Sequence record: OR352953.1 | Strand: one strand, 5' to 3' | Source of the DNA: Escherichia phage AV123 | Length of the DNA stretch: 64,000 nt | Part shown: piece after piece, positions 1 to 64,000 of the stretch | How the letters are laid out: each line of letters opens with the position of its first letter | How positions within the stretch are numbered: the stretch's first letter is position 1 | The notes under the pieces: generated by a model | What the model was told of the DNA's origin: nothing | Database searches by the model: none | The model's input: only the letters and a program-made list of their open reading frames with translations | Translations under genes and position numbers: made by a program

Positions 1-582
1 ATAATACTCCTCAAACAGTTTAGTAAATGTTTTTACATCAACTACAAACCGATCTTTCCTATATGGAGAATTCTTATGTGCACCATTAATACCACTATTT
101 TCATCGAAGAAAGTAATGTTTTCTTCAGTTGAATACATTAGATAATGATCTGCATTTTTCCAATGTGGTTGTGGACAATGAGGATTACAAACGGAAAGCA
201 AGTAATTAATATTTTCCTCCGTGGCCTCAGTATCCAGGAAACACGTATTATGCACAGTCAGTTGTACTTTTTCAGCCATATCTTTTTCTTTATCCTCTTT
301 AGCAAGATATTCAGTACGAATAATCTCCAGAAAACCTTCAGGTGTTACTTCCATAAATGTATATTCAGGATGAAGCTCCATATATTCAAATCCACAACCA
401 TCTAATTGCTGTAGAAAGTTAGGGTAGAAGAACAAGTCATTAACACTGTGAATCAGATCATTGATTTCTGCTTCGGTTGTGTAACCAAAACTCTTGTGAA
501 TTGCTTCGTTAAGAATATGCAGGATACCCATCTCTTCTGCTGCTTTTTTAACTTCCAGTTTATTAGCGTAAAATGCAATCAT
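1..582 (-). CDS. hypothetical protein, partial (C-terminus beyond window start)
   Basis: ATG at 580-582 with AAGGAG RBS; minus-strand frame open for 194 codons to position 1. Confidence 0.55.
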   Translation of the reverse strand, partial: MIAFYANKLEVKKAAEEMGILHILNEAIHKSFGYTTEAEINDLIHSVNDLFFYPNFLQQLDGCGFEYMELHPEYTFMEVTPEGFLEIIRTEYLAKEDKEKDMAEKVQLTVHNTCFLDTEATEENINYLLSVCNPHCPQPHWKNADHYLMYSTEENITFFDENSGINGAHKNSPYRKDRFVVDVKTFTKLFEEYY

Positions 583-599
583 TATGTTCTCCTTCTAAA

Positions 600-1034
600 T
601 TAGTTTAAAATTTCTTTTGCAATGGTAGAAGCAAGTTTTCCATCATATTGATTCGGATACTCTGCTTTAAGGTGTTTCATCATATCTGGCATTTTCTTGC
701 CTGTCAAGGCAAATTCTTCAGCAATAGCTCGAAGATCATCTTCAGATAGCATTTCTGGCAAATATTTTTCCAGAGTGGTGATATCACGCATAGCTCGCTC
801 ACACTTGCTAATGGAGGCATTAACTTTCTTAAGTGAGTCTAGTTCCTCTTTAGCATGTGCAATACCAATCTTAACAATGTTAATCATAATATCGTCTTCT
901 GATTTATTCAGATTTGCCTTTTGAGTACGAGCAAGGTCAAACTCACCAATAATATTAGTTAACAAAGCAAAAGCACCCTTATCGGTTGTACGTGCTAAGA
1001 TACGATCTGCTTTCATTTGTGTCACAATAGACAT
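600..1034 (-). CDS. GatB/YqeY-domain protein
   Basis: 144 aa ORF; YLP..LSE and DGK..S motifs recalled from YqeY/GatB C-terminal domain proteins. Confidence 0.5.
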   Translation of the reverse strand: MSIVTQMKADRILARTTDKGAFALLTNIIGEFDLARTQKANLNKSEDDIMINIVKIGIAHAKEELDSLKKVNASISKCERAMRDITTLEKYLPEMLSEDDLRAIAEEFALTGKKMPDMMKHLKAEYPNQYDGKLASTIAKEILN

Positions 1035-1046
1035 TCTATTCTCCTC

Positions 1047-1619
1047 TTATTTGCTAATGCTTTGAATCTTATTTACAACACGGTTTATTGCCAGTGAAGC
1101 CCTAGGCTCCGCAATACCTGTTGCATAGATATAAGGATGACCTTTTGGAGACTCCCTCATACCGAATGAACCTAATTCTAAACCATATTCATCCTCTACG
1201 TCAACCCCAATATTAGTGGGTACTAAATATGTTTTAACTCCATAATAAGTAGAGAAGAAACAGCGCATAGAGTTAGCATACTCTTCAATTGTAGCATCAG
1301 GGTAGAACTCAATCAACTCCAATTTCAAGAAAATATTAAAATGGGTATCATCTAAATTTTCTTCTGTGCGGTAACATGGTGTTAGTGCCATATAAGGATT
1401 ACCTGCTGCAAATTCAAAACCATCCTTCTCCATTTGCAGGAAAGATTGTTCTGCACTAGCTACATAGTATTTACCGTTAGGATGCCCTAATGGGCGATCC
1501 TCTTTATTTTCTGGTAGTGTGTACGCCAGTATATCAGCATCCACGAGATATGGAACTTCCAACATTTGTGCAAACCGACCATAGTAATCAATAGCTTGAG
1601 CTATTACTGCAACATTCAT
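1047..1619 (-). CDS. class II aminoacyl-tRNA synthetase-like catalytic core protein (truncated paralog)
   Basis: 190 aa; CYRTEE...HFNIFLKLELIEFY resembles class IIb aaRS motif 2 (FRNE..H..EFT.lEfY); no anticodon-binding domain. Confidence 0.4.
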   Translation of the reverse strand: MNVAVIAQAIDYYGRFAQMLEVPYLVDADILAYTLPENKEDRPLGHPNGKYYVASAEQSFLQMEKDGFEFAAGNPYMALTPCYRTEENLDDTHFNIFLKLELIEFYPDATIEEYANSMRCFFSTYYGVKTYLVPTNIGVDVEDEYGLELGSFGMRESPKGHPYIYATGIAEPRASLAINRVVNKIQSISK

Positions 1620-1867
1620 GATCGACCTCCATTGCGGAATGCACGTTTAGTAATGTTCGACATAGTGATCAAATCTTGAAGCGTCATATCAGGAAAATGC
1701 TGTTCAAGAACACCTTCAACAGCGCCTACAATATCTGATAACTCAATAAGTTGCATCAGCTTGCAATCTTGATCAATAGCATCCTGAAGTTCATAAAGCT
1801 CTTCTTGAATTTTAGCAATAGAACCATATTCCTCTTTGCTAATCTCCTTCAAATGATACCCTGCCAC
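1616..1867 (-). CDS. small acidic helical protein, possibly MazG-like NTP pyrophosphohydrolase
   Basis: 83 aa; EE..E..D helical motif; stop/start overlap with neighbour. Confidence 0.35.
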   Translation of the reverse strand: MAGYHLKEISKEEYGSIAKIQEELYELQDAIDQDCKLMQLIELSDIVGAVEGVLEQHFPDMTLQDLITMSNITKRAFRNGGRS

Positions 1868-1877
1868 TTTAACCCCC

Positions 1878-3614
1878 TTAGTTTACCAGTTTATTTATGT
1901 CTGGTAAAAGATTTATTTCACCTAAAAAATCACCTTCACCTTCCTCTAGCCAACTCTCATATGCTTGTGCATGATTATAGTTACCATCAAAAGAATCTGC
2001 AACAAATTTTTCTACAGTTTTTCGAGATGTGCCAGCGCCAAATACACCAAGTTTAATACCATTGATCGGTAAAGTGGTACTTGTGGGTACTTTCTCTGTT
2101 GCAACACGGTTGATATCTATAATCTCCTGTACGGTTGTGTTCCATTGTAAGCATTTAACACAACGGGTATGCGCTACATACAGTAGGTTTCGCTCTGCCT
2201 CTTCCAGTCCTACCCATTCACCAGTCTTTTTATCATAGTTGGAAGGAAAATCATTAGCAACAATAACCTGATCCCACTCCAAACCTTTAGACTTGTGTGC
2301 TGTAGTCAGTGTGACTTTTGCTGTAGGAGAATTTCTATGCGTTCTAAGTGTATGTGCTATAGTGTTTGCCTTACCAGAAACTACGATGTTTAACAAGCGT
2401 TTAGCATCTGGATCAGCCTCTGCACACTCAACAAATTCATCCCAGTCTGCGTAAGGTAATACAGTTTCATGTTTTACTTTCTCAATATCTCCTCTACGAA
2501 GAGCATTAACACTATCTACCATAGAGATAAAATCCCTGGTATCTACGTTAATAATAATTTCTTCCCCATCTGCAATACGATCCATTGCCTCCATAAGCAA
2601 GGTTAAATTCTTGCGAAAGATGATAGTGTAAGGTTTTGTATAGTCTACAACATCTGATTTGTAGCTACCTACTACAGTATCAAAGCCTTTACCAACCAAA
2701 GGATGACGCAAAGGTTCTTTATCGCTTAAAATCATATTGGCAATGTTTGCCACTTTGGGGCCAAAACGGAAGCAAGCAGTTAATGGAAGCTCTGCCCCAT
2801 ATGTAGAGGTTTCCTTCATCATATTTTGGCTTCCACGGAACTGGTAGATGCTCTGATATTCGTCACCCACCACTACTACTTGTTTTGCAGATTTAGCATT
2901 TCGCAGAATAGACAAGAATGCAGGGTTAACATCCTGGAATTCATCCCCAAAAATAATGTCATAACCAAGATCAGCACCAGACAATTCAAACAATTTTACA
3001 TAGGTGTCATGCGTCATCAAAGTATCTGTATTAGGATCAATGCGCTCTCGCCACAATTGTTTTGCATACTTAACTACTTCTGTAATTAGTTTGTGTTCGT
3101 TAATACCTTTTCTTTTAATATCTGCAAGATGTACACCAGGAAAATGTTTACGGCTGATAAAAGGATCATCCGAAAATTCAAACTTACCTACGGTTTGCTT
3201 GATCATTAAACCAATCATAGCACGAGTTAAAAGTGTTTTCCCTCGCTTATCAATAAGATTATTAATCTTAAATTTCTTTGCTATTTCACTACCTGTACCT
3301 GCAACGTTAACATACTGTCCTTCTGGTCGTGACAGTTTTGCACGTAAACGATGATCCAGGAATTGATAGCAAATAGAATGCAATGTACGGCATTCTACAT
3401 TTAGTGGCATCTTACGTCGTGCTTCTTCTGCCATGCTTTTATTGAAAGCTAAGTAAAGAATGCGATCTTCTGTACTGTTAGCCAGCAAATAAAGTGTTGA
3501 CGTTTTGCCTGATCCAGATTTAGCTTGGATAGTTAAAAAGCGATGGTCTGGAAAAGCCTCCTTAATAGCTGTTTGCTCTTCTGTTGGAGTGAAGCTCAAC
3601 TCTTTCTTAGCCAT
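1878..3614 (-). CDS. UvrD/Rep-like SF1 DNA helicase
   Basis: Walker A AKSGSGKTST, DEFQD, VVVVGDEYQSIYQFRG; start reset to ATG 3612-3614 with GAGAGG RBS. Confidence 0.8.
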   Translation of the reverse strand: MAKKELSFTPTEEQTAIKEAFPDHRFLTIQAKSGSGKTSTLYLLANSTEDRILYLAFNKSMAEEARRKMPLNVECRTLHSICYQFLDHRLRAKLSRPEGQYVNVAGTGSEIAKKFKINNLIDKRGKTLLTRAMIGLMIKQTVGKFEFSDDPFISRKHFPGVHLADIKRKGINEHKLITEVVKYAKQLWRERIDPNTDTLMTHDTYVKLFELSGADLGYDIIFGDEFQDVNPAFLSILRNAKSAKQVVVVGDEYQSIYQFRGSQNMMKETSTYGAELPLTACFRFGPKVANIANMILSDKEPLRHPLVGKGFDTVVGSYKSDVVDYTKPYTIIFRKNLTLLMEAMDRIADGEEIIINVDTRDFISMVDSVNALRRGDIEKVKHETVLPYADWDEFVECAEADPDAKRLLNIVVSGKANTIAHTLRTHRNSPTAKVTLTTAHKSKGLEWDQVIVANDFPSNYDKKTGEWVGLEEAERNLLYVAHTRCVKCLQWNTTVQEIIDINRVATEKVPTSTTLPINGIKLGVFGAGTSRKTVEKFVADSFDGNYNHAQAYESWLEEGEGDFLGEINLLPDINKLVN

Positions 3615-3615
3615 T

Positions 3616-4092
3616 TCAACCTCTCTTAATTTGTTTAACAAGCATAGGAACAAAATCTCGTTTTAAAATTTGTTCAATAATATGATCAGGTAGCTGTTGG
3701 AAATTATAATTAAAAGCTACTGTCTCACCTTTAGGTGTTTCTACCCGCACATATAACATGTTACGAAGTTTATCCACTTGTGCTGTATATTCTAAACCAT
3801 GTAATTGATGCATTGCAAACATCAAATCATCAGTTTCAGTTTGTAATCTATCATTTGCTTGCATCAAGGACAAGGTAAAAGGTAGATTTTCCCTAAGAGC
3901 CACCTTCTTAGGAACTAGTGAAGGAAAATACTCACCAATAACTTCCTGTGTAAGCTGGATACACTCTTTTTCAAGTTGGTTTTGTTCCTTAAGTTCACAA
4001 ACACTTTTTTGTAAAGTGTTAACCTCTTTTTGCAAAGCTGCTAGTTGAGCACTTAACTTTCTTTTTTGATTACGACCAAAACGTTTAGACAT
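3616..4092 (-). CDS. hypothetical protein (coiled-coil N-terminus)
   Basis: 158 aa ORF tightly packed between neighbours. Confidence 0.55.
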   Translation of the reverse strand: MSKRFGRNQKRKLSAQLAALQKEVNTLQKSVCELKEQNQLEKECIQLTQEVIGEYFPSLVPKKVALRENLPFTLSLMQANDRLQTETDDLMFAMHQLHGLEYTAQVDKLRNMLYVRVETPKGETVAFNYNFQQLPDHIIEQILKRDFVPMLVKQIKRG

Positions 4093-4100
4093 ATTTCCCC

Positions 4101-4616
4101 CTAGTAAAACCCTTTAACAATCTGTATTAACTCGGCACAACGGTTGACCAACTTTTCCTCATACAATACACGTTGTGGCATATGTTGTATAATATACTCC
4201 ATTTGCTCATGCCATGTCCACTTTTCTTTTTTGTCTGGGATAACATCACTAGCACGAGAATTATCTTTTAATGTTTGTATAATCCAATTGCTTGGAAAGT
4301 GCTCTCCACCTTTCTTAAATGGTTTATAGTGGCCTAGAGTAAATTGAGAATCCCCTGTTAGAGCACCCAATTTATTTAGATGGATAATCAAACTACGAAA
4401 CACATAGTATTCATAGATGTTATCCACCGTATAGCAAGCATAATATTTCAAGATGCCCTTATCTCGCGGATACTTACCAACATCCAGATTGCACCAGTTG
4501 ACATTTTCTGGATCATAGTGGTGTTCCTTAAGCCATATTTCTCTTTCATCAAAGTCTGGATATATTACCGCTCTGCTTACAGAGTCAACAAGTGGAGATT
4601 GAGCATCAAAAAACAT
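4101..4616 (-). CDS. hypothetical protein
   Basis: 171 aa ORF. Confidence 0.55.
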   Translation of the reverse strand: MFFDAQSPLVDSVSRAVIYPDFDEREIWLKEHHYDPENVNWCNLDVGKYPRDKGILKYYACYTVDNIYEYYVFRSLIIHLNKLGALTGDSQFTLGHYKPFKKGGEHFPSNWIIQTLKDNSRASDVIPDKKEKWTWHEQMEYIIQHMPQRVLYEEKLVNRCAELIQIVKGFY

Positions 4617-4637
4617 TATATTTTCCTTATTGGTTTG

Positions 4638-5003
4638 TTAAACGTTTTCTAAATCTTTTAAGGCATTACCCAACGTTAGAACAATAACATCATTTGCTGC
4701 CTCTTCCCCATTGATATTGGTGAAATTTGGTGTTACAAAAGTAACCATATAAAACTCGTCCACCTGGAAGATAGCAATAACACCATCCATCTTAACATCT
4801 TGACGAAAGGAAAAACCAATCATCTTCTCTTGCAAAGGCATATCCCCTTCCTTCATTACTGCCAGGGAGTCTTCAGGAATGTTATATTTATCTGCTCCGA
4901 TGTAGATGTATGTAATGTTATCTTTATCGTGATGATACAGGGTTGCTTTTTCCATATCTAAACCTGACAGATCAAATACGTTAATTTCTTGTGTAGTCTT
5001 CAT
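4638..5003 (-). CDS. hypothetical protein
   Basis: start reset to ATG 5001-5003 (GGGAGGA RBS); track N-extension overlaps upstream gene. Confidence 0.55.
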   Translation of the reverse strand: MKTTQEINVFDLSGLDMEKATLYHHDKDNITYIYIGADKYNIPEDSLAVMKEGDMPLQEKMIGFSFRQDVKMDGVIAIFQVDEFYMVTFVTPNFTNINGEEAANDVIVLTLGNALKDLENV

Positions 5004-5367
5004 AAATATCCTCCCAAATCCAATAATCATCTGTGTAAGTAGGATGCCTTTTATCCCACTCTGTTCTAGCCCAAGCAACCGCTGCTACCAACACATCACC
5101 ATGACAAGGTTGAGGTGCGCAGAAGCAAACTAAGTCTTTCCCTTCTAATTCTAACAAATCCTCAAGAGTGATTTTACCACAACGAATTTGTTCCCACAAC
5201 CACTCTTTATATCTTTGTATAGTTGACCCTCGTGGTTCATCATCCTTTAACTTAAAAGGATTTGCAAACTTTGAGGCTTTTAACCCCATATGAGGCATAG
5301 CTCTGCCAATGTAAACTGCACCTTCAGGTATTACTTTACCTAAGTGGTAAAAATTTAATACTTTCAT
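4981..5367 (-). CDS. DUF4326-family protein
   Basis: YIGR...NPF...C.C.P.PCHGDVL motifs; start reset to ATG 5365-5367. Confidence 0.5.
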   Translation of the reverse strand: MKVLNFYHLGKVIPEGAVYIGRAMPHMGLKASKFANPFKLKDDEPRGSTIQRYKEWLWEQIRCGKITLEDLLELEGKDLVCFCAPQPCHGDVLVAAVAWARTEWDKRHPTYTDDYWIWEDIYEDYTRN

Positions 5368-5368
5368 A

Positions 5369-5719
5369 TTAACCCAAACACATCTGTGCAATCAAGCCCT
5401 GTATAAATTTATTAGCTTCTTTACTGTCGTAGTCAGTCTCTTCTGGATATCCATCTTCATCGTACACAACTGTACCTTCAATATACCCTGCCTCAATTAA
5501 GGCGCGGATCATATCAAATTGCCAGCATGAGTTACCAAATGGACGTTTACCATTAAAACACTCTTCTTCTCTCCATAACGTAGAGAGTAGTTGTCGGAAA
5601 TATTCCCGTACAGTGACAGTACCAAGATCTGAATCCTCAAACATAACATCCAAGGCATCAGGATTGCTTTTCTCTACATAAGGAATATATTTAACACCAT
5701 TAATAGTTACATCAAGCAT
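5369..5719 (-). CDS. hypothetical protein
   Basis: 116 aa ORF. Confidence 0.5.
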   Translation of the reverse strand: MLDVTINGVKYIPYVEKSNPDALDVMFEDSDLGTVTVREYFRQLLSTLWREEECFNGKRPFGNSCWQFDMIRALIEAGYIEGTVVYDEDGYPEETDYDSKEANKFIQGLIAQMCLG

Positions 5720-6082
5720 TTATTTCTCCTTATCATCATATTCTAGGAACATATCTGCACGATATGCTTTACGCTCTTCAAACTTAGCAGGATCTACAAC
5801 AATAAGCAATACAAGGTTAACATCTAAATACTTCTTAACAAATAGAAATAAATCTTTTCCACAGTTAAAACCTACACCAGTATAGGCATCCCCATATTGA
5901 TCTACTGATTTAATCTTCTTACTAACCGTACACTCTATGCTATTCTTTTCTTCTTGGTATAAGGCTTTCCCACCCCAATATGTAAAGAATTTAGTACCGT
6001 CAGCACCAAGTTTAAAACCCTCTGTTGCATGTCCCGCAAATGAAAGTAAACATAACCAAGTGATCATCAGGTACTTTAGCAT
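5720..6082 (-). CDS. secreted protein with N-terminal signal peptide
   Basis: MLKYLMITWLCLLSFAGHA signal-like N-terminus; ATG 6080-6082 with GGGTGG RBS. Confidence 0.55.
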   Translation of the reverse strand: MLKYLMITWLCLLSFAGHATEGFKLGADGTKFFTYWGGKALYQEEKNSIECTVSKKIKSVDQYGDAYTGVGFNCGKDLFLFVKKYLDVNLVLLIVVDPAKFEERKAYRADMFLEYDDKEK

Positions 6083-6083
6083 T

Positions 6084-6566
6084 TTAACCACCCAATTGTA
6101 AATGTTTAGAAAGAACAATATCCCATTGATCACCACAGCCGTTATCTATGCGGAACATAATGTACGTATCATCTTCTTCTACGACATATAATACCTCATA
6201 GGAATTACAACAACCTTCCCAATTTTTAACAGCCTCTGGTGTATCATGTGTAAGAATTTCATTACCATCGTATGACCAAAACAAAGGGGTAAGGTTTTCG
6301 AAGGTCAGTGAAGTAGGGTTTACTTCATCTTTAACTGCTTCCTCATATTCTTTATGCGTTTGTACTGCTTTAGTTAGTGTACTCATGTCTATCTCCTTTT
6401 CTCCTTCTTGACTATGGAGGATAGCGAACTCTCTAAACTCCACTTCACGCCATGTTTTTAGGTAGTGCTTTATAATTTTATCAACATCTGCCTGTTCAAC
6501 ATTACTTTTCAAGCAATAGTAATCATGGTCTTCGCCCATTCTACCCCATATGCTATACCTTGTCAT
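6084..6566 (-). CDS. hypothetical protein
   Basis: 160 aa ORF. Confidence 0.5.
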   Translation of the reverse strand: MTRYSIWGRMGEDHDYYCLKSNVEQADVDKIIKHYLKTWREVEFREFAILHSQEGEKEIDMSTLTKAVQTHKEYEEAVKDEVNPTSLTFENLTPLFWSYDGNEILTHDTPEAVKNWEGCCNSYEVLYVVEEDDTYIMFRIDNGCGDQWDIVLSKHLQLGG

Positions 6567-6834
6567 CTGATTGATCCTTTACATTGCTCTTGGTATACAC
6601 AGGAATAACATCGTGTTGATCTTTATTACTTTCATCTGTTAAAGCCCAAAACAACTTACCTGCTGGATGTTTAAAGATGTAGGCAATAGGTTCCTCTTCC
6701 TGTGCTTCTTTGCTACGGATACCATCCCGCCAGGCAAGCCAAGTGTAGATCATCACTTCTTGACGTTCTTCTTCGTTAGGCCACATATGTGGTGGGAAGG
6801 TTTTATCAAACCATTGCTTAAATTCTTCGGTCAT
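6553..6834 (-). CDS. hypothetical protein
   Basis: 93 aa ORF. Confidence 0.5.
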   Translation of the reverse strand: MTEEFKQWFDKTFPPHMWPNEEERQEVMIYTWLAWRDGIRSKEAQEEEPIAYIFKHPAGKLFWALTDESNKDQHDVIPVYTKSNVKDQSDDKV

Positions 6835-6844
6835 AATCTACTCC

Positions 6845-7009
6845 TTAACGTACAAAGTTAACCTCTGCTTCTTTCAGCTTTGACACTTCTACATAACCAC
6901 CATGATCATCTTTAATCCATTCTTTTCCTTTACGGATGATAACAGGGTAGGTAGAGTGAGTAAGTTTAGGTACAGATCTTTTTGTTTTAGTGATAGAAAT
7001 GTTTTGCAT
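6845..7009 (-). CDS. small hypothetical protein (54 aa)
   Basis: hand-translated ORF below track threshold; AGGAG RBS 6 nt upstream of ATG 7007-7009. Confidence 0.45.
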   Translation of the reverse strand: MQNISITKTKRSVPKLTHSTYPVIIRKGKEWIKDDHGGYVEVSKLKEAEVNFVR

Positions 7010-7069
7010 AATAATCTCCTTAGTAAACTTTACATAGAGTCTAGATTATTTAGTAGATAGAGTCAATAA

Positions 7070-7336
7070 CTAATTACTGTTAGATCTGTATTCTGTCTTC
7101 CATTCACAATGGTAAACTTCAACAGGTTCTAACTTCCAGTGTTCAGGAACTAGTTCAGGACAATATCTACAAAAGAGAAATAGATAGATAACTAAGACAG
7201 GTATTAAATAGTAAAATGGTATACGATCATAACCATACTTACGAGATAACATGTAGACATATAGATATGGTATAACAATTAAACCTATAACTATAAGTAA
7301 GAAGAGAAGTATAAACCTTAGTGTAGTAACATCCAT
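7070..7336 (-). CDS. small membrane protein
   Basis: 88 aa, two hydrophobic segments. Confidence 0.5.
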   Translation of the reverse strand: MDVTTLRFILLFLLIVIGLIVIPYLYVYMLSRKYGYDRIPFYYLIPVLVIYLFLFCRYCPELVPEHWKLEPVEVYHCEWKTEYRSNSN

Positions 7337-7414
7337 AGTATTCTCCTATACAGTAATATACTCTGTTCCTGCCCCTCCATGAGTGACAGGAACAATATCT
7401 ATAGAGAATACTAA

Positions 7415-7468
7415 CTCGCTTCGCTCGTCACCTTTCAGGTTTAGGGTAGCATGTTTTTCTGAAAAAGT
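7415..7468 (+). other. conserved intergenic element, copy 1 (CTCGCT-CGCTCG...TTAGGGTAGCATGTTTTT..GAAAAAGT)
   Basis: second copy at 34586-34638 with an 18-nt identical core; hairpin immediately upstream in both copies. Confidence 0.5.
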
Positions 7469-7500
7469 CAATACTCTCCACAAAACTTTACAAAATACTT

Positions 7501-7773
7501 TTACATAGGTACAACAGAATCTGTTTTGAAGTCGTACATATGATTTACACCTGTGATTTTTGACATAGAGATTGCACGTTTAGCACCTGCAATTACCTGG
7601 TCTGTCTTCTTAATCTCTTCACGGAACTTACGTACAGTTAAAGAGAAGAAACGATGATCCATCCATTGACGATTCACACGATCACGCTTGAAGTGACGGA
7701 AATCTTCAATCTGCTTATTGCGCAATCGGCGCAGTACATGCAATAGTTGATAGTAAGGGTGTTTATTTTTCAT
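7501..7773 (-). CDS. hypothetical basic protein
   Basis: 90 aa ORF. Confidence 0.5.
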   Translation of the reverse strand: MKNKHPYYQLLHVLRRLRNKQIEDFRHFKRDRVNRQWMDHRFFSLTVRKFREEIKKTDQVIAGAKRAISMSKITGVNHMYDFKTDSVVPM

Positions 7774-7776
7774 AAA

Positions 7777-8205
7777 TTATTCTCCAAATCGAAAATCGTC
7801 AATATCATCAAACCATACACAATGGCGAGTCCTTTCTTTTTCTGTTGCAGACATTGTTTCAACAGCTTTAGGACTAAGCACAACAGGAGTGTAACGAATA
7901 GGTCGTTCATAATAGTAGCCATACTTTTCTGTATTAGCTGCCTCAAAGACTTTACGGCGTTCTTCAAGATCTTCTATGGTGAATCCTACCATATAACCAT
8001 CATGTTTGCTACCCCATCCTTCCTCACTTTCAACAATCGGGATATAAAAGCCGTTACGCGTCCCTGACACTGGTTTTTCTTGAGCCTGAAGGCAAGCCTC
8101 CCATCCTGCTTTAAAGACGTTATAGAGCGATTTACGCACGTTATGAGTGCCGCTTTCGCTTGCTGGATAGAGTTCATTAAATTTGTCTTGAATTTGTTGT
8201 GTCAT
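7777..8205 (-). CDS. hypothetical protein
   Basis: 142 aa ORF. Confidence 0.5.
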   Translation of the reverse strand: MTQQIQDKFNELYPASESGTHNVRKSLYNVFKAGWEACLQAQEKPVSGTRNGFYIPIVESEEGWGSKHDGYMVGFTIEDLEERRKVFEAANTEKYGYYYERPIRYTPVVLSPKAVETMSATEKERTRHCVWFDDIDDFRFGE

Positions 8206-8348
8206 ACTCGCCCCTTAGTGATTATTTGACCAGCTAAACAAATAGCTTGTAGTACAATAAAGAAGTAGCCTAATTTTACACTACCTAATACCCAGAATGC
8301 AATGTTTGCAAACAAACAGAAAGCAATATTAAGTTTAAAGAATAACAT

Positions 8349-8549
8349 TTAATCCCCTTCATATTTAGGTAAAGGCATATATGCCACAATAGGAGGGTAA
8401 TCAAAGTGAAAATGATGGTTCACCACAATAATCTTACCAGACATACTTTTATGCACTTCACAATACCCTTTTTCACCATCTTCCATTACCACCACATACT
8501 CACCTAGTGGGATATCGTATGGATCTTCTACTTTTACCCATCCTGTCAT
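8349..8549 (-). CDS. hypothetical protein
   Basis: 66 aa ORF; ATG overlaps stop of upstream small ORF. Confidence 0.45.
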   Translation of the reverse strand: MTGWVKVEDPYDIPLGEYVVVMEDGEKGYCEVHKSMSGKIIVVNHHFHFDYPPIVAYMPLPKYEGD

Positions 8550-8698
8550 TTTGTAAACTCCTCATAGTAAGGTAAAGCCTTGATCAGTTGTTCTGAAGTG
8601 CCATTTTGCACCCACGTAACACCATTGTCAACAGAAACATACCCTTTTTTGTCAATAAATTTACGCAGACAACCAGTGAACTTATTTTTGTAGATCAT
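8546..8698 (-). CDS. small hypothetical protein (50 aa)
   Basis: hand-translated; stop/start overlap with neighbours on both sides. Confidence 0.4.
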   Translation of the reverse strand: MIYKNKFTGCLRKFIDKKGYVSVDNGVTWVQNGTSEQLIKALPYYEEFTK

Positions 8699-8862
8699 TT
8701 CTTCTTTCCTTTTTTGATTACAGCCCCATCACTTCCTTGCCAAACTTCCGCTCTAAATTCCATCTCAAACCACTCACCACCGCAAAAACGGCTGTGTTCA
8801 ACACGTCTATCTTCCTTCATTGCTTCTTTAGCTTCGATAGAAGTTAGTTCGATGTTTTGCAT
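8695..8862 (-). CDS. small hypothetical protein
   Basis: start reset to ATG 8860-8862 with AAAGGAG RBS; first gene of minus block. Confidence 0.45.
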   Translation of the reverse strand: MQNIELTSIEAKEAMKEDRRVEHSRFCGGEWFEMEFRAEVWQGSDGAVIKKGKKK

Positions 8863-8893
8863 TTGCTTTTCTCCTTTCATTTGGTATGCGCTA

Positions 8894-8921
8894 ATCTTAA
8901 CAAAATAAAAATGTATGTCAA
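8894..8921 (-). promoter_or_regulatory. sigma70-like promoter for the minus-strand block
   Basis: minus strand TTGACA-16-TAAGAT upstream of 8862 gene in the divergent region. Confidence 0.45.
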
Positions 8922-8980
8922 TACTTGATTTGAAATTAGTTTCTGGTACTCTGTGTGTATCGTAACAAAAGAGGTTAGAT

Positions 8981-9271
8981 ATGAACATCACACTAGCAAC
9001 TAAGAATATTACAGAAACTTTCGATGGTTTTGGCATTATTATTGCTGTTCATGGGCATAACGAAAAATGGTTAGCCTCTTTTGAAGAGGACAAAGAACGC
9101 AATGTACGTTTGAATGCACCAATCAAAGTTTTACACCAGGTAGGTGAGAATAAGAAACAATGGAGATCATACAAAGAGTGGAACATTACAAACGAATTAA
9201 TACACAAACTTGACAAAGTGCTAAACATGTTCGACAATGCACCAAGCAGTGCAAAACGTGTTTTACTATAA
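8981..9271 (+). CDS. hypothetical protein
   Basis: 96 aa; AGAGG RBS. Confidence 0.55.
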   Translation: MNITLATKNITETFDGFGIIIAVHGHNEKWLASFEEDKERNVRLNAPIKVLHQVGENKKQWRSYKEWNITNELIHKLDKVLNMFDNAPSSAKRVLL

Positions 9272-9282
9272 AGGAGAGTGAT

Positions 9283-9636
9283 ATGAAAATTGTACACGAT
9301 GAAATTCAATTTGAAGAGAGTGATCTTCTTGATCTGGATGTGACACTAAGTAAACTGATCTACAACGCACTTTCTGCATATCGTGCAAAAGTGATAGCCA
9401 CAAACAATGTTAAAATTCCTAGCGGGTTACTTCGTCGGATGTACCCACACGCTAAAGGTGACTATCTACCTTATATGGAAGAACGAGCAGCAGAACACTG
9501 GTTAGAAATTCTTGAAAAAATGGAGTCCTCTTTTAAGGATTCAACTCCACCTGAAGAAGTTAATGAAAAACAACGGCAAGAGCGTTTAGAAGGTCGTATT
9601 TTGTTTGCTAAGTATTTCCATAATTTGTGGAGCTAA
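9283..9636 (+). CDS. hypothetical protein
   Basis: 117 aa; AAGGAG RBS. Confidence 0.55.
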   Translation: MKIVHDEIQFEESDLLDLDVTLSKLIYNALSAYRAKVIATNNVKIPSGLLRRMYPHAKGDYLPYMEERAAEHWLEILEKMESSFKDSTPPEEVNEKQRQERLEGRILFAKYFHNLWS

Positions 9637-9716
9637 ACATATCTGGTAAAATCACTTATATGTTCTTAGTATACTTGTGTAAAGAAGTTATCGGTCTAAT
9701 TAATTAAGGGGAAGAT

Positions 9717-9968
9717 ATGATTCAGTTTCAAAAAGGTCAAAAGATGACAGTTCACGATGCAGAGGAAATGGAGTTTGCACTTAAACTTCTCGAAAATGCT
9801 GGGTTTGTGTGGATCAACGGTGGAGAGAAGCCTACAGCTTGGCTTCCGCATGAGAAAATAGCCAACCACACCTTCCCTGATAGTATCAATTGGCATTCTG
9901 ATGGTAAGATTTGCCGTGGAAGTTACCCAACAGGTGTTGAGTGGACTATTAAATTAGGAGGGCTTTAA
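9717..9968 (+). CDS. hypothetical protein
   Basis: 83 aa; AAGGGG RBS. Confidence 0.5.
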   Translation: MIQFQKGQKMTVHDAEEMEFALKLLENAGFVWINGGEKPTAWLPHEKIANHTFPDSINWHSDGKICRGSYPTGVEWTIKLGGL

Positions 9969-9969
9969 T

Positions 9970-10308
9970 ATGTTTAGTAAAGAAATGAGAGAAGTAATTG
10001 CCACTTTGGTAGTTGATCATGGTGTTGAAGTTGAGCGTCACGTTTGGAACGATGAACCTCCTTTCTTCGATTTGGCATCACGAGCTAAAAGTCATATGCA
10101 CCTGCTGGAAGACGGTAATGAGTTTGTTCTCCGTATGCGTTATGATCGAGAGTTTCGAATTCCGCTTGACACTGAACCAGATGGTGTAGTAATGTGGTTG
10201 GCAGAACATTTCGCATACGATGCACTACATGGAAGAAGTTTTGGTAATGAGCGTTGGGATGCCATTTGTCGTAAGCATAATATTGAACCAGAGTACGGAG
10301 TTTTATAA
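9970..10308 (+). CDS. hypothetical protein
   Basis: 112 aa. Confidence 0.5.
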   Translation: MFSKEMREVIATLVVDHGVEVERHVWNDEPPFFDLASRAKSHMHLLEDGNEFVLRMRYDREFRIPLDTEPDGVVMWLAEHFAYDALHGRSFGNERWDAICRKHNIEPEYGVL

Positions 10309-10559
10309 TGTTAAGTATCAAACCTAAAATGATAACAGCAGATGAAGCAGACTTTATTTTCAAATGTGGACGTGTATGGAGAGAATTCACAAAAGGGAAT
10401 GAAGTGGTGGTTGTTGTCGAACACAAGATATCTATCCAGGATCTGTTTGGACAATATGTTGATGTTATTAAATTAGGTATTGACAAGGGTTTAGTTGAGG
10501 TGTTAACATTAGATCAAGTTGAAGCAGAGCACCTCGACAAAGTAGTGGTTGAATTTTAA
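10308..10559 (+). CDS. hypothetical protein
   Basis: 83 aa; ATG overlaps upstream stop. Confidence 0.5.
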   Translation: MLSIKPKMITADEADFIFKCGRVWREFTKGNEVVVVVEHKISIQDLFGQYVDVIKLGIDKGLVEVLTLDQVEAEHLDKVVVEF

Positions 10560-10579
10560 AATACAGATGGGAGAAAGGT

Positions 10580-10753
10580 ATGAGTTTCTTTGTTACAGTA
10601 TTTATGGCTATCTGGATTGTAGTCTCACTCGTTCTTTTCCTGGTGGGTTGTCTGGAAGAGATTAAGAAAGCGGTTATTTGCGGTTTCTTTGGCTTTATTA
10701 TCTCTCCTGCCTGGATGTGGTTCTTCATTATGATTGGTTTCCTTAAAAGGTAA
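10580..10753 (+). CDS. small membrane protein (57 aa)
   Basis: hand-translated; GGGAGAAAGG RBS; two hydrophobic helices. Confidence 0.45.
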   Translation: MSFFVTVFMAIWIVVSLVLFLVGCLEEIKKAVICGFFGFIISPAWMWFFIMIGFLKR

Positions 10754-10767
10754 GTGAGGAATAAAGA

Positions 10768-11205
10768 ATGAGTAAAACAAACGCAATCGCAGATAAAGCA
10801 ACTGATGTACTTCTGAACATGGTTAACGTCACTATTCAAACAATGAGTGATGTTGTAGAGTTTGGAAAACAACAAATTCCAGAAGTAATTCATCAATTAT
10901 TAATGTGGAAAGCAGTATCCGCAGGTTTATGGCAACTTTTTAGTATTTGCTTTATGTTTATTACTTTTATTGTTGTGCGGAACCTCATAAAAGCAATTAA
11001 AGATAAAGAATGTCTGTGGTCACGAGATCGCTATGGTGAGGTATCTGCTTTGCCTATTGTTGGTCTTGTTGTCTGTGCTTTCTTTTTCTTTTTAGGATTT
11101 GTTATTTTCTTTTCGAATTTCGATTGGCTAAAAATTATTATTGCACCAAAAGTGTATCTGATTGAATTTGCTGCTGATTTAATTCGTTCATCTCAACAAA
11201 GATAA
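10768..11205 (+). CDS. membrane protein
   Basis: 145 aa, three hydrophobic segments. Confidence 0.55.
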   Translation: MSKTNAIADKATDVLLNMVNVTIQTMSDVVEFGKQQIPEVIHQLLMWKAVSAGLWQLFSICFMFITFIVVRNLIKAIKDKECLWSRDRYGEVSALPIVGLVVCAFFFFLGFVIFFSNFDWLKIIIAPKVYLIEFAADLIRSSQQR

Positions 11206-11217
11206 AAGGGGTTTAAA

Positions 11218-12345
11218 ATGAAATACACGATTTATGGTGATATTGTAAGTGTAAATAAAGATATGGGCGTGGAATCTAACTATCTTCCACCTGGATTCTA
11301 TACTGTTAGTCGTGATCCCCTTGGCAATTACTTTTTAAGCCGTGGTAATCTAACAGGTGTACCGGATGTTCTGTATGGTGAAACAGAAAAACGAGCAAAT
11401 CACGTTATTCGTACATTCCATCGCCGGAGTGCACAAGGTAAAAATACAGGTTTGCTCCTGACAGGCACTAAGGGCAGTGGTAAAACTATGTTAGCCAAAC
11501 TCATTAGTCGTGACCTTGTAGAAGAAGGTATTCCAACTATTATGGTTACTCAAGCCTACAGCGATGCTAATTTCATTGAACTTATTAGCAAGATCACCGA
11601 CAAAGCAGTGATTATTTTTGACGAGTTTGATAAAGTATATGAGAAGAAACAAGATCAAGAAGCACTTCTCACTTTGTTAGATGGTACTGGCAGTGGTAAT
11701 AAACTGTTTATTCTAACTAAAAACAGTGGCTTTATCTCTGAATTCTTTCTAAATCGTCCTAGTCGTGTGTTTTATAATTTTAATTATGATAAAATCTCAC
11801 TAGAAACTATGATTGACTATTTAGATAAAAACCTGGATAACAAAGCACACTTTGATAATTTCCAAAGGCTTTGGGATGTAAGTTTAGAGTTGTCCTTTGA
11901 TGTGATCCAAGGTATAGTAGAAGAACTTAATTTCTACCCTGATTTATCCTTTAAAGAATGCATCTCTATGATGGGCGTTTCTTTGGGTGGTGGTAATAAG
12001 TGGGATATCAGCAGCGTTGTTATTAATGGGAAACTTCAGAAAGTTAGCTGGGTATCTAGTTGGCATAACTTCACACCTGCAATCTTTTTAGGTGGCTCGT
12101 GCACACTAGACGTGTACTTGTCATCTCCAAGTGATGCAGACTCTAAAGAAGCCCTTGCTAATAGCTCTTACGTGGTTTTTGATGATGAAGGAGATGCTCG
12201 AATTCCATTGAATGCGACAAAAATGAAAGCAGATCTTATTACAGGCGGTAAAATCGTTGTGTTTAGTGATGATCCAGAAGATTCTTTCCGTATTGTTCTG
12301 GAACCAACTATCACCAATGGTGCAACTTTGGCAAGCGTGTTTTAA
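11218..12345 (+). CDS. AAA-type ATPase domain protein
   Basis: Walker A GTKGSGKT, Walker B IIFDEFD; 375 aa. Confidence 0.65.
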   Translation: MKYTIYGDIVSVNKDMGVESNYLPPGFYTVSRDPLGNYFLSRGNLTGVPDVLYGETEKRANHVIRTFHRRSAQGKNTGLLLTGTKGSGKTMLAKLISRDLVEEGIPTIMVTQAYSDANFIELISKITDKAVIIFDEFDKVYEKKQDQEALLTLLDGTGSGNKLFILTKNSGFISEFFLNRPSRVFYNFNYDKISLETMIDYLDKNLDNKAHFDNFQRLWDVSLELSFDVIQGIVEELNFYPDLSFKECISMMGVSLGGGNKWDISSVVINGKLQKVSWVSSWHNFTPAIFLGGSCTLDVYLSSPSDADSKEALANSSYVVFDDEGDARIPLNATKMKADLITGGKIVVFSDDPEDSFRIVLEPTITNGATLASVF

Positions 12346-12361
12346 GTAAGCCAGCAAATAA

Positions 12362-12390
12362 AAACCCGCTCCGGCGGGTTTTCTTGTATT
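12362..12390 (+). terminator. rho-independent terminator
   Basis: CCCGCTCCGGCGGG hairpin followed by TTTTCTTG. Confidence 0.6.
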
Positions 12391-12419
12391 GATGCCAGAT
12401 TTAATAAGAGGAGTAATAG

Positions 12420-13409
12420 ATGACAGCACCAAAATCATGGGAACAATATAAAGAAGAGTGTATACCAATAGCAGAGAGTAAGCAAATCCAAATCTTAGGA
12501 TGGACGGGACAATGGAAAGGGGTCCACACAAAACTTGATTTGTTGTGCCATTGTGGTTATAAATGGGATACTACAAGTATTAACAGTTTTAAATGTGGTA
12601 GCGGTTGTCCACAATGTAGGAGGAAGAATATAAGGAAGTCACAAACAATGTCCGACGATCAACATATTGCAGATTTCTTTTCTACAGGGGAATTTAAGGA
12701 AGGCACTATCTTCACTAACACAGGAACACGGGGTAAAGGATGTAGGAATATTATCTGGATGGTTGAATGTCCTGTTTGCTCTCATGATGAATATGTTCAA
12801 GCAGGTGTTTGTGATGGTAAATTTTACTCTGAAGGAGATAACCTTAAACGAGGGTATATTCCGTGTCGTTGTGGGAACTATCGGTATACAGAAGACCAGA
12901 TCACCTATAGGGTAAAAAAGGAAGTAGAAGGGAAAGGGTATGTCTGGGTAGATTGGATTACCAAACCCTCTTCTATAGGTAAGTTTAAATATCTTTGTCT
13001 TGTGCATGGTGAGCAGATAGGGAGTGCTAATAATTTATTAAGCCTCGGTCGAGGTTGTCCTATGTGTGCTGGTCATAGTCAGCAGCAGTTATATATTAAT
13101 ATTGTTAAGGATGATAATATTATAGTTGCTCTTAAGTTTGGTATAGCTAAAGATAGTGATAGGCGATTAAACATTCAAAATAGCCGTAATCTGTTTTTTA
13201 TGGAACGTATTTGTTTATATGATTTTAGCACAGTGAAACAGTGTAAGGCTGCTGAAAGAGCTATAAAGAAAAAATTAAAAACTGGTATTTTAACAGCAAG
13301 AGAGTTGAAAGACGGTCATACAGAAACAGTAAGTGTTTCTGATTTGGAAAATCTTCAAAAAATTATTACACAATATGGTGGCAAGTTAGTATACAATAAG
13401 GAGGTGTAA
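12420..13409 (+). CDS. zinc-ribbon repeat protein with C-terminal T5orf172/GIY-YIG-like domain
   Basis: four C..C pairs; C-terminal YINIV..ALKFGIAKDSDRRL fits T5orf172 pattern. Confidence 0.45.
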   Translation: MTAPKSWEQYKEECIPIAESKQIQILGWTGQWKGVHTKLDLLCHCGYKWDTTSINSFKCGSGCPQCRRKNIRKSQTMSDDQHIADFFSTGEFKEGTIFTNTGTRGKGCRNIIWMVECPVCSHDEYVQAGVCDGKFYSEGDNLKRGYIPCRCGNYRYTEDQITYRVKKEVEGKGYVWVDWITKPSSIGKFKYLCLVHGEQIGSANNLLSLGRGCPMCAGHSQQQLYINIVKDDNIIVALKFGIAKDSDRRLNIQNSRNLFFMERICLYDFSTVKQCKAAERAIKKKLKTGILTARELKDGHTETVSVSDLENLQKIITQYGGKLVYNKEV

Positions 13410-13961
13410 ATGCGGATTACTGATAAGTATGTGTTCTTCTTTTCAGCAAAAGATGAATTTAGCAACTGGTATCTATCATCTTTTATTGAACCTTTAGCAC
13501 CCAAGTATAATAATTCTATTACAAGTTCTGTTGAATTTACTTGTGTGGAACAATATATGATGTGGAGAAAAGCATGTTTGTTTTATGATTACAGTATTGC
13601 ATCTTCTATTTTAACCGGAGATCTAAGATATACAGGAGAAAAAGAACAAGCATATTATAAGCGACTAGGCAGATTAGTTAAAGATTATGATGAAGATACC
13701 TGGACTTCTTTACGGGAGAAGATTGTCAAACGTGGTTTGTATCTTAAATACACACAAAATGAAGATCTCAAAAATAAACTTATAACCTACGCAGATAAGG
13801 AGTTCGTAGAGGCAAGCCCTTATGATTCTATTTATGGTATCAAAATGGGGATGTGGGATCGTGACGTGGAAAATAAGGACTGTTGGAAAGGACAAAATCT
13901 TTTAGGAAAATGGCATACAGACCTTGCTGTTTATCTAAAAGCACAATCTGATATTTCCTGA
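13410..13961 (+). CDS. NADAR (YbiA-like) domain protein
   Basis: 183 aa; FF.S..EFSNW, VEQYMMW.KA, SPYDSIYGIKMG, NLLGK motifs recalled from NADAR/DUF1768. Confidence 0.6.
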   Translation: MRITDKYVFFFSAKDEFSNWYLSSFIEPLAPKYNNSITSSVEFTCVEQYMMWRKACLFYDYSIASSILTGDLRYTGEKEQAYYKRLGRLVKDYDEDTWTSLREKIVKRGLYLKYTQNEDLKNKLITYADKEFVEASPYDSIYGIKMGMWDRDVENKDCWKGQNLLGKWHTDLAVYLKAQSDIS

Positions 13962-14175
13962 TATTTTGAAAATTTTTATTTTTATAAAAAGGGGTGTGGG
14001 TTTCATGTACGGAAATTCACCCTCTGAATAATATATTCAGAGTAAATATTATTTTGTACTCTGTTAATAAATTATTTAATTTGTTTGTTGGATTATGATA
14101 TCTGGTTTTTAAAAGGCATACTATCTCTTAACTACTATTTATAACAGAACAGTAAAATCATTTTTATAAAAAGGA

Positions 14176-14382
14176 CAAAATTATTTAAAGTTTTTACAGA
14201 TTTTTGGATACAAATTTTGAAAATGAAAAGTTCAAGTTTGGTCAAAATTATTTAAAGTTTTTGTATGTATTTCTATCCAGATTTTGAAAATGAAAACTTC
14301 AATTTTTTAAAAATTCCCCAGTTTATTTAAAGTTTTTTTGCCTTTTTCCGTAGAAAAATCAAAAATGAAAAGTTCAATTTCG
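14176..14382. repeat. three tandem ~65 bp AT-rich direct repeats
   Basis: units at 14176, 14243, 14320 sharing ATTTAAAGTTTTT...ATTTTGAAAATGAAAAGTTCAA. Confidence 0.7.
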
Positions 14383-14400
14383 TGTTTTTATAGGTGTGTT

Positions 14401-14513
14401 AATGAGAATCATTTTCGTTTGTAAATGAGAATCATTATCATTTAACTATGTAAGTGATAATCATTCTCACTAAGAGAATGAGAATCATTAGCAAATGAGA
14501 ATTTTTCTCATTT
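14401..14513. promoter_or_regulatory. cluster of five Fur-box-like palindromes (ATGAGAAT-C-ATTCTCAT family)
   Basis: copies at 14401, 14424, 14454, 14474, 14493; one symmetric substitution from E. coli Fur core TGATAATCATTATCA. Confidence 0.5.
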
Positions 14514-14774
14514 AGAGAATAACGCGCAGGGGTGGTGTTTGTCTCGCGCTCCCGTGTCCCCTCGCCATACAATAAGAATAGCATAACCAACAACAAAAGC
14601 AAGCGATTATTTTTATCTTTACATTTCTTTACAAATTTATTTTAGACGAGCTACCAGCGATCAACCTTCCAACCAGTGCCCCCTGGTATGTTAGCCCCGC
14701 CTTTACGCCGTGGGGATGGCGCTTCCTCTTCTGTATGTAAAACAGTATAAGCCCGATCCCTGGGCTTGTCAAGA

Positions 14775-15041
14775 TTATTTTTTGTTTTCTTGCCAGGATA
14801 GGACACCTAACCAAAAATACATGTCGCCCCGCGCCCCTGGCGGGATCTTGCTTTCCCCGCCGCCACTGCAAGCCCATAGATAACCATTTGCGAACGTATC
14901 AAAATGATCTATTTCTTCCACCTTATGATCGCCCAGGTTGAGAACGGTTTCAACCTTTAAGCCCGTTGCGCTTGCTACCTGGTGCACCGTGCCGCCTTGC
15001 CAGCCTAATGAGTGCATGAGGTGTGAAGTAGTATTTGTCAT
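14775..15041 (-). CDS. hypothetical protein in GC-rich island
   Basis: 88 aa; ATG 15039-15041 with AAAGGG RBS; GC-rich unlike surroundings; overlaps a second ORF (14629-14877) in another frame. Confidence 0.35.
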   Translation of the reverse strand: MTNTTSHLMHSLGWQGGTVHQVASATGLKVETVLNLGDHKVEEIDHFDTFANGYLWACSGGGESKIPPGARGDMYFWLGVLSWQENKK

Positions 15042-15152
15042 GGTATCGCCCTTTCTTTGATGTGCGCCCTGGTTGGCGCGGTAGAAAGATAATAGCCCTT
15101 TCCTTTATAGATAGCAAGCAAAAAAGAAATGAAAAAAAGATTAAAAAAGGGG

Positions 15153-15181
15153 TTGACGGTTGGAACGATTAACGCTATTTT
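15153..15181 (+). promoter_or_regulatory. candidate sigma70 promoter
   Basis: TTGACG-17-TATTTT upstream of 15247 ORF. Confidence 0.3.
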
Positions 15182-15246
15182 GTTAGCCGTTCCAGTGTGG
15201 ATCACTGTAGCAATTGTTGTTTCAATCATTCTATAAGGCGCACACT

Positions 15247-15387
15247 ATGAGCAAGGTAATTAATCATAAAGAGTTAAACCCTACCCTTTCAATGAGTGAA
15301 TGTACCGATGGTTTTTGGCTGTATGATGATACGCGCGGTATGAATTTAGCCATGCGTGAAAAAAACAGAAGAGGCGGCGTATATTAA
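15247..15387 (+). CDS. small ORF (46 aa), possibly 5' part of a frameshifted gene
   Basis: ATG 15247; ends shortly after an A7 tract (15359-15365). Confidence 0.35.
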   Translation: MSKVINHKELNPTLSMSECTDGFWLYDDTRGMNLAMREKNRRGGVY

Positions 15388-15529
15388 AGCCCTGGGCTAC
15401 TATCAGGAGCGATTAAAGGAAGTAGAAAACAATTATAATAACCTAAAAGCAAAAGTAGATCACTTTATCAGCCAGGTAGCTCATGACGACGATGATCACT
15501 ACTGCGAACAATGTGGATCATATAGTTAA
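15356..15529 (+). CDS. small ORF in +1 frame, possibly 3' part of a frameshifted gene
   Basis: open from 15350; GTG at 15356; coiled-coil-like sequence; overlaps upstream ORF at the A7 tract. Confidence 0.35.
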   Translation: MKKTEEAAYIKALGYYQERLKEVENNYNNLKAKVDHFISQVAHDDDDHYCEQCGSYS

Positions 15530-15547
15530 AATTATCTAAAAATATTC

Positions 15548-15607
15548 TTGACAACGTTTTTTAATCTGATAAGATGTAACAAATAAGGCGGGAAGTGGTT
15601 TCCCACC
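15548..15607 (+). promoter_or_regulatory. promoter plus leader stem-loop cassette 1
   Basis: TTGACA-16-TAAGAT then GGCGGGAAGTGGTTTCCCACC hairpin, RBS, ATG 15633. Confidence 0.6.
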
Positions 15608-15632
15608 AGGCAATCAAAGAAAGGGTAACACA

Positions 15633-15995
15633 ATGAGCAAGCAAATCAATACTATCATGTTAAACCTGGTATCTTTCCGCGATGACGTGAAAAACCTTCC
15701 GCGTGATGCAGTGGATGCACGGATCGAAAGCTATCGCACACAGATCGCAACATTACCGTTAAAACGTGATCAACATGCCGCTAATATGATGCTTGATGCT
15801 ATGATTAAAAAGATGATTCAGTGTGATATTACCCTGGCTTATGAATATGCTGGCGATCTATTTGTAACATACAATAAACCCGTTCCAGGTATGAGCACAA
15901 CCGAAGAATTGCATGCCTTAAATCTGAGACAAGATGCATGGGATAACATGCGCCGTGTTATGGTATGGGTAGAAAGCGGCAAAATTTACGCGTAA
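15633..15995 (+). CDS. hypothetical early protein
   Basis: 120 aa; AAAGGG RBS. Confidence 0.6.
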   Translation: MSKQINTIMLNLVSFRDDVKNLPRDAVDARIESYRTQIATLPLKRDQHAANMMLDAMIKKMIQCDITLAYEYAGDLFVTYNKPVPGMSTTEELHALNLRQDAWDNMRRVMVWVESGKIYA

Positions 15996-15998
15996 AGA

Positions 15999-16052
15999 TT
16001 GACATTGCACTAAAACCTGATAAGCTATCTTAAAGCGGGAACTATTCCCGCT
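15999..16052 (+). promoter_or_regulatory. promoter plus leader stem-loop cassette 2
   Basis: TTGACA-16-TAAGCT then AGCGGGAACTATTCCCGCT hairpin. Confidence 0.55.
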
Positions 16053-16070
16053 TACATAGGATAAAACTTT

Positions 16071-16217
16071 ATGAAACAATATGTAATGAGTATTCACACC
16101 AAAAACGGCGCTACTGTTACGACTCCGGCACGGTTTGCACTTGTAAACCGTTGCAAAAGACTAAAACGAGAGCTAAAAAACAACCGTGCAACGGGCTTTA
16201 AACGCTGGGGAGGATAA
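16071..16217 (+). CDS. small basic protein (48 aa)
   Basis: hand-translated; AGGA RBS. Confidence 0.4.
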   Translation: MKQYVMSIHTKNGATVTTPARFALVNRCKRLKRELKNNRATGFKRWGG

Positions 16218-16219
16218 TC

Positions 16220-16480
16220 TTGTTTTTTCTAAAAGTTTTTGATAATGTGATCGCTTTTGAACATGCTACAACGTTCGACCTGGCGAGATACGCTATCAGG
16301 TTTAAAGATAATGTTTATCCCCGTGCTGGCGGCGGTTACACTATTTTTAATCATCGCAACGCGCAACTAACTGATATAACTAATCCAGATCCTGGAGTGT
16401 ATCGGATAGGCTGGCTACCGTCAAAAGATGCGGCAAGCATGTTTAAGGTATGTAAACTACTAACAGAAGAGGCGAACTAA
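16220..16480 (+). CDS. hypothetical protein (TTG start)
   Basis: 86 aa; GGAGGA RBS 5 nt before TTG; no in-frame ATG near N-terminus. Confidence 0.4.
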   Translation: MFFLKVFDNVIAFEHATTFDLARYAIRFKDNVYPRAGGGYTIFNHRNAQLTDITNPDPGVYRIGWLPSKDAASMFKVCKLLTEEAN

Positions 16481-16481
16481 C

Positions 16482-17036
16482 ATGGGGCGTGAATATGTGA
16501 TCCAGTCCTGGGTAAAGCATGATGCTAATGATCCGCGCATAATACCAGATGACATGATCGATCACATGGTAGGGTATAGCGGGGAGCAGATAGGAAATCG
16601 AGCGGCAAAGAGCAACGGCAACACCAGGACGCGATCCGTTCGCCCTGGATGGCTGGCAAATGGTAACGCTGACATTGCAAGCGCCGCAGATCCAAGCGAT
16701 GACGCTAAAAATAATCCCTTATACAGTATTGATCCGGCTTTTAAGGTGTTGGAAGAGTATCCCGCTAAATTAGCCGCACTAGATAAAGCATACGAAGAAA
16801 AACGGGTGGCATGGACTGTATACAACACCGCTAAAATGGTGCTAGATGCAAAATTGATTAAAGCCCAGGAGAAGATCAATAAACTTGTTACCATAGCGCG
16901 AGAGGAAGACCAGGACGACCAGGAGGAAGAGGAAGAAATCATGCCTAACCTGGAAGAGGAAGAGATCCAGCCATACACGCCGACAGAAGAGGAAAAAATA
17001 CAAGCCTTAAAAAATTATAAAAATTGTATTGTGTAA
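16482..17036 (+). CDS. hypothetical protein with strongly acidic C-terminus
   Basis: 184 aa; EEDQDDQEEEEEIMPNLEEEEIQ tail. Confidence 0.55.
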   Translation: MGREYVIQSWVKHDANDPRIIPDDMIDHMVGYSGEQIGNRAAKSNGNTRTRSVRPGWLANGNADIASAADPSDDAKNNPLYSIDPAFKVLEEYPAKLAALDKAYEEKRVAWTVYNTAKMVLDAKLIKAQEKINKLVTIAREEDQDDQEEEEEIMPNLEEEEIQPYTPTEEEKIQALKNYKNCIV

Positions 17037-17117
17037 GGCTTGACATATGCAAACAAGCCCCGTAATATGTACCACATAAAGCGGGGCAACGCCCCATAAG
17101 GTGAAATAAAAAATCAC

Positions 17118-17145
17118 TTGACACCTGAAATCAGTAAGCTATAAT
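17118..17145 (+). promoter_or_regulatory. sigma70 consensus promoter
   Basis: TTGACA-16-TATAAT. Confidence 0.6.
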
Positions 17146-17182
17146 GCTTATATAGATTGAAACATTACTAAGGAATAAAAGC

Positions 17183-17362
17183 ATGGCTATTATTGCAAAG
17201 ACTGAGATCGTAGGTTTAGATTCTATCATCCTGGCATATGAGGAAGCTATAGAAATGTATGTGGTTTCCTATGGTGATTATATCCGTGAATATAAATCTA
17301 TTGATCTAGCTTTTGAATGCTATATTCGCCAGGTCAATAAAGCATATGATGATTATCGTTAA
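17183..17362 (+). CDS. small hypothetical protein (59 aa)
   Basis: hand-translated; AAGGAA RBS. Confidence 0.45.
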   Translation: MAIIAKTEIVGLDSIILAYEEAIEMYVVSYGDYIREYKSIDLAFECYIRQVNKAYDDYR

Positions 17363-17457
17363 AAGTTTTAGTCTTGTGCTATTGACAACGAACGATAGTA
17401 CAAGCATAATAACTTTTATCGGGAATACTCCTAACTAATCAAAAGAGATTAAAGACT

Positions 17458-17823
17458 ATGGCTAAAAATATCAATGTTTCTGCTTATGCTACCCTGGCTA
17501 ACACTGCTAAAATTGAACTATCCAGCATTGAAGCGGTACATATTAGCGCCCGTCGCTGGTTTCAAAAGTCTTATGGTAATACTTATTTCTCTTTGATGGT
17601 TGACGTTGAGATCGGCGGTAAACTGATTGAAGTCGTTAACGTTCCGTTTCAATATGGTTATGGTGATCATTTTGATACCGTTGCCCTAGAAGAGTTTAGC
17701 AAGGTTATCAACCTGGAAGGTAAAGAGTTTTCAAATTATGCATACCTTTCCCGTTTTTGCCGTGATAATGGGATCGCTGTATACAGTCATGCAAGCGATG
17801 TTAAACGTAAAAAAGATTTATAA
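17458..17823 (+). CDS. hypothetical early protein
   Basis: 121 aa; own promoter TTGACA-18-CATAAT at 17382. Confidence 0.55.
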   Translation: MAKNINVSAYATLANTAKIELSSIEAVHISARRWFQKSYGNTYFSLMVDVEIGGKLIEVVNVPFQYGYGDHFDTVALEEFSKVINLEGKEFSNYAYLSRFCRDNGIAVYSHASDVKRKKDL

Positions 17824-17829
17824 AAAGCA

Positions 17830-17887
17830 TTGACAGCACGAATAAAAAGCATATAATACTTATATCGAGAGCGGGAATAGTTCCCGC
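17830..17887 (+). promoter_or_regulatory. promoter plus leader stem-loop cassette 3
   Basis: TTGACA-16-TATAAT then GCGGGAATAGTTCCCGC. Confidence 0.6.
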
Positions 17888-17911
17888 CTCACTGAAAAAG
17901 AGATTAACATC

Positions 17912-18151
17912 ATGGCTAAATCTAAAATGTTCTTAGGTCACAAAAACAAAACTCATTGGAATGTAAGCCTTTGGATCAACAACGATGAAGGTTTTTATAA
18001 TCTTGCGCGTGAATTTATCGCAGCTAACACCAATAAGAATGACGCAGCGCGGGATATGATGTTATTTCTTGAAAGTATGGATCAAGATAAAACGCCAGAC
18101 GGATTCAAGTTCAGTAAAACCGCGATCCGTGCCGCTATGGTTGGAATGTAA
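17912..18151 (+). CDS. hypothetical early protein
   Basis: 79 aa. Confidence 0.55.
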   Translation: MAKSKMFLGHKNKTHWNVSLWINNDEGFYNLAREFIAANTNKNDAARDMMLFLESMDQDKTPDGFKFSKTAIRAAMVGM

Positions 18152-18246
18152 AGGAGGTATAAAAATGAAACATCGTTCGACCTATCTCACAAAACGTTTT
18201 AGCTTAGATCATAAGTTAGGCTATTACGGAAGAAATAGAAAATAAT

Positions 18247-18306
18247 TTGACACTGTTTAAAATTCTGGTATAGTTTATCACATAGGGCGGGAAATGGTTT
18301 CCCGCC
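18247..18306 (+). promoter_or_regulatory. promoter plus leader stem-loop cassette 4
   Basis: TTGACA-16-TATAGT then GGCGGGAAATGGTTTCCCGCC. Confidence 0.6.
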
Positions 18307-18328
18307 AAATCAAAGAAAGGTTATCATT

Positions 18329-18556
18329 ATGGCTATCGTTATTGTTCGCGTATCCGGTACGGTTGGAAGCTCCCAGGTAGTAGCAGTTATCACAGAGAAG
18401 AAAGGGGATGATCTTCACTCCTCCTTGAATAGCTGGGCGGTCGCTAACTTTGGGCAATGGTCGAGCGTTGAGTACATCGAATCCTACCAGGTGCCAACGA
18501 TTAGCCTAACCGATCTAAATGTTGATCGCTTGTTGTGCCTGGATCAATTAAACTAA
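18329..18556 (+). CDS. hypothetical early protein
   Basis: 75 aa. Confidence 0.55.
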   Translation: MAIVIVRVSGTVGSSQVVAVITEKKGDDLHSSLNSWAVANFGQWSSVEYIESYQVPTISLTDLNVDRLLCLDQLN

Positions 18557-18564
18557 AAATAATA

Positions 18565-18620
18565 TTGACAAGATAACTAAAATCAGTAAAATGTAATGCA
18601 TAGGGCGGCAATAGTGCCGC
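18565..18620 (+). promoter_or_regulatory. promoter plus leader stem-loop cassette 5
   Basis: TTGACA-16-TAAAAT then GCGGCAATAGTGCCGC. Confidence 0.55.
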
Positions 18621-18643
18621 TCCTAGTGAGAGAGATTATCAAG

Positions 18644-18859
18644 ATGGCTAATATCCGCACACTGTTAAAAAATGCAAGTCAAGTTTTATTTTCAGATGAC
18701 GAGTATTTCAACAAAGACATTACAGGCGTGAAAAATTTAAAAGACGTGAAGGATGTTATCGGTATCCGTGGATCTTTACGTAAAGGTGACATATACGGTA
18801 ACAAGGTGCAATATAAACTGTCAAAAGATTATGATTTTACTTTGACATTTATTTCATAA
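18644..18859 (+). CDS. hypothetical early protein
   Basis: start reset to ATG 18644 downstream of the hairpin. Confidence 0.5.
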   Translation: MANIRTLLKNASQVLFSDDEYFNKDITGVKNLKDVKDVIGIRGSLRKGDIYGNKVQYKLSKDYDFTLTFIS

Positions 18860-18864
18860 AACCG

Positions 18865-18926
18865 CTTGCAATACTGCAAAAATAAAGTAAACTGTATTCA
18901 TCAAGGCGGTGGAATAGCCCACCGCC
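18865..18926 (+). promoter_or_regulatory. promoter plus leader stem-loop cassette 6
   Basis: TTGCAA -35-like, weak -10, GGCGGTGGAATAGCCCACCGCC hairpin. Confidence 0.4.
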
Positions 18927-18949
18927 TAACAAAGAGAAGAGGAAACATC

Positions 18950-19120
18950 ATGATCACTTTCGCTACCCGTGAAGCCGCTCGCAACGTTGCACGTAAAGTT
19001 AACGCCGCCAACCTGGGCGCTACGCTTAAAGCCCCGGTAAAAGATGAATCAGGTAAATGGATCTTCCCTGGTCTGCGTCACGCTGATAAGCTGGGAACGT
19101 TAACGCTAAAAAATAAATAA
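18950..19120 (+). CDS. small hypothetical protein
   Basis: start reset to ATG 18950 after hairpin; AGAGGA RBS. Confidence 0.5.
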   Translation: MITFATREAARNVARKVNAANLGATLKAPVKDESGKWIFPGLRHADKLGTLTLKNK

Positions 19121-19127
19121 AATCCGC

Positions 19128-19186
19128 TTGACAGTAGCATCATTTATAAGTAAAGTAACAACAACGGCGGGAAATGGTTTCCCGCC
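19128..19186 (+). promoter_or_regulatory. promoter plus leader stem-loop cassette 7
   Basis: TTGACA-17-TAAAGT then GGCGGGAAATGGTTTCCCGCC. Confidence 0.6.
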
Positions 19187-19206
19187 ATCAATAAAGAGAT
19201 AAGATC

Positions 19207-19566
19207 ATGAAATCAGTAAAAGCAATTAAAACTTACATTGTGTCGGCTATTTCTTTTGATGGTACTACAACCGAAAAAGAAAAGATCACCGAACTGATGC
19301 GCCGTTTTAACTCTGAATACTGGTATCCCGATAATCAAAAACGTTACAATTATAACGTGATCAAGGCGATAGCCTCATGGTTACAAGGTTTACCGTCAGA
19401 CATTAACATCGCCTTTGATTATAACGAGATTGATCATTTATTAATTGAATGGAAGTACATAAAAGAAACAAGCAAAGAAACAACCGTTACCCGTGAGCGG
19501 GAAAATTATTGGTTATATATTGCAAGCATGATCGTAATCCTGGCAAAACAGCATAACGTGGCGTAA
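19207..19566 (+). CDS. hypothetical early protein
   Basis: 119 aa. Confidence 0.55.
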   Translation: MKSVKAIKTYIVSAISFDGTTTEKEKITELMRRFNSEYWYPDNQKRYNYNVIKAIASWLQGLPSDINIAFDYNEIDHLLIEWKYIKETSKETTVTRERENYWLYIASMIVILAKQHNVA

Positions 19567-19581
19567 TTAAGAGGAAGAAAC

Positions 19582-19719
19582 ATGAACGCATCACAGCAGA
19601 TCGAAAAATTCAACCGCAGCAAGGCGCGTAAAGATTGGAACGAAGAGATCACCAAAAAAGGCGACAAGCGGAACAAAACAAAGAGAGATCGCAGCACAAA
19701 AAGATACTGGAACGAATAA
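19582..19719 (+). CDS. small lysine/arginine-rich protein (45 aa)
   Basis: hand-translated; AAGAGGAAG RBS. Confidence 0.45.
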   Translation: MNASQQIEKFNRSKARKDWNEEITKKGDKRNKTKRDRSTKRYWNE

Positions 19720-19723
19720 CAAA

Positions 19724-19747
19724 AAAGGGCGCAATAAGCGCCCTTTT
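19724..19747 (+). terminator. rho-independent terminator
   Basis: GGGCGCAATAAGCGCCC then TTTTAGC. Confidence 0.55.
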
Positions 19748-19838
19748 AGCTTATATAGAGGCTTGTTACCCATAGGCAATGGTAACGCCAGGATAAGCCT
19801 ATAAATCAACGTTAGACGGCTTTACAGGAGCTTTAAAA

Positions 19839-20021
19839 ATGAAATTAGACGAAATAAGCAAGGCACTAGCCCAGGGGCAAAGGTTATGCGCCCGATATCG
19901 TGATCAATATGGCTTCATAACTAGCGGCGTGATCCTGGGGATTGAAGGCAATAAGATTTTTATTGACACGTTGAAAAACGTTGTATATAGTGACAATATA
20001 ATCTCAATAAAACATATATGA
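19839..20021 (+). CDS. hypothetical protein
   Basis: 60 aa; AGGAG RBS. Confidence 0.45.
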   Translation: MKLDEISKALAQGQRLCARYRDQYGFITSGVILGIEGNKIFIDTLKNVVYSDNIISIKHI

Positions 20022-20029
20022 GGCAAGAA

Positions 20030-20431
20030 ATGAAAAAATTATTGATCGCTGGTTTAATCTCTTTTGGCATGGTTGGAACATCTAGCGCGGCGATATCCTC
20101 CACAGTAGCAGAATTAAGCGCCGTTGATGCAATGGAAAACGTCATGCTTATTAATAATGCGATCCCCGATGAAATCATGGAGGATTCACACATGATCGCT
20201 TATGGTGCTGTTACACAACTAACGGCAAAAATAGATAAATCTATTGTTAACGGCTTAAATGAAGATGTGCCATGTGAAATTATTACCAGTGTGCTGACTA
20301 CTCAAAATTTTACGCCGTGGTTAAAAAGTATTCAAAAAGTACACAGTACAGCCGCAGATCGTAGCAATGAAAAACTAGTGTCAGCACTTGCAACGTATAC
20401 CCTAGCAAAATGCACCGAGATAAAAGATTGA
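20030..20431 (+). CDS. secreted protein with signal peptide
   Basis: MKKLLIAGLISFGMVGTSSAA; start reset to ATG 20030. Confidence 0.55.
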   Translation: MKKLLIAGLISFGMVGTSSAAISSTVAELSAVDAMENVMLINNAIPDEIMEDSHMIAYGAVTQLTAKIDKSIVNGLNEDVPCEIITSVLTTQNFTPWLKSIQKVHSTAADRSNEKLVSALATYTLAKCTEIKD

Positions 20432-20478
20432 CAACATAGAAAGCACGTTATAAGATACACACAACAAAGGAGAACTAC

Positions 20479-20781
20479 ATGAACGGCATAGCTAAAACGT
20501 TTTTTCTTTTTTCTGGTGTAAATGATCCATCAATAAAAGTCGATAGTGTAAAAGAAAACAATACTATCACCGCTAAATTGTTTCAAGATGAAACAAATAA
20601 CGTGCTAATCATTAATCTTAAAGAAATAACGAAAGGTTATTATACTATTGCTTACCATGCAATCTATCGTGCTGGTACTAGTGAGGAAGTGCAAACAAGC
20701 AACAACGAAAGCGCGGCACTACCTGGTGATCTGGTGCTGGGCGTTATCAGTTTAATTGTCAATGATTTTTTTAAGGAGTAA
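20479..20781 (+). CDS. hypothetical protein
   Basis: 100 aa; promoter TTGACA-17-TAAGAT at 20428. Confidence 0.55.
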   Translation: MNGIAKTFFLFSGVNDPSIKVDSVKENNTITAKLFQDETNNVLIINLKEITKGYYTIAYHAIYRAGTSEEVQTSNNESAALPGDLVLGVISLIVNDFFKE

Positions 20782-20785
20782 AACC

Positions 20786-20881
20786 ATGCCCTATTTACAT
20801 TTATTTTTCGGTATCTTATTGACAGGATCTTTTTTCTTCTGTATGCTTGTTTCTATTGTAAACCACGTTTTAAGACATTAA
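20786..20881 (+). CDS. hydrophobic micro-protein (31 aa)
   Basis: hand-translated; strong TAAGGAG RBS. Confidence 0.4.
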   Translation: MPYLHLFFGILLTGSFFFCMLVSIVNHVLRH

Positions 20882-20890
20882 GGAAACAGC

Positions 20891-21010
20891 ATGAAAATTA
20901 TTCCCGTACAATATAGCGTAATAAATCCAGCATACGAGGAAGGAAGGAAAACAAGCATGGCTTTATGTTGTATTGCTACTATAGCCATGTTGTTATACAT
21001 TGTGTTTTAA
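20891..21010 (+). CDS. hydrophobic micro-protein (39 aa)
   Basis: hand-translated; AAGGAAA RBS. Confidence 0.35.
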   Translation: MKIIPVQYSVINPAYEEGRKTSMALCCIATIAMLLYIVF

Positions 21011-21110
21011 TAGGTTTTATAGTTGTACGCTTTAAAGGCTTGACAATTTTTTGTTATGCTTTAAACTATATCTTGAAAACGGCAAAGGCCGCAAACAAAA
21101 GGGTAAAATT

Positions 21111-21434
21111 ATGAAATCTGTGATCGGTGTTTATTTGGATAACTCTGATTTTTTCTATCATCGCGCGCGTTTACTTGATGCTATTGAAATGATAGAATCA
21201 GGCTTTAAAGAGTATCGCCTTGCACATGATGACCTGGAAGCATTACAGGGCAATAGTGTTTTTACATTGCAAGCGAAAGCACTATGCAAAAGCCGGATCG
21301 AGATTGCAAGTAAAAAGATACAACGCGGCATGTCCTGGTTGCGCACCGCAGAAATCAACATGGGGCAATGGTACGGCGAAAACTTAGAAAATAAACGCAC
21401 TTTTGTAAATGTAGAAAATCTTAAAGATTATTGA
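21111..21434 (+). CDS. hypothetical protein
   Basis: start reset to ATG 21111. Confidence 0.5.
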   Translation: MKSVIGVYLDNSDFFYHRARLLDAIEMIESGFKEYRLAHDDLEALQGNSVFTLQAKALCKSRIEIASKKIQRGMSWLRTAEINMGQWYGENLENKRTFVNVENLKDY

Positions 21435-21496
21435 TTGACAGCACACCTAACAGATAGTATATTGTATCTCATAGAGCGGGGAAATGGTTTCCCCGC
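21435..21496 (+). promoter_or_regulatory. promoter plus leader stem-loop cassette 8
   Basis: TTGACA-17-TATATT then GCGGGGAAATGGTTTCCCCGC. Confidence 0.6.
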
Positions 21497-21516
21497 CTTA
21501 ACAGAAGAGATAAGCT

Positions 21517-21801
21517 ATGAAGATCACAAAAGCACTTTCCAACTATGCAGCACGTCGCGGATTATGTTTAACCGTTGAAAATTTAGGGAAAGAAGATTTT
21601 TTGTGCTTTTGGGAGCTTGAGAATGATAATGAGTGGATCTTCTCTTATTCTATCTGCGAAGATCAAAACGGTTGTTTATTAACCTGGCGCGGTAATATCT
21701 ATCTACCGGAAGAAATCAAAGAAGAATTACCAGGCACGATCATGACTGAGAAACAGCTTAAGGAAGTGATCAATTTTGTAGGGCAAAACATTAAAAAATA
21801 A
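21517..21801 (+). CDS. hypothetical early protein
   Basis: 94 aa. Confidence 0.55.
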   Translation: MKITKALSNYAARRGLCLTVENLGKEDFLCFWELENDNEWIFSYSICEDQNGCLLTWRGNIYLPEEIKEELPGTIMTEKQLKEVINFVGQNIKK

Positions 21802-21802
21802 T

Positions 21803-21862
21803 TTGACACTAGGCAAACAACGTAGTAAAGTTTATCACATAGGGCGGGAAATGGTTTCCCGC
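21803..21862 (+). promoter_or_regulatory. promoter plus leader stem-loop cassette 9
   Basis: TTGACA-17-TAAAGT then GGGCGGGAAATGGTTTCCCGC. Confidence 0.6.
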
Positions 21863-21885
21863 TCACAACAGAAGAGAAACAAATC

Positions 21886-22056
21886 ATGATCCCAACTATG
21901 TTTTATGTATCGCGCAAAGGTCACAATATTTTTTGGTCTGAAGATTTAAATGAAGCCATGACGTTTGCCCGTGATCGTGTTGCTATCGGTGGCGTTAACA
22001 TTACTGTAACCGATGAAAACGGCATTGAATACTATAACGGCGACGATGAAGAGTAA
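21886..22056 (+). CDS. small hypothetical protein (56 aa)
   Basis: hand-translated; follows cassette 9. Confidence 0.45.
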   Translation: MIPTMFYVSRKGHNIFWSEDLNEAMTFARDRVAIGGVNITVTDENGIEYYNGDDEE

Positions 22057-22063
22057 TTAATAA

Positions 22064-22084
22064 GGCGGGGGAGTATTCCCCGCC
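22064..22084 (+). promoter_or_regulatory. leader stem-loop 10 (no obvious promoter)
   Basis: GGCGGGGGAGTATTCCCCGCC just upstream of RBS of 22104 gene. Confidence 0.5.
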
Positions 22085-22103
22085 GTCAATAAAGAGGTAA
22101 ATC

Positions 22104-22373
22104 ATGAAAATATCTTTGGACGTTGCAATCAAGGCCATTGAATCCGGTTACACCCTGGTAAAAGATGATAAGGCTAAAACCGTGCACCACGTTAACAAGG
22201 AAACAGGCGAAAGCATGATCACATATAAAACCGCCTATTTTCTCCAATCAGTAGCAGATCCGCGCGTACAACGCCAGGTTACGGCGGCTATTGCTAAAAA
22301 ATTATGTGCTTTACAGGGTACAAGTTTTAACGAGATCGCCCCGTGTTTTGACTGGTCGAGCTTGAAAAAATAG
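22104..22373 (+). CDS. hypothetical early protein
   Basis: 89 aa. Confidence 0.55.
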   Translation: MKISLDVAIKAIESGYTLVKDDKAKTVHHVNKETGESMITYKTAYFLQSVADPRVQRQVTAAIAKKLCALQGTSFNEIAPCFDWSSLKK

Positions 22374-22374
22374 T

Positions 22375-22430
22375 TTGACAACAATTATAAATCGGGTAGA
22401 ATGTATTTCGTAGGGCGGCAATAGTGCCGC
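22375..22430 (+). promoter_or_regulatory. promoter plus leader stem-loop cassette 11
   Basis: TTGACA-17-TAGAAT then GGCGGCAATAGTGCCGC. Confidence 0.6.
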
Positions 22431-22453
22431 TCACAACTAAAAGAGAAATCAGC

Positions 22454-22648
22454 ATGGCGCTTAAAAAACTAACAAGCAATACTCGTTGGGATGAAATCGA
22501 CGGAGAAGTTTACATTTTCGCCCGTAAACCAGGTGATCAAAAATGGTCTAAGGCTTTTACTTGCCACCCTGCAACAATAGACCTGATAAAAAGGGAAGGT
22601 TTACGTGAAGCGGTAGCAAGAAGTTTACTGATCCCTTATAAAAAATAG
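22454..22648 (+). CDS. hypothetical early protein
   Basis: start reset to ATG 22454 after hairpin. Confidence 0.5.
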   Translation: MALKKLTSNTRWDEIDGEVYIFARKPGDQKWSKAFTCHPATIDLIKREGLREAVARSLLIPYKK

Positions 22649-22649
22649 T

Positions 22650-22711
22650 TTGACAATACGCGGTTATCTGGTAAAGTGTACGACATAGGGCGGGGCAATA
22701 AGGCAACGCCC
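22650..22711 (+). promoter_or_regulatory. promoter plus leader stem-loop cassette 12
   Basis: TTGACA-16-TAAAGT then GGGCG...CGCCC hairpin. Confidence 0.55.
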
Positions 22712-22729
22712 ATTAATGAGGGTAGAATC

Positions 22730-22834
22730 ATGTTAGAGAAAATTTTCACGGTTGTAATAGTTGGCCTGGCGTTATCGGTTGGATTGGTTGCAACTATGGC
22801 TAACATGATCCTATCTTCCCACGGTATTGGATAA
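22730..22834 (+). CDS. hydrophobic micro-protein (34 aa)
   Basis: hand-translated; GAGGG RBS. Confidence 0.4.
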   Translation: MLEKIFTVVIVGLALSVGLVATMANMILSSHGIG

Positions 22835-22844
22835 GGTGAATCAA

Positions 22845-23060
22845 ATGATCACGAATAAGACAGGTAAAACAGAATTTTTACGCGGCTTGCAAATAGGTAA
22901 ACCTGAGATCTGGCATTGCACTAAATCCGCGCATAATGAAATGAAAGATTTTACCGCTACTTTACAACGTGTTAAAATATCTATCACGCAGAAAAAAGCC
23001 TTGTTAGTAGTAGAAAACGAGATACCGCAAACCATTATTATTGTCGAGCGTACAGCATGA
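22845..23060 (+). CDS. hypothetical protein
   Basis: start reset from TTG 22827 to ATG 22845. Confidence 0.45.
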   Translation: MITNKTGKTEFLRGLQIGKPEIWHCTKSAHNEMKDFTATLQRVKISITQKKALLVVENEIPQTIIIVERTA

Positions 23061-23443
23061 AAACTGAAATCATTATTGAAATCATCAACGGTTATAAAGA
23101 AGCCTTTATTTTTGCTGAATCAGCCAGGGATCATGAAGGCTATTTTATTGATAACTTAGACGATTATGATTTTTCAGATCAAGCCCATCAGCGGATCATT
23201 CATGACGTAGCGGCTTATTGTGATGCCAATGATGCTGCTATCTCTGAGGCAATGAGCGACGGCGCTACAGCAAACCAGATCGGGAATGATTTACATTTTA
23301 CCCGTAACGGTCACGGCGTAGGCTTTTGGGATCGCCCTGAAATATACACTACTAACACCGCCAACCGCCTAACAAATGCAGCTAAATTAATGCCATCGGT
23401 GCATGCTTACATTGGTGAAGATAATTTGATTTATATTGAATAA
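23057..23443 (+). CDS. hypothetical protein
   Basis: 128 aa; ATG overlaps upstream stop. Confidence 0.55.
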   Translation: MKTEIIIEIINGYKEAFIFAESARDHEGYFIDNLDDYDFSDQAHQRIIHDVAAYCDANDAAISEAMSDGATANQIGNDLHFTRNGHGVGFWDRPEIYTTNTANRLTNAAKLMPSVHAYIGEDNLIYIE

Positions 23444-23449
23444 AAAGTA

Positions 23450-23508
23450 TTGACACCGATCCCCAATATGTTATTATTTACCACGTAGGCGGGAAATGGT
23501 TTCCCGCC
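23450..23508 (+). promoter_or_regulatory. promoter plus leader stem-loop cassette 13
   Basis: TTGACA-16-TATTAT then GGCGGGAAATGGTTTCCCGCC. Confidence 0.6.
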
Positions 23509-23531
23509 AGGTAATCAAAAAGGTAAATACT

Positions 23532-23921
23532 ATGCGCAACCTGGTTTCTGTTTCTAACGTTGAAAAATTCCAATCTTTACAGGGTATCGTTAACAACGTA
23601 GCGCCTTTTTTAGTCAATGGCTTGATTGCAAAGATGAAAAATAAACATCATGCGGCATGGTCTGCTTACTGCTTTGATAATGATGAAAAAGCGGCTGAAA
23701 TGATGTTAAATATGCTGTTAGACAGTGTAGAATCATCTTTACCGGAAAACATCGCAGAAGAGATCACCTATCGTTATAATATGGCGATCACTTACCAGGA
23801 GGTTGCGCAATTTAATATGATGGATGATGACGAACAACAGGATCAGGAAATGTTCTGGGAGTATGCAGATCGTCAATCGGCTTTTGATGAAAAGTTAGCG
23901 ATGTATTATAACGAATATTAA
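23532..23921 (+). CDS. hypothetical acidic protein
   Basis: start reset to ATG 23532; track start lay inside the hairpin. Confidence 0.55.
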   Translation: MRNLVSVSNVEKFQSLQGIVNNVAPFLVNGLIAKMKNKHHAAWSAYCFDNDEKAAEMMLNMLLDSVESSLPENIAEEITYRYNMAITYQEVAQFNMMDDDEQQDQEMFWEYADRQSAFDEKLAMYYNEY

Positions 23922-23933
23922 TACACGGTAAAA

Positions 23934-23961
23934 GAAAGGGGCGCACTAAGCGCCCTTTTTT
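23934..23961 (+). terminator. rho-independent terminator
   Basis: GGGCGCACTAAGCGCCC then TTTTTTG. Confidence 0.65.
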
Positions 23962-24305
23962 GTATTCTTTTTCACAATGGAAGCGACACGTAAAGAATAG
24001 GCGTAAAGGTGGCGTAAAACCATCTAAAACCGACTGTAACCGCTTAAACAAGGTAGGAATGATTAATCACCTTACCAGGATGAAAAAGCTGTTATAAAGC
24101 TATCTAGAGCGTTTAAAGCACATAGGAAATAATTTGCTTTTTATCTTGCCTTTTATCCTGCTTTTGATTATTATTATGGAACGGGCGGCACCTGGGGACA
24201 GGGGAAGATAATCACCGGAAGATCCCGCTATATATTAATAGCTAATACCTATCAAACAACAAAACATCAAAGGAATAAACTATCAAATCTTTACAATCCT
24301 ACCTA

Positions 24306-24365
24306 TTGACACCGGATCGCCCTTATACTAAGATGTATCACGTAAGGCGGGAAGTGGTTTCCCGC
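24306..24365 (+). promoter_or_regulatory. promoter plus leader stem-loop cassette 14
   Basis: TTGACA-17-TAAGAT then GGCGGGAAGTGGTTTCCCGC. Confidence 0.6.
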
Positions 24366-24384
24366 TCAATATAGGAATCATATC

Positions 24385-24615
24385 ATGATCGAACAAATTA
24401 AACGCGCTGAAGCTATTAACGGCAATGTGATCTATTCTGTCAGCAATAACGAAAAAGGCGTACCCTATGCAGCGGTGATAGTACAGCCTGACGGTGATTA
24501 TTGGTTTACTGTATACGGATCTTATTCTTTTGGGCGTCCAGTACATGATAAAATTTTGAAAGTAGCTAATCCCACTGGGAAGAATATCACAGTAGAAAAA
24601 TTTTTTGAAAAATAA
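24385..24615 (+). CDS. hypothetical early protein
   Basis: 76 aa. Confidence 0.55.
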   Translation: MIEQIKRAEAINGNVIYSVSNNEKGVPYAAVIVQPDGDYWFTVYGSYSFGRPVHDKILKVANPTGKNITVEKFFEK

Positions 24616-24690
24616 CTTGCTTTATAGCCTCTGTTAACTTATAGTTATCGTGTAGGGCAAACAATTTTAAACGGTAAACGAGGAATCACC

Positions 24691-25074
24691 ATGAGCAATA
24701 TCATCAACCTGGCGGCTACTGTAAACGGTAAAGACTTTAACGGCGCTGTAGACCGTGATCCTATGTGGTGCTTGTCAGTGTTTAAAGGTGACTTGGTTGA
24801 AGTTAGAACAACCGAAGGGTATAGCGATGATTATAAATGCGAGATCCATTTACACAACTGGTACACGGGTAAAACTTATGCACTGAATCATGCGTTTATC
24901 GGCAAGGTTGAATATAGAGAAATGATCGACGAAGAAACGGGGCAAGATTTTAGCGAGCATGTTTATATTCGTTCAGAAACATTAGCCGAACGTTTGATCG
25001 AGAAAATGAAAGCAAAAAATAAAATTAATTTATCTCATTGGATTGATATAACAAACGATCCAGCTTATCAGTAA
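24691..25074 (+). CDS. hypothetical protein
   Basis: 127 aa; promoter TTGCTT-17-TATAGT at 24617; GAGGAA RBS. Confidence 0.55.
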   Translation: MSNIINLAATVNGKDFNGAVDRDPMWCLSVFKGDLVEVRTTEGYSDDYKCEIHLHNWYTGKTYALNHAFIGKVEYREMIDEETGQDFSEHVYIRSETLAERLIEKMKAKNKINLSHWIDITNDPAYQ

Positions 25075-25087
25075 ATAACATTTCAAA

Positions 25088-25116
25088 CAAGGGCGCTTAT
25101 TGCGCCCTTTCTTTTT
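25088..25116 (+). terminator. rho-independent terminator
   Basis: GGGCGCTTATTGCGCCC then TTTCTTTTT. Confidence 0.65.
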
Positions 25117-25321
25117 ACCTAAATAAAGATGATAGCTTTTACCTATCAAAAACGTTCACCGAAAAAAGTGAATAGATCGCGGTATCGAGCTAATCAAGGA
25201 GCAGATGAACAACCATACCATGAAGATCATAAGGCGCTTACAACGTGTTTTAGACCGCTTATTTTTAATTTCTTCATGTAATTACCTGGCAAAAACAGCC
25301 TTTTTCTTGTCTTTCCTCTTA

Positions 25322-25392
25322 AATGATAATCATTCTTATTTATAGCTGATTATTTATGCAATAAATTGCATAATGCAATAATGAGAATCATT
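25322..25392. promoter_or_regulatory. two Fur-box-like palindromes
   Basis: AATGATAATCATTCTTAT at 25322 and AATGAGAATCATT at 25380. Confidence 0.45.
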
Positions 25393-25801
25393 CTTAACTT
25401 AAGACCATCTAACCTATAAAATAATAAGTTATCTAACTAAATTAAAACTAATTATCTCACCTTTATTTATAACTTACTGTTACTATCTCATTGATAACAT
25501 TGTATTAAACAATAATAACTAATATAAATCATTACTAAGCTAAATATAATCTATCTAACCCTTAAAACTACAATTATAATCTATCGAATTGTTGCACAAA
25601 GTAACTATTAAATTGTTAGTAACATTACTAAATAATTCACATCCTATCTATTTATGATCTAATCTTTACCTTCCTATCTATTACTTAGATAATCATTTCA
25701 TACAGTAACCATTTCATGTAGTAATCATTCCATACAATAACTATAACAAGAAATATAATTCGCAAGCGTATCATTAGCAGCCTATGCCGGACACATAGGC
25801 G

Positions 25802-25948
25802 GCTAATAATAACGCAACTACACACCCCACATAATAACCATCACCGATAGTTATTATTTGTGCTTATGTAGCTTGCAACAATTGCAAGCGCAACAATATA
25901 CTAGGGTATATTGTATCCCTTACATTGTTGCGGTGCGTTATTATTAGC
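25802..25948. repeat. long-range inverted repeat with internal palindromes
   Basis: GCTAATAATAACGCAAC at 25802 versus GTTGCG(GTG)CGTTATTATTAGC at 25927; inner ACAATATAC..GTATATTGT. Confidence 0.6.
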
Positions 25949-26241
25949 TAATGTTTAGAACATTGGCTATAATATAAGCTATCCAATAATAAACATGGTG
26001 AATAATGACACTGATGATCATAATGCGCCACCCTCCAGGGGGCGCTATGTGAACACAAAGAAATCTTTCTTGTCAAGAAAAATATCACCATTATTGCGCA
26101 AAATTATTTATATCTGAATAGATGATTTTTCATACTATTGCCCCCTTGATTATTACCATTTGTTGAGCCTACTTTCTTAAAAGCGCAATAAAATAGAATT
26201 ATATTGATTTTTAGTCGGTTTTATAGTACAGAAAGTATGCA

Positions 26242-26456
26242 AATGATAATCATTATCAGCTATCTTCCACGGGTGGCACTATTTCACACCAGATCATTTC
26301 ATTTGGCAAGGTGTATATAGATGTTTAGACTTGCCAAGCCATTGATTTCCTTAGAATTTATCTGTTTTGTTGTGAGTAGTACCTTTCTTGCTTAGAAAAT
26401 AATCAAAAGTCTTATAAGTCATTGAATGATAATACAAATGATAATTATTCTCATTG
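26242..26456. promoter_or_regulatory. Fur-box-like sites
   Basis: AATGATAATCATTATC at 26242 (15/15 to Fur core) and GAATGATAAT..ATGATAATTATTCTCATTG at 26424. Confidence 0.5.
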
Positions 26457-26814
26457 ATATTTGAGGGGGACGGTCGGCAGAAATCGGGGGGTGCTGAAAA
26501 TCGCGTTAAGCACCTCTCGCAAGCGAGCAGTATTTTGCGGCAAGTTATTGATATTATTGACTTTACGCTTATGAAAAGGGGGTGTGTCGAAATAAATCGG
26601 GTATACCGGAAAATTTTTGTGGCATAGATATTTATTTGTCTATATTATGTACAAAGGGGTGTGTTAAAAATAATAGGTATATATAGAATAATTGATAGGG
26701 AATATCTATACTAATTCCTCCATTAATGATATTCCTATGCTACTGCTCTTGTAATAGATGAAAAGACGCTGTATGATGTGTGGCATGAAACGTAAACTTA
26801 TAAAGGAGTCTGAT

Positions 26815-27180
26815 ATGTGTGTTCCTCTTAGCAGTCCACTGCTGTTAGAATTTTACAAAGCATGGATGCAAGATCATTCCTCAATGCATCGTGAGAATGT
26901 TGGTTTGTGTATTTGCCTTATGGATTATCTGGCAACCACTATGTCAAAGAAAAAACCTACGCGAGAAGATATAGAACATTTCAAAATGGTTCGCAGTAAA
27001 ACGCTGGAAGAGATGAAATTGCAATTCACGTGTGCTGGGCTATCCTCCTTCCTGCCCTTTAATGATGATCTTCTGTGTTATGAAGATGAAGGTAAGAAAC
27101 ATTCTTGCCATACTAACCCAGGGAGATTGCAGTGGGTGAAAGACAGACTCGAAGATGCAAATAATGCTTGCATTGAATAG
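26815..27180 (+). CDS. paralog family A protein (copy 1)
   Basis: LLEFY, GLCICL, PFN, RLQWVKDR motifs shared with 28961 and 29953; start reset to ATG 26815 (AAAGGAG RBS). Confidence 0.6.
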   Translation: MCVPLSSPLLLEFYKAWMQDHSSMHRENVGLCICLMDYLATTMSKKKPTREDIEHFKMVRSKTLEEMKLQFTCAGLSSFLPFNDDLLCYEDEGKKHSCHTNPGRLQWVKDRLEDANNACIE

Positions 27181-27250
27181 AAATGCCTGTACACTGTGTT
27201 CCATAAGATATGCAATATCGCGCATAACAAACTACTAATGAGAGGTGTAA

Positions 27251-27568
27251 ATGAGAACCTTAGCTTTGTATATTGATCCTCACTCCATTCGAGAAATGCG
27301 AGATGTACAACAGGATTATGAATTCTACCCAGAAATTTGTGAACGCTATGAAACTATTCTTAGTTCTGTAGAAGATCCAGATACTAGTGAAACAGGTGTT
27401 TCCCACTTACTGTGGATGTTGAATGAAATTCAGGATGGGTGTAATGATATGTCTGAAACCAAACGCCATCGTTGGCTAGGCTATATTCAGGGTGTTATGG
27501 TTATGAAAAACCTTATTACAGTGAATGATGAACGTAATGCTACACGCCCCGTCTTTAATGGAGCATAA
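27251..27568 (+). CDS. hypothetical protein
   Basis: 105 aa; GAGAGG RBS. Confidence 0.55.
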   Translation: MRTLALYIDPHSIREMRDVQQDYEFYPEICERYETILSSVEDPDTSETGVSHLLWMLNEIQDGCNDMSETKRHRWLGYIQGVMVMKNLITVNDERNATRPVFNGA

Positions 27569-27569
27569 C

Positions 27570-27785
27570 ATGAAAAGCATTCAGGTGTGTATTGAAAATA
27601 ATTGTGGTTATCTGGGATTGACACATGTTGCTTTCCCTCTTATGTTAGATGCCGATATCGCTTACAGCGGAGTTGCTTATGTGTCATTCAAGACAATGAG
27701 CCAAGTACCTGGCTGGAAGTGGGAAGTAGTTGATGTTGTTGAAGGAGAAGACTATGTTTTCCTTCCACACGAATATACTGTTTAA
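27570..27785 (+). CDS. hypothetical protein
   Basis: start reset to ATG 27570. Confidence 0.5.
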   Translation: MKSIQVCIENNCGYLGLTHVAFPLMLDADIAYSGVAYVSFKTMSQVPGWKWEVVDVVEGEDYVFLPHEYTV

Positions 27786-27799
27786 AAGAGGAAAAGAAG

Positions 27800-27976
27800 A
27801 TGGATAAAGAGACTACTGTGTACTTAGTAACAAAGAATACCCCAGGCTGGAGCCAATGCAGCACTGTACCTTACAAAATCTGTGCAACACTAGAACTAGC
27901 ACAACGTGCAGAAGCAGAAGTGAATGCCATGCAATACAGCTATGGTGAAATCATTCCTTTTACTCTTGAACAATAA
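27800..27976 (+). CDS. small hypothetical protein (58 aa)
   Basis: hand-translated; AAGAGGAAAAG RBS. Confidence 0.45.
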   Translation: MDKETTVYLVTKNTPGWSQCSTVPYKICATLELAQRAEAEVNAMQYSYGEIIPFTLEQ

Positions 27977-27987
27977 GGAGTTGTGTA

Positions 27988-28440
27988 ATGTTTGAAATTG
28001 GTAAAGTGTATCGTTTTAAAAACCCATCTTATATCCGTAAGTTTGCTAACGTGTCTGAGTGCAATAGCAGGATTGCTTCTTTTTTAGGTGATTCCTATTT
28101 TCGTGTATTAGATGTGGATGATTGGTATGGTGTCACTGCTTTGCAATCCTTAGCAGGAGAACAAGAAATTATCGCTCAAAATGAAGGAGACTTTCTTCAG
28201 TGTTACACGTTGCTTGCAAAAAGTGAGTTTGAGTATTTTGTAGAAGTTTTAGAGGAAGCACCAAAAAGTAAACACGAAGAGAAATACCTGCTTGTAGTGG
28301 ATGGAGTTCCGATCATGGAAACCATCTCCCGTGAGGAAGTTGAAAAAGAGGCGAAACGTTACAAGCTGAATCGTACACAGAGTGTAGTTGAAGTCTATTC
28401 TCTTGTTGGTGTTGCAGATATTAGTGTGAACATTGTATAA
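27988..28440 (+). CDS. hypothetical protein
   Basis: 150 aa; AAGGAG RBS. Confidence 0.6.
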   Translation: MFEIGKVYRFKNPSYIRKFANVSECNSRIASFLGDSYFRVLDVDDWYGVTALQSLAGEQEIIAQNEGDFLQCYTLLAKSEFEYFVEVLEEAPKSKHEEKYLLVVDGVPIMETISREEVEKEAKRYKLNRTQSVVEVYSLVGVADISVNIV

Positions 28441-28651
28441 TATATGTGTAATGACAGATACATTCTTCGTGTATCTGATAAGTCCCCTATGTTTGACTGG
28501 CGGGCTGGTGGCTACTAGCTCCGATGCAAGGTCTGACAGACGTGGAAAAGGAGGCTTATGTGTATACAAAAGAAGAGATAGAAAGTAGCCTTTATTTGAC
28601 AGATAACATTAAGAATGGTATCTTTGAGTGTAAATTGAAAGGAGAGGAAGA

Positions 28652-28951
28652 ATGACTATTACAGAAAAACTGCGCTGTATTGCAAAGCAAAGTGGAGAAG
28701 GCTTATGGTTTCCTATTGAGGAAATTATTCAGGACTGTTATGATCAGGCTAAGACTGGCAAATACTCCAAAGCATTTAAACCATCTGTTTTCGGTTTGGA
28801 TGATTATCCAAAAAATGAACAAGCAAAGAAACGACAAGTTGATTTGATTGATCTGGCTATGGAAGCACTACGAGAGCATGGACTTAGTAAGGTGTATGCT
28901 TTAAACACCAAAGAGGGCTTTGTAGATTCAGTGATCGTAGACTGGTATTAA
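28652..28951 (+). CDS. hypothetical protein
   Basis: 99 aa; AGGAGAGGAAG RBS. Confidence 0.55.
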
Positions 28952-28960
28952 GGAGAAGTC

Positions 28961-29329
28961 ATGCAAGAGAATAGTAAAGTGTGTAGCATGAAAAGCAGCC
29001 CCTATTTGCTACAATTTTATGAGTGGTGGTTAGAACAAGAAGATACAAACTTTAGCAAAAAGCATTATGGTCTTTGCACGTGTCTTGTAGACTTCTTATA
29101 CAATATTGCTTGGATAAAAGATGTTGAGAATGTAGCAAACCTCCAGTCCTCTGTACGAGAGGAAATGAAGGAACAGTTTAAGAAAGCGGGTTTGAACCAT
29201 TTACACCCATTTAATACAGATTTCTCACATTACTTTACGGAAACAGAGTTAGGCATTGCACACCTTAACAAAGAACGTGTACAATGGGTGATTGATCGTA
29301 TTCGTGATATGGAGGAATACAATGGTTAA
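28961..29329 (+). CDS. paralog family A protein (copy 2)
   Basis: YLLQFY, GLCTCL, HPFN, RVQWVIDR. Confidence 0.6.
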   Translation: MQENSKVCSMKSSPYLLQFYEWWLEQEDTNFSKKHYGLCTCLVDFLYNIAWIKDVENVANLQSSVREEMKEQFKKAGLNHLHPFNTDFSHYFTETELGIAHLNKERVQWVIDRIRDMEEYNG

Positions 29330-29540
29330 GTTTAAAACTTTCTGTGCGATTACTGTTTGCCTTATTCTTGCATACGTGTTATTCTCTGGTATCGTTCGTT
29401 TAGGCGAGTATATGGCAAGAGAAGCTCGTGAAAGTGCAGCTAAAAAAGAACAGTGTATTGTGTTCAAGCATCAAAGAGATGCTGAAAAGTTTCTCGCACT
29501 TGATTGTAATCGCTATGTATCTTATCAAATGTATGAGTAA
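29322..29540 (+). CDS. paralog family B small membrane-anchored protein (copy 1)
   Basis: TM helix then KEQCIVFKHQRDAEKFL; start reset to ATG 29322 (GGAGG RBS). Confidence 0.5.
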   Translation: MVKFKTFCAITVCLILAYVLFSGIVRLGEYMAREARESAAKKEQCIVFKHQRDAEKFLALDCNRYVSYQMYE

Positions 29541-29549
29541 GGAGGATTT

Positions 29550-29774
29550 ATGGTAAAACGTCTGGAATGGGATGCGTGTACTGCTCACGCTTGTCACTGT
29601 GATATTGTTGAAGACCCTAATGGAGAAATGGTGTATTATGAGGATTACGAAGCATTGCATAATGCTGTGATCGCTTTACTGGATGATATTAGCTCACGCT
29701 ATCCAGGACAACAGTTTACGTGTCCACATATCCAACTGTTAGCCAAACTTACGGAGTATCCAAGTGTTCCATAG
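29550..29774 (+). CDS. paralog family C protein (copy 1)
   Basis: CDIVEDPNGEMVYYEDYEAL shared with 34910 ORF. Confidence 0.5.
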   Translation: MVKRLEWDACTAHACHCDIVEDPNGEMVYYEDYEALHNAVIALLDDISSRYPGQQFTCPHIQLLAKLTEYPSVP

Positions 29775-29775
29775 T

Positions 29776-29943
29776 ATGGGTATCCCTGAACAACTGCTAT
29801 TTATTGTAGGATTAGTAGGTTTATTGGCGGCTGGCGCTAAAGCCGCTTCTCACACGCATCACATAATGTTAAGATTTCTATTCCTACTCCCTTCTATCCT
29901 TGTATTATTAGTCATACTGATTGATAACATTTTTCACAATTAA
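29776..29943 (+). CDS. small membrane protein (55 aa)
   Basis: hand-translated; two hydrophobic helices. Confidence 0.4.
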   Translation: MGIPEQLLFIVGLVGLLAAGAKAASHTHHIMLRFLFLLPSILVLLVILIDNIFHN

Positions 29944-29952
29944 GGAGAGGCT

Positions 29953-30537
29953 ATGAGTAAAGTTATACCAAGCAGTTATGAATTATTACAGTTTTATGTG
30001 TATTATATAGACTGGGTTAGTAGATCGAATGTTAAAGACAATGCGATGTTTAGTAAAAACATCTGTTTAACAGAAAGTATCTTCCGTTACTGGCACACAG
30101 GTAGAAAGTGTACACACAGTGAAGCTATGCGCATTGTAGGAGAATATCTGGAGCAATTGCAAAAAGCAGAGCTACCTGTCCTTCACCCATTCAATGAATC
30201 TAAAGAAGAATTAGAACAAGAATGTAGGGAAGGTAAGTGCCATTTGAATGAAAAACGTATCGAATGGGTGAGGCAACGTTTAGCCGATGCAGGGAATCCT
30301 CCTAGTGACTCTGACTATACGTGGTATGATGTAGAGGGTTTAGTTCAAGGTTTTGAGGCTTGTGCTATAGGTAATACCAACTTTGCCAAAGTTTTATGCG
30401 AGGTTTATGATCTGGCAGATAAAATCCGAAATCACGGATGGAAACAAGAGCATAAAGAATCATATGAACGCCTTGACAAGATTTTCAAACAGATCTATTC
30501 TAACCACAAAGAGATGTTCCAAATGGAGGATGTGTAA
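29953..30537 (+). CDS. paralog family A protein (copy 3, extended C-terminus)
   Basis: LLQFY, HPFN, RIEWVRQR; 194 aa. Confidence 0.6.
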   Translation: MSKVIPSSYELLQFYVYYIDWVSRSNVKDNAMFSKNICLTESIFRYWHTGRKCTHSEAMRIVGEYLEQLQKAELPVLHPFNESKEELEQECREGKCHLNEKRIEWVRQRLADAGNPPSDSDYTWYDVEGLVQGFEACAIGNTNFAKVLCEVYDLADKIRNHGWKQEHKESYERLDKIFKQIYSNHKEMFQMEDV

Positions 30538-31223
30538 TGAAAGAGATTATGTTTGAAGGGCATCGTTACGAAGTTCCAGACAATGCAAATTTCATGGCTC
30601 GTGATATCACTGGAGATGTGTTCTGGTTTGAAGATGAACCTGTGTTTTCTTCGAACAAACACTGGTTTTCACAACAATCTTCTTCGGAAAATATGACTTT
30701 TGGCTACGTAGAGCCTAAAGTGCGCTGCAAAGCAGCTTCTTCTTTGGTAAAAATTTCCCAAGATGATCAAGAAAATACTCCAGATGTTGTTAGTGCACTA
30801 CTGAAATACATTGCAGAACTTGAGAATAAAATTAAAGAAGCAGAAACTAAGGTGAAAGCACGATCAGCCATCATTGAAGCTATGTCTGAACGTATCTTAG
30901 AGCTAGAAGATTTGTGTGGAGAGGCTTATCAAGTGGTCGGTGCACTGGCTTATGAAGCACAAATGTTTGAAACTTCAGAACAAGTTTCACATATGTTAGA
31001 TAATTTAAGTGAATGTAAAATGATTCATGATGATGTATTGCCATTTTGTTGCAATGTTAACAAAACAGAGCAAACAGAAGATTCAGAAACAGTTTATGTT
31101 CCGCTGATGTGTGTTCCAGATCATTTAAAAGGTGTATTCTCTTGTAAATGGTCACTGTTGAGCGTTACTAATTGTGGTGAAAACTATTCTGCCAACATTG
31201 AATTGCTAAAACACGTTAAATAA
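30537..31223 (+). CDS. hypothetical protein with central coiled coil
   Basis: 228 aa. Confidence 0.6.
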   Translation: MKEIMFEGHRYEVPDNANFMARDITGDVFWFEDEPVFSSNKHWFSQQSSSENMTFGYVEPKVRCKAASSLVKISQDDQENTPDVVSALLKYIAELENKIKEAETKVKARSAIIEAMSERILELEDLCGEAYQVVGALAYEAQMFETSEQVSHMLDNLSECKMIHDDVLPFCCNVNKTEQTEDSETVYVPLMCVPDHLKGVFSCKWSLLSVTNCGENYSANIELLKHVK

Positions 31224-31233
31224 GGAGAGTAAT

Positions 31234-31638
31234 ATGTGGTCTGTTAAAATCAAATATAATGCGCAGTATTATGGTGGAAAGCCTTACGAAGTTGTTATTT
31301 GTGACTGTATCTCTAAAGAAGTTGCACAGCTTTGTGGCACTGGTGTTAGTGAAGCTATGAACAAAATGCATAACTCGACTGTGCGTTACCTGGATCAAGA
31401 TATTCCAGAAGATGTAAATGACTATGCTTACGAAGTTATTTACAGTGAAGGTAAGAAGCTCTCTATTGAAGATGCACTTAAAGCACTACCTGCTATGTGC
31501 AGCCCAACACCAGAAGCAGTTAAAGAGATTTTACCAGAATCCAACCCCGATGAATATGCCTCTATGGTTGCTTCAGACATGTGGAATCTCTGTCGAGAAA
31601 CTATGATTAAAAATCTTGTGGAAATGGCGCATGAGTAA
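31234..31638 (+). CDS. hypothetical protein
   Basis: 134 aa; AAGGAGAG RBS. Confidence 0.6.
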   Translation: MWSVKIKYNAQYYGGKPYEVVICDCISKEVAQLCGTGVSEAMNKMHNSTVRYLDQDIPEDVNDYAYEVIYSEGKKLSIEDALKALPAMCSPTPEAVKEILPESNPDEYASMVASDMWNLCRETMIKNLVEMAHE

Positions 31639-31849
31639 AACACACTTTATACATCCGTTTGATCCAAAGAACAAGGCGGTTATACACCGCCGTTGGACTG
31701 AAACGCGCATTACAAAATGTCCTGTGCCAGCAGCACAGGAATATAACAAAACATATAAAGCAGAATTTGTGGAGTACACCTTTGTAAATAACAAAGGGAA
31801 GGAGGTTTATGTTCCAGAATACTGCCTTTGGATAAAATGGGAGGAATAA
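31631..31849 (+). CDS. hypothetical protein
   Basis: start reset from TTG 31616 to ATG 31631. Confidence 0.45.
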   Translation: MSKTHFIHPFDPKNKAVIHRRWTETRITKCPVPAAQEYNKTYKAEFVEYTFVNNKGKEVYVPEYCLWIKWEE

Positions 31850-32016
31850 TGCAAACATTTTTTATCGACAAGTTCAATAAAAGTATGAATACGTGGATGG
31901 CAACATTCACTATGCAATTTGCGTCATTTAAAGAAGCTCAAGAATGGTGCGATCAACACAAGGATTTTGATTTTTACTATCAAGTTAATGCAAACCTTTC
32001 TCCAGAGGAGAAATAA
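31849..32016 (+). CDS. small hypothetical protein
   Basis: start reset to ATG 31849 (GGGAGGAATA RBS). Confidence 0.45.
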   Translation: MQTFFIDKFNKSMNTWMATFTMQFASFKEAQEWCDQHKDFDFYYQVNANLSPEEK

Positions 32017-32017
32017 T

Positions 32018-32362
32018 ATGTTGGCTGATATTGAAATCCTTATGTACCGACAAGGTATGATCAAAATGTGGCTAGATTCTTTTAGCAACATATACTGCAC
32101 AGTACGATCAGCAGACGAGCGTAAAACGCTTATTTTATCTGCTATTGTTGACAAACAACGTTTCTTCAAAGAAGTTTTGCAAACAGGCTTCTCCGATGCA
32201 GGAGTAGAGATTGCAACGCTTAGTCTTGGAGTGCTGTCTTACTTGGAATCCGTTGTTTTATATGTCTTCTCTTTAGAAGAACACTTGCAATTCAAAGCAT
32301 TAAAACTTATCTTAGATGCTGCAATTGACATAGAACAAAATCGAATTGATTCTTTTGAATAA
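32018..32362 (+). CDS. hypothetical protein
   Basis: start reset to ATG 32018 (GAGGAG RBS). Confidence 0.5.
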   Translation: MLADIEILMYRQGMIKMWLDSFSNIYCTVRSADERKTLILSAIVDKQRFFKEVLQTGFSDAGVEIATLSLGVLSYLESVVLYVFSLEEHLQFKALKLILDAAIDIEQNRIDSFE

Positions 32363-32378
32363 AAATAAGGAGGAAACT

Positions 32379-32837
32379 ATGCAAGAGGTTAAACATTATC
32401 CACATGGTCGTAGTTTTGTAGCTGTATGGCATGTTCCTGCTCGTAATGAACTATTTTGTGCATCTTTTCATTACAAAGATGGACAATATTTCACCTATGA
32501 CGAAACGATGGATGATTTTATCCCAGAGTGCGATCATGGGTATACACCAATGTTCTTTAAACGTATGAAAGCTCGTTTCTTCGTTACAGATGTTGATGGT
32601 GAACCTACTTGGCACATCGAAGAAGATTGGCAAGATTCTGTAGATATTAAAGAAGCCCCAGAATGGGCTACATTACTGGTACACGTCAAAACCCCTACTC
32701 TTGACGTTATGGCGTGGGTTAATCATGATGATACCCATTACCAATACATAAATGGTAGCACAGAGATTTCTGGTGAGATTATTGGTCGTTGGAAGCCTAC
32801 GAATCAGGTTGCTATTGTCGGGTATAAGACAGTATAA
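32379..32837 (+). CDS. hypothetical protein
   Basis: start reset to ATG 32379 (AAGGAGG RBS). Confidence 0.55.
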   Translation: MQEVKHYPHGRSFVAVWHVPARNELFCASFHYKDGQYFTYDETMDDFIPECDHGYTPMFFKRMKARFFVTDVDGEPTWHIEEDWQDSVDIKEAPEWATLLVHVKTPTLDVMAWVNHDDTHYQYINGSTEISGEIIGRWKPTNQVAIVGYKTV

Positions 32838-32838
32838 T

Positions 32839-33033
32839 ATGAAAAATAGTGTAGATTGGGATGATTTATCCGATTTTGAAAAATGGTTCTTAGGTAGTGG
32901 TTGTTATGCAGATGGGGATCTCGAAAGAGATCCTTCTGGAAATTACATTATGCCATTAACCCAAGGTTTTTATGAGTGCTGGTGCGCAGCACAAAACAAC
33001 GTACTGAATAAGGAGACAACACAATGCAATTAA
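32839..33033 (+). CDS. small hypothetical protein
   Basis: start reset to ATG 32839. Confidence 0.45.
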   Translation: MKNSVDWDDLSDFEKWFLGSGCYADGDLERDPSGNYIMPLTQGFYECWCAAQNNVLNKETTQCN

Positions 33034-33263
33034 ACATCGGACAACCAATTTTTGATGCAGATACTGGTCAATATGCAGTGATTGTTGCTCGTATGAGCGG
33101 TGATGACCTTATTGTTTCAGAACTACTCGGATCAGATCCGCAACTGCGCGTAGTATGTGATCTATATCTTCGAGACGAAAGTGATCGCATTGCACTGAAA
33201 GAAGATGGTATGCTCTACTATACCTGGACTAGAGATCCTGGGGTAACGGAGGTAGAGGTATAA
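33024..33263 (+). CDS. hypothetical protein
   Basis: 79 aa; AAGGAG RBS. Confidence 0.55.
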   Translation: MQLNIGQPIFDADTGQYAVIVARMSGDDLIVSELLGSDPQLRVVCDLYLRDESDRIALKEDGMLYYTWTRDPGVTEVEV

Positions 33264-33562
33264 TGGTAAGGAATAGGGGTTTACATAAAAGAAGACACCT
33301 TACTTACTGGCATCGTAAAGTACATGAACCTGTATCAAAGAAAGAATGGCAATATCTGCCTTATGGGAAGGAGCGAAGAAAGTATCTGTTAGCTCACTTA
33401 AGGGTACATGGTTCTCTTCCTGTTAACAGTAAGTGGCAATTGCAAACAGCTTATGACGAAGATATGAAATATCTGTTAAAGAGAGGCATTATTTGCCTTG
33501 TTAAGATCGGACGATGGAAATCTCGTCAATCTTATATCGTACTTAAACAGGAGAAACGATGA
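33263..33562 (+). CDS. highly basic small protein
   Basis: 99 aa, K/R-rich. Confidence 0.5.
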   Translation: MVRNRGLHKRRHLTYWHRKVHEPVSKKEWQYLPYGKERRKYLLAHLRVHGSLPVNSKWQLQTAYDEDMKYLLKRGIICLVKIGRWKSRQSYIVLKQEKR

Positions 33563-33810
33563 ATATCAAAGATGTTGTAGCATACGTAGAAGATGAAGTT
33601 AAAAACCATACAAGTTTACTGAAAGTAATGGTTGTGGTTAAAGATGGTATTGGACAAGTAAACGTACAACATGTCTTATCTGACACTGTATACAATGTGT
33701 TTGAATGTAAAGAAACACCTCATGGAGTACGTGTGGTTTATATTGATAACAATTTCAAAGAATGTGTGAGACATACCTTAGAAAATGAACTAAGGATCAC
33801 AATCTTATGA
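33559..33810 (+). CDS. hypothetical protein
   Basis: 83 aa. Confidence 0.5.
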   Translation: MNIKDVVAYVEDEVKNHTSLLKVMVVVKDGIGQVNVQHVLSDTVYNVFECKETPHGVRVVYIDNNFKECVRHTLENELRITIL

Positions 33811-33980
33811 GTTATTATGTTGTACCTTATGCCAATAAGTGGAGAGTAAGAGAAACTTGTTTTCTATTCTCCTGGTGGGCTACGTTCGGAGATGGTTGTG
33901 GAAATGATACAGGAAAGCCTGTAGAGTACGACACAAAAGAAGAATGTGAACAATGGATAAAATTAACACAAAGATGTTGA
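33807..33980 (+). CDS. small cysteine-containing protein (57 aa)
   Basis: hand-translated; overlapping stop/start. Confidence 0.4.
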   Translation: MSYYVVPYANKWRVRETCFLFSWWATFGDGCGNDTGKPVEYDTKEECEQWIKLTQRC

Positions 33981-34033
33981 CACGATCTTAACTTCTTGTT
34001 AGTATCAATGTGTACTAACGATAAGGAGGGTTT

Positions 34034-34258
34034 ATGAAGTCTGTAAACAAGTTGCAACAATTTTTGTTATCAACAGCAATCTTTTTGCTTTTGTTAATTG
34101 GTATTCTGTATGGTGCATCTAACTTATACAATCTACATAGTGATGTAGAACAGAATAAAGAGAAGTGCATCATTCTAAAACACAAGAAACAAGCAGAAGA
34201 TTTCTTAAAGAATAAGTGTTACAACTACATTGATTATGAGGAGACAAACAATGATTAA
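34034..34258 (+). CDS. paralog family B small membrane-anchored protein (copy 2)
   Basis: TM helix then KEKCIILKHKKQAEDFL. Confidence 0.5.
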   Translation: MKSVNKLQQFLLSTAIFLLLLIGILYGASNLYNLHSDVEQNKEKCIILKHKKQAEDFLKNKCYNYIDYEETNND

Positions 34259-34493
34259 AGAATTAGGTATGCGAGTATACAGTGAGTGGACTCCAAGCAA
34301 TGGCCCAGGAGTTGTTGCAGCTAAATGTATCAATGGTCGTATTGAGTACCTGGAAGGGTATGAAGATAATGAAGAGTTAGTAGATTATGCTAAATCTTTT
34401 ATTGAAGATGATACAGACTTTATTGTATTATATGATACAGGAGAGTTAGAGTATGGATATGATGGAGATGGGGATATCTTTGAACTTCAATAA
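34251..34493 (+). CDS. acidic hypothetical protein
   Basis: start reset to ATG 34251 (GAGGAG RBS). Confidence 0.5.
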   Translation: MIKELGMRVYSEWTPSNGPGVVAAKCINGRIEYLEGYEDNEELVDYAKSFIEDDTDFIVLYDTGELEYGYDGDGDIFELQ

Positions 34494-34585
34494 GAGTAGT
34501 AAGTAAGGTATAAAGAGTATATAGTTAGTTATAGAGTTAGTAACATTACATATACTCTTTCCATGTATAACATGGAATATTCTCT

Positions 34586-34638
34586 ACCTCGCTATCGCTC
34601 GGTATATAAGATTAGGGTAGCATGTTTTTTACGAAAAG
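34586..34638 (+). other. conserved intergenic element, copy 2
   Basis: matches 7415-7468 including identical TTAGGGTAGCATGTTTTT. Confidence 0.5.
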
Positions 34639-34700
34639 TAAAACTGTTTATACCGATTGATAGCAGGTTTTTAATAGATTCTATCTATGAGGAGTAGAAA

Positions 34701-34919
34701 GTGTACAAATTATATAAAGGAAAAGATAAGTTTACGGGTAATACATCTGGTTTCTATGTAACACCACGTGGCGTTGCCGTATTTGATTGGATTCCTGGTA
34801 CTCCAGATCGTGAAATGATCTCTCTTGTAAAACTGTCGGAACAAGAGTACACTTACGGTGACATTACAACATTCTATTCTCGTGCAGAAAATCCAAAACT
34901 GATTGCGGAGTGGGAATAA
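34701..34919 (+). CDS. hypothetical protein (GTG start)
   Basis: 72 aa; GAGGAG RBS 7 nt upstream of GTG. Confidence 0.45.
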   Translation: MYKLYKGKDKFTGNTSGFYVTPRGVAVFDWIPGTPDREMISLVKLSEQEYTYGDITTFYSRAENPKLIAEWE

Positions 34920-35182
34920 TGGTTACACGATATGATTTAGAGGTGTACAGCCAAGGTGCTGCTGGTCAATGTGATATTGTACCAGATCCAGAAGGAGACT
35001 ATGTTCTTCTTGCTGATTACAACAAGCTAGAAGAAAGACTTCTGGCTGTGTATGCTAAAGAGAACAAAACAATCTGTCCTTATTGCAATGGAATGGGTTG
35101 GGTTGTTGCAGATGTTGGACAAATGTATGAATGTGTGCCTTGTAAAACCACAGGATTTATTGAAAAGGATACTGACAAATGA
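34910..35182 (+). CDS. paralog family C protein (copy 2) with C-terminal Cys cluster
   Basis: CDIVPDPEGDYVLLADYNKL; CPYCNG..CVPC. Confidence 0.5.
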   Translation: MGIMVTRYDLEVYSQGAAGQCDIVPDPEGDYVLLADYNKLEERLLAVYAKENKTICPYCNGMGWVVADVGQMYECVPCKTTGFIEKDTDK

Positions 35183-35427
35183 CTGTAGCAGATAAAATGA
35201 GAGAACTGGCAGAAAACGCAGAACTTAACAAAGCAAAGGAGAGTTTACAAAATATCTACGCGTATATTGAGAGAGCAGCTAAAGATGGAGACAGAGAAGT
35301 TGCTATATACACGCTTTATCCAACTTTCGCAAAAGTTAGCTTGGATGCTGAAGGTTTTTCAACTTTTATTGATACAGAAACATCTCATTACGATGAAAAC
35401 TTTACTCGAATAGTTATTCGATGGTAA
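35179..35427 (+). CDS. hypothetical protein
   Basis: 82 aa. Confidence 0.5.
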   Translation: MTVADKMRELAENAELNKAKESLQNIYAYIERAAKDGDREVAIYTLYPTFAKVSLDAEGFSTFIDTETSHYDENFTRIVIRW

Positions 35428-35532
35428 ATTTCTGATATTTATGCGCCCTGGCTACCTGGGCGTAATAAATTCAGCTTATATTTGATCCGCGCCTTCGGCG
35501 CTTAGGCAAAGCCACGCCACACAGGAGAGTTT

Positions 35533-35943
35533 ATGTTCAAATGGTTAAAAGAGTTTCTAACATCTTTGGCAGAACCTAAGCAAGATGTTATTAAAAGCTC
35601 TATCACAGGAAAACCGCTTGTTATAGTTACAGGCGGTTTTGGTCATGGGTTTTCTCTTAAACAAACAGATATAGGTTTACAGGGATCTTTGATTAGTTTT
35701 AGAATCACCCAACTAGGAGATAATAGACAAACAATCTTAGACCTTTTCAATGGGGAATTTGATGACTATTTATCCAAGAGTGGTAAAGAACGTCTGATCG
35801 AGCATATAAAACACCGCTATGAGCATGGTGGTTACTACTTAGATACAAAACGTAATGCACAAGGTGATCTTGACATAGTTCGTATAGCGTGGGATAATGA
35901 ATTTAAAACTAAACTTGGTAAACTTCTGGAGGAGTTATGGTAA
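35533..35943 (+). CDS. hypothetical protein
   Basis: 136 aa; AGGAGAG RBS; preceded by two GC hairpins. Confidence 0.55.
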   Translation: MFKWLKEFLTSLAEPKQDVIKSSITGKPLVIVTGGFGHGFSLKQTDIGLQGSLISFRITQLGDNRQTILDLFNGEFDDYLSKSGKERLIEHIKHRYEHGGYYLDTKRNAQGDLDIVRIAWDNEFKTKLGKLLEELW

Positions 35944-36119
35944 ATATTAAAACAGGTGATATTGTACGTCTTGCCAGTGAAGAAATGTTAATGACTGTAA
36001 TGGTATCTACCTATGATACTTGCGAAGTGGTATGGTTTGATGTTAATGAACAACTACAGAAAGCTACATTTGATAAACGTATGCTTCGTAAAGTTGAAGA
36101 AGTGAAGGAGGAAGAATAA
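35937..36119 (+). CDS. small hypothetical protein
   Basis: 60 aa; GGAGGAG RBS. Confidence 0.45.
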   Translation: MVNIKTGDIVRLASEEMLMTVMVSTYDTCEVVWFDVNEQLQKATFDKRMLRKVEEVKEEE

Positions 36120-36120
36120 T

Positions 36121-36333
36121 ATGACAATGTTGCTTCGTATGTTTGTGTTTCTTATGTTCTGGATTATCGTTGGTAACGGTATTGTGTTTTTGATTTTTCC
36201 TGAAGTAATGACAGGTAATGAAAATAAGGCAGTGCCTTACATTATGCTTATCGGTTACGGTATTGGTACACTTGGATTACTGTTTGCTGACTGGTTAGTC
36301 AATACTTTGTTCTCTAAGTACAGGAACAACTAA
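36121..36333 (+). CDS. small membrane protein
   Basis: 70 aa, two hydrophobic helices. Confidence 0.5.
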   Translation: MTMLLRMFVFLMFWIIVGNGIVFLIFPEVMTGNENKAVPYIMLIGYGIGTLGLLFADWLVNTLFSKYRNN

Positions 36334-36334
36334 T

Positions 36335-36607
36335 ATGTCGGAAAAATTACCTAATGTTTTCTTTTGTTTTGTAGATTGTGTTACACAAGAAATTATAGTT
36401 GACGAAGAAGGTATGTTTACTTATTTTGCATCTGAAGAAGAGGCAAAACTATCAGCTATGAAATGTATAAGCCAATTGTCAGTACCTGCTGTCAACAGGT
36501 TCGGTATTGCACAGGTGTATAAAACAGTAACAGAGTTTACACCAGATCGAAAACTAACTTTTCTTAACGTTCACTTTGTTTGTAAGTTTAGTGAACTACG
36601 ACATTAA
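36335..36607 (+). CDS. hypothetical protein
   Basis: 90 aa. Confidence 0.5.
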   Translation: MSEKLPNVFFCFVDCVTQEIIVDEEGMFTYFASEEEAKLSAMKCISQLSVPAVNRFGIAQVYKTVTEFTPDRKLTFLNVHFVCKFSELRH

Positions 36608-36620
36608 ATCAGGAGTAAAA

Positions 36621-37220
36621 ATGAAAGAATATTGGAGTGGTGAGAAGGGCTTACTAAAGCCAGGAATGCTTTTGCGAGTGAAGAACATGTTGATCACACA
36701 AGATTACATAATGCCTAATCCTGGAGCATTAGTAGAATTCCTTACTGCGCGAGATCAACCTGGGGTTGGTGAAATGTGGATAGTAACGTGGATATCTCTC
36801 GATGGTAAATTGCGCGTTGCTCCTATTGACCCAAAACACCTAGAATCTCCTTACGCCAGTATTGATCCTCGGATCATAGATTTGGCTAGAGTTTATAAAG
36901 CTCGTACTGGTGTAGAATTAAATGTGGAAATTTTAAATCAATGTATTGACTTCTTACCGGAAAAAGTGCATAATGCACAACAAGAAGGTAACGGTTTAGA
37001 AGTTGTTCTTCTTAATGATGGGATGTTCTCTGGTTTGGCATCCGTAGATTTTCCAATAACATTAAGATTGTTACCTGGAGAATATGTACTGGATGAAGAT
37101 ACTATTGCTATATCCTCTAAAATTTTAGAACTCATTCCAGGTGCAAGGTGTGTTGGTGATACATCTTCCTTGCTGTTTACTCTGAATGAAGAAGCCATTA
37201 TAGTTAAAAAGGAGAAGTAA
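36621..37220 (+). CDS. hypothetical protein
   Basis: start reset to ATG 36621 (AGGAG RBS). Confidence 0.55.
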   Translation: MKEYWSGEKGLLKPGMLLRVKNMLITQDYIMPNPGALVEFLTARDQPGVGEMWIVTWISLDGKLRVAPIDPKHLESPYASIDPRIIDLARVYKARTGVELNVEILNQCIDFLPEKVHNAQQEGNGLEVVLLNDGMFSGLASVDFPITLRLLPGEYVLDEDTIAISSKILELIPGARCVGDTSSLLFTLNEEAIIVKKEK

Positions 37221-37325
37221 ATGATGACGTTTATTGTTGGTGTTGTTGTTGGTTATTTTGGTCACAAGTACCAGGATGTTATCATCGCTAAAGTTGACGA
37301 AGTAATCGAAAAATTTAAACACTAA
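37221..37325 (+). CDS. hydrophobic micro-protein (34 aa)
   Basis: hand-translated; AAAGGAGAAG RBS. Confidence 0.35.
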   Translation: MMTFIVGVVVGYFGHKYQDVIIAKVDEVIEKFKH

Positions 37326-37333
37326 TTTTTTAA

Positions 37334-37362
37334 AAGGCTGTACTGCTGTGCAGCCTATCTTT
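37334..37362 (+). terminator. candidate terminator or RNA hairpin
   Basis: GGCTGTACTGCTGTGCAGCC then TATCTTTC. Confidence 0.35.
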
Positions 37363-37376
37363 CAAAGGAGAGTAAA

Positions 37377-37550
37377 ATGTTCAAAGATACCAATTATAAA
37401 TGTGTACATTGTGGTAAATCTTTTGGTGATCACAAAGCTAAAACATTCAATTGTCCACGAAAAGGGCGGGGTAGCTTTAAAGGTTTTAATCCATCCCACG
37501 TTTATTCTCCCAACTACGAGAAACCAGAAGAAGAAAAATTTGTAATCTGA
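37377..37550 (+). CDS. small zinc-ribbon protein (57 aa)
   Basis: hand-translated; CVHCG...NCPRKG; AAAGGAGAG RBS; track ORF 37348-37545 is the wrong frame. Confidence 0.45.
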   Translation: MFKDTNYKCVHCGKSFGDHKAKTFNCPRKGRGSFKGFNPSHVYSPNYEKPEEEKFVI

Positions 37551-37559
37551 GGAGGCAAT

Positions 37560-37847
37560 ATGGAACTAGTGCAAGAAGTTTATGAAAAACTGAAAGAAGA
37601 GAATCTTGATTGGCCTGAACATGCTCTTATTGTCGTCAAAGATACTAATGGTGAAATAAAATTCTCAAGTGTAAGTGAAGATGATGTTGTTTTAAGTCCT
37701 ACAGGATATTATATGAGAGGTGTTACGTGTCTATTCAACACCAAAGTGTATCCTGAAATTAAACTTAGTTACGGTGAACCTGATCATCCAGAAATCGTTA
37801 CACGTAATGAATATGAAAATTATTATTTTGCTCGTGAAAGCAAATAA
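37560..37847 (+). CDS. hypothetical protein
   Basis: 95 aa; GAGGAGG RBS. Confidence 0.55.
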   Translation: MELVQEVYEKLKEENLDWPEHALIVVKDTNGEIKFSSVSEDDVVLSPTGYYMRGVTCLFNTKVYPEIKLSYGEPDHPEIVTRNEYENYYFARESK

Positions 37848-37855
37848 GGAAAACT

Positions 37856-38179
37856 ATGCAAAAAATAAACACTGGTTCTCGTCATAAACAGAAGCAAACA
37901 AAAGCAAGGGTATCTTATGTTGACAACTCTTGTTATAATTTCAAAAATGTTAAAGAAGTTATCATTGATGAAAAAGAAGGTTTGATTCACATTTCATCTG
38001 AACGTTTGAAAGGTAGTGTTACTCTTCGTGAGAATGTATCTATACCTATGAAAGTTGTGGCTACACTCTGTGTTGATAAACCAGATGTTGTTAACTACTA
38101 TGTGTTCCGTGATAGTTGTATTTCATTACATAATAAGATTTTTAAATCTTCGCACGTTAAAACAAAACACATTGTATAA
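37856..38179 (+). CDS. hypothetical protein
   Basis: 107 aa. Confidence 0.55.
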   Translation: MQKINTGSRHKQKQTKARVSYVDNSCYNFKNVKEVIIDEKEGLIHISSERLKGSVTLRENVSIPMKVVATLCVDKPDVVNYYVFRDSCISLHNKIFKSSHVKTKHIV

Positions 38180-38185
38180 CACATA

Positions 38186-38208
38186 AACCCGCTTCGGCGG
38201 GTTTTCTT
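38186..38208 (+). terminator. rho-independent terminator
   Basis: CCCGCTTCGGCGGG then TTTTCTT. Confidence 0.65.
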
Positions 38209-38253
38209 GTATGTGTGTTTTTATTTGTCTTAGCATAAACAATAGGAGGTATT

Positions 38254-38475
38254 ATGTCTGTAGTTGTAGAAGGTAGTATTGGTTTCTTAGTAGATAACCC
38301 TCACCCTTTCGTGGTTAAGGTTCATATTCAAGAAAAGGTAAGCAACAATACGTGGTTGTGCTTGTTAGATAGTAAGATACACTCTTATACAGAGGTTTAT
38401 CTTCATACTTGGCAAATTGGTACGATAACAGCAGAGGATGAATTGATAATTGAATTATATGAACGAGATCTATAG
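38254..38475 (+). CDS. hypothetical protein
   Basis: 73 aa; AGGAGG RBS. Confidence 0.55.
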   Translation: MSVVVEGSIGFLVDNPHPFVVKVHIQEKVSNNTWLCLLDSKIHSYTEVYLHTWQIGTITAEDELIIELYERDL

Positions 38476-38549
38476 ATGACTTTACTAGAGAGTATCGTAG
38501 TGTTAATCATCTTTATCATTGTTGTCATAGGATATTTTACAGAGGACTA

Positions 38550-38588
38550 AAATAAAGCCCCTAGAATCACTTCTAGGGGCTTTTGTTT
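38550..38588. terminator. bidirectional terminator between convergent blocks
   Basis: AGCCCCTAGAATCACTTCTAGGGGCT flanked by A-run and T-run. Confidence 0.6.
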
Positions 38589-38650
38589 GCATTAGATAGG
38601 GAAACGTATTACTAAAATAAAAAGTGCGTTAGAATGCGTTACAGGAGGTT

Positions 38651-38908
38651 TTAGGAATGCATAAAATCTTCTTCAGGGCAGGTTGAGAGATAAGAGATGC
38701 ACGTTGGGACAACAACAACATTATCTTTAAGGTTTGCAACCAAGCCTTTTGTAATTCCAGCCACTGCTCCGTTAATATCTGCTTGACGGATACCAAAACC
38801 TTGTTGTGCGGATAGATAACAAAATCCCTCACCTTTCTGTTGATTATTATTGAAGTAATAAACGTAGTGCATCATAAAATGGTCTTTAACGATTTGTTCT
38901 GTGGTCAT
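38651..38908 (-). CDS. hypothetical protein
   Basis: 85 aa; AGGAG RBS. Confidence 0.5.
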   Translation of the reverse strand: MTTEQIVKDHFMMHYVYYFNNNQQKGEGFCYLSAQQGFGIRQADINGAVAGITKGLVANLKDNVVVVPTCISYLSTCPEEDFMHS

Positions 38909-38917
38909 AATATTCTC

Positions 38918-38945
38918 CTATAAGAAAAGGGGCTTTCGCCCCTTG
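38918..38945 (-). terminator. rho-independent terminator (minus strand)
   Basis: GGGGCGAAAGCCCC then T-run on minus strand. Confidence 0.5.
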
Positions 38946-38951
38946 GTCAAG

Positions 38952-39764
38952 TTACTTAGTCAAATGATCTTCTATCATTTTTATGAAAGCAGGATTGCTA
39001 AAAGCATCTGCTGCCTTTTCTCTATAAACAAAGACTCCTCTATCTTCGTAAAGAAGAGTTTCTTCGTAATTAATTCCTGGGTTAACAACAATCATTTTTG
39101 TACCCATAGTAAGTGCAGGGAATAATTCCCAATTAAAATTGATAACTTGGTTTGAACATCCTACTACAACAACCAAATCTTGCATGGTCAAAGTATCAAA
39201 CAAGTGAGCCATATCTGCATACAAAGGTGCAGCCTCACCAAAAAATACAACATTAGGCTTCACCCAGTTATAATCATCTATGTTTATACTATTGTAACCA
39301 ATGTCTACCAGTGTTTTGTAATCTCCAGGATGCATACGGTAAACTACTTCAGGGAGATACCCGTGCACGTGAATAACAGAATCCCTGTCCACACCTGCTC
39401 GCTCTAGTAGATCATCGACGTTTGTTGTCAAGTTTACTACTTGGTTAGGATATTCCTTAAACCACTTTGCTATTTGAATATGTGCAGCATTAGGTTGTAC
39501 ATCTTTAAGCTCAACACGTCTTTTGTTATAAAATTCGTGTGTTTTGGCATATAAGTCCATACCGTTCTCGTCTACACCACCGACCACTGGAAGATCTGGA
39601 GATGTTCTCACACGATAACCTGCTTGGAAAGCTCCAATATCGCAGACCTCTTCTAAGTCATATTCTTCCCATAAGGCACGACCACTATCTGTGTCTGTTC
39701 GGAACGTTCGAATCCCACTGTCTGCACTTAAACCTGCGCCACTAACAAAAATTACTCTTCGCAT
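38952..39764 (-). CDS. Sir2-family NAD-dependent deacylase/ADP-ribosyltransferase-like protein
   Basis: GAGLSADSGIRTFR, TTNVDDL, HVHG, VVVVGCS sirtuin motifs; 270 aa. Confidence 0.7.
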   Translation of the reverse strand: MRRVIFVSGAGLSADSGIRTFRTDTDSGRALWEEYDLEEVCDIGAFQAGYRVRTSPDLPVVGGVDENGMDLYAKTHEFYNKRRVELKDVQPNAAHIQIAKWFKEYPNQVVNLTTNVDDLLERAGVDRDSVIHVHGYLPEVVYRMHPGDYKTLVDIGYNSINIDDYNWVKPNVVFFGEAAPLYADMAHLFDTLTMQDLVVVVGCSNQVINFNWELFPALTMGTKMIVVNPGINYEETLLYEDRGVFVYREKAADAFSNPAFIKMIEDHLTK

Positions 39765-39775
39765 TCAATATCCTC

Positions 39776-40306
39776 TTAGTAATCATCATCCCAAGAAGAT
39801 GCGTCGTAACGCTCTTCCTCTTCGAAATCCCAATTAATTTCTACTCCAAAATCTAAAAACAATTTAACAATGTTTTCTGTAGAGTAGTATTTATCATAAG
39901 CATTAGCTAGTTCCCAATACTTGTCACTCAATTTTTTATATTTAGGATCATTATAGTCATAATCTACTTTATAACCATAATCATACATCTCTTGTTCAGC
40001 TTTAAGCATAGCTTCTGGTGTAAGAAGATTAGGGAACGGACGATTTCTTTCTTTTAACTTAGAAGCAATCCAGTTTGCAACATTCGCCACTTCACCATCT
40101 CGATTATCACCTAAACAACTTGCATAATCTCCATCTTCGTAAGTGCCTAAATCCCCACTAACTTCATGTACAATAGACGAATACGATCCACACGTTTCAC
40201 AATCTGAAAAAGTGTCTACTGTTGTAATATCAATAGATAAAACTGGTAAAGCCATAGCTTCTTTCACACAAGCCTCCTCATATAATAACATGTCATCAAA
40301 ACCCAT
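39776..40306 (-). CDS. acidic hypothetical protein
   Basis: start reset from TTG 40321 to ATG 40304-40306 (GGAGGA RBS). Confidence 0.5.
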   Translation of the reverse strand: MGFDDMLLYEEACVKEAMALPVLSIDITTVDTFSDCETCGSYSSIVHEVSGDLGTYEDGDYASCLGDNRDGEVANVANWIASKLKERNRPFPNLLTPEAMLKAEQEMYDYGYKVDYDYNDPKYKKLSDKYWELANAYDKYYSTENIVKLFLDFGVEINWDFEEEERYDASSWDDDY

Positions 40307-40320
40307 ATATCCTCCAGACA

Positions 40321-40345
40321 AATAAAGCCCCTGCTTGGGGCTTTG
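40321..40345 (-). terminator. rho-independent terminator (minus strand)
   Basis: AGCCCCAAGCAGGGGCT then TTATTT on minus strand. Confidence 0.5.
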
Positions 40346-40360
40346 GTTAAGTTTTACGGA

Positions 40361-40972
40361 TTATACCAGACTTTTAAGGTACTTGTCAAGGGCTTCTTGA
40401 TCACCTTGACAAACATAGCAACGGAAGTCTTGAGCAGAAGGTTCTTTGTCCTCGTCCCAATCCCAATAGACAGTACCTTTATAGCGTGAGCCTGGGAACT
40501 CGAAGTATGCCACATGAGTAATATGGTGTGGGCCACCCCAAAATTCTGTAAAAGTAAATTGAGGATACGCTGCTTTAACTGTATTCTCAAACCAAGTTTT
40601 ACGATCTAATGCTTCGTTTATAAAATAAGCATGGCGTTCCATTTCATCCCAATCTTTCCAAACGCATTTTTCATCCAGAGAAAAAACAAAATCTTCACTG
40701 TTAAAATCGTCTGTATCTGATTCCAAAATATCATAATCATGTGCACTAGGTATCCACCATCCAGCTTCTAATAGTGCTTTTGCAGGTACAAAACCTTTTT
40801 CAGCATATTGATCAAATTCTTTTACTCTACGTACAGTGCAGTATTCATCTTCACCACCAATGTCCAGTAGACAAGCACCTTTGCGTCTTGCTGCAAGACC
40901 ATGTGTATCAAAAACTACAACACTACCTTCACCGTCTTCACGATCTACTTGATATGCAACTTTTTGAGTCAT
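40361..40972 (-). CDS. hypothetical protein
   Basis: 203 aa; GGGGG RBS. Confidence 0.6.
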   Translation of the reverse strand: MTQKVAYQVDREDGEGSVVVFDTHGLAARRKGACLLDIGGEDEYCTVRRVKEFDQYAEKGFVPAKALLEAGWWIPSAHDYDILESDTDDFNSEDFVFSLDEKCVWKDWDEMERHAYFINEALDRKTWFENTVKAAYPQFTFTEFWGGPHHITHVAYFEFPGSRYKGTVYWDWDEDKEPSAQDFRCYVCQGDQEALDKYLKSLV

Positions 40973-40973
40973 A

Positions 40974-41111
40974 TTACCCCCAATGTATATGGGAAATTAA
41001 CCAAAAGATAAATTCCCAAAAACACCAACCAAGAAAAGTTAATGGAATTATAAAGGCTATCAGAGCAGTCTTCCAGCCTTTCCACAATGTTTCCACTATT
41101 CCTCCATACAT
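40974..41111 (-). CDS. small membrane protein (45 aa), tentative
   Basis: hand-translated; overlaps 3' end of methyltransferase gene by 16 nt; weak RBS. Confidence 0.3.
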   Translation of the reverse strand: MYGGIVETLWKGWKTALIAFIIPLTFLGWCFWEFIFWLISHIHWG

Positions 41112-42085
41112 TTAAGAATATGTGCAATGACAGGTATAGTCCAACCGTTACCTAACATCTTATATGCTTGTGTGTTACTACTCACTTTAAAGTAGTCATC
41201 TGGCACACCTTGCAAACGGCAACACTCTTTAACGGTTAACTTTCTATAATGTACGCCTTCACTCAATTTTTCAAAAGCATCTAAATATCTTCCAGGTGGA
41301 ATGTAAGCTAATAGTACGTCTTTCGGCACAGTCGTGAGGCAACGAGTTTTTTCACTGTCCTGAACTTCCAAACAATGTACCAAACGATCAGTTTTAGATG
41401 TACTACGTTTGCCATTTTCATTAATTCTACGCCCATATATTGCTGCTGGATAAAAAACCAGTTGTCTGCGACTCTTTTCAAAATACTGTTCTATATTGCC
41501 ACCTTTGGCATAATTTGCATCTATGCAATAAGCCTTATCTCTGTCTACAATACTATCATCTTCAATGATATCTTGCAATACTTCATTGGTAATCTCCCAG
41601 GGTTTTATTTCCCAGTTGCACCAGTATAAACGTTGTCTATTCTGTGCCGTGAAATCTGCGGAGTTAATGAATACGGGATCAACACCTAAGTAACTTGTGA
41701 TCACGTTTTCCCACTCCACTTTCATCTTAACGTTTTCAAGCATGAACTTAACATTAGGGTTAAACTTTTTAATATGTTCAAGAATTTCAACATATTCGAA
41801 GAATAGCTTAGATCGCGGATCTTGAAAGTTCAAACCCTTACCAGAAGAAGAGAAGCCTTGACACGGACTACCACCTAACAAAAGATCAATTTCTCCCCAC
41901 GGGATATCCCATTCTCTCCATTTTGTAACATCACCTAACTGAATAATATCTGGAAAATTTGCTTGGCTTTCAGCTATGGCAAATTTGTCTAATTCTGAAG
42001 CATAATATGTATCTACTTCAATACCTGCACTTTTTAGCGCAAGCATTCCTCCTGACATACCATCAAAAAGACTTAAAACTTTCAT
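41096..42085 (-). CDS. DNA cytosine-5 methyltransferase
   Basis: motif I LFDGMSGG, motif IV GGSPCQGFS, motif VI ENV; 329 aa. Confidence 0.85.
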   Translation of the reverse strand: MKVLSLFDGMSGGMLALKSAGIEVDTYYASELDKFAIAESQANFPDIIQLGDVTKWREWDIPWGEIDLLLGGSPCQGFSSSGKGLNFQDPRSKLFFEYVEILEHIKKFNPNVKFMLENVKMKVEWENVITSYLGVDPVFINSADFTAQNRQRLYWCNWEIKPWEITNEVLQDIIEDDSIVDRDKAYCIDANYAKGGNIEQYFEKSRRQLVFYPAAIYGRRINENGKRSTSKTDRLVHCLEVQDSEKTRCLTTVPKDVLLAYIPPGRYLDAFEKLSEGVHYRKLTVKECCRLQGVPDDYFKVSSNTQAYKMLGNGWTIPVIAHILKCMEE

Positions 42086-42087
42086 TA

Positions 42088-42498
42088 TTACTTCTTCTCC
42101 TTAACACTAGCTGGTAATTCTGCCTTGAGGCAGAAGTTTAAACGGTAAGCCTCATTCTCATTTAAAAGTACAGATTCACACGATAACCAGAACAAGAGAT
42201 CCTCAATACTAGGACTGTTAAGCCAACAGTGCAGAAGAGAATGTTGTTCTATATCAATGTAATTTAGTAACAAGGCTTGTAAGGCGTAACTAGTTCCTGT
42301 CGTTTTTGCTTTTTCAAGGATGATATTGTGTTTATTAACAACTTTCTTCCTAAGACCAAACCATTTATTAACAACAACAGTCTCTTCTTGTAGTTGTTTT
42401 CTTATTTTCTCACATTCTTTAACTACAATCTGCATCTTATCCACTGCTGATTGAAGTTGTTCTTTTGTTGGGTTTACAAAATAATCACTATAATACAT
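42088..42498 (-). CDS. hypothetical protein
   Basis: 136 aa; GAGGAG RBS. Confidence 0.55.
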   Translation of the reverse strand: MYYSDYFVNPTKEQLQSAVDKMQIVVKECEKIRKQLQEETVVVNKWFGLRKKVVNKHNIILEKAKTTGTSYALQALLLNYIDIEQHSLLHCWLNSPSIEDLLFWLSCESVLLNENEAYRLNFCLKAELPASVKEKK

Positions 42499-42551
42499 GC
42501 TAATCTCCTCTTCTGTTTTTCTGTAGTTTATTCGAAAAAACTGGTGTTGTC

Positions 42552-42578
42552 AACAAAAAACCCGCCGAAGCGGGTTTA
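42552..42578 (-). terminator. rho-independent terminator (minus strand)
   Basis: AACCCGCTTCGGCGGGTT then TTTTTT on minus strand. Confidence 0.65.
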
Positions 42579-42580
42579 TA

Positions 42581-42838
42581 TTATTCTACAGGAACTTCTT
42601 CACCAAAAGAAACTTCTAAACGGAATGCTTTACTTTCAATACACTCACTACCTTTTAGAAAATCAAATTGCACTATAGACTGACTTAATAGGATAGATAG
42701 AATCACATCGCAATCTTCACTAGGAGCTAGATGTTTGTATTCTTCCTTCAAGGTAACATCATAAAAACATAAATCCCCTACTCCTAGTTCATCCCATCCT
42801 TCCCACGCATCTACAAAGTTAAACTCTAAACCTTTCAT
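42581..42838 (-). CDS. hypothetical protein
   Basis: 85 aa; GAGGAGG RBS. Confidence 0.55.
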   Translation of the reverse strand: MKGLEFNFVDAWEGWDELGVGDLCFYDVTLKEEYKHLAPSEDCDVILSILLSQSIVQFDFLKGSECIESKAFRLEVSFGEEVPVE

Positions 42839-43359
42839 ACAACCTCCTCGTAGTTGTTATTGTGTTTTACTGTCTCAACATACAATAAAGATTCCATCTG
42901 TAATACATTACCAGAAATAATAAACCCATAAGCCATTTCAGATGTGTCTATATCATATGCCCCGTCTTCCGGTTTAGCAAAGTGTAAAACTATTTCATCC
43001 GGGTTTTCTTCATCCCATAGTTTAGAAATTTTCCGAACCAGAATGTTAGCTAAAATAGTTGACATTCGGGATAAAGCTGTATCCTCATATCTTTTAAAAC
43101 CTAGCCAATAGAGGTTAAGAATTTCTACTTCTTCTTGTGTTAAGTTTTTGTCTAAAGTAATCAGATCTGTAGAGCACGGCGTTTTTGTTGAACCTACTGT
43201 TACAAAACCTGGAGTGTTATGAAAAACAATCTTAACTTTATCACGTATAAAGTTTAAACCTTGTGCCTCAACTATATATTGTATTGTAGGTACAATATCG
43301 TTTGTTACATCAATAAAACTATCTTTAATGACGCTTATATTATTTCTGGACAAGACCAT
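42835..43359 (-). CDS. hypothetical protein
   Basis: 174 aa; AGAGGAGA RBS. Confidence 0.55.
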   Translation of the reverse strand: MVLSRNNISVIKDSFIDVTNDIVPTIQYIVEAQGLNFIRDKVKIVFHNTPGFVTVGSTKTPCSTDLITLDKNLTQEEVEILNLYWLGFKRYEDTALSRMSTILANILVRKISKLWDEENPDEIVLHFAKPEDGAYDIDTSEMAYGFIISGNVLQMESLLYVETVKHNNNYEEVV

Positions 43360-43918
43360 TCTCCTCTAAAATAGGCTTAATAAACTCGAAAATTTGTTTT
43401 TTACTTTTACCTCTAATATTAAAACAAGGAACATTAAACTTTTTAGCCAACATCCAAGCTGTTCTTGTACCACCTAAAGGATCTCCATTTTTATCTGTAT
43501 TTGCACAAGCTAAAAGAAAACAAGATGGTTTTGGATTCTCAAGATCTCTGCCAAGAACTTGGTGGATATTCCTTTGATGTAATTTTTTAGCACCTTGAGA
43601 TAATCTGTCCCAAGCCGGATGCAATTCTTTTGCATATTGTAAGGTTAAAGCATAGTTTACACTATCTGGTCTGTCAAGAACAATAACCTCTCCCTCTATT
43701 TCATTACCTTTAAACGAGAGCCAAGGGATGTATATTTCTTTCTTTGTATTGTTCCCACTATCATATACCCCGCATTCAAATGCGGAATCTGCACCTTCTG
43801 CTTTACCAGATCGCAAAATGAACCATGTAGATAACCATTTTGCAACAGATACCATAGTATCCCATTCTTCGTCTGTAATATCTCTGCTACCAACACCTGT
43901 GTAGAATAAATCGCTCAT
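43340..43918 (-). CDS. DprA/Smf-like Rossmann-fold (SLOG-type) protein
   Basis: GVGSRD...SGKAEGADSAFECG resembles DprA SGgA.G.D motif; start reset to ATG 43916-43918 (AAGGAG RBS). Confidence 0.4.
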   Translation of the reverse strand: MSDLFYTGVGSRDITDEEWDTMVSVAKWLSTWFILRSGKAEGADSAFECGVYDSGNNTKKEIYIPWLSFKGNEIEGEVIVLDRPDSVNYALTLQYAKELHPAWDRLSQGAKKLHQRNIHQVLGRDLENPKPSCFLLACANTDKNGDPLGGTRTAWMLAKKFNVPCFNIRGKSKKQIFEFIKPILEENGLVQK

Positions 43919-43928
43919 GGTTTTCTCC

Positions 43929-44249
43929 TTAACAAGTAATATTGGGAGTAACAATTGGATTAACAATTGGAGTAATAGGGTACGTAAACCAAGGGCTTCC
44001 AATTTCCCAAGGATTATAAGGTCTACGAGGATCAAATGGGGGAGTTACTTCAGGCTTTTTCCAAATCTCCGCTAGTTGTTTCTTCCATTTATCCCTTGCT
44101 GTCTCATTATCTTCATCCAACTGTTCATCATTATCTTTTATTTCTGGTTTTGGAAATAAAAGCTCTTTGACTAACTCAACATCTTCCGTCTCAATAGTAG
44201 TTTCTTTCGTAAGTTCTCCTACTGTTTCTTTAATTGTGATTTTATACAT
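43929..44249 (-). CDS. hypothetical protein
   Basis: 106 aa; GAGGAGG RBS. Confidence 0.55.
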   Translation of the reverse strand: MYKITIKETVGELTKETTIETEDVELVKELLFPKPEIKDNDEQLDEDNETARDKWKKQLAEIWKKPEVTPPFDPRRPYNPWEIGSPWFTYPITPIVNPIVTPNITC

Positions 44250-44992
44250 TAGTCCTCCTCTAAAGTAGAATAAAATTGTAACGTATTTGAATCATCAAAA
44301 TATGCAAAGGTTAAATTACCATTGAAGCAAGATCCTGTGTCCATATATACCCTATTACTGCTAATCACAGGTTTAGGAACATAAGAATGCCCGTGAAATA
44401 CATAATCTACTCCTGAAACCCTAGGAAGAAGAATTCCTTCAAGTGCGCAATCTATCATATCACGATCCCACATTAAAGATTCTGTGAATCGAGAAACTTG
44501 CTCTTTATTCATATTCAAACAAAATGGCAAAACTTCTGTCACTGGTAAATGTTCCAAAACTGAAGGATACCCACCGTGAATAAAGCCTAGTTTCATATTA
44601 CGATAATTGACAACAAGTACAACAGGTAAATCTTCTAGCATCAAAGCAAGAGCAGTTGCACCCTCTTCTCCACACTCGTCTAGAACTGTATGGCCTCCGT
44701 TCTGAAACCAACATTCGTAATATCGTCTATCACCTTCTAGCAACCCTTTAATCATCATATCTTCATGATTTCCACGAATACCATAACGATTTAGCTTTCT
44801 GGTGAATTCAACAACACAACGAAAATTCTGCTTGCCGCGATCTGTAAGATCTCCTAAAGATACAACAACATCTTGATCTCGGATACCTAAAGTATTAACA
44901 CCTTTCTGGTACAAATCAAAGCAACCATGTAAATCACCAATAATAAACAGGTCTTGATCATCTTTTACACTAATTTCTTGATATACTAGCAT
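44249..44992 (-). CDS. lambda-type Ser/Thr metallophosphatase
   Basis: GDLHG, GDLTDRG, GNHE motifs; start reset from TTG to ATG 44990-44992. Confidence 0.8.
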   Translation of the reverse strand: MLVYQEISVKDDQDLFIIGDLHGCFDLYQKGVNTLGIRDQDVVVSLGDLTDRGKQNFRCVVEFTRKLNRYGIRGNHEDMMIKGLLEGDRRYYECWFQNGGHTVLDECGEEGATALALMLEDLPVVLVVNYRNMKLGFIHGGYPSVLEHLPVTEVLPFCLNMNKEQVSRFTESLMWDRDMIDCALEGILLPRVSGVDYVFHGHSYVPKPVISSNRVYMDTGSCFNGNLTFAYFDDSNTLQFYSTLEED

Positions 44993-45318
44993 CAACTCTC
45001 CTCAAAATCCATAAGTATAAAGATATTAACTTTACCTTCTATATTATGTTCTACAACAAGATCTGCAAATTCTTTGTAGGCTTTTTCTTCTATTTGTTCA
45101 ATGTGAGACGCTACATCTTTGTATATAGCGTCACCATCTACTTTAACAAGGAGGAATAGAGATCTTACTTCAATCTCTTTATTTTTGCGGGGTAGAAAAT
45201 CGACGGCTTCTTGTATACGCCAGCCGAGATACCCTGGAGTCCTTTGAATATCCTCCAAATGACTTTCTAAGATTTCCCTTCCTTTGTCTATTAAAGCCTG
45301 TTCTGTCGTTATTTTCAT
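44992..45318 (-). CDS. hypothetical protein
   Basis: 108 aa. Confidence 0.5.
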   Translation of the reverse strand: MKITTEQALIDKGREILESHLEDIQRTPGYLGWRIQEAVDFLPRKNKEIEVRSLFLLVKVDGDAIYKDVASHIEQIEEKAYKEFADLVVEHNIEGKVNIFILMDFEES

Positions 45319-45328
45319 CCCCTTCTCC

Positions 45329-45901
45329 TTAATGTGTTAATGAAACTGCGTAGCTAAACACAGGTTCAGATATTACATCGGCTACAGTAATAAAAACGTC
45401 TTCGTCTTGAGTTGTTTCTACACGACATACAGTTACACCATTCACCACAAATTCAACGCAATGTGGAATATCTTCACAAACGAAGGTAGTGTAAGTAACA
45501 CCCAAAGCATCATACAAAGATTTAACAGTGTTTGCAAGTGCCGCAGTTTCTTCTTTTTCTGAGACAATGAATGCTGTAACAATAAGATTGTTTGCATAGT
45601 TTAAACTGTCCTCTATAGCCAATGATTTACAAGGTAGTAATGCAAAATATTTACCTGGTTTAATCAGACCTGCTTCCCATTGATTCAAAATTGCCTGGGA
45701 TGGTTTAGTAATATAAAACAGATTTTCACTTGGGTTATCAATATTACTTCTGGCGATACAACGTGAAGGATTATTAATATCAAATACATGATCAAAATCT
45801 ACACAAACAGGTAAACTGAAAGGTGTGAATTTTTTACCTAATAATCCTATGGCTGATAATATGTTTGCTGTGCTTATCTTCCCGTTAAAAGCTAAACGCA
45901 T
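45329..45901 (-). CDS. hypothetical protein
   Basis: 190 aa. Confidence 0.55.
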   Translation of the reverse strand: MRLAFNGKISTANILSAIGLLGKKFTPFSLPVCVDFDHVFDINNPSRCIARSNIDNPSENLFYITKPSQAILNQWEAGLIKPGKYFALLPCKSLAIEDSLNYANNLIVTAFIVSEKEETAALANTVKSLYDALGVTYTTFVCEDIPHCVEFVVNGVTVCRVETTQDEDVFITVADVISEPVFSYAVSLTH

Positions 45902-45912
45902 ACTTAACTCCT

Positions 45913-46116
45913 TTAACTAGCAACCGTAACTTCCGAACTTTCTTCTTTCGTACTGTCTACGATATGCCTGGTGGCAATATACGAGACTTGCCAGTTACCA
46001 TCTGGTGTAGTCTCAATAAGTACCCTATCTACTTCGAGAAAATGCAAAAATTCAACCATCGCTCGCTTCGATAGGAATTGTTTTTTAACAGTCTCCTCAA
46101 AAGATTGAACTGCCAT
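45913..46116 (-). CDS. small hypothetical protein
   Basis: 67 aa. Confidence 0.45.
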   Translation of the reverse strand: MAVQSFEETVKKQFLSKRAMVEFLHFLEVDRVLIETTPDGNWQVSYIATRHIVDSTKEESSEVTVAS

Positions 46117-46125
46117 GTTTCCTCC

Positions 46126-46788
46126 TTATTTAATATTCAATTTTGCACAAAGACGTTGTACCGCTTTGGCATCGAACAAACTCCCACGAATAGTTCTCTT
46201 TCCTGATTCATTCAGATGCTTTGCAATCGTCATATATGGCGTTTTACAAGCTCTGTATGCAACTAAAGAATCTTTTAAAGAAAGCGCAAACTCTCTTGAG
46301 CGTTTTGCTTCTTCCGTTTTCGTATAATCTGTTCTTTTGTATTTAGGGTTTGCTGCACCAAGAAGCGTTCCCTTCGCTTTTGCTACCTTAAGGCTCTTCT
46401 TAACACGATCAGATATTGCACGAGCCTCTTCTTCTGCCAGAACTGCTAAAATATTTATTATCATATTTTCAGCGGAGGGCATAGTTGCTATTCGTACATT
46501 AATCATCTCTAATAAGGTTGCAACAGAGGCTGTGTTACGTCCAAGACGGTCAACCTTAGCAACAACAAGTGTAGCACCTGTTTCTTTGCAAAGATTAACA
46601 GCTTTTACAAGCTCTCTACGTTGCTTCCAATCGCCTTTACCCGAATAAAACTCTGCAAAGCTACCTACAATAGTATAATTTTCTTGTGAATCCAGGAAGC
46701 GTTGAATATCTGCTTCCTGTGATTCTATACCATACTGGTTGCCTTGTTGTTTCTTCTTAGAAAGTCGATGATATAGTACAAACTTCAT
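46126..46788 (-). CDS. serine recombinase (resolvase/invertase family)
   Basis: N-terminal YHRLSKKKQ catalytic-Ser context, resolvase-like core; GGAGGG RBS; 220 aa. Confidence 0.7.
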   Translation of the reverse strand: MKFVLYHRLSKKKQQGNQYGIESQEADIQRFLDSQENYTIVGSFAEFYSGKGDWKQRRELVKAVNLCKETGATLVVAKVDRLGRNTASVATLLEMINVRIATMPSAENMIINILAVLAEEEARAISDRVKKSLKVAKAKGTLLGAANPKYKRTDYTKTEEAKRSREFALSLKDSLVAYRACKTPYMTIAKHLNESGKRTIRGSLFDAKAVQRLCAKLNIK

Positions 46789-46845
46789 AATACCCTCCTG
46801 TTCTGTTACAGGAAGTATGCACTACCTTAATGTTAAAGTCAACAG

Positions 46846-47049
46846 TTAAGTAGTGGTAATATCATCCTCTTGAATACTAGGGTCAACTTCTGCAAAGATA
46901 GCCTCTACAGGAATTTCTTCACCTGCTATTCTAGAAAGAAGCACTGAACCAATAGCTTTTGCGTGTTCTTCGGATTCCGCATAAACATTAGTTCCTGTGT
47001 CTTTTTTCTTAGTTTCGTTAAAATATACCAGATAGTAATTGTATGCCAT
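46846..47049 (-). CDS. small hypothetical protein
   Basis: 67 aa. Confidence 0.45.
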   Translation of the reverse strand: MAYNYYLVYFNETKKKDTGTNVYAESEEHAKAIGSVLLSRIAGEEIPVEAIFAEVDPSIQEDDITTT

Positions 47050-47300
47050 TATTCATCCCAATCGCCGTTACGAGCACTTTCAAGAACCTTGACAACTTCT
47101 GCATACTCTACAGCTAAACCAGCACATACTTCAGCTTGTTTTGCAATTGCTTGTTTAAAGAACATAGCGATTGCAACACTCTGTGTTGTGTGAATGTTAT
47201 CTGCTTTAGTTGATACATGAAGATCAAAATCTTCTTCATCAAAGGTGAGTTCCATAGTAACAATAAATTTCTCGGTCATAAAAATGCTCCTCTTAAACAA
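47049..47300 (-). CDS. small acidic protein
   Basis: 83 aa. Confidence 0.45.
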   Translation of the reverse strand: MFKRSIFMTEKFIVTMELTFDEEDFDLHVSTKADNIHTTQSVAIAMFFKQAIAKQAEVCAGLAVEYAEVVKVLESARNGDWDE

Positions 47301-47802
47301 AATAGAAAGGTTGAGTTAAACCCAGCCTGTTTTTTGGGTCGTAGACGTACCAAGCATATGCTGTCTTATCAGTACCACCTGCAACAAAAGATGGTCGTTC
47401 AGAAAGAACAATTAAATTTGTTGGTGGATTCTGTTTATGGAATTCCCTTCGTTTAATAGACTCTAGGAACCCAAGACGCAACAAGTATATGCAAACGTCT
47501 GCTTCTTTTAAGCTCTTTTGCAAGAACTCAAGTGCAAGTTTGAATGGGGGATTTGTGATTATAATATCCGGCTTAGTATGCCATTCGTGGTTAAAATAAT
47601 CTTTCCCTTCTTCTAACTCACAATATTCTGATCCTTCTGGAAAATGTTGATAAATTGCAGCAGCAGCGCCTTTACACGGTTCTGCAAAAATAAAACCTTC
47701 TTCTTTAAGGTTATTAAAATCTATTACACTAAATAATGCATTTATACATTTTTGTGGAGTAGGATAGTAATCAGTTGGTGGACGATCATACTTATTTGCC
47801 AC
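47293..47802 (-). CDS. DNA N6-adenine (or N4-cytosine) methyltransferase
   Basis: DYYPTP near N-terminus and NPPF motif IV; GTG start per track. Confidence 0.6.
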   Translation of the reverse strand: MANKYDRPPTDYYPTPQKCINALFSVIDFNNLKEEGFIFAEPCKGAAAAIYQHFPEGSEYCELEEGKDYFNHEWHTKPDIIITNPPFKLALEFLQKSLKEADVCIYLLRLGFLESIKRREFHKQNPPTNLIVLSERPSFVAGGTDKTAYAWYVYDPKNRLGLTQPFYFV

Positions 47803-48220
47803 TACTTAAAATCTCCTCTTTTGTGATTTCAGGGTCTTCTTCAAAAACCATAATATCTCTTAAGAACGTTAATTCTTCCATAGATACTGGTATTGTATCT
47901 TCTTCTGTTTTTCGTTTACATAAATCGTCAAGAAAGTTTTTAAAGTTTTCTGACAAATCGTAAAATTTTAACAGTTGATAATCACAGGAGGAGATCCTAT
48001 CTAGTTCTAACATTCTTTCTAAGATATTTTCTGTGTTGCCGTACAACACACGAACTTCTCCGAAAGGGTTAACTGAATATTGTGAAGTTCTGAACCATCC
48101 CTTTTTAGATACAGTGTAACGCTGTTCTGCTAAACTTTCAATAAAATTTTTAGCTCTTTTACAGTTTTGTTCTAAAGAGTAGTAGGCTTTTTCTACAAAG
48201 GTTACAGGTACTGGTAACAT
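47792..48220 (-). CDS. hypothetical protein
   Basis: 142 aa; AGGAGG RBS. Confidence 0.55.
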   Translation of the reverse strand: MLPVPVTFVEKAYYSLEQNCKRAKNFIESLAEQRYTVSKKGWFRTSQYSVNPFGEVRVLYGNTENILERMLELDRISSCDYQLLKFYDLSENFKNFLDDLCKRKTEEDTIPVSMEELTFLRDIMVFEEDPEITKEEILSSGK

Positions 48221-48231
48221 ATCTCCTCCTA

Positions 48232-48252
48232 ATAACCCCCTTGCGGGGGTTT
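48232..48252 (-). terminator. candidate terminator (minus strand)
   Basis: AACCCCCGCAAGGGGGTT hairpin; weak T-run. Confidence 0.4.
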
Positions 48253-48260
48253 ATACTAGA

Positions 48261-48914
48261 TTAATTATCAGAGGACACTTTATCAAGTTTTTCAGAGACT
48301 GTCAATACTTTTTCTTGTGATTCTTTCATTTCTGCTAAAATACTTTCAGCTTCATCACTATCAGGATCACCAGTCAACAGCATACTAATTAGTTGCTCCT
48401 TGCTGAAGTTCAGAATATCTTCCGCTGTTAACTCCAGTTGTTCTTCGATCTCTTCGATAAAAGTTTCACCGCCTGAAAAAGCATCTCGCAGTTTTGCAAC
48501 TTCCATCGCTTCTTCTGGGGTTGCCCCAGCGTCTAAAGCTGCTAAAGCAAAATCTGCCCCACTACCAACAGCATAATAATCTTCAGTTAAAGGATATGCT
48601 CGCGTTGGATTGTTACCCTCGTGCATATAAATTTTACCGTCTGGGTGAACAACTAATGCCACAAACTCTTCATCTTCTTTATCAGGATCTGACTGGATCA
48701 CCAAACCTGGGATTGTCTCTTGTGCTGCTTGGCATTGTAAGTTTTGTTCGAACCAAGAAAAGAAAGTCAGGATAGAAGACAGACGTCCTGCACCACCAAC
48801 AAGGTAATCCCCAATTTTACGCACTTTCTTGAAATTTAAAGTGTCTACACGACTACCTACTGTTACTTTACCATCAGATAGAATTTTGTTATGTGTTGCA
48901 ATAATTGTTGTCAT
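48261..48914 (-). CDS. hslV: HslV-like N-terminal-Thr peptidase with acidic C-terminal extension
   Basis: MTTII N-terminus, KKVRKI, LVGGAG, GSGADFALAA align to HslV/ClpQ pattern; about 45 aa acidic tail. Confidence 0.6.
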   Translation of the reverse strand: MTTIIATHNKILSDGKVTVGSRVDTLNFKKVRKIGDYLVGGAGRLSSILTFFSWFEQNLQCQAAQETIPGLVIQSDPDKEDEEFVALVVHPDGKIYMHEGNNPTRAYPLTEDYYAVGSGADFALAALDAGATPEEAMEVAKLRDAFSGGETFIEEIEEQLELTAEDILNFSKEQLISMLLTGDPDSDEAESILAEMKESQEKVLTVSEKLDKVSSDN

Positions 48915-49405
48915 TGTACTTCCTCCTGTAGTGTTTTAAGGACTGCTTTACCACCGCTTACATATTTACGGAGGTAATCAATAGCTCTTAGTGTTTCTTT
49001 ATCCACAAGAATTTTATTAGTTCTTGTCAATGGATGATTCAGTAAGTCACTGCAATTTCTTACTAACATAGATTTCTTGTGAAAGATACTGCTAAGAAAA
49101 AGAAGTTTAGAATCTTCTTCATCAATCAGGAGTAATTCTGAATTAGACCCAGCTACATTTATTATACACTCAAACAAGCCTTCTTGACTATCAGATAATT
49201 CCTGGTAATATTTAGTTAGCCAATCCTCTCCTTTTAACCAACTAAAAAACATCTGAACTTTTTGCAAAGTTGTCATGTTCTCTAAACGAAGAGATATTTC
49301 TTTTTCAATCTTGTCAATATAAATCTGTCTAAACTCATTCGGCTTAACTAAGCCAGCTTGATAGCATTCATCAATACCATTGCGATCAATCTCAATTAGC
49401 GTCAT
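48911..49405 (-). CDS. hypothetical protein
   Basis: 164 aa. Confidence 0.55.
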   Translation of the reverse strand: MTLIEIDRNGIDECYQAGLVKPNEFRQIYIDKIEKEISLRLENMTTLQKVQMFFSWLKGEDWLTKYYQELSDSQEGLFECIINVAGSNSELLLIDEEDSKLLFLSSIFHKKSMLVRNCSDLLNHPLTRTNKILVDKETLRAIDYLRKYVSGGKAVLKTLQEEVQ

Positions 49406-49441
49406 TTAACCTCCATAATAGGCATCCTTGCCTTGTAATTA

Positions 49442-50194
49442 TTAATATACTTCCGTGATGAACTGAGACAAACGGGAACGTTGGTTATCAGCAGTTGTCA
49501 TTTCAACATAACCAATAAAATCTACAATAGCTTCCCTTTCTCCTTCTTCGTTAATAGGAACAACACGATCTAACAAATCACCTAACCCGTTAGCTCTTCG
49601 TTTAATTGCATATGTTTGATTAACATCGCCCATAATGACAATACGTGTATTAAGACCTGCTCGCTCAAGGAGAAGTTTTACTGTGTTTGGTGACATAAGT
49701 TGAACTTCATCAATAAGAATAATGCTGTTATCCCACGTAGCACCTAGTGCATAGTTCGGAATATTAAGTTCAATTTTGCCACTTGCAATATCGTTTTCCA
49801 ATTTATTTGCAGTCATAAACTGTTGGAAAATTCTTTTAGTTGACTCGTAGTGTGCTGCTAGTTTATCAGTCTTATCTCCAGATAAGAAACCGATTTGGTC
49901 ATCACCTACTTCTGTCGGGTTTTTAAGGAAAATCAACTTTCTGAAGTCACCAGCTTTAAGCATTTGCAATGCTTTCCATAGTGCTGTTGTCGTTTTTCCT
50001 GTTCCTGCTGGGGCATTAACAATGGTTAAATCATTCCAAACCATGCTTCTTACAATAGCTTCTTGATTCCCAACAGGGGTAAATTCATCAAGACGGTAAT
50101 CATCATTTCCTACTGCTTTAGCCGCATAACGACTGGCACGTTTGTCATCATTGGCTGTTGATTGACGACGAGCCTTTGCGGTTTTATTTCCCAT
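49442..50194 (-). CDS. phoH: PhoH-like ATPase
   Basis: Walker A APAGTGKTT, Walker B ILIDEVQ; 250 aa. Confidence 0.8.
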   Translation of the reverse strand: MGNKTAKARRQSTANDDKRASRYAAKAVGNDDYRLDEFTPVGNQEAIVRSMVWNDLTIVNAPAGTGKTTTALWKALQMLKAGDFRKLIFLKNPTEVGDDQIGFLSGDKTDKLAAHYESTKRIFQQFMTANKLENDIASGKIELNIPNYALGATWDNSIILIDEVQLMSPNTVKLLLERAGLNTRIVIMGDVNQTYAIKRRANGLGDLLDRVVPINEEGEREAIVDFIGYVEMTTADNQRSRLSQFITEVY

Positions 50195-50207
50195 GTTTGC
50201 ACTCCTT

Positions 50208-50231
50208 ATAAAAGGGGCTTTCGCCCCTTTG
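50208..50231 (-). terminator. rho-independent terminator (minus strand)
   Basis: AAAGGGGCGAAAGCCCCTTTT. Confidence 0.6.
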
Positions 50232-50232
50232 T

Positions 50233-50733
50233 TTAGTTATAAGCGTCTAATGTTCCAGTTTTAAGCACCTGAATTACACGCTCTGCGCGATTAGGCGTTT
50301 GGCGATACCATTTACTTTTACGTAAATTTATAGAGGCTTGAGTATAATATGAATTACTCACTAAAGTCAAGCTATTTTTGAAAGATTCTGCACCTTTCAA
50401 TCCCATTTGAAATACCATATTAATAATAGCCATTTTACGATTAGGACTTACTTTATCGTAAATAGGAGATAATATGGTGCTTGAATGGATTTGTTGTATC
50501 GCTTTCTTTACGTCACTCTCAAAGATTCTTCTAGCTTCCGCTTCAGTAATAACTCCATTGGTTTTTCTACCTACTAAGTTATCAAGAATGCGTATAGCTT
50601 CTGCTTTATCTTTGAGTTTTGTCAGAAGGTGTCCAATACCAACTGTCCAATACCCTTCGGTATCAGGATATACAGTTAGCTTTAGTCCTTCATCAAAACG
50701 TAACATATCAAACACATCAACTACTTTAGCCAT
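50233..50733 (-). CDS. T4-type lysozyme (GH24 endolysin)
   Basis: FDMLRFDEGLKLTVYPDTEGYWTVGIGHLL matches T4 lysozyme catalytic region. Confidence 0.85.
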   Translation of the reverse strand: MAKVVDVFDMLRFDEGLKLTVYPDTEGYWTVGIGHLLTKLKDKAEAIRILDNLVGRKTNGVITEAEARRIFESDVKKAIQQIHSSTILSPIYDKVSPNRKMAIINMVFQMGLKGAESFKNSLTLVSNSYYTQASINLRKSKWYRQTPNRAERVIQVLKTGTLDAYN

Positions 50734-50745
50734 GTTTTCCTTATA

Positions 50746-50889
50746 TTAGTCGCCCTCCCCATGATCTAGCTCTTGAAACAGTAGGTGTTCAGGAGACATT
50801 TCACGTTTAGGCTTCGTCTTTTTAGTTTGGGACTTAAGCTCTGTTGCCAAAGCACGAGAAAAGATCTTACGTTTCTGTTTACCTTTCAT
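50746..50889 (-). CDS. small basic protein (47 aa)
   Basis: hand-translated; GGAG RBS. Confidence 0.4.
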   Translation of the reverse strand: MKGKQKRKIFSRALATELKSQTKKTKPKREMSPEHLLFQELDHGEGD

Positions 50890-50893
50890 ATTG

Positions 50894-51154
50894 TTACTCC
50901 GCAATCTGAGCCATGAATTCACGTAGTTCAGAAAAACCTCCTACGTGGGTTAGCTGTTCACCATCTTCCACAAAAATCTGAGGAAATGTGCGTGGTAGAA
51001 CACCTGTTTTCTCTACAACCAGATTCTGAATCTGATCTAAAGAATAGTCTTCATCTAAGGTAAGATATTTAAAATCCTGTTCACGCTGTTCTAGTAGAAT
51101 CTTAGCGTTAGTGCAGAAAGGACAATTTGGTTTACCGTAGATAATAAAATTCAT
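50894..51154 (-). CDS. glutaredoxin/thioredoxin-like redoxin
   Basis: CPFC active site; start reset from GTG to ATG 51152-51154 (AAGGAG RBS). Confidence 0.75.
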   Translation of the reverse strand: MNFIIYGKPNCPFCTNAKILLEQREQDFKYLTLDEDYSLDQIQNLVVEKTGVLPRTFPQIFVEDGEQLTHVGGFSELREFMAQIAE

Positions 51155-51156
51155 TT

Positions 51157-51987
51157 TCACTCCTTGTTTAAAAGTATAGTTAAAGTTCTTACAATACCGC
51201 TATCAACACTTCGCGGATTTAAAGTAGGATCTGTTTTTAAATAAGATGTTGCTGGTCTGACTGCTTTGGAATTATAGGTTGAAGCAGATACAGGATTAAC
51301 TGTAACAGACAAATCTACAACAAGAAATATCTTTCGTGCAAAATCATACCAAGAAATATAATCTGCACCTGCATAGTGTACAATTTTACTATTTACACCA
51401 TCTTTTACAAGTTTAAAAATTGTTTCTGCAAGATCAGGTGCATAAGTAGGACATGATAAATGATCACATACTACATTAAATTCTTTTTGACCACCGTTGT
51501 AGCGTTCCAACATAGTTTTCAAAAAGTTATGTCCAAATTCACTATAAACAGAAGCTGTTCTGATAATAAGTGCTGTAGGACAAACTGTTTGTACTAAAGT
51601 TTCACCTAATTGTTTACTGTAACCGTAGGTGTTCAAGGGGTTTGTTTTACTATCTTCTGTGCCAGCAACATGCCCATCAAAAACATAGTCTGTTGAAATA
51701 TGTACAAACTGTATCAGTAAATCATTACATGCTTTGGCAATGTTTGTTGCACCGTATGCATTAACATTTATACAGGTGTTAACATCTTCTTCAGCTTTAT
51801 CTACTGCCGTGTAAGCCGCACAATTCACAACAACATCAGGCACATGCTGTACAAGACTATTCATAACATCTTTAAAGTTGGTAATGTCTACATCACTTGC
51901 TTCAATCAAAATAACATCTTCGGGCGCAACTTTTGCCAAAGACTGTCCTAATTGACCTTTTGAACCAAAGATTAAAAATTTTGTCAA
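51157..51987 (-). CDS. rmlD: dTDP-4-dehydrorhamnose reductase
   Basis: FGSKGQLG Rossmann motif, RmlD-like length; TTG start overlapping rmlC stop. Confidence 0.75.
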   Translation of the reverse strand: MTKFLIFGSKGQLGQSLAKVAPEDVILIEASDVDITNFKDVMNSLVQHVPDVVVNCAAYTAVDKAEEDVNTCINVNAYGATNIAKACNDLLIQFVHISTDYVFDGHVAGTEDSKTNPLNTYGYSKQLGETLVQTVCPTALIIRTASVYSEFGHNFLKTMLERYNGGQKEFNVVCDHLSCPTYAPDLAETIFKLVKDGVNSKIVHYAGADYISWYDFARKIFLVVDLSVTVNPVSASTYNSKAVRPATSYLKTDPTLNPRSVDSGIVRTLTILLNKE

Positions 51988-52538
51988 AATATGATCTCCT
52001 TTAGTGTTTTGGCTTGCTGATCTTTTTGTGACAAGATAGGTTTAAAATTAATATCATTAAAGATTAAATCAAAACCCCAATCAATATTGATATCTGGATC
52101 ATTCCACGCAAGACTACACTCTGAAGTCGGATCGTAATACTCTGTACATTTATATTCAAAATCAGCAATGTCACTAATCACAACAAAGCCATGAGCGAAA
52201 CCAGGAGGAATCCAAAATTGTGTTTTATTCTTTTCAGATAAGAGAACACCTACCCATTCTCCAAATGTTGGACTACCAACCCTAATATCTACAGCAACAT
52301 CATAAACTTCACCACGAACACAACGTACTAACTTCCCTTGTGGGTTTTTCTTTTGAAAATGAAGCCCACGTAGAACTCCTCGAATAGAACGTGAATGGTT
52401 GTCTTGGACAAAGTTTTGTTTACCTATGTATTGATCATATAAAGCCTGATTAAAACTTTCTAAGAAAAAACCACGTTCATCTCCGTAAACGTCAGGTTGA
52501 ATGATCAACAAATCTTCGATTTTTGTTGCTTGAATCAT
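51984..52538 (-). CDS. rmlC: dTDP-4-dehydrorhamnose 3,5-epimerase
   Basis: GDERGFF..F and RGLHFQ cupin motifs; 184 aa. Confidence 0.8.
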   Translation of the reverse strand: MIQATKIEDLLIIQPDVYGDERGFFLESFNQALYDQYIGKQNFVQDNHSRSIRGVLRGLHFQKKNPQGKLVRCVRGEVYDVAVDIRVGSPTFGEWVGVLLSEKNKTQFWIPPGFAHGFVVISDIADFEYKCTEYYDPTSECSLAWNDPDINIDWGFDLIFNDINFKPILSQKDQQAKTLKEIIF

Positions 52539-52550
52539 TTAATTCCCCCT

Positions 52551-53420
52551 TTATTTTAATTTAAGTAAATACTTACCGTAGTCTGTTTTACTTAAAACCT
52601 CTCCAGAACTTTTTACAGAGTCTAAAGTAATCCATTCATTTTTAAAAGCAATCTCTTCCAGGCATGCAACCTTCATACCTTGTTGCTTTTCTATTGCATG
52701 AACAAATTGAGATGCTTCCATAAGACTTTCATGTGTTCCTGTATCCAGCCAAGTGAAACCTCTTCCTAGTTTACAGACACGTAAAGCCTTTTCTTTCCAG
52801 TACATATCATTTATATCTGTAATCTCTAACTCCCCTCTAGCAGAAGGTTTAACGCTTTTAGCTTTCTGTATAACAGAATTATCGTAAAAGTACAAGCCTG
52901 TGATTGCATAGTTGCTTTTTGGTGCTTTTGGTTTTTCTTCAATACTCACCACTGTACCTTCAGAATCAAACTCAACAACACCAAATCTTTCAGGATCATT
53001 TACGTGATACCCAAAAATATTAGCTCCACCATTCTTCTCAATATGTTCTTTAGCAGAATCTAAAATGCTACCAAAACTCTGACCAAAGAATAAATTATCA
53101 CCTAGCACAAGTGCTACAGAATCTTCACCAATAAAGTTCTCACCAATAATAAACGCTTCTGCTAAACCTCTTGGGCTATCCTGTATTGCATACTGTAGGG
53201 AAATACCAAAAGAGGAACCATCACCTAGAAGATTTACAAAATTAATTTGATCTTCTGGTGTTGTAATTATTAGTATTTCCCTAATTCCAGAAAGCATTAG
53301 GACAGAGAGTGGATAATAAATCATAGGCTTATCATAAATTGGTAATAGTTGTTTACTAACCCCTTTAGTAACTGGGTAAAGTCTTGTTCCACTACCACCT
53401 GCTAAGATAATACCTTTCAT
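52551..53420 (-). CDS. rmlA: glucose-1-phosphate thymidylyltransferase
   Basis: [19 protein letters not shown]-terminus; 289 aa. Confidence 0.85.
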
Positions 53421-53428
53421 ACTCCTCC

Positions 53429-54418
53429 TTAAACTTTATTTTCCCACCACTCTTTGTTATCTACATACCAATCAATGGTTGAATAAAGTTTTTCTTCAAA
53501 TGTGCCTTTAGCTTTCCACCCTAATTCCTTTTCAATCTTATAAGGATTCACTTCATATCTTAGATCATGTCCAGGTCTATCTGTAACCATCTCAATTAGG
53601 CTACAAGCATCTGTTTCAGATGGATACACCGCATCCATATAATCACAAATCATATAGATTACATCAATATTAGTTCTAGGGTTTCTGCTCCCAATATTAT
53701 ATGTTTCTCCAGATTTGCCTTTAGTTACTACTAGGTGTAATGCTTCTGCGTGATCGTCAACGTATAACCAGTCTCTTACTTGAAGACCATTGCCATAAAC
53801 AGGGATTGGTTTATTCATCAAGATATTTGTTATCGTTTTAGGTATTAGTTTTTCTGGATGATGATATGCTCCAAAATTATTTGAACAATTTGTTATAACT
53901 GTCGGAATACCATAAGTACGATGCCACGCTCTTACCAAATGATCGCTTGCTGCCTTAGATGCAGCATATGGACTACTTGGCTTATAAGGATTCTGTTCTG
54001 TAAACGGATAATCCCCTTCTTCCATATCACCATATACTTCATCTGTTGAAATATGATGGAACATTTTAAGATTTGATTTATCTCCCATTAAACGAACAGC
54101 TTCTAGGAGATTAAATGTCCCAACAATATTTGAATTTATAAAAACACTCGGTGATGCTATTGAATTATCTACGTGACTTTCTGCTGCAAGATGCATTATA
54201 TAATCTGGATTAACATCTGCCACAATCTTAGCAGTTAACTGCGCATTTGTCAAGTCAACACGACAAAACTTTACATTGGGTGTTTCTGATAAATTTCTAG
54301 GGTCTGAAGCGTAACCCCATTTATCTATAACGTAAATATCATTTTTAGTATTTTTAGCCAGGAAACGAACTACCGCACTTCCAATAAAGCCTAAACCACC
54401 TGTTACTAAGTATTTCAT
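53429..54418 (-). CDS. rmlB: dTDP-glucose 4,6-dehydratase
   Basis: TGGLGFIGS Rossmann motif, YAASKAASD catalytic YxxxK; 329 aa. Confidence 0.85.
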
Positions 54419-54612
54419 TTAGTCTCCTTCCAATTATTCCCTTCAGTAAAAATAATACCTTCATAAAACAACCATCTGGAACCTTTTTCAACAGGAACAG
54501 GAAGCTCTTCTTCAGTAAAGTTATAAACCTCTCTAGCATCTTCTAAAAGTGATGCAAATGTTTTTGGACTTACTGTTACGCGAGGAGCATTGATCAGTTG
54601 ATCTAGCATCAT
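54415..54612 (-). CDS. small hypothetical protein
   Basis: start reset to ATG 54610-54612 (AAGGAGG RBS). Confidence 0.45.
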   Translation of the reverse strand: MMLDQLINAPRVTVSPKTFASLLEDAREVYNFTEEELPVPVEKGSRWLFYEGIIFTEGNNWKETK

Positions 54613-54625
54613 TCTACTATCCTCC

Positions 54626-54952
54626 TTACCAAACGTGTTGAGAAATAATAGTTTCCGTTTCAATGTTATATTTTTCAAGAAGTTGTGCATAGGCTTCTTT
54701 TGCATTCTTATTTAGTTGCTCAAGATCTACAGCTACACTTCCTTCGCCACCTTCTAAATAAATGCCATATATGCAATAAGATTCATCAGCGTCATAGAAA
54801 GGAGAGATACGACTTAAATCAAGACCTTCTTGTAAGAACCAGTTAAAATCTCCATCAAATTCTTCTTCAATTCTAGGATCTTCTCCTACAGCCTCTTCCC
54901 ATTTATTAAAAGGCGCACCCTGTAACATACGCCATTCAATATTAGTTCCCAT
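54626..54952 (-). CDS. acidic hypothetical protein
   Basis: start reset to ATG 54950-54952 (AGGAGG RBS). Confidence 0.5.
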   Translation of the reverse strand: MGTNIEWRMLQGAPFNKWEEAVGEDPRIEEEFDGDFNWFLQEGLDLSRISPFYDADESYCIYGIYLEGGEGSVAVDLEQLNKNAKEAYAQLLEKYNIETETIISQHVW

Positions 54953-55088
54953 TATCTTCCTCCTCTTCTTTTTCTTCCGTATGAACGAAACATAAACCGT
55001 TACAATTCCAACAAGGAATAAATTGTTCCATACTAACAATAAAATTCCCAGTGCCACCACAGACAGGACAAATACTTACATCATCCAT
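54942..55088 (-). CDS. small zinc-ribbon protein (48 aa)
   Basis: hand-translated; CPVCGG...CWNC; GAGGAG RBS. Confidence 0.4.
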   Translation of the reverse strand: MDDVSICPVCGGTGNFIVSMEQFIPCWNCNGLCFVHTEEKEEEEDNGN

Positions 55089-55090
55089 TA

Positions 55091-55273
55091 TTAAAGCTCC
55101 TCAATCTTTTCTAACATCTGTTTTAACTCGTTCTCTGTTAACAGAATTTCTGTGATACCATCATAAGTTTCTACCATCAGAGTAAAACATTTTTCCCCAT
55201 CTGAACACACAAAAGCGCCACCTTCATCTTCTGTTAAGTCAGAATTAATATCTACATCAACAAAATCAATCAT
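55091..55273 (-). CDS. small acidic protein
   Basis: start reset to ATG 55271-55273 (AAGGAG RBS). Confidence 0.45.
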   Translation of the reverse strand: MIDFVDVDINSDLTEDEGGAFVCSDGEKCFTLMVETYDGITEILLTENELKQMLEKIEEL

Positions 55274-55484
55274 CTTTTTCTCCTTTGATAATTTCAAACT
55301 TGGCTACACCATTAACTATGATATGACCGCAAGACATAACTCCTAGCCAATGATCACCATTCTTTTTTAAACGTTTGCCGTAAACATCACAGAAACCATT
55401 CTGTAATTCGGAAGCCTCGTAAGAGGCTCCCTTTTCGAAAACGTCTTTGAAGTCAGAAATTAATCCAACACAAAGTAGTTTCAT
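55266..55484 (-). CDS. small hypothetical protein
   Basis: 72 aa. Confidence 0.45.
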   Translation of the reverse strand: MKLLCVGLISDFKDVFEKGASYEASELQNGFCDVYGKRLKKNGDHWLGVMSCGHIIVNGVAKFEIIKGEKDD

Positions 55485-56569
55485 TAAAAGTCTAACTCCT
55501 CGTCATCACTTACATCTTTATTTGCTGAATTCAGTTTGTAAGCTGTAATTTGGATCTCCTGTGCTGCTGCTTGAATTTGATCTGGGTTTAACCAAACATC
55601 CATCCAAGGCAGTGGACTTTTCTTCGGTGCACGGAATTTGTGTTTCATTTTCAGTCTGCGATAGATAGGTGCAGCATTGAAGTAAACCCAAAGTTTGAAC
55701 AACTCTGCGTTACCACCAACGATAACCCTTCCTTCACTAAACAGATAGTCACACCAATCTTCCTCTTGTCCAACTACCGTGTCAAGAATTTCTGTCAGAA
55801 CGTCGATATTATCTTCGTATACTTTTCTCCAAACAGGATCTTTCAGCAGTGCATCAATAATAGCATAATCCATTTTAACGTGCAATAGTTCATCCAACAT
55901 AATTTTTTGAATGAGTTTAGCTGCACCTACAAACAATTGCTGCTCTGCTAAGGCAAATGTTGCAGCAAAAGAGGAGATGAACTGAATACCTTCCAGACCG
56001 ATAAGTGCAATCATTCCTTTCAGGATCAGTAGACGAAGGTTATCATCCTTCTCAATCAGACCTAGAGCATATTTATGTCCTGCCTCTGCCAGATCACTCA
56101 TTATCTCTTCAACTATACCCATCCTCTGGAAGATTCTTTCATTCTCCATGATCTGATCGATAACTTCATTTGGATTAGGGATACACTGACGAATAATTTC
56201 AGAATATGTTAAAGCGTGTAAAACTTCCATTTCTGATTGCTTCATCATCATTGCACATGCTTCGTTGTTGCTTAAAAATGGTGCAAACAAAGTGATGATT
56301 GATTTAGCAAGTGAATCATTTTCCCATTGGAAAGATAGGTTTTTGATCATAACATCATAGTTGCTTTTAGAACAAGCTACGAAATCTTTTCGTGTCTGAT
56401 CTAAGTTTACTTCGTTTTCATCCCAATCTTGCTGTTTTTGTAGTTTGTACAGACGATGCATTTCTGGGTATGTTACGTTAATAGAATCAAAAATACCTAA
56501 CTGTTCGCCCAAAAATACAGGGTAGAAACCTTCTTTGTAAGTGTCGTTGTATAAATTAATTGCTGCCAT
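55484..56569 (-). CDS. nrdB: ribonucleotide reductase class Ia beta subunit
   Basis: 361 aa; di-iron ligand context and C-terminal acidic tail typical of R2. Confidence 0.8.
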   Translation of the reverse strand: MAAINLYNDTYKEGFYPVFLGEQLGIFDSINVTYPEMHRLYKLQKQQDWDENEVNLDQTRKDFVACSKSNYDVMIKNLSFQWENDSLAKSIITLFAPFLSNNEACAMMMKQSEMEVLHALTYSEIIRQCIPNPNEVIDQIMENERIFQRMGIVEEIMSDLAEAGHKYALGLIEKDDNLRLLILKGMIALIGLEGIQFISSFAATFALAEQQLFVGAAKLIQKIMLDELLHVKMDYAIIDALLKDPVWRKVYEDNIDVLTEILDTVVGQEEDWCDYLFSEGRVIVGGNAELFKLWVYFNAAPIYRRLKMKHKFRAPKKSPLPWMDVWLNPDQIQAAAQEIQITAYKLNSANKDVSDDEELDF

Positions 56570-56891
56570 TTAAATCCTCCACAATATCACACATTGCTTT
56601 TATTGTATCAATGTGTTCTCTCTCCATACCATTCTCTATGTAAGCCTTCTCTAATGCGTTCCATACACTCTTTGTGAGTAGTACAGTAACCTCTCCCTCA
56701 TATCTTGCCCTGGTTAAAGCATACCAGGTAGCTTCGGGATCATTGGAAGCCCATATTTCAACACTGGAAAATTGAAAACCTGCAATATGATGACAACACC
56801 AATCGAATGTAAAATCTTTACTATCTACCAGTGTATAATTGCCCCAACGCCTTTGTGGTGTTGCCCCAGGTAATACAACTAATGTAGGCAT
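56556..56891 (-). CDS. hypothetical protein
   Basis: start reset to ATG 56889-56891 (AAGGAGG RBS). Confidence 0.5.
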   Translation of the reverse strand: MPTLVVLPGATPQRRWGNYTLVDSKDFTFDWCCHHIAGFQFSSVEIWASNDPEATWYALTRARYEGEVTVLLTKSVWNALEKAYIENGMEREHIDTIKAMCDIVEDLNGSN

Positions 56892-56904
56892 ATTCCTCCT
56901 TAAG

Positions 56905-56926
56905 AAATGGGGGACAAAGCCCCCTA
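56905..56926 (-). terminator. candidate terminator/attenuator (minus strand)
   Basis: GGGGGCTTTGTCCCCC then ATTTCTT on minus strand. Confidence 0.45.
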
Positions 56927-56932
56927 GCTTCA

Positions 56933-59194
56933 TTACATCTTACAAGCCTCACAACCGGATTCTTCATCCTCTTGAGCGAGTGAGGTTGCTGATTTTGTTC
57001 GACTATTTAGATAGTACAAAGATTTACCACCAAGTTTTGCAAACTGAAGGATATATTGCATTTCTGATTTAATGGATAAACGACCACCTTCCATCTTAGA
57101 ATAGTCAATCCACTTGTCACATGATGCACCTTGATCTAAGAATTTAGTCAACAGTCCATATGCTTCAGCCATATCTTTATCTGGCGTATCCCAAGCCGAT
57201 TGGTAAATATCTTTTAGTTTATCGTAATCTGGCACAATAAACAAGACATTACCTTTTTGGCTTTGTTTATAAACTATAGTATCACGTACAGGATACACAG
57301 AGTTAGTCGTATTACTTACAAGACTACTGGACTCATTCGGAGCAATAGCTGCTAATACACTATTTCGGATACCACCTTGTGCAATTATATCTTGTCGTAA
57401 ACCTTCCCAATCCATTTTAAGTTTAAAATTGCCAATATCGTCTACAGCTTTAGCGTAGGTATCAATAGGCAACCATCCTTCAGGCCATTTGGTTTTATGC
57501 ATCCATTCTGCATTACCTTTCTCTTTTGCCAAACGAAGAGAAGCTCTTGCTAACCAGTAATAATGTCTTTCTGCTAATTCGTGAATTAGTTTTTTGCCGT
57601 AAGGATCTGAATAAGTAACAAAATTACTTGCCAGATAATGTGCCAGGTTTGTAATACCTACACCGATAGACCTACGTGCTTTAGCAGTGATTTCGTTATG
57701 TTTAAACGGATACTGCATTGTTTCAATAACATTATCAATAGTTAGAACGGTATAATATGCAACATCTTCATATTCTTCTGGTGTAACACGACCAGCTACA
57801 ATAGAAGACAGGAAACATAATGCCAATTCTTGATCTTCTGTATTCTCACCTGTGAAAAGATCAGTCATACTGTGAAATGCTTTCGTAGGCAAGAAAATTT
57901 CTTGGCACAAGTTTGACTGATAAATAACATCCTTAAACGGAGTATGCTTATTAGCATTATCCGCAAAGAACATATAAATACGTCCTGTCTCTGCTCTTTG
58001 TGTAATAATTTCTGCCAGAAGATCTCGTGCTTTTACAAACTTCTTCTTAATTCGTTTGCGACTAACTTTTTCATATACTTCTTCAAACTCTTCCTCGCTT
58101 TTATAAAGCGCCTCATAGAGTTCTGGTGCTTCGTCATAACTAACTAGCATCCAATCTTTACCTTTTGCTGCACGGCGCAGGAAAGCATTGTTTACTACGA
58201 TAGAGTAATCAAGTTTATCTACTCGTTTTTCACTAACAGTAGTTGGGTTTTTCAAACGTACCAGATCTTCAAAATCAGGTTCTAATATTGTAAACGTTAC
58301 TGTTGCACTTCCACCACGACTTGCTTGTTTTGATGCTCCAACACTTGTCTCCATCCATTTCAGATATGGTAAAAGACCACCGTGAACAATACGGTTGTTC
58401 TTAACACCTTGTCCTGTAGCACGGGTTTGGAGGTTAACACCAATACCTGCATTATTCAATGTATATTCATGAGCAAGATAGTTAGCAATTGCTAAAGATT
58501 CTGCTGTATCATCTGCTCTAAACAGACAACAAGAAGCACTACCTTTAATCTTAGTACGCAACGTTGTTAAATAAGGTGATGGTAAATTAATCTTAAGATC
58601 ACTTACGTAGGTATATAGACGTTTAATGTCTTCTACTCTGCGATCTTTTGGTTGGATTTCCATTACCTTCATTGCTACACCAATGAATAAAAATTGTGGT
58701 GATTCAAAAACCACATCATTGATCGCATCTTTCACAAGATACTTATCAACCATCTGGCGCAGTACGGAATAACCATAAGTTAGGTTTTTATCATGATTGA
58801 TAATTTTACCAATCTCAATAATTTCTTCTTCTGTATAATTCATTTTCCCCCAATAGCCTTTACTTACAGACATATTGTAGAAATCCAGGAGGGAGGGGAT
58901 ATTGTGATATCCCCCATGAGCCTGTTTATAGATCATACCAAGAAGTAACCGACCTGCCATATCACTATATGCCTGATCTTTCTTATCAATACATGCTGCT
59001 ATCATAGCTTTATGTAAATCACGAGTAGGCACACCGTCGTAACAACGTTTAACAGCTTCGAGTTCGATTTCAGACCAATTTAATTTACCAGCAGCAAACT
59101 CTGACCATTTACGAAGTTTTTCTGGATTAAATTCTTCTTTCTTGCCGTTTGTTTTTGTTACATAACGGATAGATTTGCTTAGATACTGAGTCAC
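56933..59194 (-). CDS. nrdA: ribonucleotide reductase class Ia alpha subunit
   Basis: 753 aa, N-terminal ATP-cone-like region, C-terminal CEACKM tail; GTG start with AGGAGAGG RBS. Confidence 0.85.
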   Translation of the reverse strand: MTQYLSKSIRYVTKTNGKKEEFNPEKLRKWSEFAAGKLNWSEIELEAVKRCYDGVPTRDLHKAMIAACIDKKDQAYSDMAGRLLLGMIYKQAHGGYHNIPSLLDFYNMSVSKGYWGKMNYTEEEIIEIGKIINHDKNLTYGYSVLRQMVDKYLVKDAINDVVFESPQFLFIGVAMKVMEIQPKDRRVEDIKRLYTYVSDLKINLPSPYLTTLRTKIKGSASCCLFRADDTAESLAIANYLAHEYTLNNAGIGVNLQTRATGQGVKNNRIVHGGLLPYLKWMETSVGASKQASRGGSATVTFTILEPDFEDLVRLKNPTTVSEKRVDKLDYSIVVNNAFLRRAAKGKDWMLVSYDEAPELYEALYKSEEEFEEVYEKVSRKRIKKKFVKARDLLAEIITQRAETGRIYMFFADNANKHTPFKDVIYQSNLCQEIFLPTKAFHSMTDLFTGENTEDQELALCFLSSIVAGRVTPEEYEDVAYYTVLTIDNVIETMQYPFKHNEITAKARRSIGVGITNLAHYLASNFVTYSDPYGKKLIHELAERHYYWLARASLRLAKEKGNAEWMHKTKWPEGWLPIDTYAKAVDDIGNFKLKMDWEGLRQDIIAQGGIRNSVLAAIAPNESSSLVSNTTNSVYPVRDTIVYKQSQKGNVLFIVPDYDKLKDIYQSAWDTPDKDMAEAYGLLTKFLDQGASCDKWIDYSKMEGGRLSIKSEMQYILQFAKLGGKSLYYLNSRTKSATSLAQEDEESGCEACKM

Positions 59195-59205
59195 TTCCTC
59201 TCCTA

Positions 59206-59466
59206 TTAATTGTGCATGTTTAGAACATCTACATCATAACCGCCACGCATCTCATTATATAAGCCATTTGCGTATAGAAAACCTTCAAAATGATCTATAC
59301 CTTCAAAACCTTTTGCCTTTGCTTTGCGGTCTGCTTCTTGTCTTTTTGGGGATAATCTTTTAGATGTATCAAGGATAACTGTTACATTGCAACCTAATGT
59401 TTCATCAAAATAGACTTCAATTTCACAGCCTTCATATTTATTACTTTCTGTCATTTGGCCTCTCAA
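59206..59466 (-). CDS. hypothetical protein
   Basis: 86 aa. Confidence 0.5.
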   Translation of the reverse strand: MRGQMTESNKYEGCEIEVYFDETLGCNVTVILDTSKRLSPKRQEADRKAKAKGFEGIDHFEGFLYANGLYNEMRGGYDVDVLNMHN

Positions 59467-59877
59467 TTAGAATTCAGAATCATCATCTCGTGATGGATCA
59501 TGTTCATTTCCGAAGTCTTCCATTTTGATATGAGAGCTACCCCAACCTGTAAAATCTTCTTCTCCAAAGTGCAAAATATCTACACCTTGATAGATTCGCT
59601 TATATTTATAGTCTTGTCGAACTGGGAAAGTATACAATGTAGTATTTGCAAACACCACACGTCGATTGTTGTTACTACGAATATTAACACCACGTTCTAC
59701 TGTATAATGTCCATCGGTAGACATACCAAGCATTACTAATGCTGCTCTCAATGTAGTGTTATGATACTCGTGAGGAATTTTTCCTCCGTGCTTTTTAGCC
59801 ATTTCTTTCCAGATCGGTGTAGCCTTAATGGTAGACATACTTACGGTCGCCCAAATGGTTGTATTAATTAGTGACAT
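59467..59877 (-). CDS. hypothetical protein
   Basis: 136 aa; GAAGGAGAA RBS. Confidence 0.55.
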   Translation of the reverse strand: MSLINTTIWATVSMSTIKATPIWKEMAKKHGGKIPHEYHNTTLRAALVMLGMSTDGHYTVERGVNIRSNNNRRVVFANTTLYTFPVRQDYKYKRIYQGVDILHFGEEDFTGWGSSHIKMEDFGNEHDPSRDDDSEF

Positions 59878-59899
59878 AAATTCTCCTTCTCTCTTTTAA

Positions 59900-59957
59900 G
59901 GAGAGCATAGCTCTCCTAACGTTAGCCTATACTACACGAATCTCAATTAAAAGTCAA
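59900..59957 (-). promoter_or_regulatory. minus-strand promoter with leader stem-loop
   Basis: minus strand TTGACT-17-TAGTAT followed by AGGAGAGCTATGCTCTCCT hairpin upstream of 59877 gene. Confidence 0.4.
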
Positions 59958-59974
59958 CTATAATTTTAAGTTGA

Positions 59975-60946
59975 TCACCATTTTGTATGGTTAGTCAAAA
60001 GTTGACGATGTTGAATCCAACCACAGAAGTTTCCACTCCACAAACGATGTTTACGATCCATATGTGTAATACCTTCTTCCCAAGAAGTAGGGAACGGAGG
60101 AATATTAATACCACCTTTCTGTTGTTTTAATCCTGACAAATCCATTTCTTTCATTGGTGTTGCCTGGTGTTCAAACGGAGATGCATGTACCTTCTGTCCA
60201 GACAGCAAACGAGAATAGATATCCAATGCTTTATCTTTAGTATCATTCAATTTACGATAACTTACCTGAGCGCAACAAGAAGCTGAGATAGCTTTTGCTT
60301 CATCTTCTGTCAACATTTTCTCGTTGGAGAAGGTTTCACCCAAGAAATAACGGATCATACCAGTTTCTGGATCTCGATCACGATTAACGTAAGGTGTATG
60401 CCATTCCCCTGGGAAAAGAAGATATGGTTCAGAAGATTCATACAATTTTTTAATTTCTTTAGCAAGAGCCTCAATAGTAGGATCTGCATCAGCATCTACG
60501 CGCAACCACAAGAAGTTTTCTAGCTCTGTAGTGGTTACTACAGTCTTCATACGCTGGAATGGTTCTAGTAGGCGGTTTGCAACCTGTTTATGATAACCAG
60601 CAAGGGCAAACTCTTCTGCAAAACGTGCAGCACTTAGCGCAGCCAAGTCCCACCATTCTTTTGCAGTGTAACCTGCATCAATCAGGGCATCGTGATCTGT
60701 GCCTTTATCTTGCATACCTGGTTGGTTAGCACCAAAACGATAAGGACGTGCTGGAGATTGCCGTACCATTTCAATTAGAGTTTTAACAGGGATAGCTCGA
60801 CTTGATGCGGCATTACGAGAAAACAAACGATGCGTCATCAATTCAGAGTGAATGATTCGAGGATATTCAAGTTCAAAGGTAACAATATCCTTACCTTCAG
60901 ATGTTTGAGAGTGTGCAATAATTTTTGCTGAAATAGAATTTGTCAT
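59975..60946 (-). CDS. thyX: flavin-dependent thymidylate synthase
   Basis: ThyX motif HRLFSRNAASSRA (RHR...S.R); 323 aa. Confidence 0.8.
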   Translation of the reverse strand: MTNSISAKIIAHSQTSEGKDIVTFELEYPRIIHSELMTHRLFSRNAASSRAIPVKTLIEMVRQSPARPYRFGANQPGMQDKGTDHDALIDAGYTAKEWWDLAALSAARFAEEFALAGYHKQVANRLLEPFQRMKTVVTTTELENFLWLRVDADADPTIEALAKEIKKLYESSEPYLLFPGEWHTPYVNRDRDPETGMIRYFLGETFSNEKMLTEDEAKAISASCCAQVSYRKLNDTKDKALDIYSRLLSGQKVHASPFEHQATPMKEMDLSGLKQQKGGINIPPFPTSWEEGITHMDRKHRLWSGNFCGWIQHRQLLTNHTKW

Positions 60947-60955
60947 TATTTCTCC

Positions 60956-61546
60956 TTAAGGTAGTAAAATACTTTCAATTTCTTCCCACTGATTATCTAA
61001 ACCAGTGATAATTACATTAGGAAGTTTCTTTAACTCTTCCAAGTATGGATCTTCGTAAATAGTGTTGAAATATATTTTCAACGTTTCATCTGGAAATAGG
61101 ACAAGATTTTCAGCCCTATCGTCAATAGTTACGTCGCAAGGTAATAAGTATTTTTCTTTTGTTGCGAAAAAGCCATTACCAGATGTTCTACTAAAGTCCA
61201 CTTTATCTAAAGATCGTGTTACGTGTCTATATTTAGAACTAAGGTGTCCACCCTTAGTGTGGCTTGCTATAGATATATTAGCTCCATTTGCAATTATACG
61301 ATGAACAACATCTGTACTATTAGGTACTACTCCCATAGTATCATATAGATGTTGGTTATCCCAAAAAGAGTAAGGATCTACACCAAATTGCTTTTTAAAA
61401 TCAGGAAAATATTTCGTAATATCATAATGCACAGTCTTTTGTGTCTTATCAAACTTGATATTAGATCTACTTACCGCATTTAACCAACTCAACCATTCTA
61501 CATCGGCAGGGGCTATTACTAAATCCCAATCACATACTAGACGCAT
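60956..61546 (-). CDS. HAD-family 5'(3')-deoxyribonucleotidase-like protein
   Basis: DWDLV (DxDxV) and downstream IDDRAEN motifs; start reset to ATG 61544-61546 (AGGAG RBS). Confidence 0.5.
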   Translation of the reverse strand: MRLVCDWDLVIAPADVEWLSWLNAVSRSNIKFDKTQKTVHYDITKYFPDFKKQFGVDPYSFWDNQHLYDTMGVVPNSTDVVHRIIANGANISIASHTKGGHLSSKYRHVTRSLDKVDFSRTSGNGFFATKEKYLLPCDVTIDDRAENLVLFPDETLKIYFNTIYEDPYLEELKKLPNVIITGLDNQWEEIESILLP

Positions 61547-62093
61547 TATTTCTCCTGTTATAACATTTTCTACACATTGTTTCGTAAATGTCTTCTCCTC
61601 CAATAACAATCTGTTCTTTAGAGTCGATAAGTCTAGCATTGAAAATAGCTTTTCTTCCACATTTACAAATGCTTTTCAATTCTGTAATTGAATCTGCTAT
61701 GGCTAATAACCGTTCAGAACCTTCAAACAATTCTGTAGCAAAATCTGTTTTAAGCCCATAACAGAATACAGGAATATCGTAATTATCTACCACATCTCCA
61801 AGAATGTCAACCATATCTTTAGTTAGGAATTGTGATTCGTCCACAAATACTGCATCTACTGGATTTTCTTTAAGTTGTGTATAAATTTCCAGCATATCTT
61901 CTTTTGTTTTAACTGGTTTTGCTTCCTCTTTAATACCTATCCTAGAAGCAATAGCACAACCAGATCTGGTATCTAAAGCTGAAGTTAAAAGAAGAACTTT
62001 CATATTTCTTTCTTTATAGTTCCAAGCTGTTTGTAGCAGATGTGTGCTTTTACCACTGTTCATCGGACTATATCGGAAATAAAGTTTAGCCAT
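61530..62093 (-). CDS. tdk: thymidine kinase
   Basis: MAKLYFRYSPMNSGKST P-loop, C-terminal CxxC zinc motif; 187 aa. Confidence 0.85.
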   Translation of the reverse strand: MAKLYFRYSPMNSGKSTHLLQTAWNYKERNMKVLLLTSALDTRSGCAIASRIGIKEEAKPVKTKEDMLEIYTQLKENPVDAVFVDESQFLTKDMVDILGDVVDNYDIPVFCYGLKTDFATELFEGSERLLAIADSITELKSICKCGRKAIFNARLIDSKEQIVIGGEDIYETMCRKCYNRRNNASSM

Positions 62094-62138
62094 ATTTTCT
62101 CCTCTAACGCTCCCATTTGTGGGAGCGATAATACTTTA

Positions 62139-62714
62139 TTATTTCTCTTCGTCAAGAAGAATTTTTACTATTTGTTTTCTTCGCTTACTTACTGTACTTT
62201 CTGGTGAAATTCCGCGCTTCGTTAGCCAATTTTTATCCTTTTTAGACTGGCATAAAGCTATCGCTTCCTTCTCCGCTTTTGCTTCCCTGAATGTCATATC
62301 GTGCTTGTCAGCATAAGCCAGGATAGCGTTACACTGCTTACAAACTACACGCAGGTCGTCTTCTGTTACGTACAATAAGCGTAAAACAAAACTTGGAATA
62401 TCTTCATAACAGGTTAATGTACCTGCTGCATTAATATGGTCTACTTGAAAGTCTTTCATACCTCCTGTATGTCCACACAATTCACATTTACAATTCCAAA
62501 CCTGTTTCGGTTTGCCTGTTTTCTTATCTAAGACTATATTTCCATCTTTATCCAACCTATCCGCTTTAAATCGTACAGATTGGATCTTTTTTATCTTATT
62601 CGGGTGTCTCACCCATGCTTTCCTTAAGCAACCCCTTAAATATGTATAAAAGGCTGCTTGAGTTTTCCAAGGTGTTCCATCTCCCCAAATAACTTTAGGT
62701 TCTTTATTTTCCAA
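62139..62714 (-). CDS. HNH endonuclease
   Basis: CELCGH...VDHIN...CKQCN HNH motif; TTG start per track. Confidence 0.65.
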   Translation of the reverse strand: MENKEPKVIWGDGTPWKTQAAFYTYLRGCLRKAWVRHPNKIKKIQSVRFKADRLDKDGNIVLDKKTGKPKQVWNCKCELCGHTGGMKDFQVDHINAAGTLTCYEDIPSFVLRLLYVTEDDLRVVCKQCNAILAYADKHDMTFREAKAEKEAIALCQSKKDKNWLTKRGISPESTVSKRRKQIVKILLDEEK

Positions 62715-62898
62715 TAGTGCTCACCTTTTTAGCTACATAATCTCCTGGTGGAATGTTATATTTAAAGAAAAGCATACGGTCTAAACCAGCCTTACACATG
62801 TTTTCTGGGATTGTGATTGTATATAAGAGTTTATCTCCACGTTTATTGTATATTTTATATACTTCACCCTCTCCGTATTGTTTACCGTGAGAAGCCAT
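62704..62898 (-). CDS. small hypothetical protein
   Basis: 64 aa. Confidence 0.45.
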   Translation of the reverse strand: MASHGKQYGEGEVYKIYNKRGDKLLYTITIPENMCKAGLDRMLFFKYNIPPGDYVAKKVSTIGK

Positions 62899-63283
62899 CT
62901 ACGCTCTCCTTCAATGTTTCAATAGCATCTGCTGCTTCAATATACTTACCTTTGTACATTGCTTTTAAAGCCTTACGAACAAGATCATCGTCTGTGTATA
63001 AATCAATTAGCTGATTAGCTAACTCAATTTTTACAGGATTTTTTAAGTTAGGGTAGGCTTCATACAACATATTGTAATACTTATCACTTAATTCTTTTTC
63101 AATATGAATAACGTGAATCGCTTTGTTTAGGTTGATCACACGATCACCTTTGTTTCGACAAGCATACTTAGCTAACTTAGTGAAACAAGGAGTTGCACCA
63201 ATTAGATATGCAAGTTCCAAAGGTTGCATACGCATACGTTTGTAGTGATCACCATCAATTTGAATATCCAGTGCTGTAGTCAT
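62882..63283 (-). CDS. DUF3310-like phage protein
   Basis: DHYK, KYACRNKG, NLNKAI motifs recalled from DUF3310. Confidence 0.45.
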   Translation of the reverse strand: MTTALDIQIDGDHYKRMRMQPLELAYLIGATPCFTKLAKYACRNKGDRVINLNKAIHVIHIEKELSDKYYNMLYEAYPNLKNPVKIELANQLIDLYTDDDLVRKALKAMYKGKYIEAADAIETLKESVDGFSR

Positions 63284-63294
63284 AAATCCTCCAA

Positions 63295-63322
63295 AAATAA
63301 AGGGGCTTTCGCCCCTTTTTTA
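63295..63322. terminator. bidirectional terminator-like hairpin
   Basis: AAAGGGGCTTTCGCCCCTTTTTT. Confidence 0.55.
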
Positions 63323-64000
63323 TTAAATTCCAATAACAGTGTTTACACGCTTCTCTTTGCTACGCAAATTAACACGTCCACGAGACAGGCTATTACATGA
63401 TGTGCATCTTAGCACTTGGAATGTACTAACCGCTGTTGTGTAAACCTTACCAGGAACAACTTCAAGGTGCTCTTTACCGCAACGAGGACAACGAAGTTTT
63501 TCATCGTCATAGAATGCAGATACGTTAGGATGTTGTGGAATCCATGCACGAAGTTTGATGTAAAGATCTCTAAGAGAAACAACATCACCATCATTGTATG
63601 TTTGCATACGGAAGAAGGCATGTCTATCTCCTTCACAACATGCTTTCCACAAAGGAAAACCTTCATTGTCAAGTTTAAAGTTTTCTGTATCAAAATACAA
63701 ACACATTTCTTTAAGCGCATTAGAAGGTAGTGCAAACTGCTTCTTAGCTGCCTTGAGTGTATCAATTACAACATAATGTGATGGTGGCTCCATACCGTGA
63801 AAAGCAAAACGTTGGTTAATATAAGCCTTATCAAACTTAATACCGTTGTGCGCGATCACAATATCTGCATCGTCAAGCAAGTGCCAGAGATCTTGACATA
63901 ATTCCCAATCATCTGTATGATCTATGTCAAACAAAGGGTAATTGCTAAGGTTCTTACCTTCTACTTCCCCTGTTTCTAAATCAGCAGATGAATAGGAAAG
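63323..64000 (-). CDS. DnaQ-like (DEDD) 3'-5' exonuclease with C-terminal zinc ribbon, partial (N-terminus beyond window end)
   Basis: frame open to window edge; ADLETG (Exo I) near edge, HNGIKFDKAYI (Exo II), C-terminal CPRCG...CTSCN. Confidence 0.6.
   Translation of the reverse strand, partial: LSYSSADLETGEVEGKNLSNYPLFDIDHTDDWELCQDLWHLLDDADIVIAHNGIKFDKAYINQRFAFHGMEPPSHYVVIDTLKAAKKQFALPSNALKEMCLYFDTENFKLDNEGFPLWKACCEGDRHAFFRMQTYNDGDVVSLRDLYIKLRAWIPQHPNVSAFYDDEKLRCPRCGKEHLEVVPGKVYTTAVSTFQVLRCTSCNSLSRGRVNLRSKEKRVNTVIGI

Follow-up and report, generated by a model that had tools for sequence, protein, structure and literature searches.

The locus described here raises a simple question: what are three A+T-rich direct repeats doing in a part of a phage genome that holds no gene? 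The 64,000-nucleotide (64-kb) stretch of DNA that we analysed, hereafter the window, belongs to a phi92-like phage (Justusliebigvirus, Stephanstirmvirinae), a group with genomes of ~147 kb, and the 1.2 kb around the repeats are 97-99% identical to the Escherichia phages VEcB, phi92, BME3, inny and about 50 others. The repeats are placed inside an 813-bp gap without genes, flanked on the left by a NADAR-domain gene (13410-13961, plus strand) and on the right by a homologue of phi92 gp224 (14775-15041, minus strand). The record of phage inny carries a bare 'repeat_region' annotation over them, and no functional description of the repeat locus was found in the records and literature searched. A preliminary description of the sequence had likened the repeats, together with neighbouring palindromes, to an origin of replication or a packaging region. 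Another direct repeat, of 46 nt (15235-15280 and 15621-15666, 72% identity), lies right of gp224 in a divergent promoter region; it marks the RBS and initial codons of a pair of small plus-strand paralogues, whose products begin MSKVINHKELN... and MSKQINTIMLN....

Three direct units, all on the plus strand, were delineated within 14176-14382: unit 1 (14176-14242), unit 2 (14243-14317) and unit 3 (14318-14382), with start-to-start spacings of 67 and 75 bp. Each of them carries two 15-mers, box A (TTATTTAAAGTTTTT; 14181-14195, 14248-14262 and 14323-14337) and box B (AAATGAAAAGTTCAA; 14221-14235, 14288-14302 and 14363-14377), and the distance from box A to box B is 40 bp in every unit. Box A is exact at 14181, 14248 and 14323, any further match in the 64 kb having at least two to three mismatches; box B is found at 14221, 14288 and 14363 with 0, 1 and 0 mismatches, respectively, and all other matches in the 64 kb need three. 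Tandem Repeats Finder (TRF) reported the interval 14176-14306 (period 67, 2.0 copies, 82% matches), and a repeat search returned three in-register 79-nt copies at 14160, 14227 and 14302, again spaced by 67 and 75, of which copies 2 and 3 showed 73% and 71% identity to copy 1. Repeat searches and motif scans thereby reproduced the unit starts given in the preliminary description (14176, 14243 and 14320) as well as the shared motifs. Its portrayal of the units as tandem repeats of ~65 bp was right as to three direct units, but not as to the second spacing, with unit 3 beginning 75 bp after unit 2 rather than 65-67. The same account had placed the units in an AT-rich element beside a palindrome cluster, and this is borne out by the energetics of the locus: its least stable duplex, a candidate unwinding region of 79.7% A+T at 14029-14328 in which the units sit, ranks second in instability among the 300-bp stretches of the window by nearest-neighbour energy.

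What the units lack points to a function at the DNA level. They contain no ORF (the longest open stretch in the window's units is 32 codons), no consistent sigma-70 promoter (a single 9/12 site in one unit) and no RNA fold better than that of shuffled sequences (z -1.8 to +1.05), nor do they have a fold in common. Inspection of both strands in several lineages revealed no -35/-10 hexamer pair shared at a fixed position of the unit, and the possibility that the units are tandem sigma-70 promoters, as T7 A1-A3, was discarded for want of such a pair. Neither DnaA (TTWTNCACA) nor IHF (WATCAANNNNTTR) sites were found within 13900-15700, and A-tract phasing, as an indicator of intrinsic curvature, was unremarkable (rank 15 of 510). 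A resemblance to the T4-late-like TATAAATA, read as TTTAAATA on the minus strand of box A, was dropped because it is absent from Vequintavirinae units; likewise, small ORFs or leader peptides were dismissed, their ATGAAAAGTTCA starts not being conserved outside Justusliebigvirus. Some records do annotate ORFs over the repeats, namely BIS47_205 (L009, 978-1322), PVP-SE1 gp202 (L007, 1171-1455) and J-01 CDS0264/0265 (L176). These ORFs (PHROG 25933) span the repeat block and are probably spurious, since two to three forward frames are open at once in Vequintavirinae and their translations are of low complexity; the multiple open frames over the Vequintavirinae repeats are a composition effect.

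Homologous gaps were compared in GenBank phages, IMG/VR and metagenomes, covering the Stephanstirmvirinae (Justusliebigvirus, Phapecoctavirus and KP2025-like phages) and the Vequintavirinae (Seunavirus, Certrevirus, Mydovirus, Henunavirus, Avunavirus and others). A metagenome scan with a 16-nt pattern produced mostly random matches, with eight true relatives by covariance model among the loci listed. Many related phages share this block in an equivalent position, which excludes a chance origin of the repeats. Common to all lineages of both subfamilies is an order of modules that runs from two to three GATATTT motifs and GAAAT runs (a module that sometimes also holds TTATCTCAAA-like motifs) through the direct repeats and one to five Fur palindromes to a G+C-rich stretch, a promoter-like site termed P2 with two TGTAAAG motifs, a structured element and a second promoter-like site, P1. 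At the left edge of this conserved non-coding module in the window, two copies of CTGATATTTC with the GATATTT motif (13948-13966; TRF period 10) overlap the end of the NADAR gene, and KP2025, PVP-SE1, CR8, pEa55, L030/L044 and LTH01 have two to three GATATTT motifs in the corresponding position. Immediately before unit 1, which it abuts, ATTTTTATAAAAAGG (14160-14174) is an exact second copy of 13978-13992, as revealed by the repeat search.

Seven lineages from both subfamilies have three units with a distance of 138-145 bp between unit 1 and unit 3. The individual spacings are 67+75 in the window, 66+75 in KP2025, 138 in total in ESCO13, 75+67 in PVP-SE1, 74+67 in BIS47, 74+71 in pEa55 and 78+63 in CR8, and TRF detected a period of 67 in both subfamilies. 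In LTH01, the units are shorter and number four to five (ACTTGAGRGGTTTTTC), likewise over 141 bp, and the outlying lineage L030/L044 (IMG/VR contigs) has two long direct repeats and different palindromes. Unit 3 is preceded by AAATTCCCCAG in the window, KP2025, L029, L075 and L112; as this holds in several genera, the triplication must be old and the copies orthologous. Lineages differ from one another in the sequence of the unit itself, and phages that infect E. coli are no exception; copies within one genome are alike, and the resemblance of box A to the Vequintavirinae core (ACTYGAKMGGTTTTTC) appears weak in our own alignment. The Fur palindrome, unlike the unit sequence, is identical across the lineages compared. 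We infer from these patterns that the units may be read by a co-evolving phage protein and the palindromes by a host protein of fixed specificity; the binder of the units would, being lineage-specific, presumably be encoded by the phage.

The repeats are also constrained within the genus. In an alignment of 12 Justusliebigvirus genomes, 7 of the 207 columns of the three repeats were variable (3.4%), compared with 28/214 in the left spacer (13.1%), 20/301 in the NADAR gene (6.6%) and 25/267 in the gp224 gene (9.4%). The repeats are under purifying selection, and their constraint is stronger than that of the flanking genes. No column varied in the TGTAAAG linker (14581-14639; 0/59) or in P1 (0/29), and the Fur array was the most variable part (62/138), to which a deletion in phage arall contributes. 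Within the units, a single one of the 105 box columns was variable as against 6/102 in the rest (one-sided p ~0.06, a value that rests on only seven variable sites). Direct orientation, regular spacing, conserved number and span, and boxes more constrained than spacers together uphold the iteron-like behaviour proposed in the preliminary description. On this evidence, it seems probable to us that the units constitute a functional array of protein-binding sites in DNA.

Two sorts of palindrome accompany the units. On their left, the palindrome CTCTGAATAATATATTCAGAG, followed by a T-rich run on the plus strand, does exist as previously described, but at 14022-14042, ~4 nt to the left of 14026-14046 as originally given. 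It probably terminates the plus-strand operon whose last gene is the NADAR gene; in phi92 and inny, only its outer CTCTG/CAGAG pairs are retained. On their right, palindromes with AATGAGAATCATT cores form an array at 14398-14512 (sites at 14398, 14421, 14450 and 14474, and a further palindrome at 14494-14512). The adjacent palindrome cluster of the preliminary description is thus real, yet it is not a generic one: four sites within 95 bp match the Fur consensus GATAATGATAATCATTATC, a 9-1-9 palindrome, at 15-16 of 19 positions, and AATGAGAATCATT forms the central part of the classical Fur operator of aerobactin (iucA). Accordingly labelled as Fur boxes here, the palindromes appear to be near-consensus operators to which the Fur protein of the host would bind.

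In the window, there are 18 matches to AATGAGAATCATT-core palindromes (5.5 expected), with clusters at this locus, at 25.3 kb and at 26.2-26.5 kb, and 26 positions reach at least 14/19 of the Fur consensus (5.9 in shuffles); the other Fur sites lie at 25319-25395, 26239-26257 (17/19) and 26434-26458. The same Fur palindrome is present in all enterobacterial-phage lineages, and a Fur box is missing from the lineages L017, L030 and L044. In L030/L044, the Fur palindromes are replaced by inverted GTGATAGT or ACTATCA-like motifs, 250-130 nt to the left of the structured element, and the same scaffold seems to bear other operator sequences there, possibly for another host. Clusters of Fur boxes are confined to gene-free regions, where they lie beside the three repeats and, in phi92-like phages and Vequintavirinae, within or next to the direct terminal repeats (BME3/window, Gotham and KPP-1; loci with Fur boxes include L047 1-170, L050, which is KPP-1 116713-116775, and L046 1150-1690). 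Judged by their sequence, these clusters suggest that virulent phages use Fur for control or titrate it. Literature searches for Fur boxes in phages, for rV5 transcriptomes and for PVP-SE1 repeats gave nothing relevant.

Further right, two promoter-like sites on the minus strand both point toward the Fur boxes and the repeats. P1 (TTGACA-17-TATACT; 14744-14772) matches the consensus at 11/12 positions and has counterparts of 9-12/12 in 19 lineages, with spacers that are unrelated to each other. The P1 spacer of the window (14749-14767) is a G+C-rich hairpin with T runs after it on both strands, which probably doubles as the gp224 terminator. P2 (TTGCTT-16-TATTCT; 14575-14602) is predicted from consensus and conservation: its orthologues reach 9-10/12 in most lineages with variable spacers (TTGATC, TTGCAA or TTGACC, then 16-17 bp, then TATTAT, TATATT or GATAAT), and the site in the window is weaker. 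Directly upstream of P2, a pair of TGTAAAG motifs 10 bp apart (14617-14633, minus strand; CTTTACA on the plus strand) is conserved in nearly all lineages. Just downstream of P2, a G+C-rich stretch (GAGACAAACACC..CCTGC..CATTC; 14519-14566, minus strand) is conserved in sequence, and RNAalifold found no consensus fold in it, for which reason a terminator hairpin that we had seen by eye (14527-14575) was withdrawn. There is no ORF downstream of P1 and P2, with no minus-strand ORF of at least 40 aa between 13962 and 14437.

Downstream of P1, which would drive its transcription, lies a structured element of ~105 nt with two hairpins and a pseudoknot helix (14637-14747, minus strand). It is probably an RNA. 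In an alignment of 20 sequences (A1), 91% of cells were paired, while shuffles gave 80% and slid controls 25-44%; both sides were changed in eight pairs, for instance CCCC/GGGG to CCAA/TTGG, CCAG/CTGG or CCAT/ATGG; and the covariance-model match was 108 bits. No Rfam family matched at the gathering threshold, and matches up to E 10 were at chance level. The element extends across Stephanstirmvirinae and Vequintavirinae, and it is also found in other large phage contigs (L012, L025 and L043) without repeats or Fur boxes. Since L025 and L043 have the element without the repeats, RNA element and repeats are separable modules. Pectobacterium phage P7_Pc (L010) carries two diverged copies of the element.

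Could the repeats mark a packaging signal or a physical genome end, as the preliminary description had allowed? The arrangement does recall lambda cosB, where three spaced R sites serve the small terminase, in that three spaced repeats extend over ~120-140 bp, but the repeats here are located away from the genome ends. The phi92-like phage BME3, 98% identical to the window at the repeat locus, has a 342-bp direct terminal repeat as determined by PhageTerm (PMC12210895). This terminal repeat maps to 26166-26507 of the window (taken from the record start) or to ~26239-26580 (taken from the annotated feature), which places it in the gene-free region 25075-26757, ~12 kb to the right of the three units. 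Among relatives, KPP-1 has terminal repeats of 514 bp (PMC9862379), 8.5 kb from its own copy of the locus, and the Vequintavirus Gotham has terminal repeats of 459 bp (PMC7471380), which lie within its large non-coding region, the copy of the locus being absent from its last 25 kb. Although the LTH01 record ends inside the repeat locus, joining both ends restores the locus, so that this end reflects an assembly arbitrarily opened there. With the terminal repeats of BME3, KPP-1 and Gotham all lying elsewhere, we reject the packaging or terminus reading, to which we grant hardly any probability.

Some side observations concern the BME3 ends. In the BME3 record (L052, PP239276 146300-147371), the end repeats positions 132-788 and 1-342 of its own start, the annotated terminal repeat contains N's, and the deposited ends partly look like an assembly artefact, which blurs the repeat boundaries by ~70 bp. 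In the 1.7-kb gene-free region 25075-26757, which holds the physical ends according to the BME3 mapping, TATCTMA motifs are clustered (25430-25684) and the DNA reaches its lowest stability in the window (25407-25706); this region is an alternative candidate for an origin or for packaging recognition.

Our best guess, albeit a tentative one, is that the array serves as an internal origin of replication. We favour this reading on account of the iteron-like sites, their position in the second least stable DNA of the window, the two promoters aimed into them and the fact that the origin of this phage group is undefined, skew analysis in the rV5 genome paper having only tracked transcription (PMC3606486). 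In all three units, over ~141 bp, a phage protein would occupy box A and probably also box B, and would distort the neighbouring, easily melted DNA at 14029-14328. P1 (14772-14744) and P2 (14602-14575), both of host type, would fire non-coding minus-strand transcripts toward the repeat block, and these transcripts could activate initiation or supply its primers, in the manner of the T7 primary origin or T4 oriF/oriG. The Fur operators (14398-14512), placed between promoters and repeats, could gate transcription from P1 and P2 by iron status.

Among known systems, transcription-activated phage origins and iteron origins provide the closest analogies to how the locus would work, and to their features it adds Fur operators and a structured RNA. 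The T7 primary origin, with its tandem promoters phi1.1A and phi1.1B, and T4 oriF/oriG are transcription-activated phage origins. The present locus shares with them promoters that are aimed into A+T-rich, melting-prone DNA without a gene (two in tandem, as in T7), an internal site at ~8% of the genome from one end and, at the ends, short direct terminal repeats; it differs by promoters of the host sigma-70 type and by the triple repeat and Fur operators that intervene between promoters and A+T-rich DNA. Iteron origins, such as lambda ori with its O protein and those of the plasmids P1, F, R6K and pSC101, have contiguous iterons of 19-22 bp. In common with these, several direct repeats of one orientation lie beside A+T-rich DNA, and the repeat sequence is lineage-specific with copies alike within a genome; on the other hand, the units here are 63-78 bp apart rather than contiguous, lie outside genes and come without DnaA/IHF sites and without an adjacent initiator gene. 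The ColE1-type system, with RNA II as primer and RNA I as antisense RNA, likewise features a structured non-coding RNA that is transcribed from its own strong promoter toward a putative start, possibly with an antisense promoter opposite. However, there is no sequence or Rfam relation to ColE1, and the RNA element described here also exists without the repeats; no similar plasmid DNA was found in a search for plasmid relatives of the locus.

Several observations temper the origin reading. No initiator-like gene was found among the neighbours of the repeats, namely the NADAR gene, genes of unknown function, one for a CapR/T5orf172 endonuclease and one for an AAA ATPase that resembles DnaC or clamp loaders only weakly; neighbouring genes are not conserved between the subfamilies, and gp224 is not homologous to its Vequintavirinae counterpart. 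GC skew in the window follows only the orientation of genes and transcription and gives no replication signal. Against an origin at this site also speak the region 25075-26757, which is even less stable as well as repeat-rich and could equally hold it, and the separability of RNA element and repeats in L025 and L043.

The strongest rival, which we regard as unlikely though well ahead of the remaining ones, sees in the repeats an upstream element, regulatory or architectural, that serves the adjoining locus of non-coding RNA and Fur boxes, in which sites for a phage regulator set the activity of neighbouring promoters. Its targets would be either the minus-strand transcripts that enter the repeats or a possible Fur-repressed promoter on the plus strand. 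Fur-repressed promoters such as that of iucA have the Fur box between the -35 and -10 hexamers, and a Fur box does lie between -35-like and -10-like hexamers here, in the spacer of TTGAAT-18-CAGAAT in Vequintavirinae and of GCAAAT-18-GAGAAT in the window (14493-14524); a plus-strand transcript from this candidate would be antisense to the structured element. In all lineages, repeats, Fur boxes, P2 and P1 follow one another in a fixed order and orientation, which is likewise consistent with such an element. However, the -35 hexamer of the window is poor, the conserved GAAT persists in the lineages without a Fur box (L017, L030 and L044), a region of ~500 bp with five repeat families far exceeds known small-RNA promoters and a downstream gene is absent on either strand. 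Still less credit is due to the idea that the units act as RNA modules of minus-strand read-through from P1 or P2, which we consider quite improbable: while both promoter-like sites aim at the units and a convincing terminator in between is absent, the units fold no better than shuffles and each differently, are nearly pure A/U and are conserved in two short boxes rather than in paired segments. Finally, there is hardly any room for a tandem duplication that is neutral or for a small gene that has been overlooked. The ORFs annotated in some records (BIS47_205, PVP-SE1 gp202 and J-01) would favour the latter, but the 32-codon maximum of the window and the low-complexity, simultaneously open frames of the Vequintavirinae argue against it, and the triplication is older than the split of several genera, with repeats that vary less than the neighbouring genes.

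Alternatively, the repeats may belong to a protein-titrating or DNA-anchoring region, with Fur at the palindromes and another factor at the units, that reprogrammes the host or pauses or positions the genome; we give this only a slim chance. Its model is Repeat Region 3 in the terminal repeat of phage T5, a conserved, maze-like set of repeats close to the injection stop site, whose palindromes are listed without naming a binding factor (bioRxiv 10.1101/866236). Both are long, conserved untranslated regions with direct repeats and palindromes, and the Fur-box-like palindromes are shared in sequence: T5-like phages match the Fur-box part of our locus inside their left terminal repeat, where the Fur boxes lie beside two DnaA boxes and a perfect LexA box. 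The Fur boxes in the terminal repeats of BME3/window, Gotham and KPP-1 fit this idea as well. Yet the T5 region is part of a 10-kb terminal repeat, has DnaA boxes and a LexA box, and comes without the three A+T-rich units and without the structured element. Besides, the unit boxes differ among phages of the same host and are therefore not the site of a common host factor. It also counts against titration or anchoring that we know of no two-step DNA entry in rV5- or phi92-like phages.

Returning to the internal origin, one may push this reading further towards an iron-gated start of phage DNA replication, or a replication-linked switch, although we see little probability in it. Transcripts made by host RNA polymerase from the tandem promoters, one of them a new pseudoknotted RNA, would have to cross the Fur operators to reach the iterons, and initiation would thereby be tied to the supply of iron that the phages' own ribonucleotide reductases require. 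The Fur arrays in the terminal repeats of these phages and of T5-like phages might follow the same logic.

In a limited literature search, we found no account of virulent phages conserving host Fur operators in regions free of genes, nor of the promoter-driven structured RNA of this locus, which is absent from Rfam. The rV5/phi92/PVP-SE1 group of large virulent phages, widely used in cocktails for phage therapy and biocontrol, has so far had no defined origin, and the present locus offers a concrete, deeply conserved candidate of ~800 bp with separable parts. If the origin reading is true, it would aid phage engineering, e.g. replicon design and the choice of safe deletion sites, and would link phage replication to the iron status of the host.

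Follow-up and report, generated by a model that had tools for sequence, protein, structure and literature searches.

An array of palindromes lies between gp223 and gp224

The DNA analysed here (the window, a stretch of 64 kb) is of the phi92-like type, Justusliebigvirus (Stephanstirmvirinae), virulent myophages with genomes of ~148 kb, and at positions 13900-15100 it shares 97-99% identity with Escherichia phages VEcB and phi92 as well as with many other Justusliebigvirus. Five palindromes, described in an earlier note made from the sequence alone, are present within ~110 bp at the coordinates given there (Table 1). The array falls between gp223 and gp224 of the phi92 annotation, in an ORF-free gap of about 810 bp whose sole annotation is a repeat_region in phage inny. 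The earlier note placed the palindromes downstream of convergent gene ends; the gp223 and gp224 homologues do converge, but an unannotated promoter and a conserved non-coding unit lie between gp224 and the boxes. Genes around the array code for a NADAR protein, an endonuclease, an ATPase and one protein without an assigned function, and an AAA+ ATPase with weak DnaC-like matches is found ~2 kb upstream of the array. Three tandem repeats adjoin the boxes, and the repeat unit found at this position is a different one in each related genus. A search for tRNA genes found none. A 54-aa ORF on the minus strand (14438-14602) runs across the boxes and was rejected as coding because relatives have indels there and no start codon. 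As a conserved cis-element, the array occupies the junction of small early genes (to the right) and the preceding gene block (to the left).

Table 1. Features of the gp223-gp224 gap and of two further loci with putative Fur boxes (window coordinates)
Feature	Position	Strand	Remarks
gp223 homologue	ends 13961	+	NADAR-domain protein
Tandem repeats, three, iteron-like	14160-14380		67-75 bp each; immediately left of the Fur boxes
Putative Fur box 1	14401-14419		AATGAGAATCATTTTCGTT; right half degenerate here; perfect TGATAATCATTCTCA in phi92
Putative Fur box 2	14424-14442		AATGAGAATCATTATCATT; 14/14 against TGAKAATNATTMTCA, 16/19 against the classical consensus
Putative Fur box 3	14453-14471		AGTGATAATCATTCTCACT; 14/14 against TGAKAATNATTMTCA, 15/19 against the classical consensus
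Putative Fur box 4	14477-14495		19-mer AATGAGAATCATTAGCAAA
Putative Fur box 4 with extra in-phase GAGAAT hexamer	14474-14495		GAGAATGAGAATCATTAGCAAA; Justusliebigvirus only
Putative Fur box 5, proximal	14494-14512		AATGAGAATTTTTCTCATT; position kept in all relatives
nnGAAT hexamer, conserved	14515-14520		GAGAAT here, mostly CAGAAT elsewhere
GC-rich hairpin domain	14521-14566	-	conserved loop GAGACAAACACC; stems differ by lineage (GGGG/CCCC vs CCGG/CCGGG)
Direct repeat CTTTACA-N3-CTTTACA	14617-14633		mean column identity 0.91
Candidate non-coding RNA domain, ~105 nt	14629-14737	-	highly conserved; consensus fold
sigma70-type promoter TTGACA-17-TATACT (11/12)	14772-14744	-	overlaps hairpin behind gp224
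gp224 homologue	14775-15041; 3' end at 14775	-	function unassigned
Second putative Fur locus	25322-25398		boxes at 25324 and 25382; 13/14 each
Third putative Fur locus	26242-26455		two perfect boxes at 26244 and 26439; inside the terminal-repeat equivalent

The palindromes match the Fur operator

All five boxes match the 7-1-7 core TGATAATnATTATCA at 12-14 of 14 positions, within the range of proven Fur sites, with 2, 0, 0, 1 and 1 mismatches to TGAKAATNATTMTCA in boxes 1 to 5. Against the classical Fur 19-mer GATAATGATAATCATTATC, four boxes score 15-16/19 and the remaining box falls below the listing threshold of 14/19. The positive control for this consensus scorer was 26 kb of E. coli K-12 with the enterobactin genes, in which the regulatory regions of fepA-fes, fepD-entS, fepB and entC, all of them under established Fur control, gave 13-16/19. 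Because 15-16/19 in the phage compares with 13-16/19 in the control, four of the five boxes equal the best host operators by this scorer, and the description of the palindromes as Fur-box-like is well supported. The earlier note had taken a G-for-T substitution in each half-site as a departure from the Fur core. This proved to be within host usage, as the fepB site of E. coli (AATAATGCTTCTCATTTTC), which contains the half-site TTCTCATT, has TCTCATT in this place. Across the pooled phage boxes (consensus AAATGAGAATCATTCTCATTT), the position is G in 68% and T in 30%, and G/A hybrid boxes are common. The fepB and entS sites were also test sites in the study of Chen et al. (2007, PMC2189734).

The boxes are spaced irregularly, at 23, 29, 24 and 17 bp from centre to centre. 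Weaker matches are found exactly 6 bp from strong ones, at 14397/14403, 14473/14479, 14421/14427 and 14450/14456. Fur site clusters have been described as hexamer arrays, in which matches overlap at offsets of 6 (or 3) bases (Chen et al., 2007, PMC2189734), and the offset pairs in the phage array fit this spacing.

Such clustering far exceeds what chance would give. When the 64-kb window was simulated 100 times with a first-order Markov model, no more than one site of at least 12/14 occurred per 120 bp, compared to the five observed. The 813-bp gap, simulated 3000 times with its own composition, gave 0.035 sites on average and never more than 2. The whole window holds eleven sites of at least 12/14, and nine of these are in three ORF-free loci, the array being one.

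The proximal box is fixed in related phages

We collected 32 distinct homologous loci from a phage database, IMG/VR and metagenomes; nhmmer added KNP2 and the more distant Erwinia phage Hena1. The loci belong to Justusliebigvirus, Phapecoctavirus, Seunavirus, Mydovirus, Certrevirus and W70-like phages. At least one box was present at the same spot in 32 of 32 loci, covering five host genera, and also in Hena1, so that positional conservation spans phages of Escherichia, Salmonella, Klebsiella, Cronobacter, Pectobacterium and Erwinia. In every one of the 32 loci and in Hena1, the box is directly past the GC-rich hairpin domain of the non-coding unit. In 26 of the 29 loci where it was measurable, a distance of exactly 31 bp separates the centre of the proximal box from the GGTGWTTG loop motif, and the other three have a 1-nt deletion within the box itself. 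Mean column identity was 0.91 for the proximal box, 0.89 for the RNA 5´ domain and 0.73 for the hairpin domain.

The number of boxes per locus (at 11/14 or better) varies from 1 to 5. Six loci have a single box (SSE121, W70, L014, which is cut at the contig end, L016 from Av-05, L028 and L029), always at the proximal position. Within Justusliebigvirus, five boxes were scored in three loci and four in the others because of a 1-nt deletion in box 5; the other genera have a 12-bp gap at box 4 with its extra hexamer. The base-exact spacing, the single box in six loci and a conservation equal to that of the neighbouring element together suggest that the proximal box, at least, acts locally.

Locus L022, a supposed boxless relative, carries a 197-aa homing-endonuclease-like gene inserted after the RNA 5´ domain, with the hairpin and the box farther on. 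A 'terminator' annotated beside the box of phage phiTE raised the suspicion of a pseudo-ToxI anti-abortive-infection locus, which is at 106.7 kb of phiTE and unrelated. A BLAST search of 5,426 E. coli genomes with the 126-bp cluster, a query too short to be informative against so many genomes, returned only matches with E >= 1.

The collected boxes also speak to whether symmetry as such is what selection maintains. Every box could form a hairpin of 7-9 bp, so that the palindromes might be structural, acting as RNA hairpins in a read-through transcript or as DNA cruciforms with no specific protein. Matches to Rfam on the palindromes, which were spurious and microRNA-precursor-like, reflect this hairpin potential and nothing further. 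However, among 30 distinct boxes with 46 departures from symmetry, complementarity was kept in only 1 of the 46. The two halves thus degenerate independently, and we therefore take them for half-sites of a protein rather than for products of hairpin selection. The frequent G/A hybrid boxes and a conservation of sequence beyond mere symmetry also oppose a purely structural reading, which we regard as largely refuted and scarcely credible.

A promoter and a candidate RNA face the array

The best sigma70 match of the region, TTGACA-17-TATACT, is unannotated and directed at the boxes. All 32 relatives retain its -35 and -10 hexamers but differ in the spacer sequence, and this includes PBES02, which has no upstream gene on that strand. 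Since the hexamers are kept even there, the element is a promoter and not merely the terminator of gp224. The 220 bp from the promoter to the boxes hold no conserved ORF, and we found no canonical intrinsic terminator between the two.

Part of this interval is conserved. Positions 14616-14741 are 80-86% identical in Klebsiella, Cronobacter and Pectobacterium phages, with flanks that cannot be aligned. The consensus fold of the 5´ domain of the candidate RNA has 21 pairs, with 99% of the cells paired and one compensatory pair (A-U in 18 sequences, G-C in 10). Invariant G-U pairs on the minus strand would be A-C on the opposite strand, and the consensus energy was -17.8 kcal/mol for the minus strand vs -14.8 kcal/mol for the other. 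The single-sequence fold gained no stability over shuffled sequence on either strand (z = +1.0), and most of the predicted pairs are invariant. Support for a candidate non-coding RNA in segment 14629-14737 is therefore modest, and given the fold no better than shuffled and the invariant pairs, the segment could act as DNA rather than RNA. With Rfam 15, the whole window gave no family at the gathering score, and matches at E up to 10 were at chance level.

The conserved nnGAAT hexamer beside the proximal box allows three readings, as one more Fur hexamer, as the end of the RNA hairpin or as the -10 element of a weak plus-strand promoter. The last of these, an antisense candidate of the form TTGAAT-18-CAGAAT with the Fur box as its spacer, is plausible from the sequence in Vequintavirinae, the only group in which it was seen. 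Its -35 is poor in this window (GCAAAT), and the key A of the -10 is missing from certain genera (CTGAAT, CGGAAT). No sigma70 promoter of at least 9/12 overlapping the boxes (14395-14520) was found in the window.

Boxes recur in the terminal repeat, in T5 and in other viruses

The second and third loci (Table 1) are in a 1.7-kb ORF-free region. Their position is kept in Phapecoctavirus tuntematon and Klebsiella phage FKP3, where the surrounding DNA is partly alignable. The annotated 343-bp direct terminal repeat of phi92 corresponds to 26166-26508 of the window and holds exactly the two perfect boxes. Positions 1-50000 of phi92 have only one further site of at least 12/14; the scan covered 114 kb of this ~148-kb genome type.

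T5-like phages matched the five-box cluster by BLAST. In T5 (AY587007), sites with the Fur motif are found at 9475, 9510, 9579 (a perfect TGAGAATCATTATCA) and 9614-9626, and they coincide with the annotated palindromes E, G, H and I and with copies 1-4 of direct repeat C. The sites adjoin DnaA boxes and the 7.9% nick, at the boundary of first-step transfer. This 'injection stop signal' (repeat region 3) resembles the window array in having the same motif, at least five clustered sites, a large ORF-free region, other repeats adjoining and a GC-rich hairpin after it. Unlike the window array, the T5 cluster is inside a 10-kb terminal repeat and beside DnaA boxes and a strand nick. Fur is never mentioned in Davison's analysis of this region. 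The accessible parts of the literature ascribe the region to DnaA or leave it unexplained, and in two later T5 papers it is functionally unstudied.

An exact scan of IMG/VR with AATGAKAATCATTMTCATT matched at least 120 contigs. Among the matches listed, 56 contigs have at least two boxes in 250 bp and 23 have at least three; all 23 of these clusters are in ORF-free gaps, of 385-2080 bp in those cases that had an identifiable ORF on both sides. Also among the matches listed, clusters have up to 7 boxes, the GC content of the contigs with box arrays is 21-53%, and arrays occur in Klebsiella jumbo phage RaK2 and in a TerL-bearing contig of ~20 kb. One viral contig has a pure run of seven GAGAAT hexamers. 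The promoter with its non-coding unit, the four further boxes, the identity of the T5 palindromes and the wide spread of the arrays are observations beyond the earlier note.

Host Fur is the probable reader of the boxes

Taken with the operator match, the breadth of this distribution leads us to consider the boxes candidate operators of host Fur, with a probability of roughly 80%. The earlier note had also listed an operator array for a phage-encoded dimeric regulator, which would here be a protein with a specificity resembling that of Fur. Palindromic 8-1-8 sites suit any dimeric helix-turn-helix protein, and the phi92 annotation lists several small early proteins as possible regulators of transcription. 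However, identical motif arrays are present in T5-like phages, in RaK2, in the TerL-bearing contig and in contigs of widely differing GC content, and the genes next to the window array encode the proteins listed above. To our knowledge, no single phage protein is common to T5-like phages, RaK2 and the other array carriers. A tblastn search with E. coli Fur (a query that matches a Salmonella-derived record at 99.3%) found no homologue in phi92-, rV5- or T5-like phages. Fur recognition, by contrast, is reported to be conserved across distant bacteria (PMC2189734). Because the same specificity would be needed in all of these hosts, Fur is far likelier than a phage protein, and we hold a phage regulator to be quite improbable.

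As candidate host Fur operators, the boxes have likenesses and differences with known iron-uptake operators. The fepA-fes, fepD-entS and fepB-entC operators of E. coli share with the array the 19-bp and 7-1-7 consensus, the score range, the 6-bp offsets and the occurrence of several sites per region. The host clusters, however, overlap the -35 and -10 elements of iron-regulated promoters, whereas the phage array is downstream of converging units, has no good internal promoter and consists of five well-separated strong sites, 17-29 bp apart from centre to centre. The array passes the sequence-level tests of a Fur operator. On context, where a Fur operator would overlap an iron-regulated promoter, it offers at most the weak promoter candidate of Vequintavirinae.

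Fur boxes are a standard feature of iron promoters in bacteria, and on phage DNA we know of them only as single operators before the cargo genes of temperate phages. A Fur box is found upstream of stx1 on temperate phages (PMC6969025) and is reported upstream of sitABCD on lambdoid phages (PMC5552940). Those boxes are likewise host Fur sites on phage DNA, but they are single operators at cargo-gene promoters that serve the lysogen, whereas the window array is multi-site, belongs to a virulent phage, has no protein-coding target and is conserved with the phage backbone. In the open-access literature, we found no paper linking Fur boxes to rV5-, phi92- or T5-like phages, nor any account of Fur arrays that are conserved with the backbone of virulent phages. 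A virulent phage thus appears to keep putative multi-site Fur arrays in non-coding DNA, both at a module junction and in its terminal repeat, and the same motif accounts for the palindromes of the T5 'injection stop' region. If Fur binds these sites, virulent phages would sense, use or disarm the iron regulator of their host. This would bear on phage therapy at iron-limited infection sites, on the iron ecology of phages and hosts and on the two-step DNA entry of T5.

A possible iron-dependent block to transcription

Iron-loaded Fur dimers nucleate on operators and spread along arrays. As a tentative model, to which we give somewhat less than even odds, the five palindromes would be host Fur operators that form a high-affinity array of ~110 bp, toward which the strong conserved sigma70 promoter would drive a non-coding transcript, with the proximal operator at a fixed distance from the terminal hairpin of that transcript. 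When iron is sufficient, Fe2+-Fur on the array would form a nucleoprotein block that stops or limits transcription across the junction. The transcription concerned would be read-through of the RNA, which enters the tandem repeats and runs antisense to gp223, and perhaps also that from the weak antisense promoter overlapping the proximal box. Under iron scarcity, Fur would depart and the junction would open. Transcription of the junction would thereby respond to iron, and perhaps the activity of the neighbouring repeats would do so as well. Because the promoter fires at the array and no canonical terminator intervenes, a block by Fe2+-Fur is the simplest coupling of the two, though Fur binding and its effect are both things we infer from the sequence.

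Several points weigh against such a block. The boxes of this window are not overlapped by a sigma70 promoter of at least 9/12, the antisense candidate is poor here and in the genera with CTGAAT or CGGAAT, and the fold of the candidate RNA is no better than that of shuffled sequence. We know of no established precedent for a Fur roadblock. Putative Fur boxes also occur in the terminal repeat and at the first-step boundary of T5, and their presence there hints at a function in genome ends or DNA entry more than in transcription.

A possible titration of Fur by the array

The boxes might instead act by their number. The earlier note had proposed a titration sink. On this reading, replicating phage genomes, each with 9-11 strong operators, would soak up Fur and derepress the host iron regulon; iron uptake and the Fur-repressed ribonucleotide reductase nrdHIEF would then be expressed and feed phage DNA synthesis. 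We estimate that ~100-200 genomes with ~10 sites each and 2-4 monomers per site would have a capacity comparable to the ~5,000-10,000 Fur molecules of a cell. The window has nine strong boxes in its ORF-free loci and essentially none elsewhere, and box number is variable and expandable, from 1 to 5 at this locus and up to 7 in other viral contigs among the matches listed, with the pure hexamer run as a further instance. Multicopy Fur boxes do derepress a reporter in the Fur titration assay (PMC2189734).

Known decoys such as Fur titration plasmids or datA resemble the array in having clustered high-affinity sites without an obvious local target gene. The datA locus is a decoy for DnaA. Decoys, however, depend on number and affinity and need no fixed geometry, whereas the proximal site is fixed to the base. 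Position would be irrelevant for a sink, yet that box is held at single-base spacing and is the only one at this locus in the six single-box relatives. T5 has the same arrays and destroys host DNA within minutes, so derepression of the host would be pointless there, and titration would be relevant in iron-replete cells only. A pure sink fails to explain the fixed single box in every relative and appears unlikely as the function of the array; the extra boxes, unlike the proximal one, could still serve as a sink.

Fur as a possible architectural factor

The remaining reading concerns the DNA itself, with Fur as an architectural host factor that, beside the iteron-like repeats, would help to assemble a nucleoprotein complex for replication initiation, for genome-end processing or packaging, or for a pausing of DNA entry such as has been proposed for the T5 injection stop region. 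Without exception, the boxes have lineage-specific tandem repeats as neighbours within a large ORF-free region, the AAA+ ATPase with its DnaC-like matches is near the array, two perfect boxes are inside the direct terminal repeat, and those of T5 coincide with its palindromes and direct repeat beside DnaA boxes and the nick. Against this, DnaA boxes are absent near the five-box cluster, and the GC skew has no switch at 14.4 kb, where it follows gene orientation. Iterons of a replication origin, another proposal of the earlier note, are unlikely for the palindromes themselves, which are palindromic, irregularly spaced and without enrichment of DnaA boxes or a GC-skew switch; the adjoining repeats of 67-75 bp do form an iteron-like element. 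We know of no role for Fur in replication, packaging or DNA entry, and of no report of two-step injection for phi92- or rV5-like phages. An architectural role seems unlikely to us.

From the five-box cluster to the right genome end is 11.7 kb, or 7.9% of the genome, the same fraction as in T5 first-step transfer, an agreement that favours an architectural role and may be a coincidence. A far-reaching extension, which we consider highly improbable, is that Fur arrays would be a widespread phage cis-element marking the edge of the first-entering early genome, that Fur, alone or with DnaA, would be the missing injection-stop factor of T5, and that phi92- and rV5-like phages would have a Fur-bounded 'first-step' module of ~12 kb. 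Among the IMG/VR matches listed, an exact box was no more than 5% from a contig end in 7 of 22 viral contigs of at least 30 kb, compared to 2.2 expected (p = 0.004), as an architectural role would favour.

Candidate non-coding unit and tandem repeats beside the main cluster

Next to the five predicted Fur boxes of the main cluster (14401-14512), we identified a candidate transcription unit (Table). The unit opens with a predicted sigma70 promoter (TTGACA-17-TATACT) that is kept in 32 relatives, followed by a domain of ~105 nt, near-invariant among phages of six host genera. It also includes the repeat CTTTACA-N3-CTTTACA and a hairpin whose loop, GAGACAAACACC, is conserved. The unit contains no ORF and has no Rfam match; as an RNA, it has modest covariation support and no thermodynamic support.

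In one relative's locus (L022, 6280-7130), a gene for a 197-aa homing-endonuclease-like protein interrupts the unit right behind its 5´ domain, which becomes the leader of the inserted gene; a second, divergent promoter and 5´-domain-like copy lie beyond the insert. Four records (MG065639, MG065656, MG065645 and MG065689) are labelled 'Campylobacter phage', with Campylobacter jejuni as host. Locus identity to the E. coli phage studied here is 97.8% for these records, and the labels probably reflect contamination or mislabelling.

On the other side of the main cluster, each related genus carries a different repeat unit at the position of the tandem repeats. The site may serve as an origin or as a different platform for protein binding.

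Table. Coordinates of features in the window and of Fur-box-like sites in other phages and contigs.
Feature	Sequence	Position	Strand	Remark
AAA+ ATPase	window	11218-12345		weak DnaC-like matches
Three iteron-like tandem repeats	window	14160-14380		67-75 bp; immediately left of the Fur boxes
Candidate transcription unit	window	14520-14772	-	unannotated; conserved promoter and domains
Two predicted Fur boxes	window	25322-25398		spaced 58 bp; 1.7-kb ORF-free region
Direct terminal repeat	window	26166-26508		343 bp; phi92 1-343
Fur-box-like sites	phage pork29 (L005)	1158-1690		T5-like phage
Example array	L056	2544-2743
Example array	L142	2955-3202
Example array	L087	5782-5904
Example array	L082	82-302
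Example array	RaK2 (L044)	3354-3469

Further predicted Fur boxes, two of them in the terminal repeat

Two further loci carry predicted Fur boxes. The pair at the first lies ~220 bp past a + strand terminator (25089-25109) and is also kept in Phapecoctavirus tuntematon and Klebsiella phage FKP3. At the second, both perfect boxes (26244 and 26439) are enclosed by the direct terminal repeat, at the physical ends of the genome. In FKP3, the box pair is present in duplicate (1780/1950 and 2280/2450) where the record starts, the copies being offset by 500 bp. We also noted a GC-rich, ORF-poor segment directly after the terminal-repeat Fur box (26456-26640; GAGGGGGACGGTCGGCAGAAATCGGGGGG...), similar to 14512-14566 in that a Fur box is followed by a GC-rich segment in both.

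Fur-box-like sites in T5 and in other viral contigs

In the 'injection stop' region of T5 (AY587007.1, 9475-9640), palindromes E, G, H and I and the copies of direct repeat C, all previously annotated, are Fur-box-like sites, one of which is a perfect match; DnaA boxes and the 7.9% nick adjoin these sites. Fur is not mentioned in the T5 papers examined in the open-access literature. In phage W70, whose locus has a single Fur box, a DnaA-box-like ATATCCACA (~1145-1165) is located ~50-60 bp upstream of that box, a pairing that echoes T5. No such DnaA-box-like sequence was found near the main cluster in the window.

Among the IMG/VR matches listed (L039-L158), arrays of three to seven Fur boxes are present in many viral contigs that are unrelated and whose GC content ranges from 21 to 53%. 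These arrays occupy ORF-free gaps, which span 385-2080 bp where their length could be measured. In contigs of at least 30 kb, the Fur box tends to lie close to a contig end. One of these contigs has seven tandem GAGAAT hexamers, and many DnaA-box-like TTATCAACA repeats adjoin the cluster in L056.

Follow-up and report, generated by a model that had tools for sequence, protein, structure and literature searches.

To our knowledge, a role has been established for only a few small RNAs of virulent phages. The closest analogues of RNA1, the predicted RNA described here, are sRNA1 and sRNA2 of PAK_P3, the band C/D RNAs of T4 and pseudo-ToxI of phiTE, and RNA1 is a member of none of these groups. 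Like RNA1, the PAK_P3 and T4 RNAs are intergenic non-coding RNAs of about 100 nt from virulent myophages. PAK_P3 sRNA2 contains an 11-nt stretch identical to tRNA T-loops (PMC4933390), which parallels the likeness of the RNA1 tail to the D-arm of tRNA-fMet (see below). The PAK_P3 RNAs, detected by RNA-seq, are of the late class, whereas the prediction of RNA1 comes from comparative structure and a promoter of the host type; comparison by eye revealed no sequence resemblance between them. Pseudo-ToxI of Pectobacterium phage phiTE is an RNA decoy of the ToxN abortive-infection toxin (PMC3475682). Like RNA1, it is a non-coding pseudoknot RNA of an rV5-like phage, and it works by molecular mimicry; phiTE itself carries RNA1 (L028). 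ToxI-type antitoxins are built of tandem 36-nt repeats that are cut by the toxin, whereas RNA1 is a single unit of about 90 nt. A ToxI-like decoy was discarded after finding no ToxI-like sequence in the 8.9 kb around the RNA1 of phiTE, and so was a type III antitoxin RNA, given the single copy per genome, the lack of a tandem unit in RNA1 and the lack of an adjacent toxin gene.

Compact H-type pseudoknots with an A-rich third loop are found in luteovirus frameshift signals and in the preQ1-I and SAM-II aptamers. As in RNA1, they consist of two short crossing G-C helices with first and second loops of 1-2 nt. The third loop of RNA1 (NUAAAY or NAAAGGC) is A-rich as in these RNAs and is placed for the groove of helix 1. 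Unlike them, RNA1 has no slippery site, no ORF running through it, no Rfam aptamer match and no expression platform. RNA anti-CRISPRs, phage-borne mimics of solitary CRISPR repeats, are also, like RNA1, promoter-driven GC-rich hairpin RNAs in AT-rich phages, and one stem of RNA1 (S2, see below) together with the following CUAA loosely recalls the type I-E CRISPR repeat. However, variant RNA1 bodies change their stem sequences freely, and the E. coli K-12 I-E repeat scored 8-9 against RNA1, versus 6.9 +/- 1.4 by chance, so this candidate was rejected as being at chance level.

Phages like phi92, rV5 and PVP-SE1 are widely isolated and are candidates for therapy and biocontrol. RNA1 is a concrete, testable candidate gene within the large non-coding hubs that annotations of these phages leave blank. 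It was previously unannotated and is new to Rfam, and literature, topic and exact-sequence searches returned no description of the element.

Composition and parts of the island

The window, the whole 64-kb stretch of DNA analysed here, comes from a phi92-like Justusliebigvirus. A megablast search with 14000-15600 matched 141 phage records, among which phi92, VEcB, cardinal and other Justusliebigvirus (Stephanstirmvirinae) showed 93-98% identity. Annotated records share a common gene order in this region: two plus-strand genes, a blank of about 800 bp, a lone minus-strand CDS of 267 nt (phi92 gp224), and again plus-strand genes. A first-pass annotation, made from the sequence alone, had pointed to a GC-rich island beside AT-rich DNA, and this was borne out by the composition. 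The island (14530-15060, 531 nt) has a GC content of 0.482, versus a 64-kb mean of 0.371 with a standard deviation of 0.029 among 531-nt windows, a value reached by only 0.13% of the same-size windows. It adjoins 14001-14500, the most AT-rich stretch seen (GC 0.236). The high GC content of the island comes from three pieces, namely block A (14516-14572, 0.60), RNA1 (14640-14737, 0.56) and the 88-aa ORF (14775-15041, 0.49), and an AT-rich promoter stretch (14573-14639, 0.24) lies between GC-rich pieces. The following features were identified, and we place high confidence in this anatomy as regards the gene, the promoter P1 and the parts of RNA1.

14403..14510, unstranded: five palindromes TGAGAAT-N-ATTCTCA, with 1-2 mismatches from the phage's own consensus
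14516..14572, minus strand: block A, GC-rich leader downstream of P2, predicted to be transcribed, with an invariant GAGACAAACACC; from alignments
14575..14602, minus strand: P2, putative second promoter, TTGCTT-16-TATTCT, 7/12 here; from conserved hexamers with a variable spacer
14616..14633, minus strand: direct repeat TGTAAAGA-AA-TGTAAAGA immediately preceding P2; an exact match with no second occurrence in the window
14629..14877, minus strand: R-rich 82-aa ORF, not a gene, overlapping the 3' end of the 88-aa gene, P1 and RNA1
about 14737-14651, minus strand: RNA1, predicted structured small RNA; from a covariance model and covariation
14651..14668, minus strand: 3' tail of RNA1, AAGGUUGAUCGCUGGUAG, single-stranded in the predicted fold and nearly invariant, consensus AAGGUNRAUCGCCGGUAG, 18 nt
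14670..14690, minus strand: hairpin H2 of RNA1, CA[U]ACCAG / CUGGUUG, with a one-base bulge and the loop GGGGCA
14695..14715, minus strand: helix S2 of RNA1, CCCC (14715-14712) with GGGG (14698-14695), crossing S1 to form an H-type pseudoknot
14706..14721, minus strand: helix S1 of RNA1, CGCC (14721-14718) with GGCG (14709-14706)
14772-14744, minus strand: P1, putative sigma-70 promoter, TTGACA-17-TATACT, 11/12; from a consensus scan and conservation
14749-14767, minus strand: GC hairpin in the P1 spacer, terminator-like for the upstream gene; from a scan and folding
14775..15041, minus strand: gene of an 88-aa protein, homolog of phi92 gp224 (phrog_19316), small and all-alpha
14828-14844: hairpin CCCGCGCCCCTGGCGGG quoted in the first-pass annotation, lying within the 88-aa ORF
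15049..15055, minus strand: Shine-Dalgarno GAAAGGG of the 88-aa gene, read from the sequence; the phi92 record also annotates an RBS there
15089..15117, minus strand: candidate promoter of the 88-aa gene, TTGCTA-17-TATTAT, 9/12; from a consensus scan only

Structure, distribution and conservation of RNA1

On the minus strand RNA1 reads ACAGAAGAGGAAG-CGCC-AU-CCCC-AC-GGCG-UAAAGGC-GGGG-CUAA-CA[U]ACCAG-GGGGCA-CUGGUUG-G-AAGGUUGAUCGCUGGUAG. Its start is predicted at about 14736-14738 and the conserved sequence stops at about 14645-14651; the predicted RNA has some 85-100 nt. The third loop of the pseudoknot (UAAAGGC) is the A-rich one. RNAalifold found H2, with a 20:20 A-U/G-C split at one pair, and the crossing helix was added from divergent copies. 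H2 showed compensatory changes in six of its seven pairs (for example AU:39 versus GC:21 at one pair), and its stem sequences are entirely different in other lineages. Among the loops of short versions are GAAA and GCAA; the L058 copy has a UUCG motif. Two of the four pairs of S2 change on both sides, the variants being CCAA:UUGG, CCAG:CUGG, CCAU:AUGG and CUCC:GGGG. S1 is nearly invariant in the alignments, with 94-95% of cells paired, so its support comes mainly from one divergent lineage, the Aeromonas phages, in which it reads GGAC:GUCU and both sides are changed at two pairs.

In a MAFFT alignment of 29 diverse sequences that was not fitted to the structure, 86.2% of cells paired, versus 77.6% after shuffling, and the covariation score was 0.210 versus 0.085 (0/500 shuffles). 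Moving the partners by 1-3 columns lowered pairing to 22-43%, a control that favours the RNA1 structure since the structure was derived from the same sequences. The statistics were the same with 60 model-aligned sequences. A covariance model built from the alignment (R1) recovered a single copy in the window (92 bits, E 5e-27). These results point to RNA1 being an H-type pseudoknot RNA, with support for S1 that is real but thin. The single-sequence folding energy of the region gave z values of about 0 versus shuffles on either strand, so the case for structure is made by covariation only. Coding by RNA1 was discounted on account of the 1-nt indels found in this region between close relatives.

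G-U cells exceeded A-C cells by 6 to 1-2 in the core pairs, and by 15 to 5 when the outer pair was included. The GAAA and GCAA loops and the UUCG motif appear in the minus-strand sense only. Together with the orientation of the promoter, the G-U excess and the sense of the tetraloops favour the minus strand as the probable strand of RNA1.

Searches against Rfam 15 gave no match at E < 1 for RNA1, no hits at the gathering threshold in the whole window and none in the cardinal locus; in 13500-16000 the sole hit was a microRNA model on AT-rich palindromes, far below the gathering score. The covariance-model search proposed by the first-pass annotation thus yielded nothing from Rfam, while our own model R1 recovered RNA1 across relatives. 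ARAGORN reported 0 tRNA/tmRNA genes in the window. Resemblances to the 16S 3' end, SRP RNA and RNase P that had been seen by eye were abandoned, as none was supported by Rfam and the 16S comparison gave nothing outstanding. Support for the earlier suggestion of a structured non-coding RNA is confined to the minus strand of 14651-14737 and does not extend to the whole island.

A blastn search with the non-coding block 14516-14780, within which RNA1 lies, matched 234 phage records, including Vequintavirinae of Klebsiella, Salmonella, Cronobacter, Pectobacterium, Erwinia and Acinetobacter at 68-86% identity; among 5,426 E. coli genomes no match was found. Conservation in the region is highest in the non-coding half of the island. 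In the matched records inspected, this stretch is either unannotated or lies under small "hypothetical" calls. Scanning IMG/VR, metagenomes and genomes for sequence patterns brought in further loci, and about 50 true homologs were upheld by a profile search. Model R1 found 60 copies in related loci, and RNA1 is present in 57 loci, from phages with hosts as far apart as E. coli and Aeromonas. Of 2.5 kb in one metagenomic phage, nothing but RNA1 still matches a known phage at the nucleotide level. In Seunavirus and Mydovirus phages an unrelated ORF of 61-63 aa occupies the gp224 slot; therefore, the RNA1 element is independent of gp224.

The tail of RNA1 is invariant or nearly so in every lineage. 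It is kept in the Aeromonas phages 2L372D, 2L372X and 4L372XY, among which both pseudoknot stems are rewritten (GGAC:GUCU and CCAU:AUGG). In two distant phages, cardinal and a Klebsiella-type phage (L031), an insert of about 730 bp was found at the end of GAUCGCUGGUA. It contains, in this order, a 197-aa ORF (phrog_953, "HNH endonuclease", E 2e-81), its own TTGACA-hairpin-CATAAT promoter and a variant RNA1 body, which has CCAA:UUGG and a different hairpin and is fused to the original tail. Pectobacterium phage P7_Pc keeps the variant RNA1 copy together with a remnant of the cassette ORF. From its sequence, the cassette looks like a free-standing homing endonuclease that would cut the conserved tail DNA and bring in a replacement RNA1 copy. 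The mobile cassette treats promoter plus RNA1 as an independent gene unit. RNA1 offers a well-defined fold, evident targets for mutation and, on a mobile endonuclease cassette, a natural variant of its body.

Transcription signals and possible role of RNA1

P1 scored at least 9/12 in 45 of the 47 unique relatives, and in 43 of the 47 its -10 hexamer ends 4-8 nt before the start of the RNA model. The hexamers are kept while the spacers differ (39 distinct spacers). This conservation of hexamers and distance around variable spacers is the signature of a working promoter, and with hexamers spaced by 16-18 and a maintained position, P1 would be a sigma-70 promoter. The spacer is able to form a hairpin in 32 of the 45 relatives (mean -8.7 kcal/mol, versus -3.9 for shuffles), frequently with a GNRA loop. 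In the window this hairpin was scored as terminator-like and is followed by UGUUUU. The terminator of the upstream gene thus appears to be nested within P1, where it would stop the upstream transcript and let the next one, RNA1, start cleanly. Since P1 is of the host type, the host polymerase would transcribe RNA1 early, beginning in the opening minutes of infection.

Downstream of the tail the sequence continues as TTTTGTAAAGA-N2-TGTAAAGA, and TTTTGTAAAGA is kept in nearly all relatives. The direct repeat upstream of P2 is possibly an UP element or a protein site. P2 was not reported by the scan of this stretch; it is stronger in relatives, in which TTGATC or TTGCAA is combined with TATTAT or TATATT. 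A terminator scan of the minus strand (14650-14575) revealed no intrinsic terminator, and none was seen by eye in relatives. With no terminator between RNA1 and P2, a longer transcript may extend into the palindromes and AT-rich repeats, RNA1 being no more than its 5' part. An Hfq-dependent trans-acting sRNA was rejected on the same scan, which found no Rho-independent terminator with a U tail. Block A showed no consistent secondary structure on inspection of the alignments, and its 1-nt indels exclude coding; an 18-aa ORF within it was discarded as a gene, its frame being lost among relatives through such indels. Paralogous copies of the promoter, block A and palindrome unit occur about 7 kb away in two related loci (L017 and L029).

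Three of the five palindromes have at most two mismatches from the E. coli Fur-box consensus TGATAAT-N-ATTATCA. Searching the window for the 7-1-7 Fur consensus TGATAATNATTATCA with at most two mismatches gave 6 sites, versus 1.1 expected (0/100 shuffles), and one exact consensus site lies at 26244. Fur-box-like palindromes are kept beside block A in relatives, the downstream count ranging from 0 to 4, and a second AT-rich non-coding hub in the window carries the same palindromes. The flanking palindromes resemble Fur boxes in sequence, and Fur is a putative ligand. Beyond them, three direct repeats of about 70 nt lie in the 0.236-GC DNA, and the minus strand contains no ORF and no terminator up to the convergent genes ending at 13961. 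The terminator-in-promoter design and the Fur-box-like arrays are leads on how early transcription is organised.

We give roughly even chances to RNA1 being a trans-acting early phage RNA, likely a decoy, in which a folded body presents the invariant tail. The pseudoknot and the bulged hairpin would form a stable scaffold and the tail would be the working end. RNA1 would bind in trans a conserved factor that Gammaproteobacteria, or else these phages, have in common, and would most likely act as a mimic or decoy, given that the tail reproduces the 5' acceptor/D-arm stretch of the initiator tRNA. This likeness is confined to the tail (18-26 nt) and extends over positions 5-28 of the E. coli initiator tRNA (GGUGGAGCAGCCUGGUAGCUCG versus GGUGGAUC-GCC-GGUAGCUCG). 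Within a comparison set of seven stable RNAs, and having been noticed before the test, it gave a local score of 14 with metZ tRNA-fMet, versus 6.1-6.6 +/- 1.15 for shuffles (0/300). The six other stable RNAs (16S, 23S, 5S and three tRNAs) scored 7-11, the best being reached in 13/300 shuffles (5S). A 13-nt identity to the tail would not be unusual genome-wide, and the pairing of the tRNA D-stem is not kept in the tail. Since it was noticed beforehand and the control set was small, we treat the likeness as a lead, not a result, and tRNA mimicry by the tail is a tentative and somewhat doubtful detail. Base-pairing of the tail with host RNAs was discarded, as no duplex with 16S, 23S or 5S rRNA or with four tRNAs was consistently beyond shuffles. 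In a bolder version, phi92/rV5-like myophages of Enterobacterales and related Aeromonas phages would possess a new class of early RNA whose pseudoknot-hairpin scaffold displays an 18-nt copy of the acceptor/D-arm segment of initiator tRNA. A conserved host factor, such as a defence nuclease that targets tRNA or else part of the translation initiation machinery, would be sequestered or redirected by that RNA, and the Fur arrays would tie the hub to iron sensing or titration. We regard this version as distinctly unlikely.

The main rival to a trans-acting RNA1 is a replication origin, in which tandem P1 and P2 would fire into initiator-binding palindromes and an AT-rich unwinding region, and RNA1 with block A would form the beginning of a primer or R-loop RNA or would act by transcriptional activation. 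The T7 primary origin, T4 oriF/oriG, ColE1 RNA II and lambda ori all have promoters aimed into binding-site repeats and an AT-rich stretch. The minus strand here has the order expected from such a module (P1, P2, five evenly spaced palindromes of 15-19 bp, 0.236-GC DNA and three repeats of about 70 nt), both promoters point toward 14001-14500, and GC-rich segments, predicted to be transcribed, come before the AT-rich DNA. The missing terminator after RNA1, the duplication of the promoter/block A/palindrome unit elsewhere in some genomes and the second AT-rich hub with the same palindromes agree with it as well, and the origin of rV5-type phages is unmapped (PMC3606486). However, a primer or activating transcript needs neither a covarying pseudoknot and hairpin nor an invariant single-stranded tail, and none of the described origins named above uses such an RNA. 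Moreover, the mobile cassette carries promoter and RNA body as a unit, RNA1 is retained while the palindromes vary in number from 0 to 4, no switch in GC skew occurs at the region and no initiator gene was identified beside RNA1. An origin is a possible but rather improbable explanation.

A trans-acting RNA1 is also to be weighed against a cis-acting leader, that is, a ligand- or protein-sensing element like a riboswitch or attenuator that would control read-through into the downstream non-coding DNA. A compact aptamer-like pseudoknot right after a strong promoter, with no terminator bounding a short RNA, would suit such an element. We consider it quite improbable, given that no minus-strand ORF lies downstream before the convergent genes, no alternative terminator/antiterminator pairing was found, a second promoter comes immediately after RNA1 and no Rfam riboswitch matched at E < 1. 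Finally, conservation peaks where no pairing is predicted, and the tail is the insertion site of the HNH-endonuclease cassette in two phages, as if the region were an element of DNA only (a target of protein binding, recombination or a homing endonuclease) in which RNA structure is incidental. Such an element would not account for helices that keep pairing through two-sided changes and wholly different sequences, for the excess of G-U over A-C cells, for RNA-type tetraloops in one sense only or for a conserved promoter at a fixed distance, and we assign it a very slim probability.

The 88-aa gene and the origin of the island

The minus-strand 88-aa ORF and plausible RBS reported by the first-pass annotation are indeed present, with GAAAGGG placed 7 nt before the ATG. 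The phrog_19316 profile covers residues 1-88 of 88 of the protein (E 2.8e-59). Its homologs form 18 clusters, mostly of near-equal length and down to 45% identity, and the N-terminal third of the family is almost invariant. The dN/dS values were 0.19-0.28 versus W70 and a metagenomic relative and 0.09 versus a close relative, with substitutions gathering at third codon positions. Judging from these comparisons, purifying selection acts on the 88-aa ORF, which is a real gene. The AlphaFold model is all-alpha, with five helices (pLDDT 94), and a fold search with it revealed no known fold relative. A guess from the sequence that gp224 is a helix-turn-helix regulator was dropped, as fold searches gave no HTH match. 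By tblastn, gp224 was found in the same slot, beside the RNA element, in Stephanstirmvirinae, W70, FBKp34, phiTE and others (some Vequintavirinae); thus, the 88-aa gene is no recent import. The GC content at third codon positions is 0.52 in this gene, versus 0.27-0.30 in the upstream neighbours, and this high GC3 is a long-standing trait of the family.

The overlapping R-rich ORF in another frame is likewise present. Homology searches separated the two ORFs: the 88-aa ORF belongs to the phrog_19316 family, and Pfam and PHROG searches gave no match for the R-rich 82-aa ORF. The latter is not a gene, because it has no family match and crosses the 3' end of gp224, a promoter and a region with 1-nt indels; it and a 51-aa ORF, also without family matches, have frames broken by such indels among relatives.

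That the island could be a recently acquired foreign gene or a frameshifted pseudogene, as had been proposed, is suggested by the divergent GC3 of the 88-aa gene and by the two ORFs overlapping in different frames, and is extremely improbable: the gene and its flanking non-coding blocks are syntenic and kept across two phage subfamilies, close relatives do not lack the island, dN/dS is low (0.09-0.28), E. coli genomes have no match, and the second ORF, without homologs, runs through a stop codon region, a promoter and an RNA. The island is made up of conserved phage parts and is neither foreign DNA nor a recent import.

NADAR proteins are linked to the reversal of DNA ADP-ribosylation. A NADAR-domain gene lies directly upstream, a neighbour that fits an early accessory or counter-defence region. 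Just outside the island, a true frameshift was observed in the gp225 homolog (15247-15529).

Fur-box-like palindromes and the two AT-rich hubs

Analysis of the window revealed a set of palindromes of the form TGAGAAT-N-ATTCTCA, near the E. coli Fur-box consensus, which were confined to its two AT-rich non-coding hubs:

14403-14510, palindromes of the first hub
25324-25338, palindrome of the second hub
25382-25396, palindrome of the second hub
26244-26258, palindrome of the second hub, an exact TGATAATCATTATCA
26439-26453, palindrome of the second hub

Allowing up to two mismatches, six Fur-consensus sites were found in the window versus 1.1 expected. These palindromes could be Fur sites, acting either in iron sensing or in the titration of Fur by the multicopy phage genome; alternatively, a phage protein could use them as iterons or operators. 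The AT-rich DNA next to the first group contains a direct repeat of about 70 nt in three copies (14160-14380; 71-73% identity to the reference copy), which are flanked by the palindromes on one side and by the terminator hairpin of the upstream gene (about 14018-14045) on the other.

The second hub (25282-26750) spans approximately 1.5 kb, with a GC content of 0.29-0.30. No ORF of at least 50 aa was present over most of its length, the only one (57 aa, TTG start, 26454-26627) being located near one edge. Short repeats occur in it, as do small islets rich in GC (about 25770-25810, 26020-26050 and 26460-26540); one of these islets comes after a Fur-like box, the same arrangement as that of block A, the conserved GC-rich leader at 14.5 kb. 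Separately, in two Klebsiella-type phage genomes, the unit formed by the -10 box, block A and the Fur-like palindrome is present a second time in diverged form (L017 4318-4395 and L029 4983-5060), about 7 kb from the first copy and in the opposite orientation.

The tail of RNA1 and its mobile cassette

In related phages, the tail of the predicted small RNA RNA1 is the insertion site of a mobile cassette:

L003 (phage cardinal) 2161-2888, cassette
L031 6296-7040, cassette
L013 509-700, remnant

The cassette contains an ORF for a 197-aa protein of the HNH endonuclease family, its own promoter and a variant RNA1 body, and it is common to an E. coli Justusliebigvirus and a Klebsiella-type phage. 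The tail itself (window 14651-14676) is similar to positions 5-28 of the E. coli initiator tRNA (metZ), with a score well above those of shuffled sequences; no comparable similarity to rRNAs or to three other tRNAs was found.

Neighbouring protein genes

The hairpin CCCGCGCCCCTGGCGGG, quoted in the first-pass annotation as an example of the GC-rich stretch, maps to 14828-14844, within the coding sequence of gp224 (an 88-aa protein), and the protein segment encoded there is variable among gp224 homologs. The likeness of this hairpin to the type I-E CRISPR repeat of E. coli was marginal (score 10 versus about 6.1, with 10 reached by 2-15 of 500 shuffles) and was taken as chance. In Seunavirus and Mydovirus phages, the gp224 slot upstream of P1, the predicted RNA1 promoter, contains an unrelated 61-63-aa ORF (MENGKV...):

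L009 912-1103
L010 878-1063
L012 875-1066

Relative to phi92 and cardinal, a single additional A, located in a run of seven (about 15359-15365), breaks the homolog of phi92 gp225 (93 aa; window 15247-15529) into two ORFs of 57 aa each. The extra base could reflect a genuine frameshift, a slippage site or an error in sequencing.

Other genes were identified nearby:

11218-12345, AAA ATPase
12420-13409, CapR and T5orf172 endonuclease-like protein, just upstream
13410-13961, NADAR-domain protein (E 6e-36), just upstream

Since NADAR proteins have been linked to the reversal of DNA ADP-ribosylation, this neighbourhood hints at counter-defence.

Follow-up and report, generated by a model that had tools for sequence, protein, structure and literature searches.

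The two overlapping reading frames found at positions 15247-15529 of the window (the whole stretch of 64,000 nucleotides of the Escherichia phage AV123 genome that was analysed) are a frameshifted copy (a pseudogene, unless the sequence is in error) of a member of the phrog_19040 family, and the gene split by the frameshift thus belongs to an already known family of small phage genes. The split coincides with a run of seven adenines, which is a run of six in the related phages examined. We regard it as rather probable that the additional base is a non-programmed one-base insertion, i.e., a real mutation of the phage. The features of the locus are the following:

15247..15529, + strand: the complete gene with its frameshift, an orthologue of Phi92_gp225 (phrog_19040, Pfam DUF1033), of 93 aa if the run is A6.
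15247..15387, + strand: ORF1, the truncated product of 46 aa, read directly, matching phrog_19040 at positions 1-41.
15359..15365, + strand: A7 homopolymer, in which the one-base insertion lies; all the relatives with the motif have A6.
15356..15529, + strand: ORF2, the remainder of the gene (long helix and C-terminal HYCxxCG tail), in the +1 frame, matching phrog_19040 at positions 38-94.

The sequence-only reading had placed a 46 aa ORF at ATG 15247 and a +1-frame ORF at 15350-15529, and both sets of coordinates were confirmed by direct reading. ORF1 extends from ATG 15247 to TAA 15385-15387 (46 codons, MSKVINHKELNPTLSMSECTDGFWLYDDTRGMNLAMREKNRRGGVY); the +1 frame shows a TAG at 15347-15349, is open from 15350 onward, and stops at TAA 15527-15529. 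A GTG at 15356 lies in the frame of ORF2, which comprises 57 aa when counted from this codon. The two ORFs overlap at 15350-15387, spanning the homopolymer at 15359-15365, which consists of exactly seven As. The overlap across A7 in the context A AAA AAC, claimed by the same reading, was therefore found as described, and the zero frame reads GAA AAA AAC. The ORF1 product is composed of residues 1-38 of the native protein, followed by eight out-of-frame residues (KNRRGGVY) and by the TAA codon, so that its C-terminus is ...REKNRRGGVY; WPK37415.1, recorded as a hypothetical protein of Escherichia phage AV123, has exactly this sequence. In the 64 kb of the window, whose G+C content is 37%, runs of at least seven identical bases are rare, namely two A7 and two T7, with none longer.

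When one A is removed from the window sequence, a conceptual fusion of 93 aa is obtained (MSKVINHKELNPTLSMSECTDGFWLYDDTRGMNLAMREKTEEAAYIKALGYYQERLKEVENNYNNLKAKVDHFISQVAHDDDDHYCEQCGSYS), with the junction peptide ...AMREKTEEAAYIK. This protein matches the phrog_19040 profile from end to end (positions 1-94 of 94, E 2.5e-54), as expected from the proposal that an indel has split a single gene. ORF1 alone matches positions 1-41 (E 2.7e-21) and ORF2 alone positions 38-94 (E 1.8e-27); since both match the profile separately and on adjoining parts, the overlap of the two ORFs is not due to chance. The fusion also scored 26.7 bits against Pfam DUF1033 (PF06279), whose gathering cut-off is 25. The members of the family are encoded by a single uninterrupted ORF (about 82-105 aa), and the window departs from this organization in that A7 breaks the frame at codon 39.

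The conservation of the residues was judged on an alignment of 41 sequences (alignment A2), with the fusion as the first row. All the residues that are invariant in the family (C19, D21, G22, W24, R30, N33, L34, A44, A48, Y51, Y52, Q53, R55, V70, and F73) are present in the fusion, and the conserved stretch …RGMNLAMRxKTxxxAxxxALxYYQxRL… crosses the junction without interruption; around it lie two nearly invariant residues, M36 and K39, and five that are invariant in the 41 sequences, A44, A48, Y51, Y52, and Q53. At the level of sequence comparison, these data establish ORF1 and ORF2 as two halves of one gene by ancestry.

Regarding the related phages, the window is phi92-like (Stephanstirmvirinae, Justusliebigvirus), the best Megablast records reaching about 98% identity across 16 kb. 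In the phages cardinal, phi92, SKA64, and PD114, the corresponding place is occupied by one CDS of 282 nt coding for 93 aa, to which the fusion is 83-97% identical; moreover, phage 121Q has an annotated 94-aa "DUF1033 family protein". In the five-way DNA alignment of the window with the first four phages (mean identity 94%), the gene shows a single gap, of one A inside the run, which is A7 in the window and A6 in phi92, cardinal, SKA64, and PD114. That a homopolymer indel has split one gene of roughly 94 aa is thus borne out by the orthologues, which are single 93-aa genes with A6; orthologues organized as two separate genes, which the sequence-only reading had named as the opposite outcome, were not seen.

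The same picture emerged from wider searches. A motif scan retrieved A6 in 21 out of 21 related loci carrying the site, including two assembled loci referred to here as L016 and L021, and A7 in the window only. Probing with the fused protein by tblastn returned 57 phage records, in 54 of which 80% or more of the protein is spanned by one unbroken piece. In a large protein collection, 177 homologous clusters were retrieved, and the best 120 of the 177 are single proteins, nearly all of 78-105 aa; one entry of 52 aa among these 120 comes from a contig of 507 nt and is in frame through the junction. The exact fused sequence of 93 aa is present in ENA and Logan assemblies. L021 aligns with the window over 1,396 nt with 0 mismatches and the extra A as the single gap; L016, which is part of a contig of 147,661 nt (ERZ27280411 k141_708340), shows 99.81% identity across 6,283 nt, the differences being 11 mismatches and, again, the extra A as the single gap. 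The search of the 46-aa ORF1 product in the contig index gave no match, and the exact 57-aa ORF2 product has no entry in the protein collection searched. The exact A7 and A6 site patterns were both absent from the viral contigs of IMG/VR, the metagenome contigs of JGI, and the genome contigs of GTDB; since close copies of the gene are missing from these collections, the result is uninformative on allele frequency. According to these comparisons of sequences, both the position and the uniqueness of the insertion can be taken as established.

The closest described counterpart of the locus is Phi92_gp225 (CBY99654.1). The conceptual protein of the window is 83% identical to it and reaches 97-98% identity with other members. 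The gene also occupies the same place: it is preceded by the gp224 homologue, which lies on the opposite strand, and by a small membrane ORF, and it is followed by the gp227 homologue. The difference lies in the run, which is A6 in the family of Phi92_gp225, whereas A7 in the window leaves a 46-aa stub and an orphan +1 frame. A phase-variable (contingency) homopolymer was considered as well and is not supported among the relatives, the run having a constant length, A6 only, in 21 independent loci with about 83-100% protein identity.

An AlphaFold2 model of the fusion was built from the 41-sequence alignment (mean pLDDT 89). The predicted fold includes four beta-strands (residues 4-9, 14-19, 22-27, and 32-38), one long helix of about 40 residues (41-80), and a C-terminal tail with HYCxxCG modelled at lower confidence; the comparison with solved structures did not reveal any similar one. 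The frameshift at codon 39 falls exactly on the predicted boundary between sheet and helix, which we treat as a coincidence. In an alternative reading, the locus would consist of two real and separately translated genes, one for a beta-sheet protein of 46 aa and the other for a helical protein of 57 aa; with the break at codon 39, between the predicted sheet (4-38) and helix (41-80), each piece could in principle fold. Translation of the second gene would begin at GTG 15356 or, by reinitiation, close to the stop of ORF1, and a GAGG at 15371-15374 does lie 8 nt ahead of an in-frame ATT at 15383 that overlaps this stop; reinitiation at ATT 15383 is nevertheless speculative. The start at GTG 15356, which had been suggested from the sequence, was not supported: the codon is preceded by GGTATGAATTTAGCCATGC, with no GGAGG-like element, that is, no upstream Shine-Dalgarno, and in the A6 orthologues it does not share the frame of the gene. 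In the window it shares the frame of the downstream part only because the insertion lies 3' of it, and, on the sequence, it is to be regarded as a fortuitous start. A fortuitous GTG without a Shine-Dalgarno sequence implies that ORF2 is probably translated inefficiently. Furthermore, the two-gene arrangement is present in no relative examined, the conserved core crosses the junction between the ORFs, and the 57-aa product is absent from the databases searched. Two genes are therefore a most improbable reading of this locus.

A further possibility is that the full-length protein is obtained from A7 by programmed recoding, either through +1/-2 ribosomal frameshifting or through transcriptional slippage, which would imply that products of 46 and 93 aa are made in a set ratio. 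Some properties of the site fit with this: A_AAA_AAC is a recognised slippery heptamer (e.g., that of IS1), the A run permits a perfect re-pairing of tRNA-Lys after a +1 slip (AAA to AAA), and an mRNA losing one A would have its frame restored. Programmed -1 sites such as A_AAA_AAG of dnaX and A_AAA_AAC of IS1 are well known, and the insertion creates by chance an in-frame A_AAA_AAC resembling them. In this frame, however, the heptamer favours a -1 shift, whereas ORF2 requires +1 or -2. The -1 frame (CAG AAG AGG …) closes after 17 codons, and for this reason a -1 frameshift was rejected; unlike that of dnaX and IS1, a -1 shift in the window would lead to a dead-end frame and not to ORF2. The window also differs from these systems in having no stimulatory structure, no upstream Shine-Dalgarno, and no conservation. 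Indeed, the RNA at 15340-15440, including 76 nt past the run, has a minimum free energy of -13.1 kcal/mol (z = +0.72 against shuffles), so it does not fold better than the shuffled sequences. As for a +1 shift, no internal Shine-Dalgarno precedes the site, and the A-site codon is AAC, unlike the stop or rare codon of prfB-type +1 sites; AAC is not a stop codon, nor is it known as a hungry one. Established transcriptional-slippage sites, such as Thermus dnaX and Shigella mxiE, are A/T runs of about nine or more bases, whereas this run is of seven and is unique to the genome of the window. Lastly, the putative recoding site is not conserved, the orthologues with the motif all having A6 and an ordinary in-frame gene, and this lack of conservation, as judged from the sequences, largely refutes programmed recoding. 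The earlier suggestion that expression needs ribosomal frameshifting is thus not supported, given the uniqueness of A7 to this genome, the wrong direction of the shift favoured by the heptamer, and the lack of a predicted downstream structure; we consider it extremely unlikely.

A non-programmed insertion could either be carried by the phage or have been introduced by sequencing, library PCR, or assembly; in the latter case the true phage would have A6 and an intact gene of 93 aa. This second explanation is unlikely, although its probability is appreciable. The difference falls in a homopolymer, the usual place of indel errors, and the rest of the gene is the same as in the intact A6 alleles (0 mismatches over the 1,396 nt compared with L021), with no decay of the ORF2 part; the lack of any decay implies either a very recent insertion or an artefact. 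Moreover, the exact fused protein is on record elsewhere, and A7 was found in no other sequence searched, collections without close copies of the gene being included in this count; that A7 is seen nowhere else is predicted equally by a private mutation and by an artefact. Consensus errors at 7-base runs are uncommon in Illumina sequences at normal phage coverage, and the AV123 data come from this platform (MiSeq, 2x250), which argues against an error. AV123 (OR352953), whose source was broiler faeces, was sequenced on an Illumina MiSeq with Nextera XT (2x250) and assembled de novo in CLC Genomics Workbench (PMC10844046). The Nextera XT library preparation includes PCR, a point on the side of an artefact.

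To these considerations we can add an indel survey, in which the window was compared with 13 relative loci, among them relatives retrieved through two conserved window proteins, and a frameshifting indel was recorded wherever 80% or more of the aligned relatives disagree with the window. The survey yielded six window-specific indels, of which we place only one, the A7 at 15359, inside a gene. The other five (one-base indels at 18943, 23968, 25902, 28502, and 48236) were read as lying between window ORFs of at least 80 aa, in ribosome-binding, T-run, or GC-hairpin regions. No second window-specific indel was placed in a gene over the 64 kb; the assembly therefore does not look indel-prone, consistent with Illumina data. 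The other A7 run, at 15132-15138, is supported by seven independent contigs, which also speaks against an artefact. On this basis, we infer that A7 is probably present in the DNA of the phage and not just in the assembly.

If the insertion is a real mutation, the following scenario can be depicted. The locus is the AV123 copy of Phi92_gp225, a small, DUF1033-like accessory gene of the early region, in which one A would have been gained in the A6 run at codons 38-40 (GAA AAA ACA to GAA AAA AAC A) by a slipped-strand (Streisinger-type) homopolymer frameshift, and the mutation would most likely be carried in the sequenced phage stock. Streisinger strand slippage has its classical hot spots at A5-A6 runs of T4 rII and lysozyme. 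The window resembles these cases in the gain of one base in a short A run and in the early stop in the shifted frame; it differs from them in being known from a single deposited consensus sequence only. Translation from ATG 15247 would give 38 native and 8 foreign residues before stopping at 15385-15387, and the 55 C-terminal codons would lie in the +1 frame and lack a separate ribosome-binding site, which would amount to a knock-out of the gene. A non-programmed slippage of the polymerase or of the ribosome on the A run might produce at most a trace of the full-length protein. The loss would be tolerated because the gene sits in a dispensable mosaic cassette that is missing in many close relatives. 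Most Justusliebigvirus records match the flanks only (46-48% coverage) and carry a different cassette at this place. Judging from the sequence, the gene appears to be non-functional and dispensable.

It is also conceivable, with a slight probability, that A7 is real and that a function is retained, either through the slippage-restored protein or through the 38-residue beta module with or without a separately initiated helical fragment; in that case, the locus would represent a natural split or a leaky allele of a DUF1033-like early gene. The literature search returned three papers with one mention of DUF1033 each, and no member of phrog_19040/DUF1033 is known to have an assigned function.

The real, inactivating insertion that we favour has some practical implications. 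In place of the 46-aa hypothetical protein, the AV123 record should rather list a frameshifted Phi92_gp225/DUF1033-like gene, or have its sequence corrected in case the reads contain A6. The locus may also serve as a negative example, in which an in-frame A_AAA_AAC between overlapping ORFs mimics a recoding site and the orthologues reveal a one-base accident. The gene is apparently dispensable for the growth of a phi92-like phage, consistent with its patchy distribution; for the rest, the split gene touches no open biological question.

Some observations can be added on the neighbourhood. Directly 5' of the gene, a 35-aa ORF with a hydrophobic C-terminal half (MKKRLKKGLTVGTINAILLAVPVWITVAIVVSIIL) was found at 15129-15236 (+). 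Its body, from TTGACGG 15153 onward, is kept in every locus with the DUF1033-like gene, so that the pair appear to travel as a cassette. Its first eight codons in the window and in its closest relatives (loci L016-L022) are of the type otherwise found in L031, a relative with a different cassette, and the resulting N-terminus is an in-frame chimera. The A7 run at 15132-15138 lies at the start of this small membrane ORF, 227 nt upstream of the run at 15359; it is A6 in EmilieFrey and VEcB and A7 in common to seven independent contigs, which points to natural variation, and the frame is unbroken.

Two sigma-70-like matches flank the gene on the + strand. The first, TTGACG-17-TATTTT at 15153-15181, is located within the small ORF; the second, TTGACA-16-TAAGAT at 15548-15575, is just past the gene and has an extended -10 TG. 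Overall, six such matches were counted in 850 nt, compared with 1.9 expected from shuffles. The first coincides with the mosaic junction TTGACGG, and this suggests that promoter sequences may be recombination points between gene cassettes.

A region of about 800 nt (13962-14774) separates a NADAR-family gene (13410-13961) from the gp224 homologue (14775-15041, - strand). It embeds no ORF conserved as a gene call in the relatives, Rfam gave only sub-threshold chance matches in it, and it contains one of the two T7 runs of the window (14333-14339); the Rfam and tRNA scans of the neighbourhood revealed nothing credible. Finally, the helicase gene is annotated with a length of 2,775 nt in VEcB (positions 4720-7494 of locus L025) and of 1,737 nt in EmilieFrey (3282-5018 of L023). 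The helicase of the window (1878-3614, - strand), an ORF of 578 aa, has the EmilieFrey length, and that of VEcB may represent an insertion or a fused annotation.
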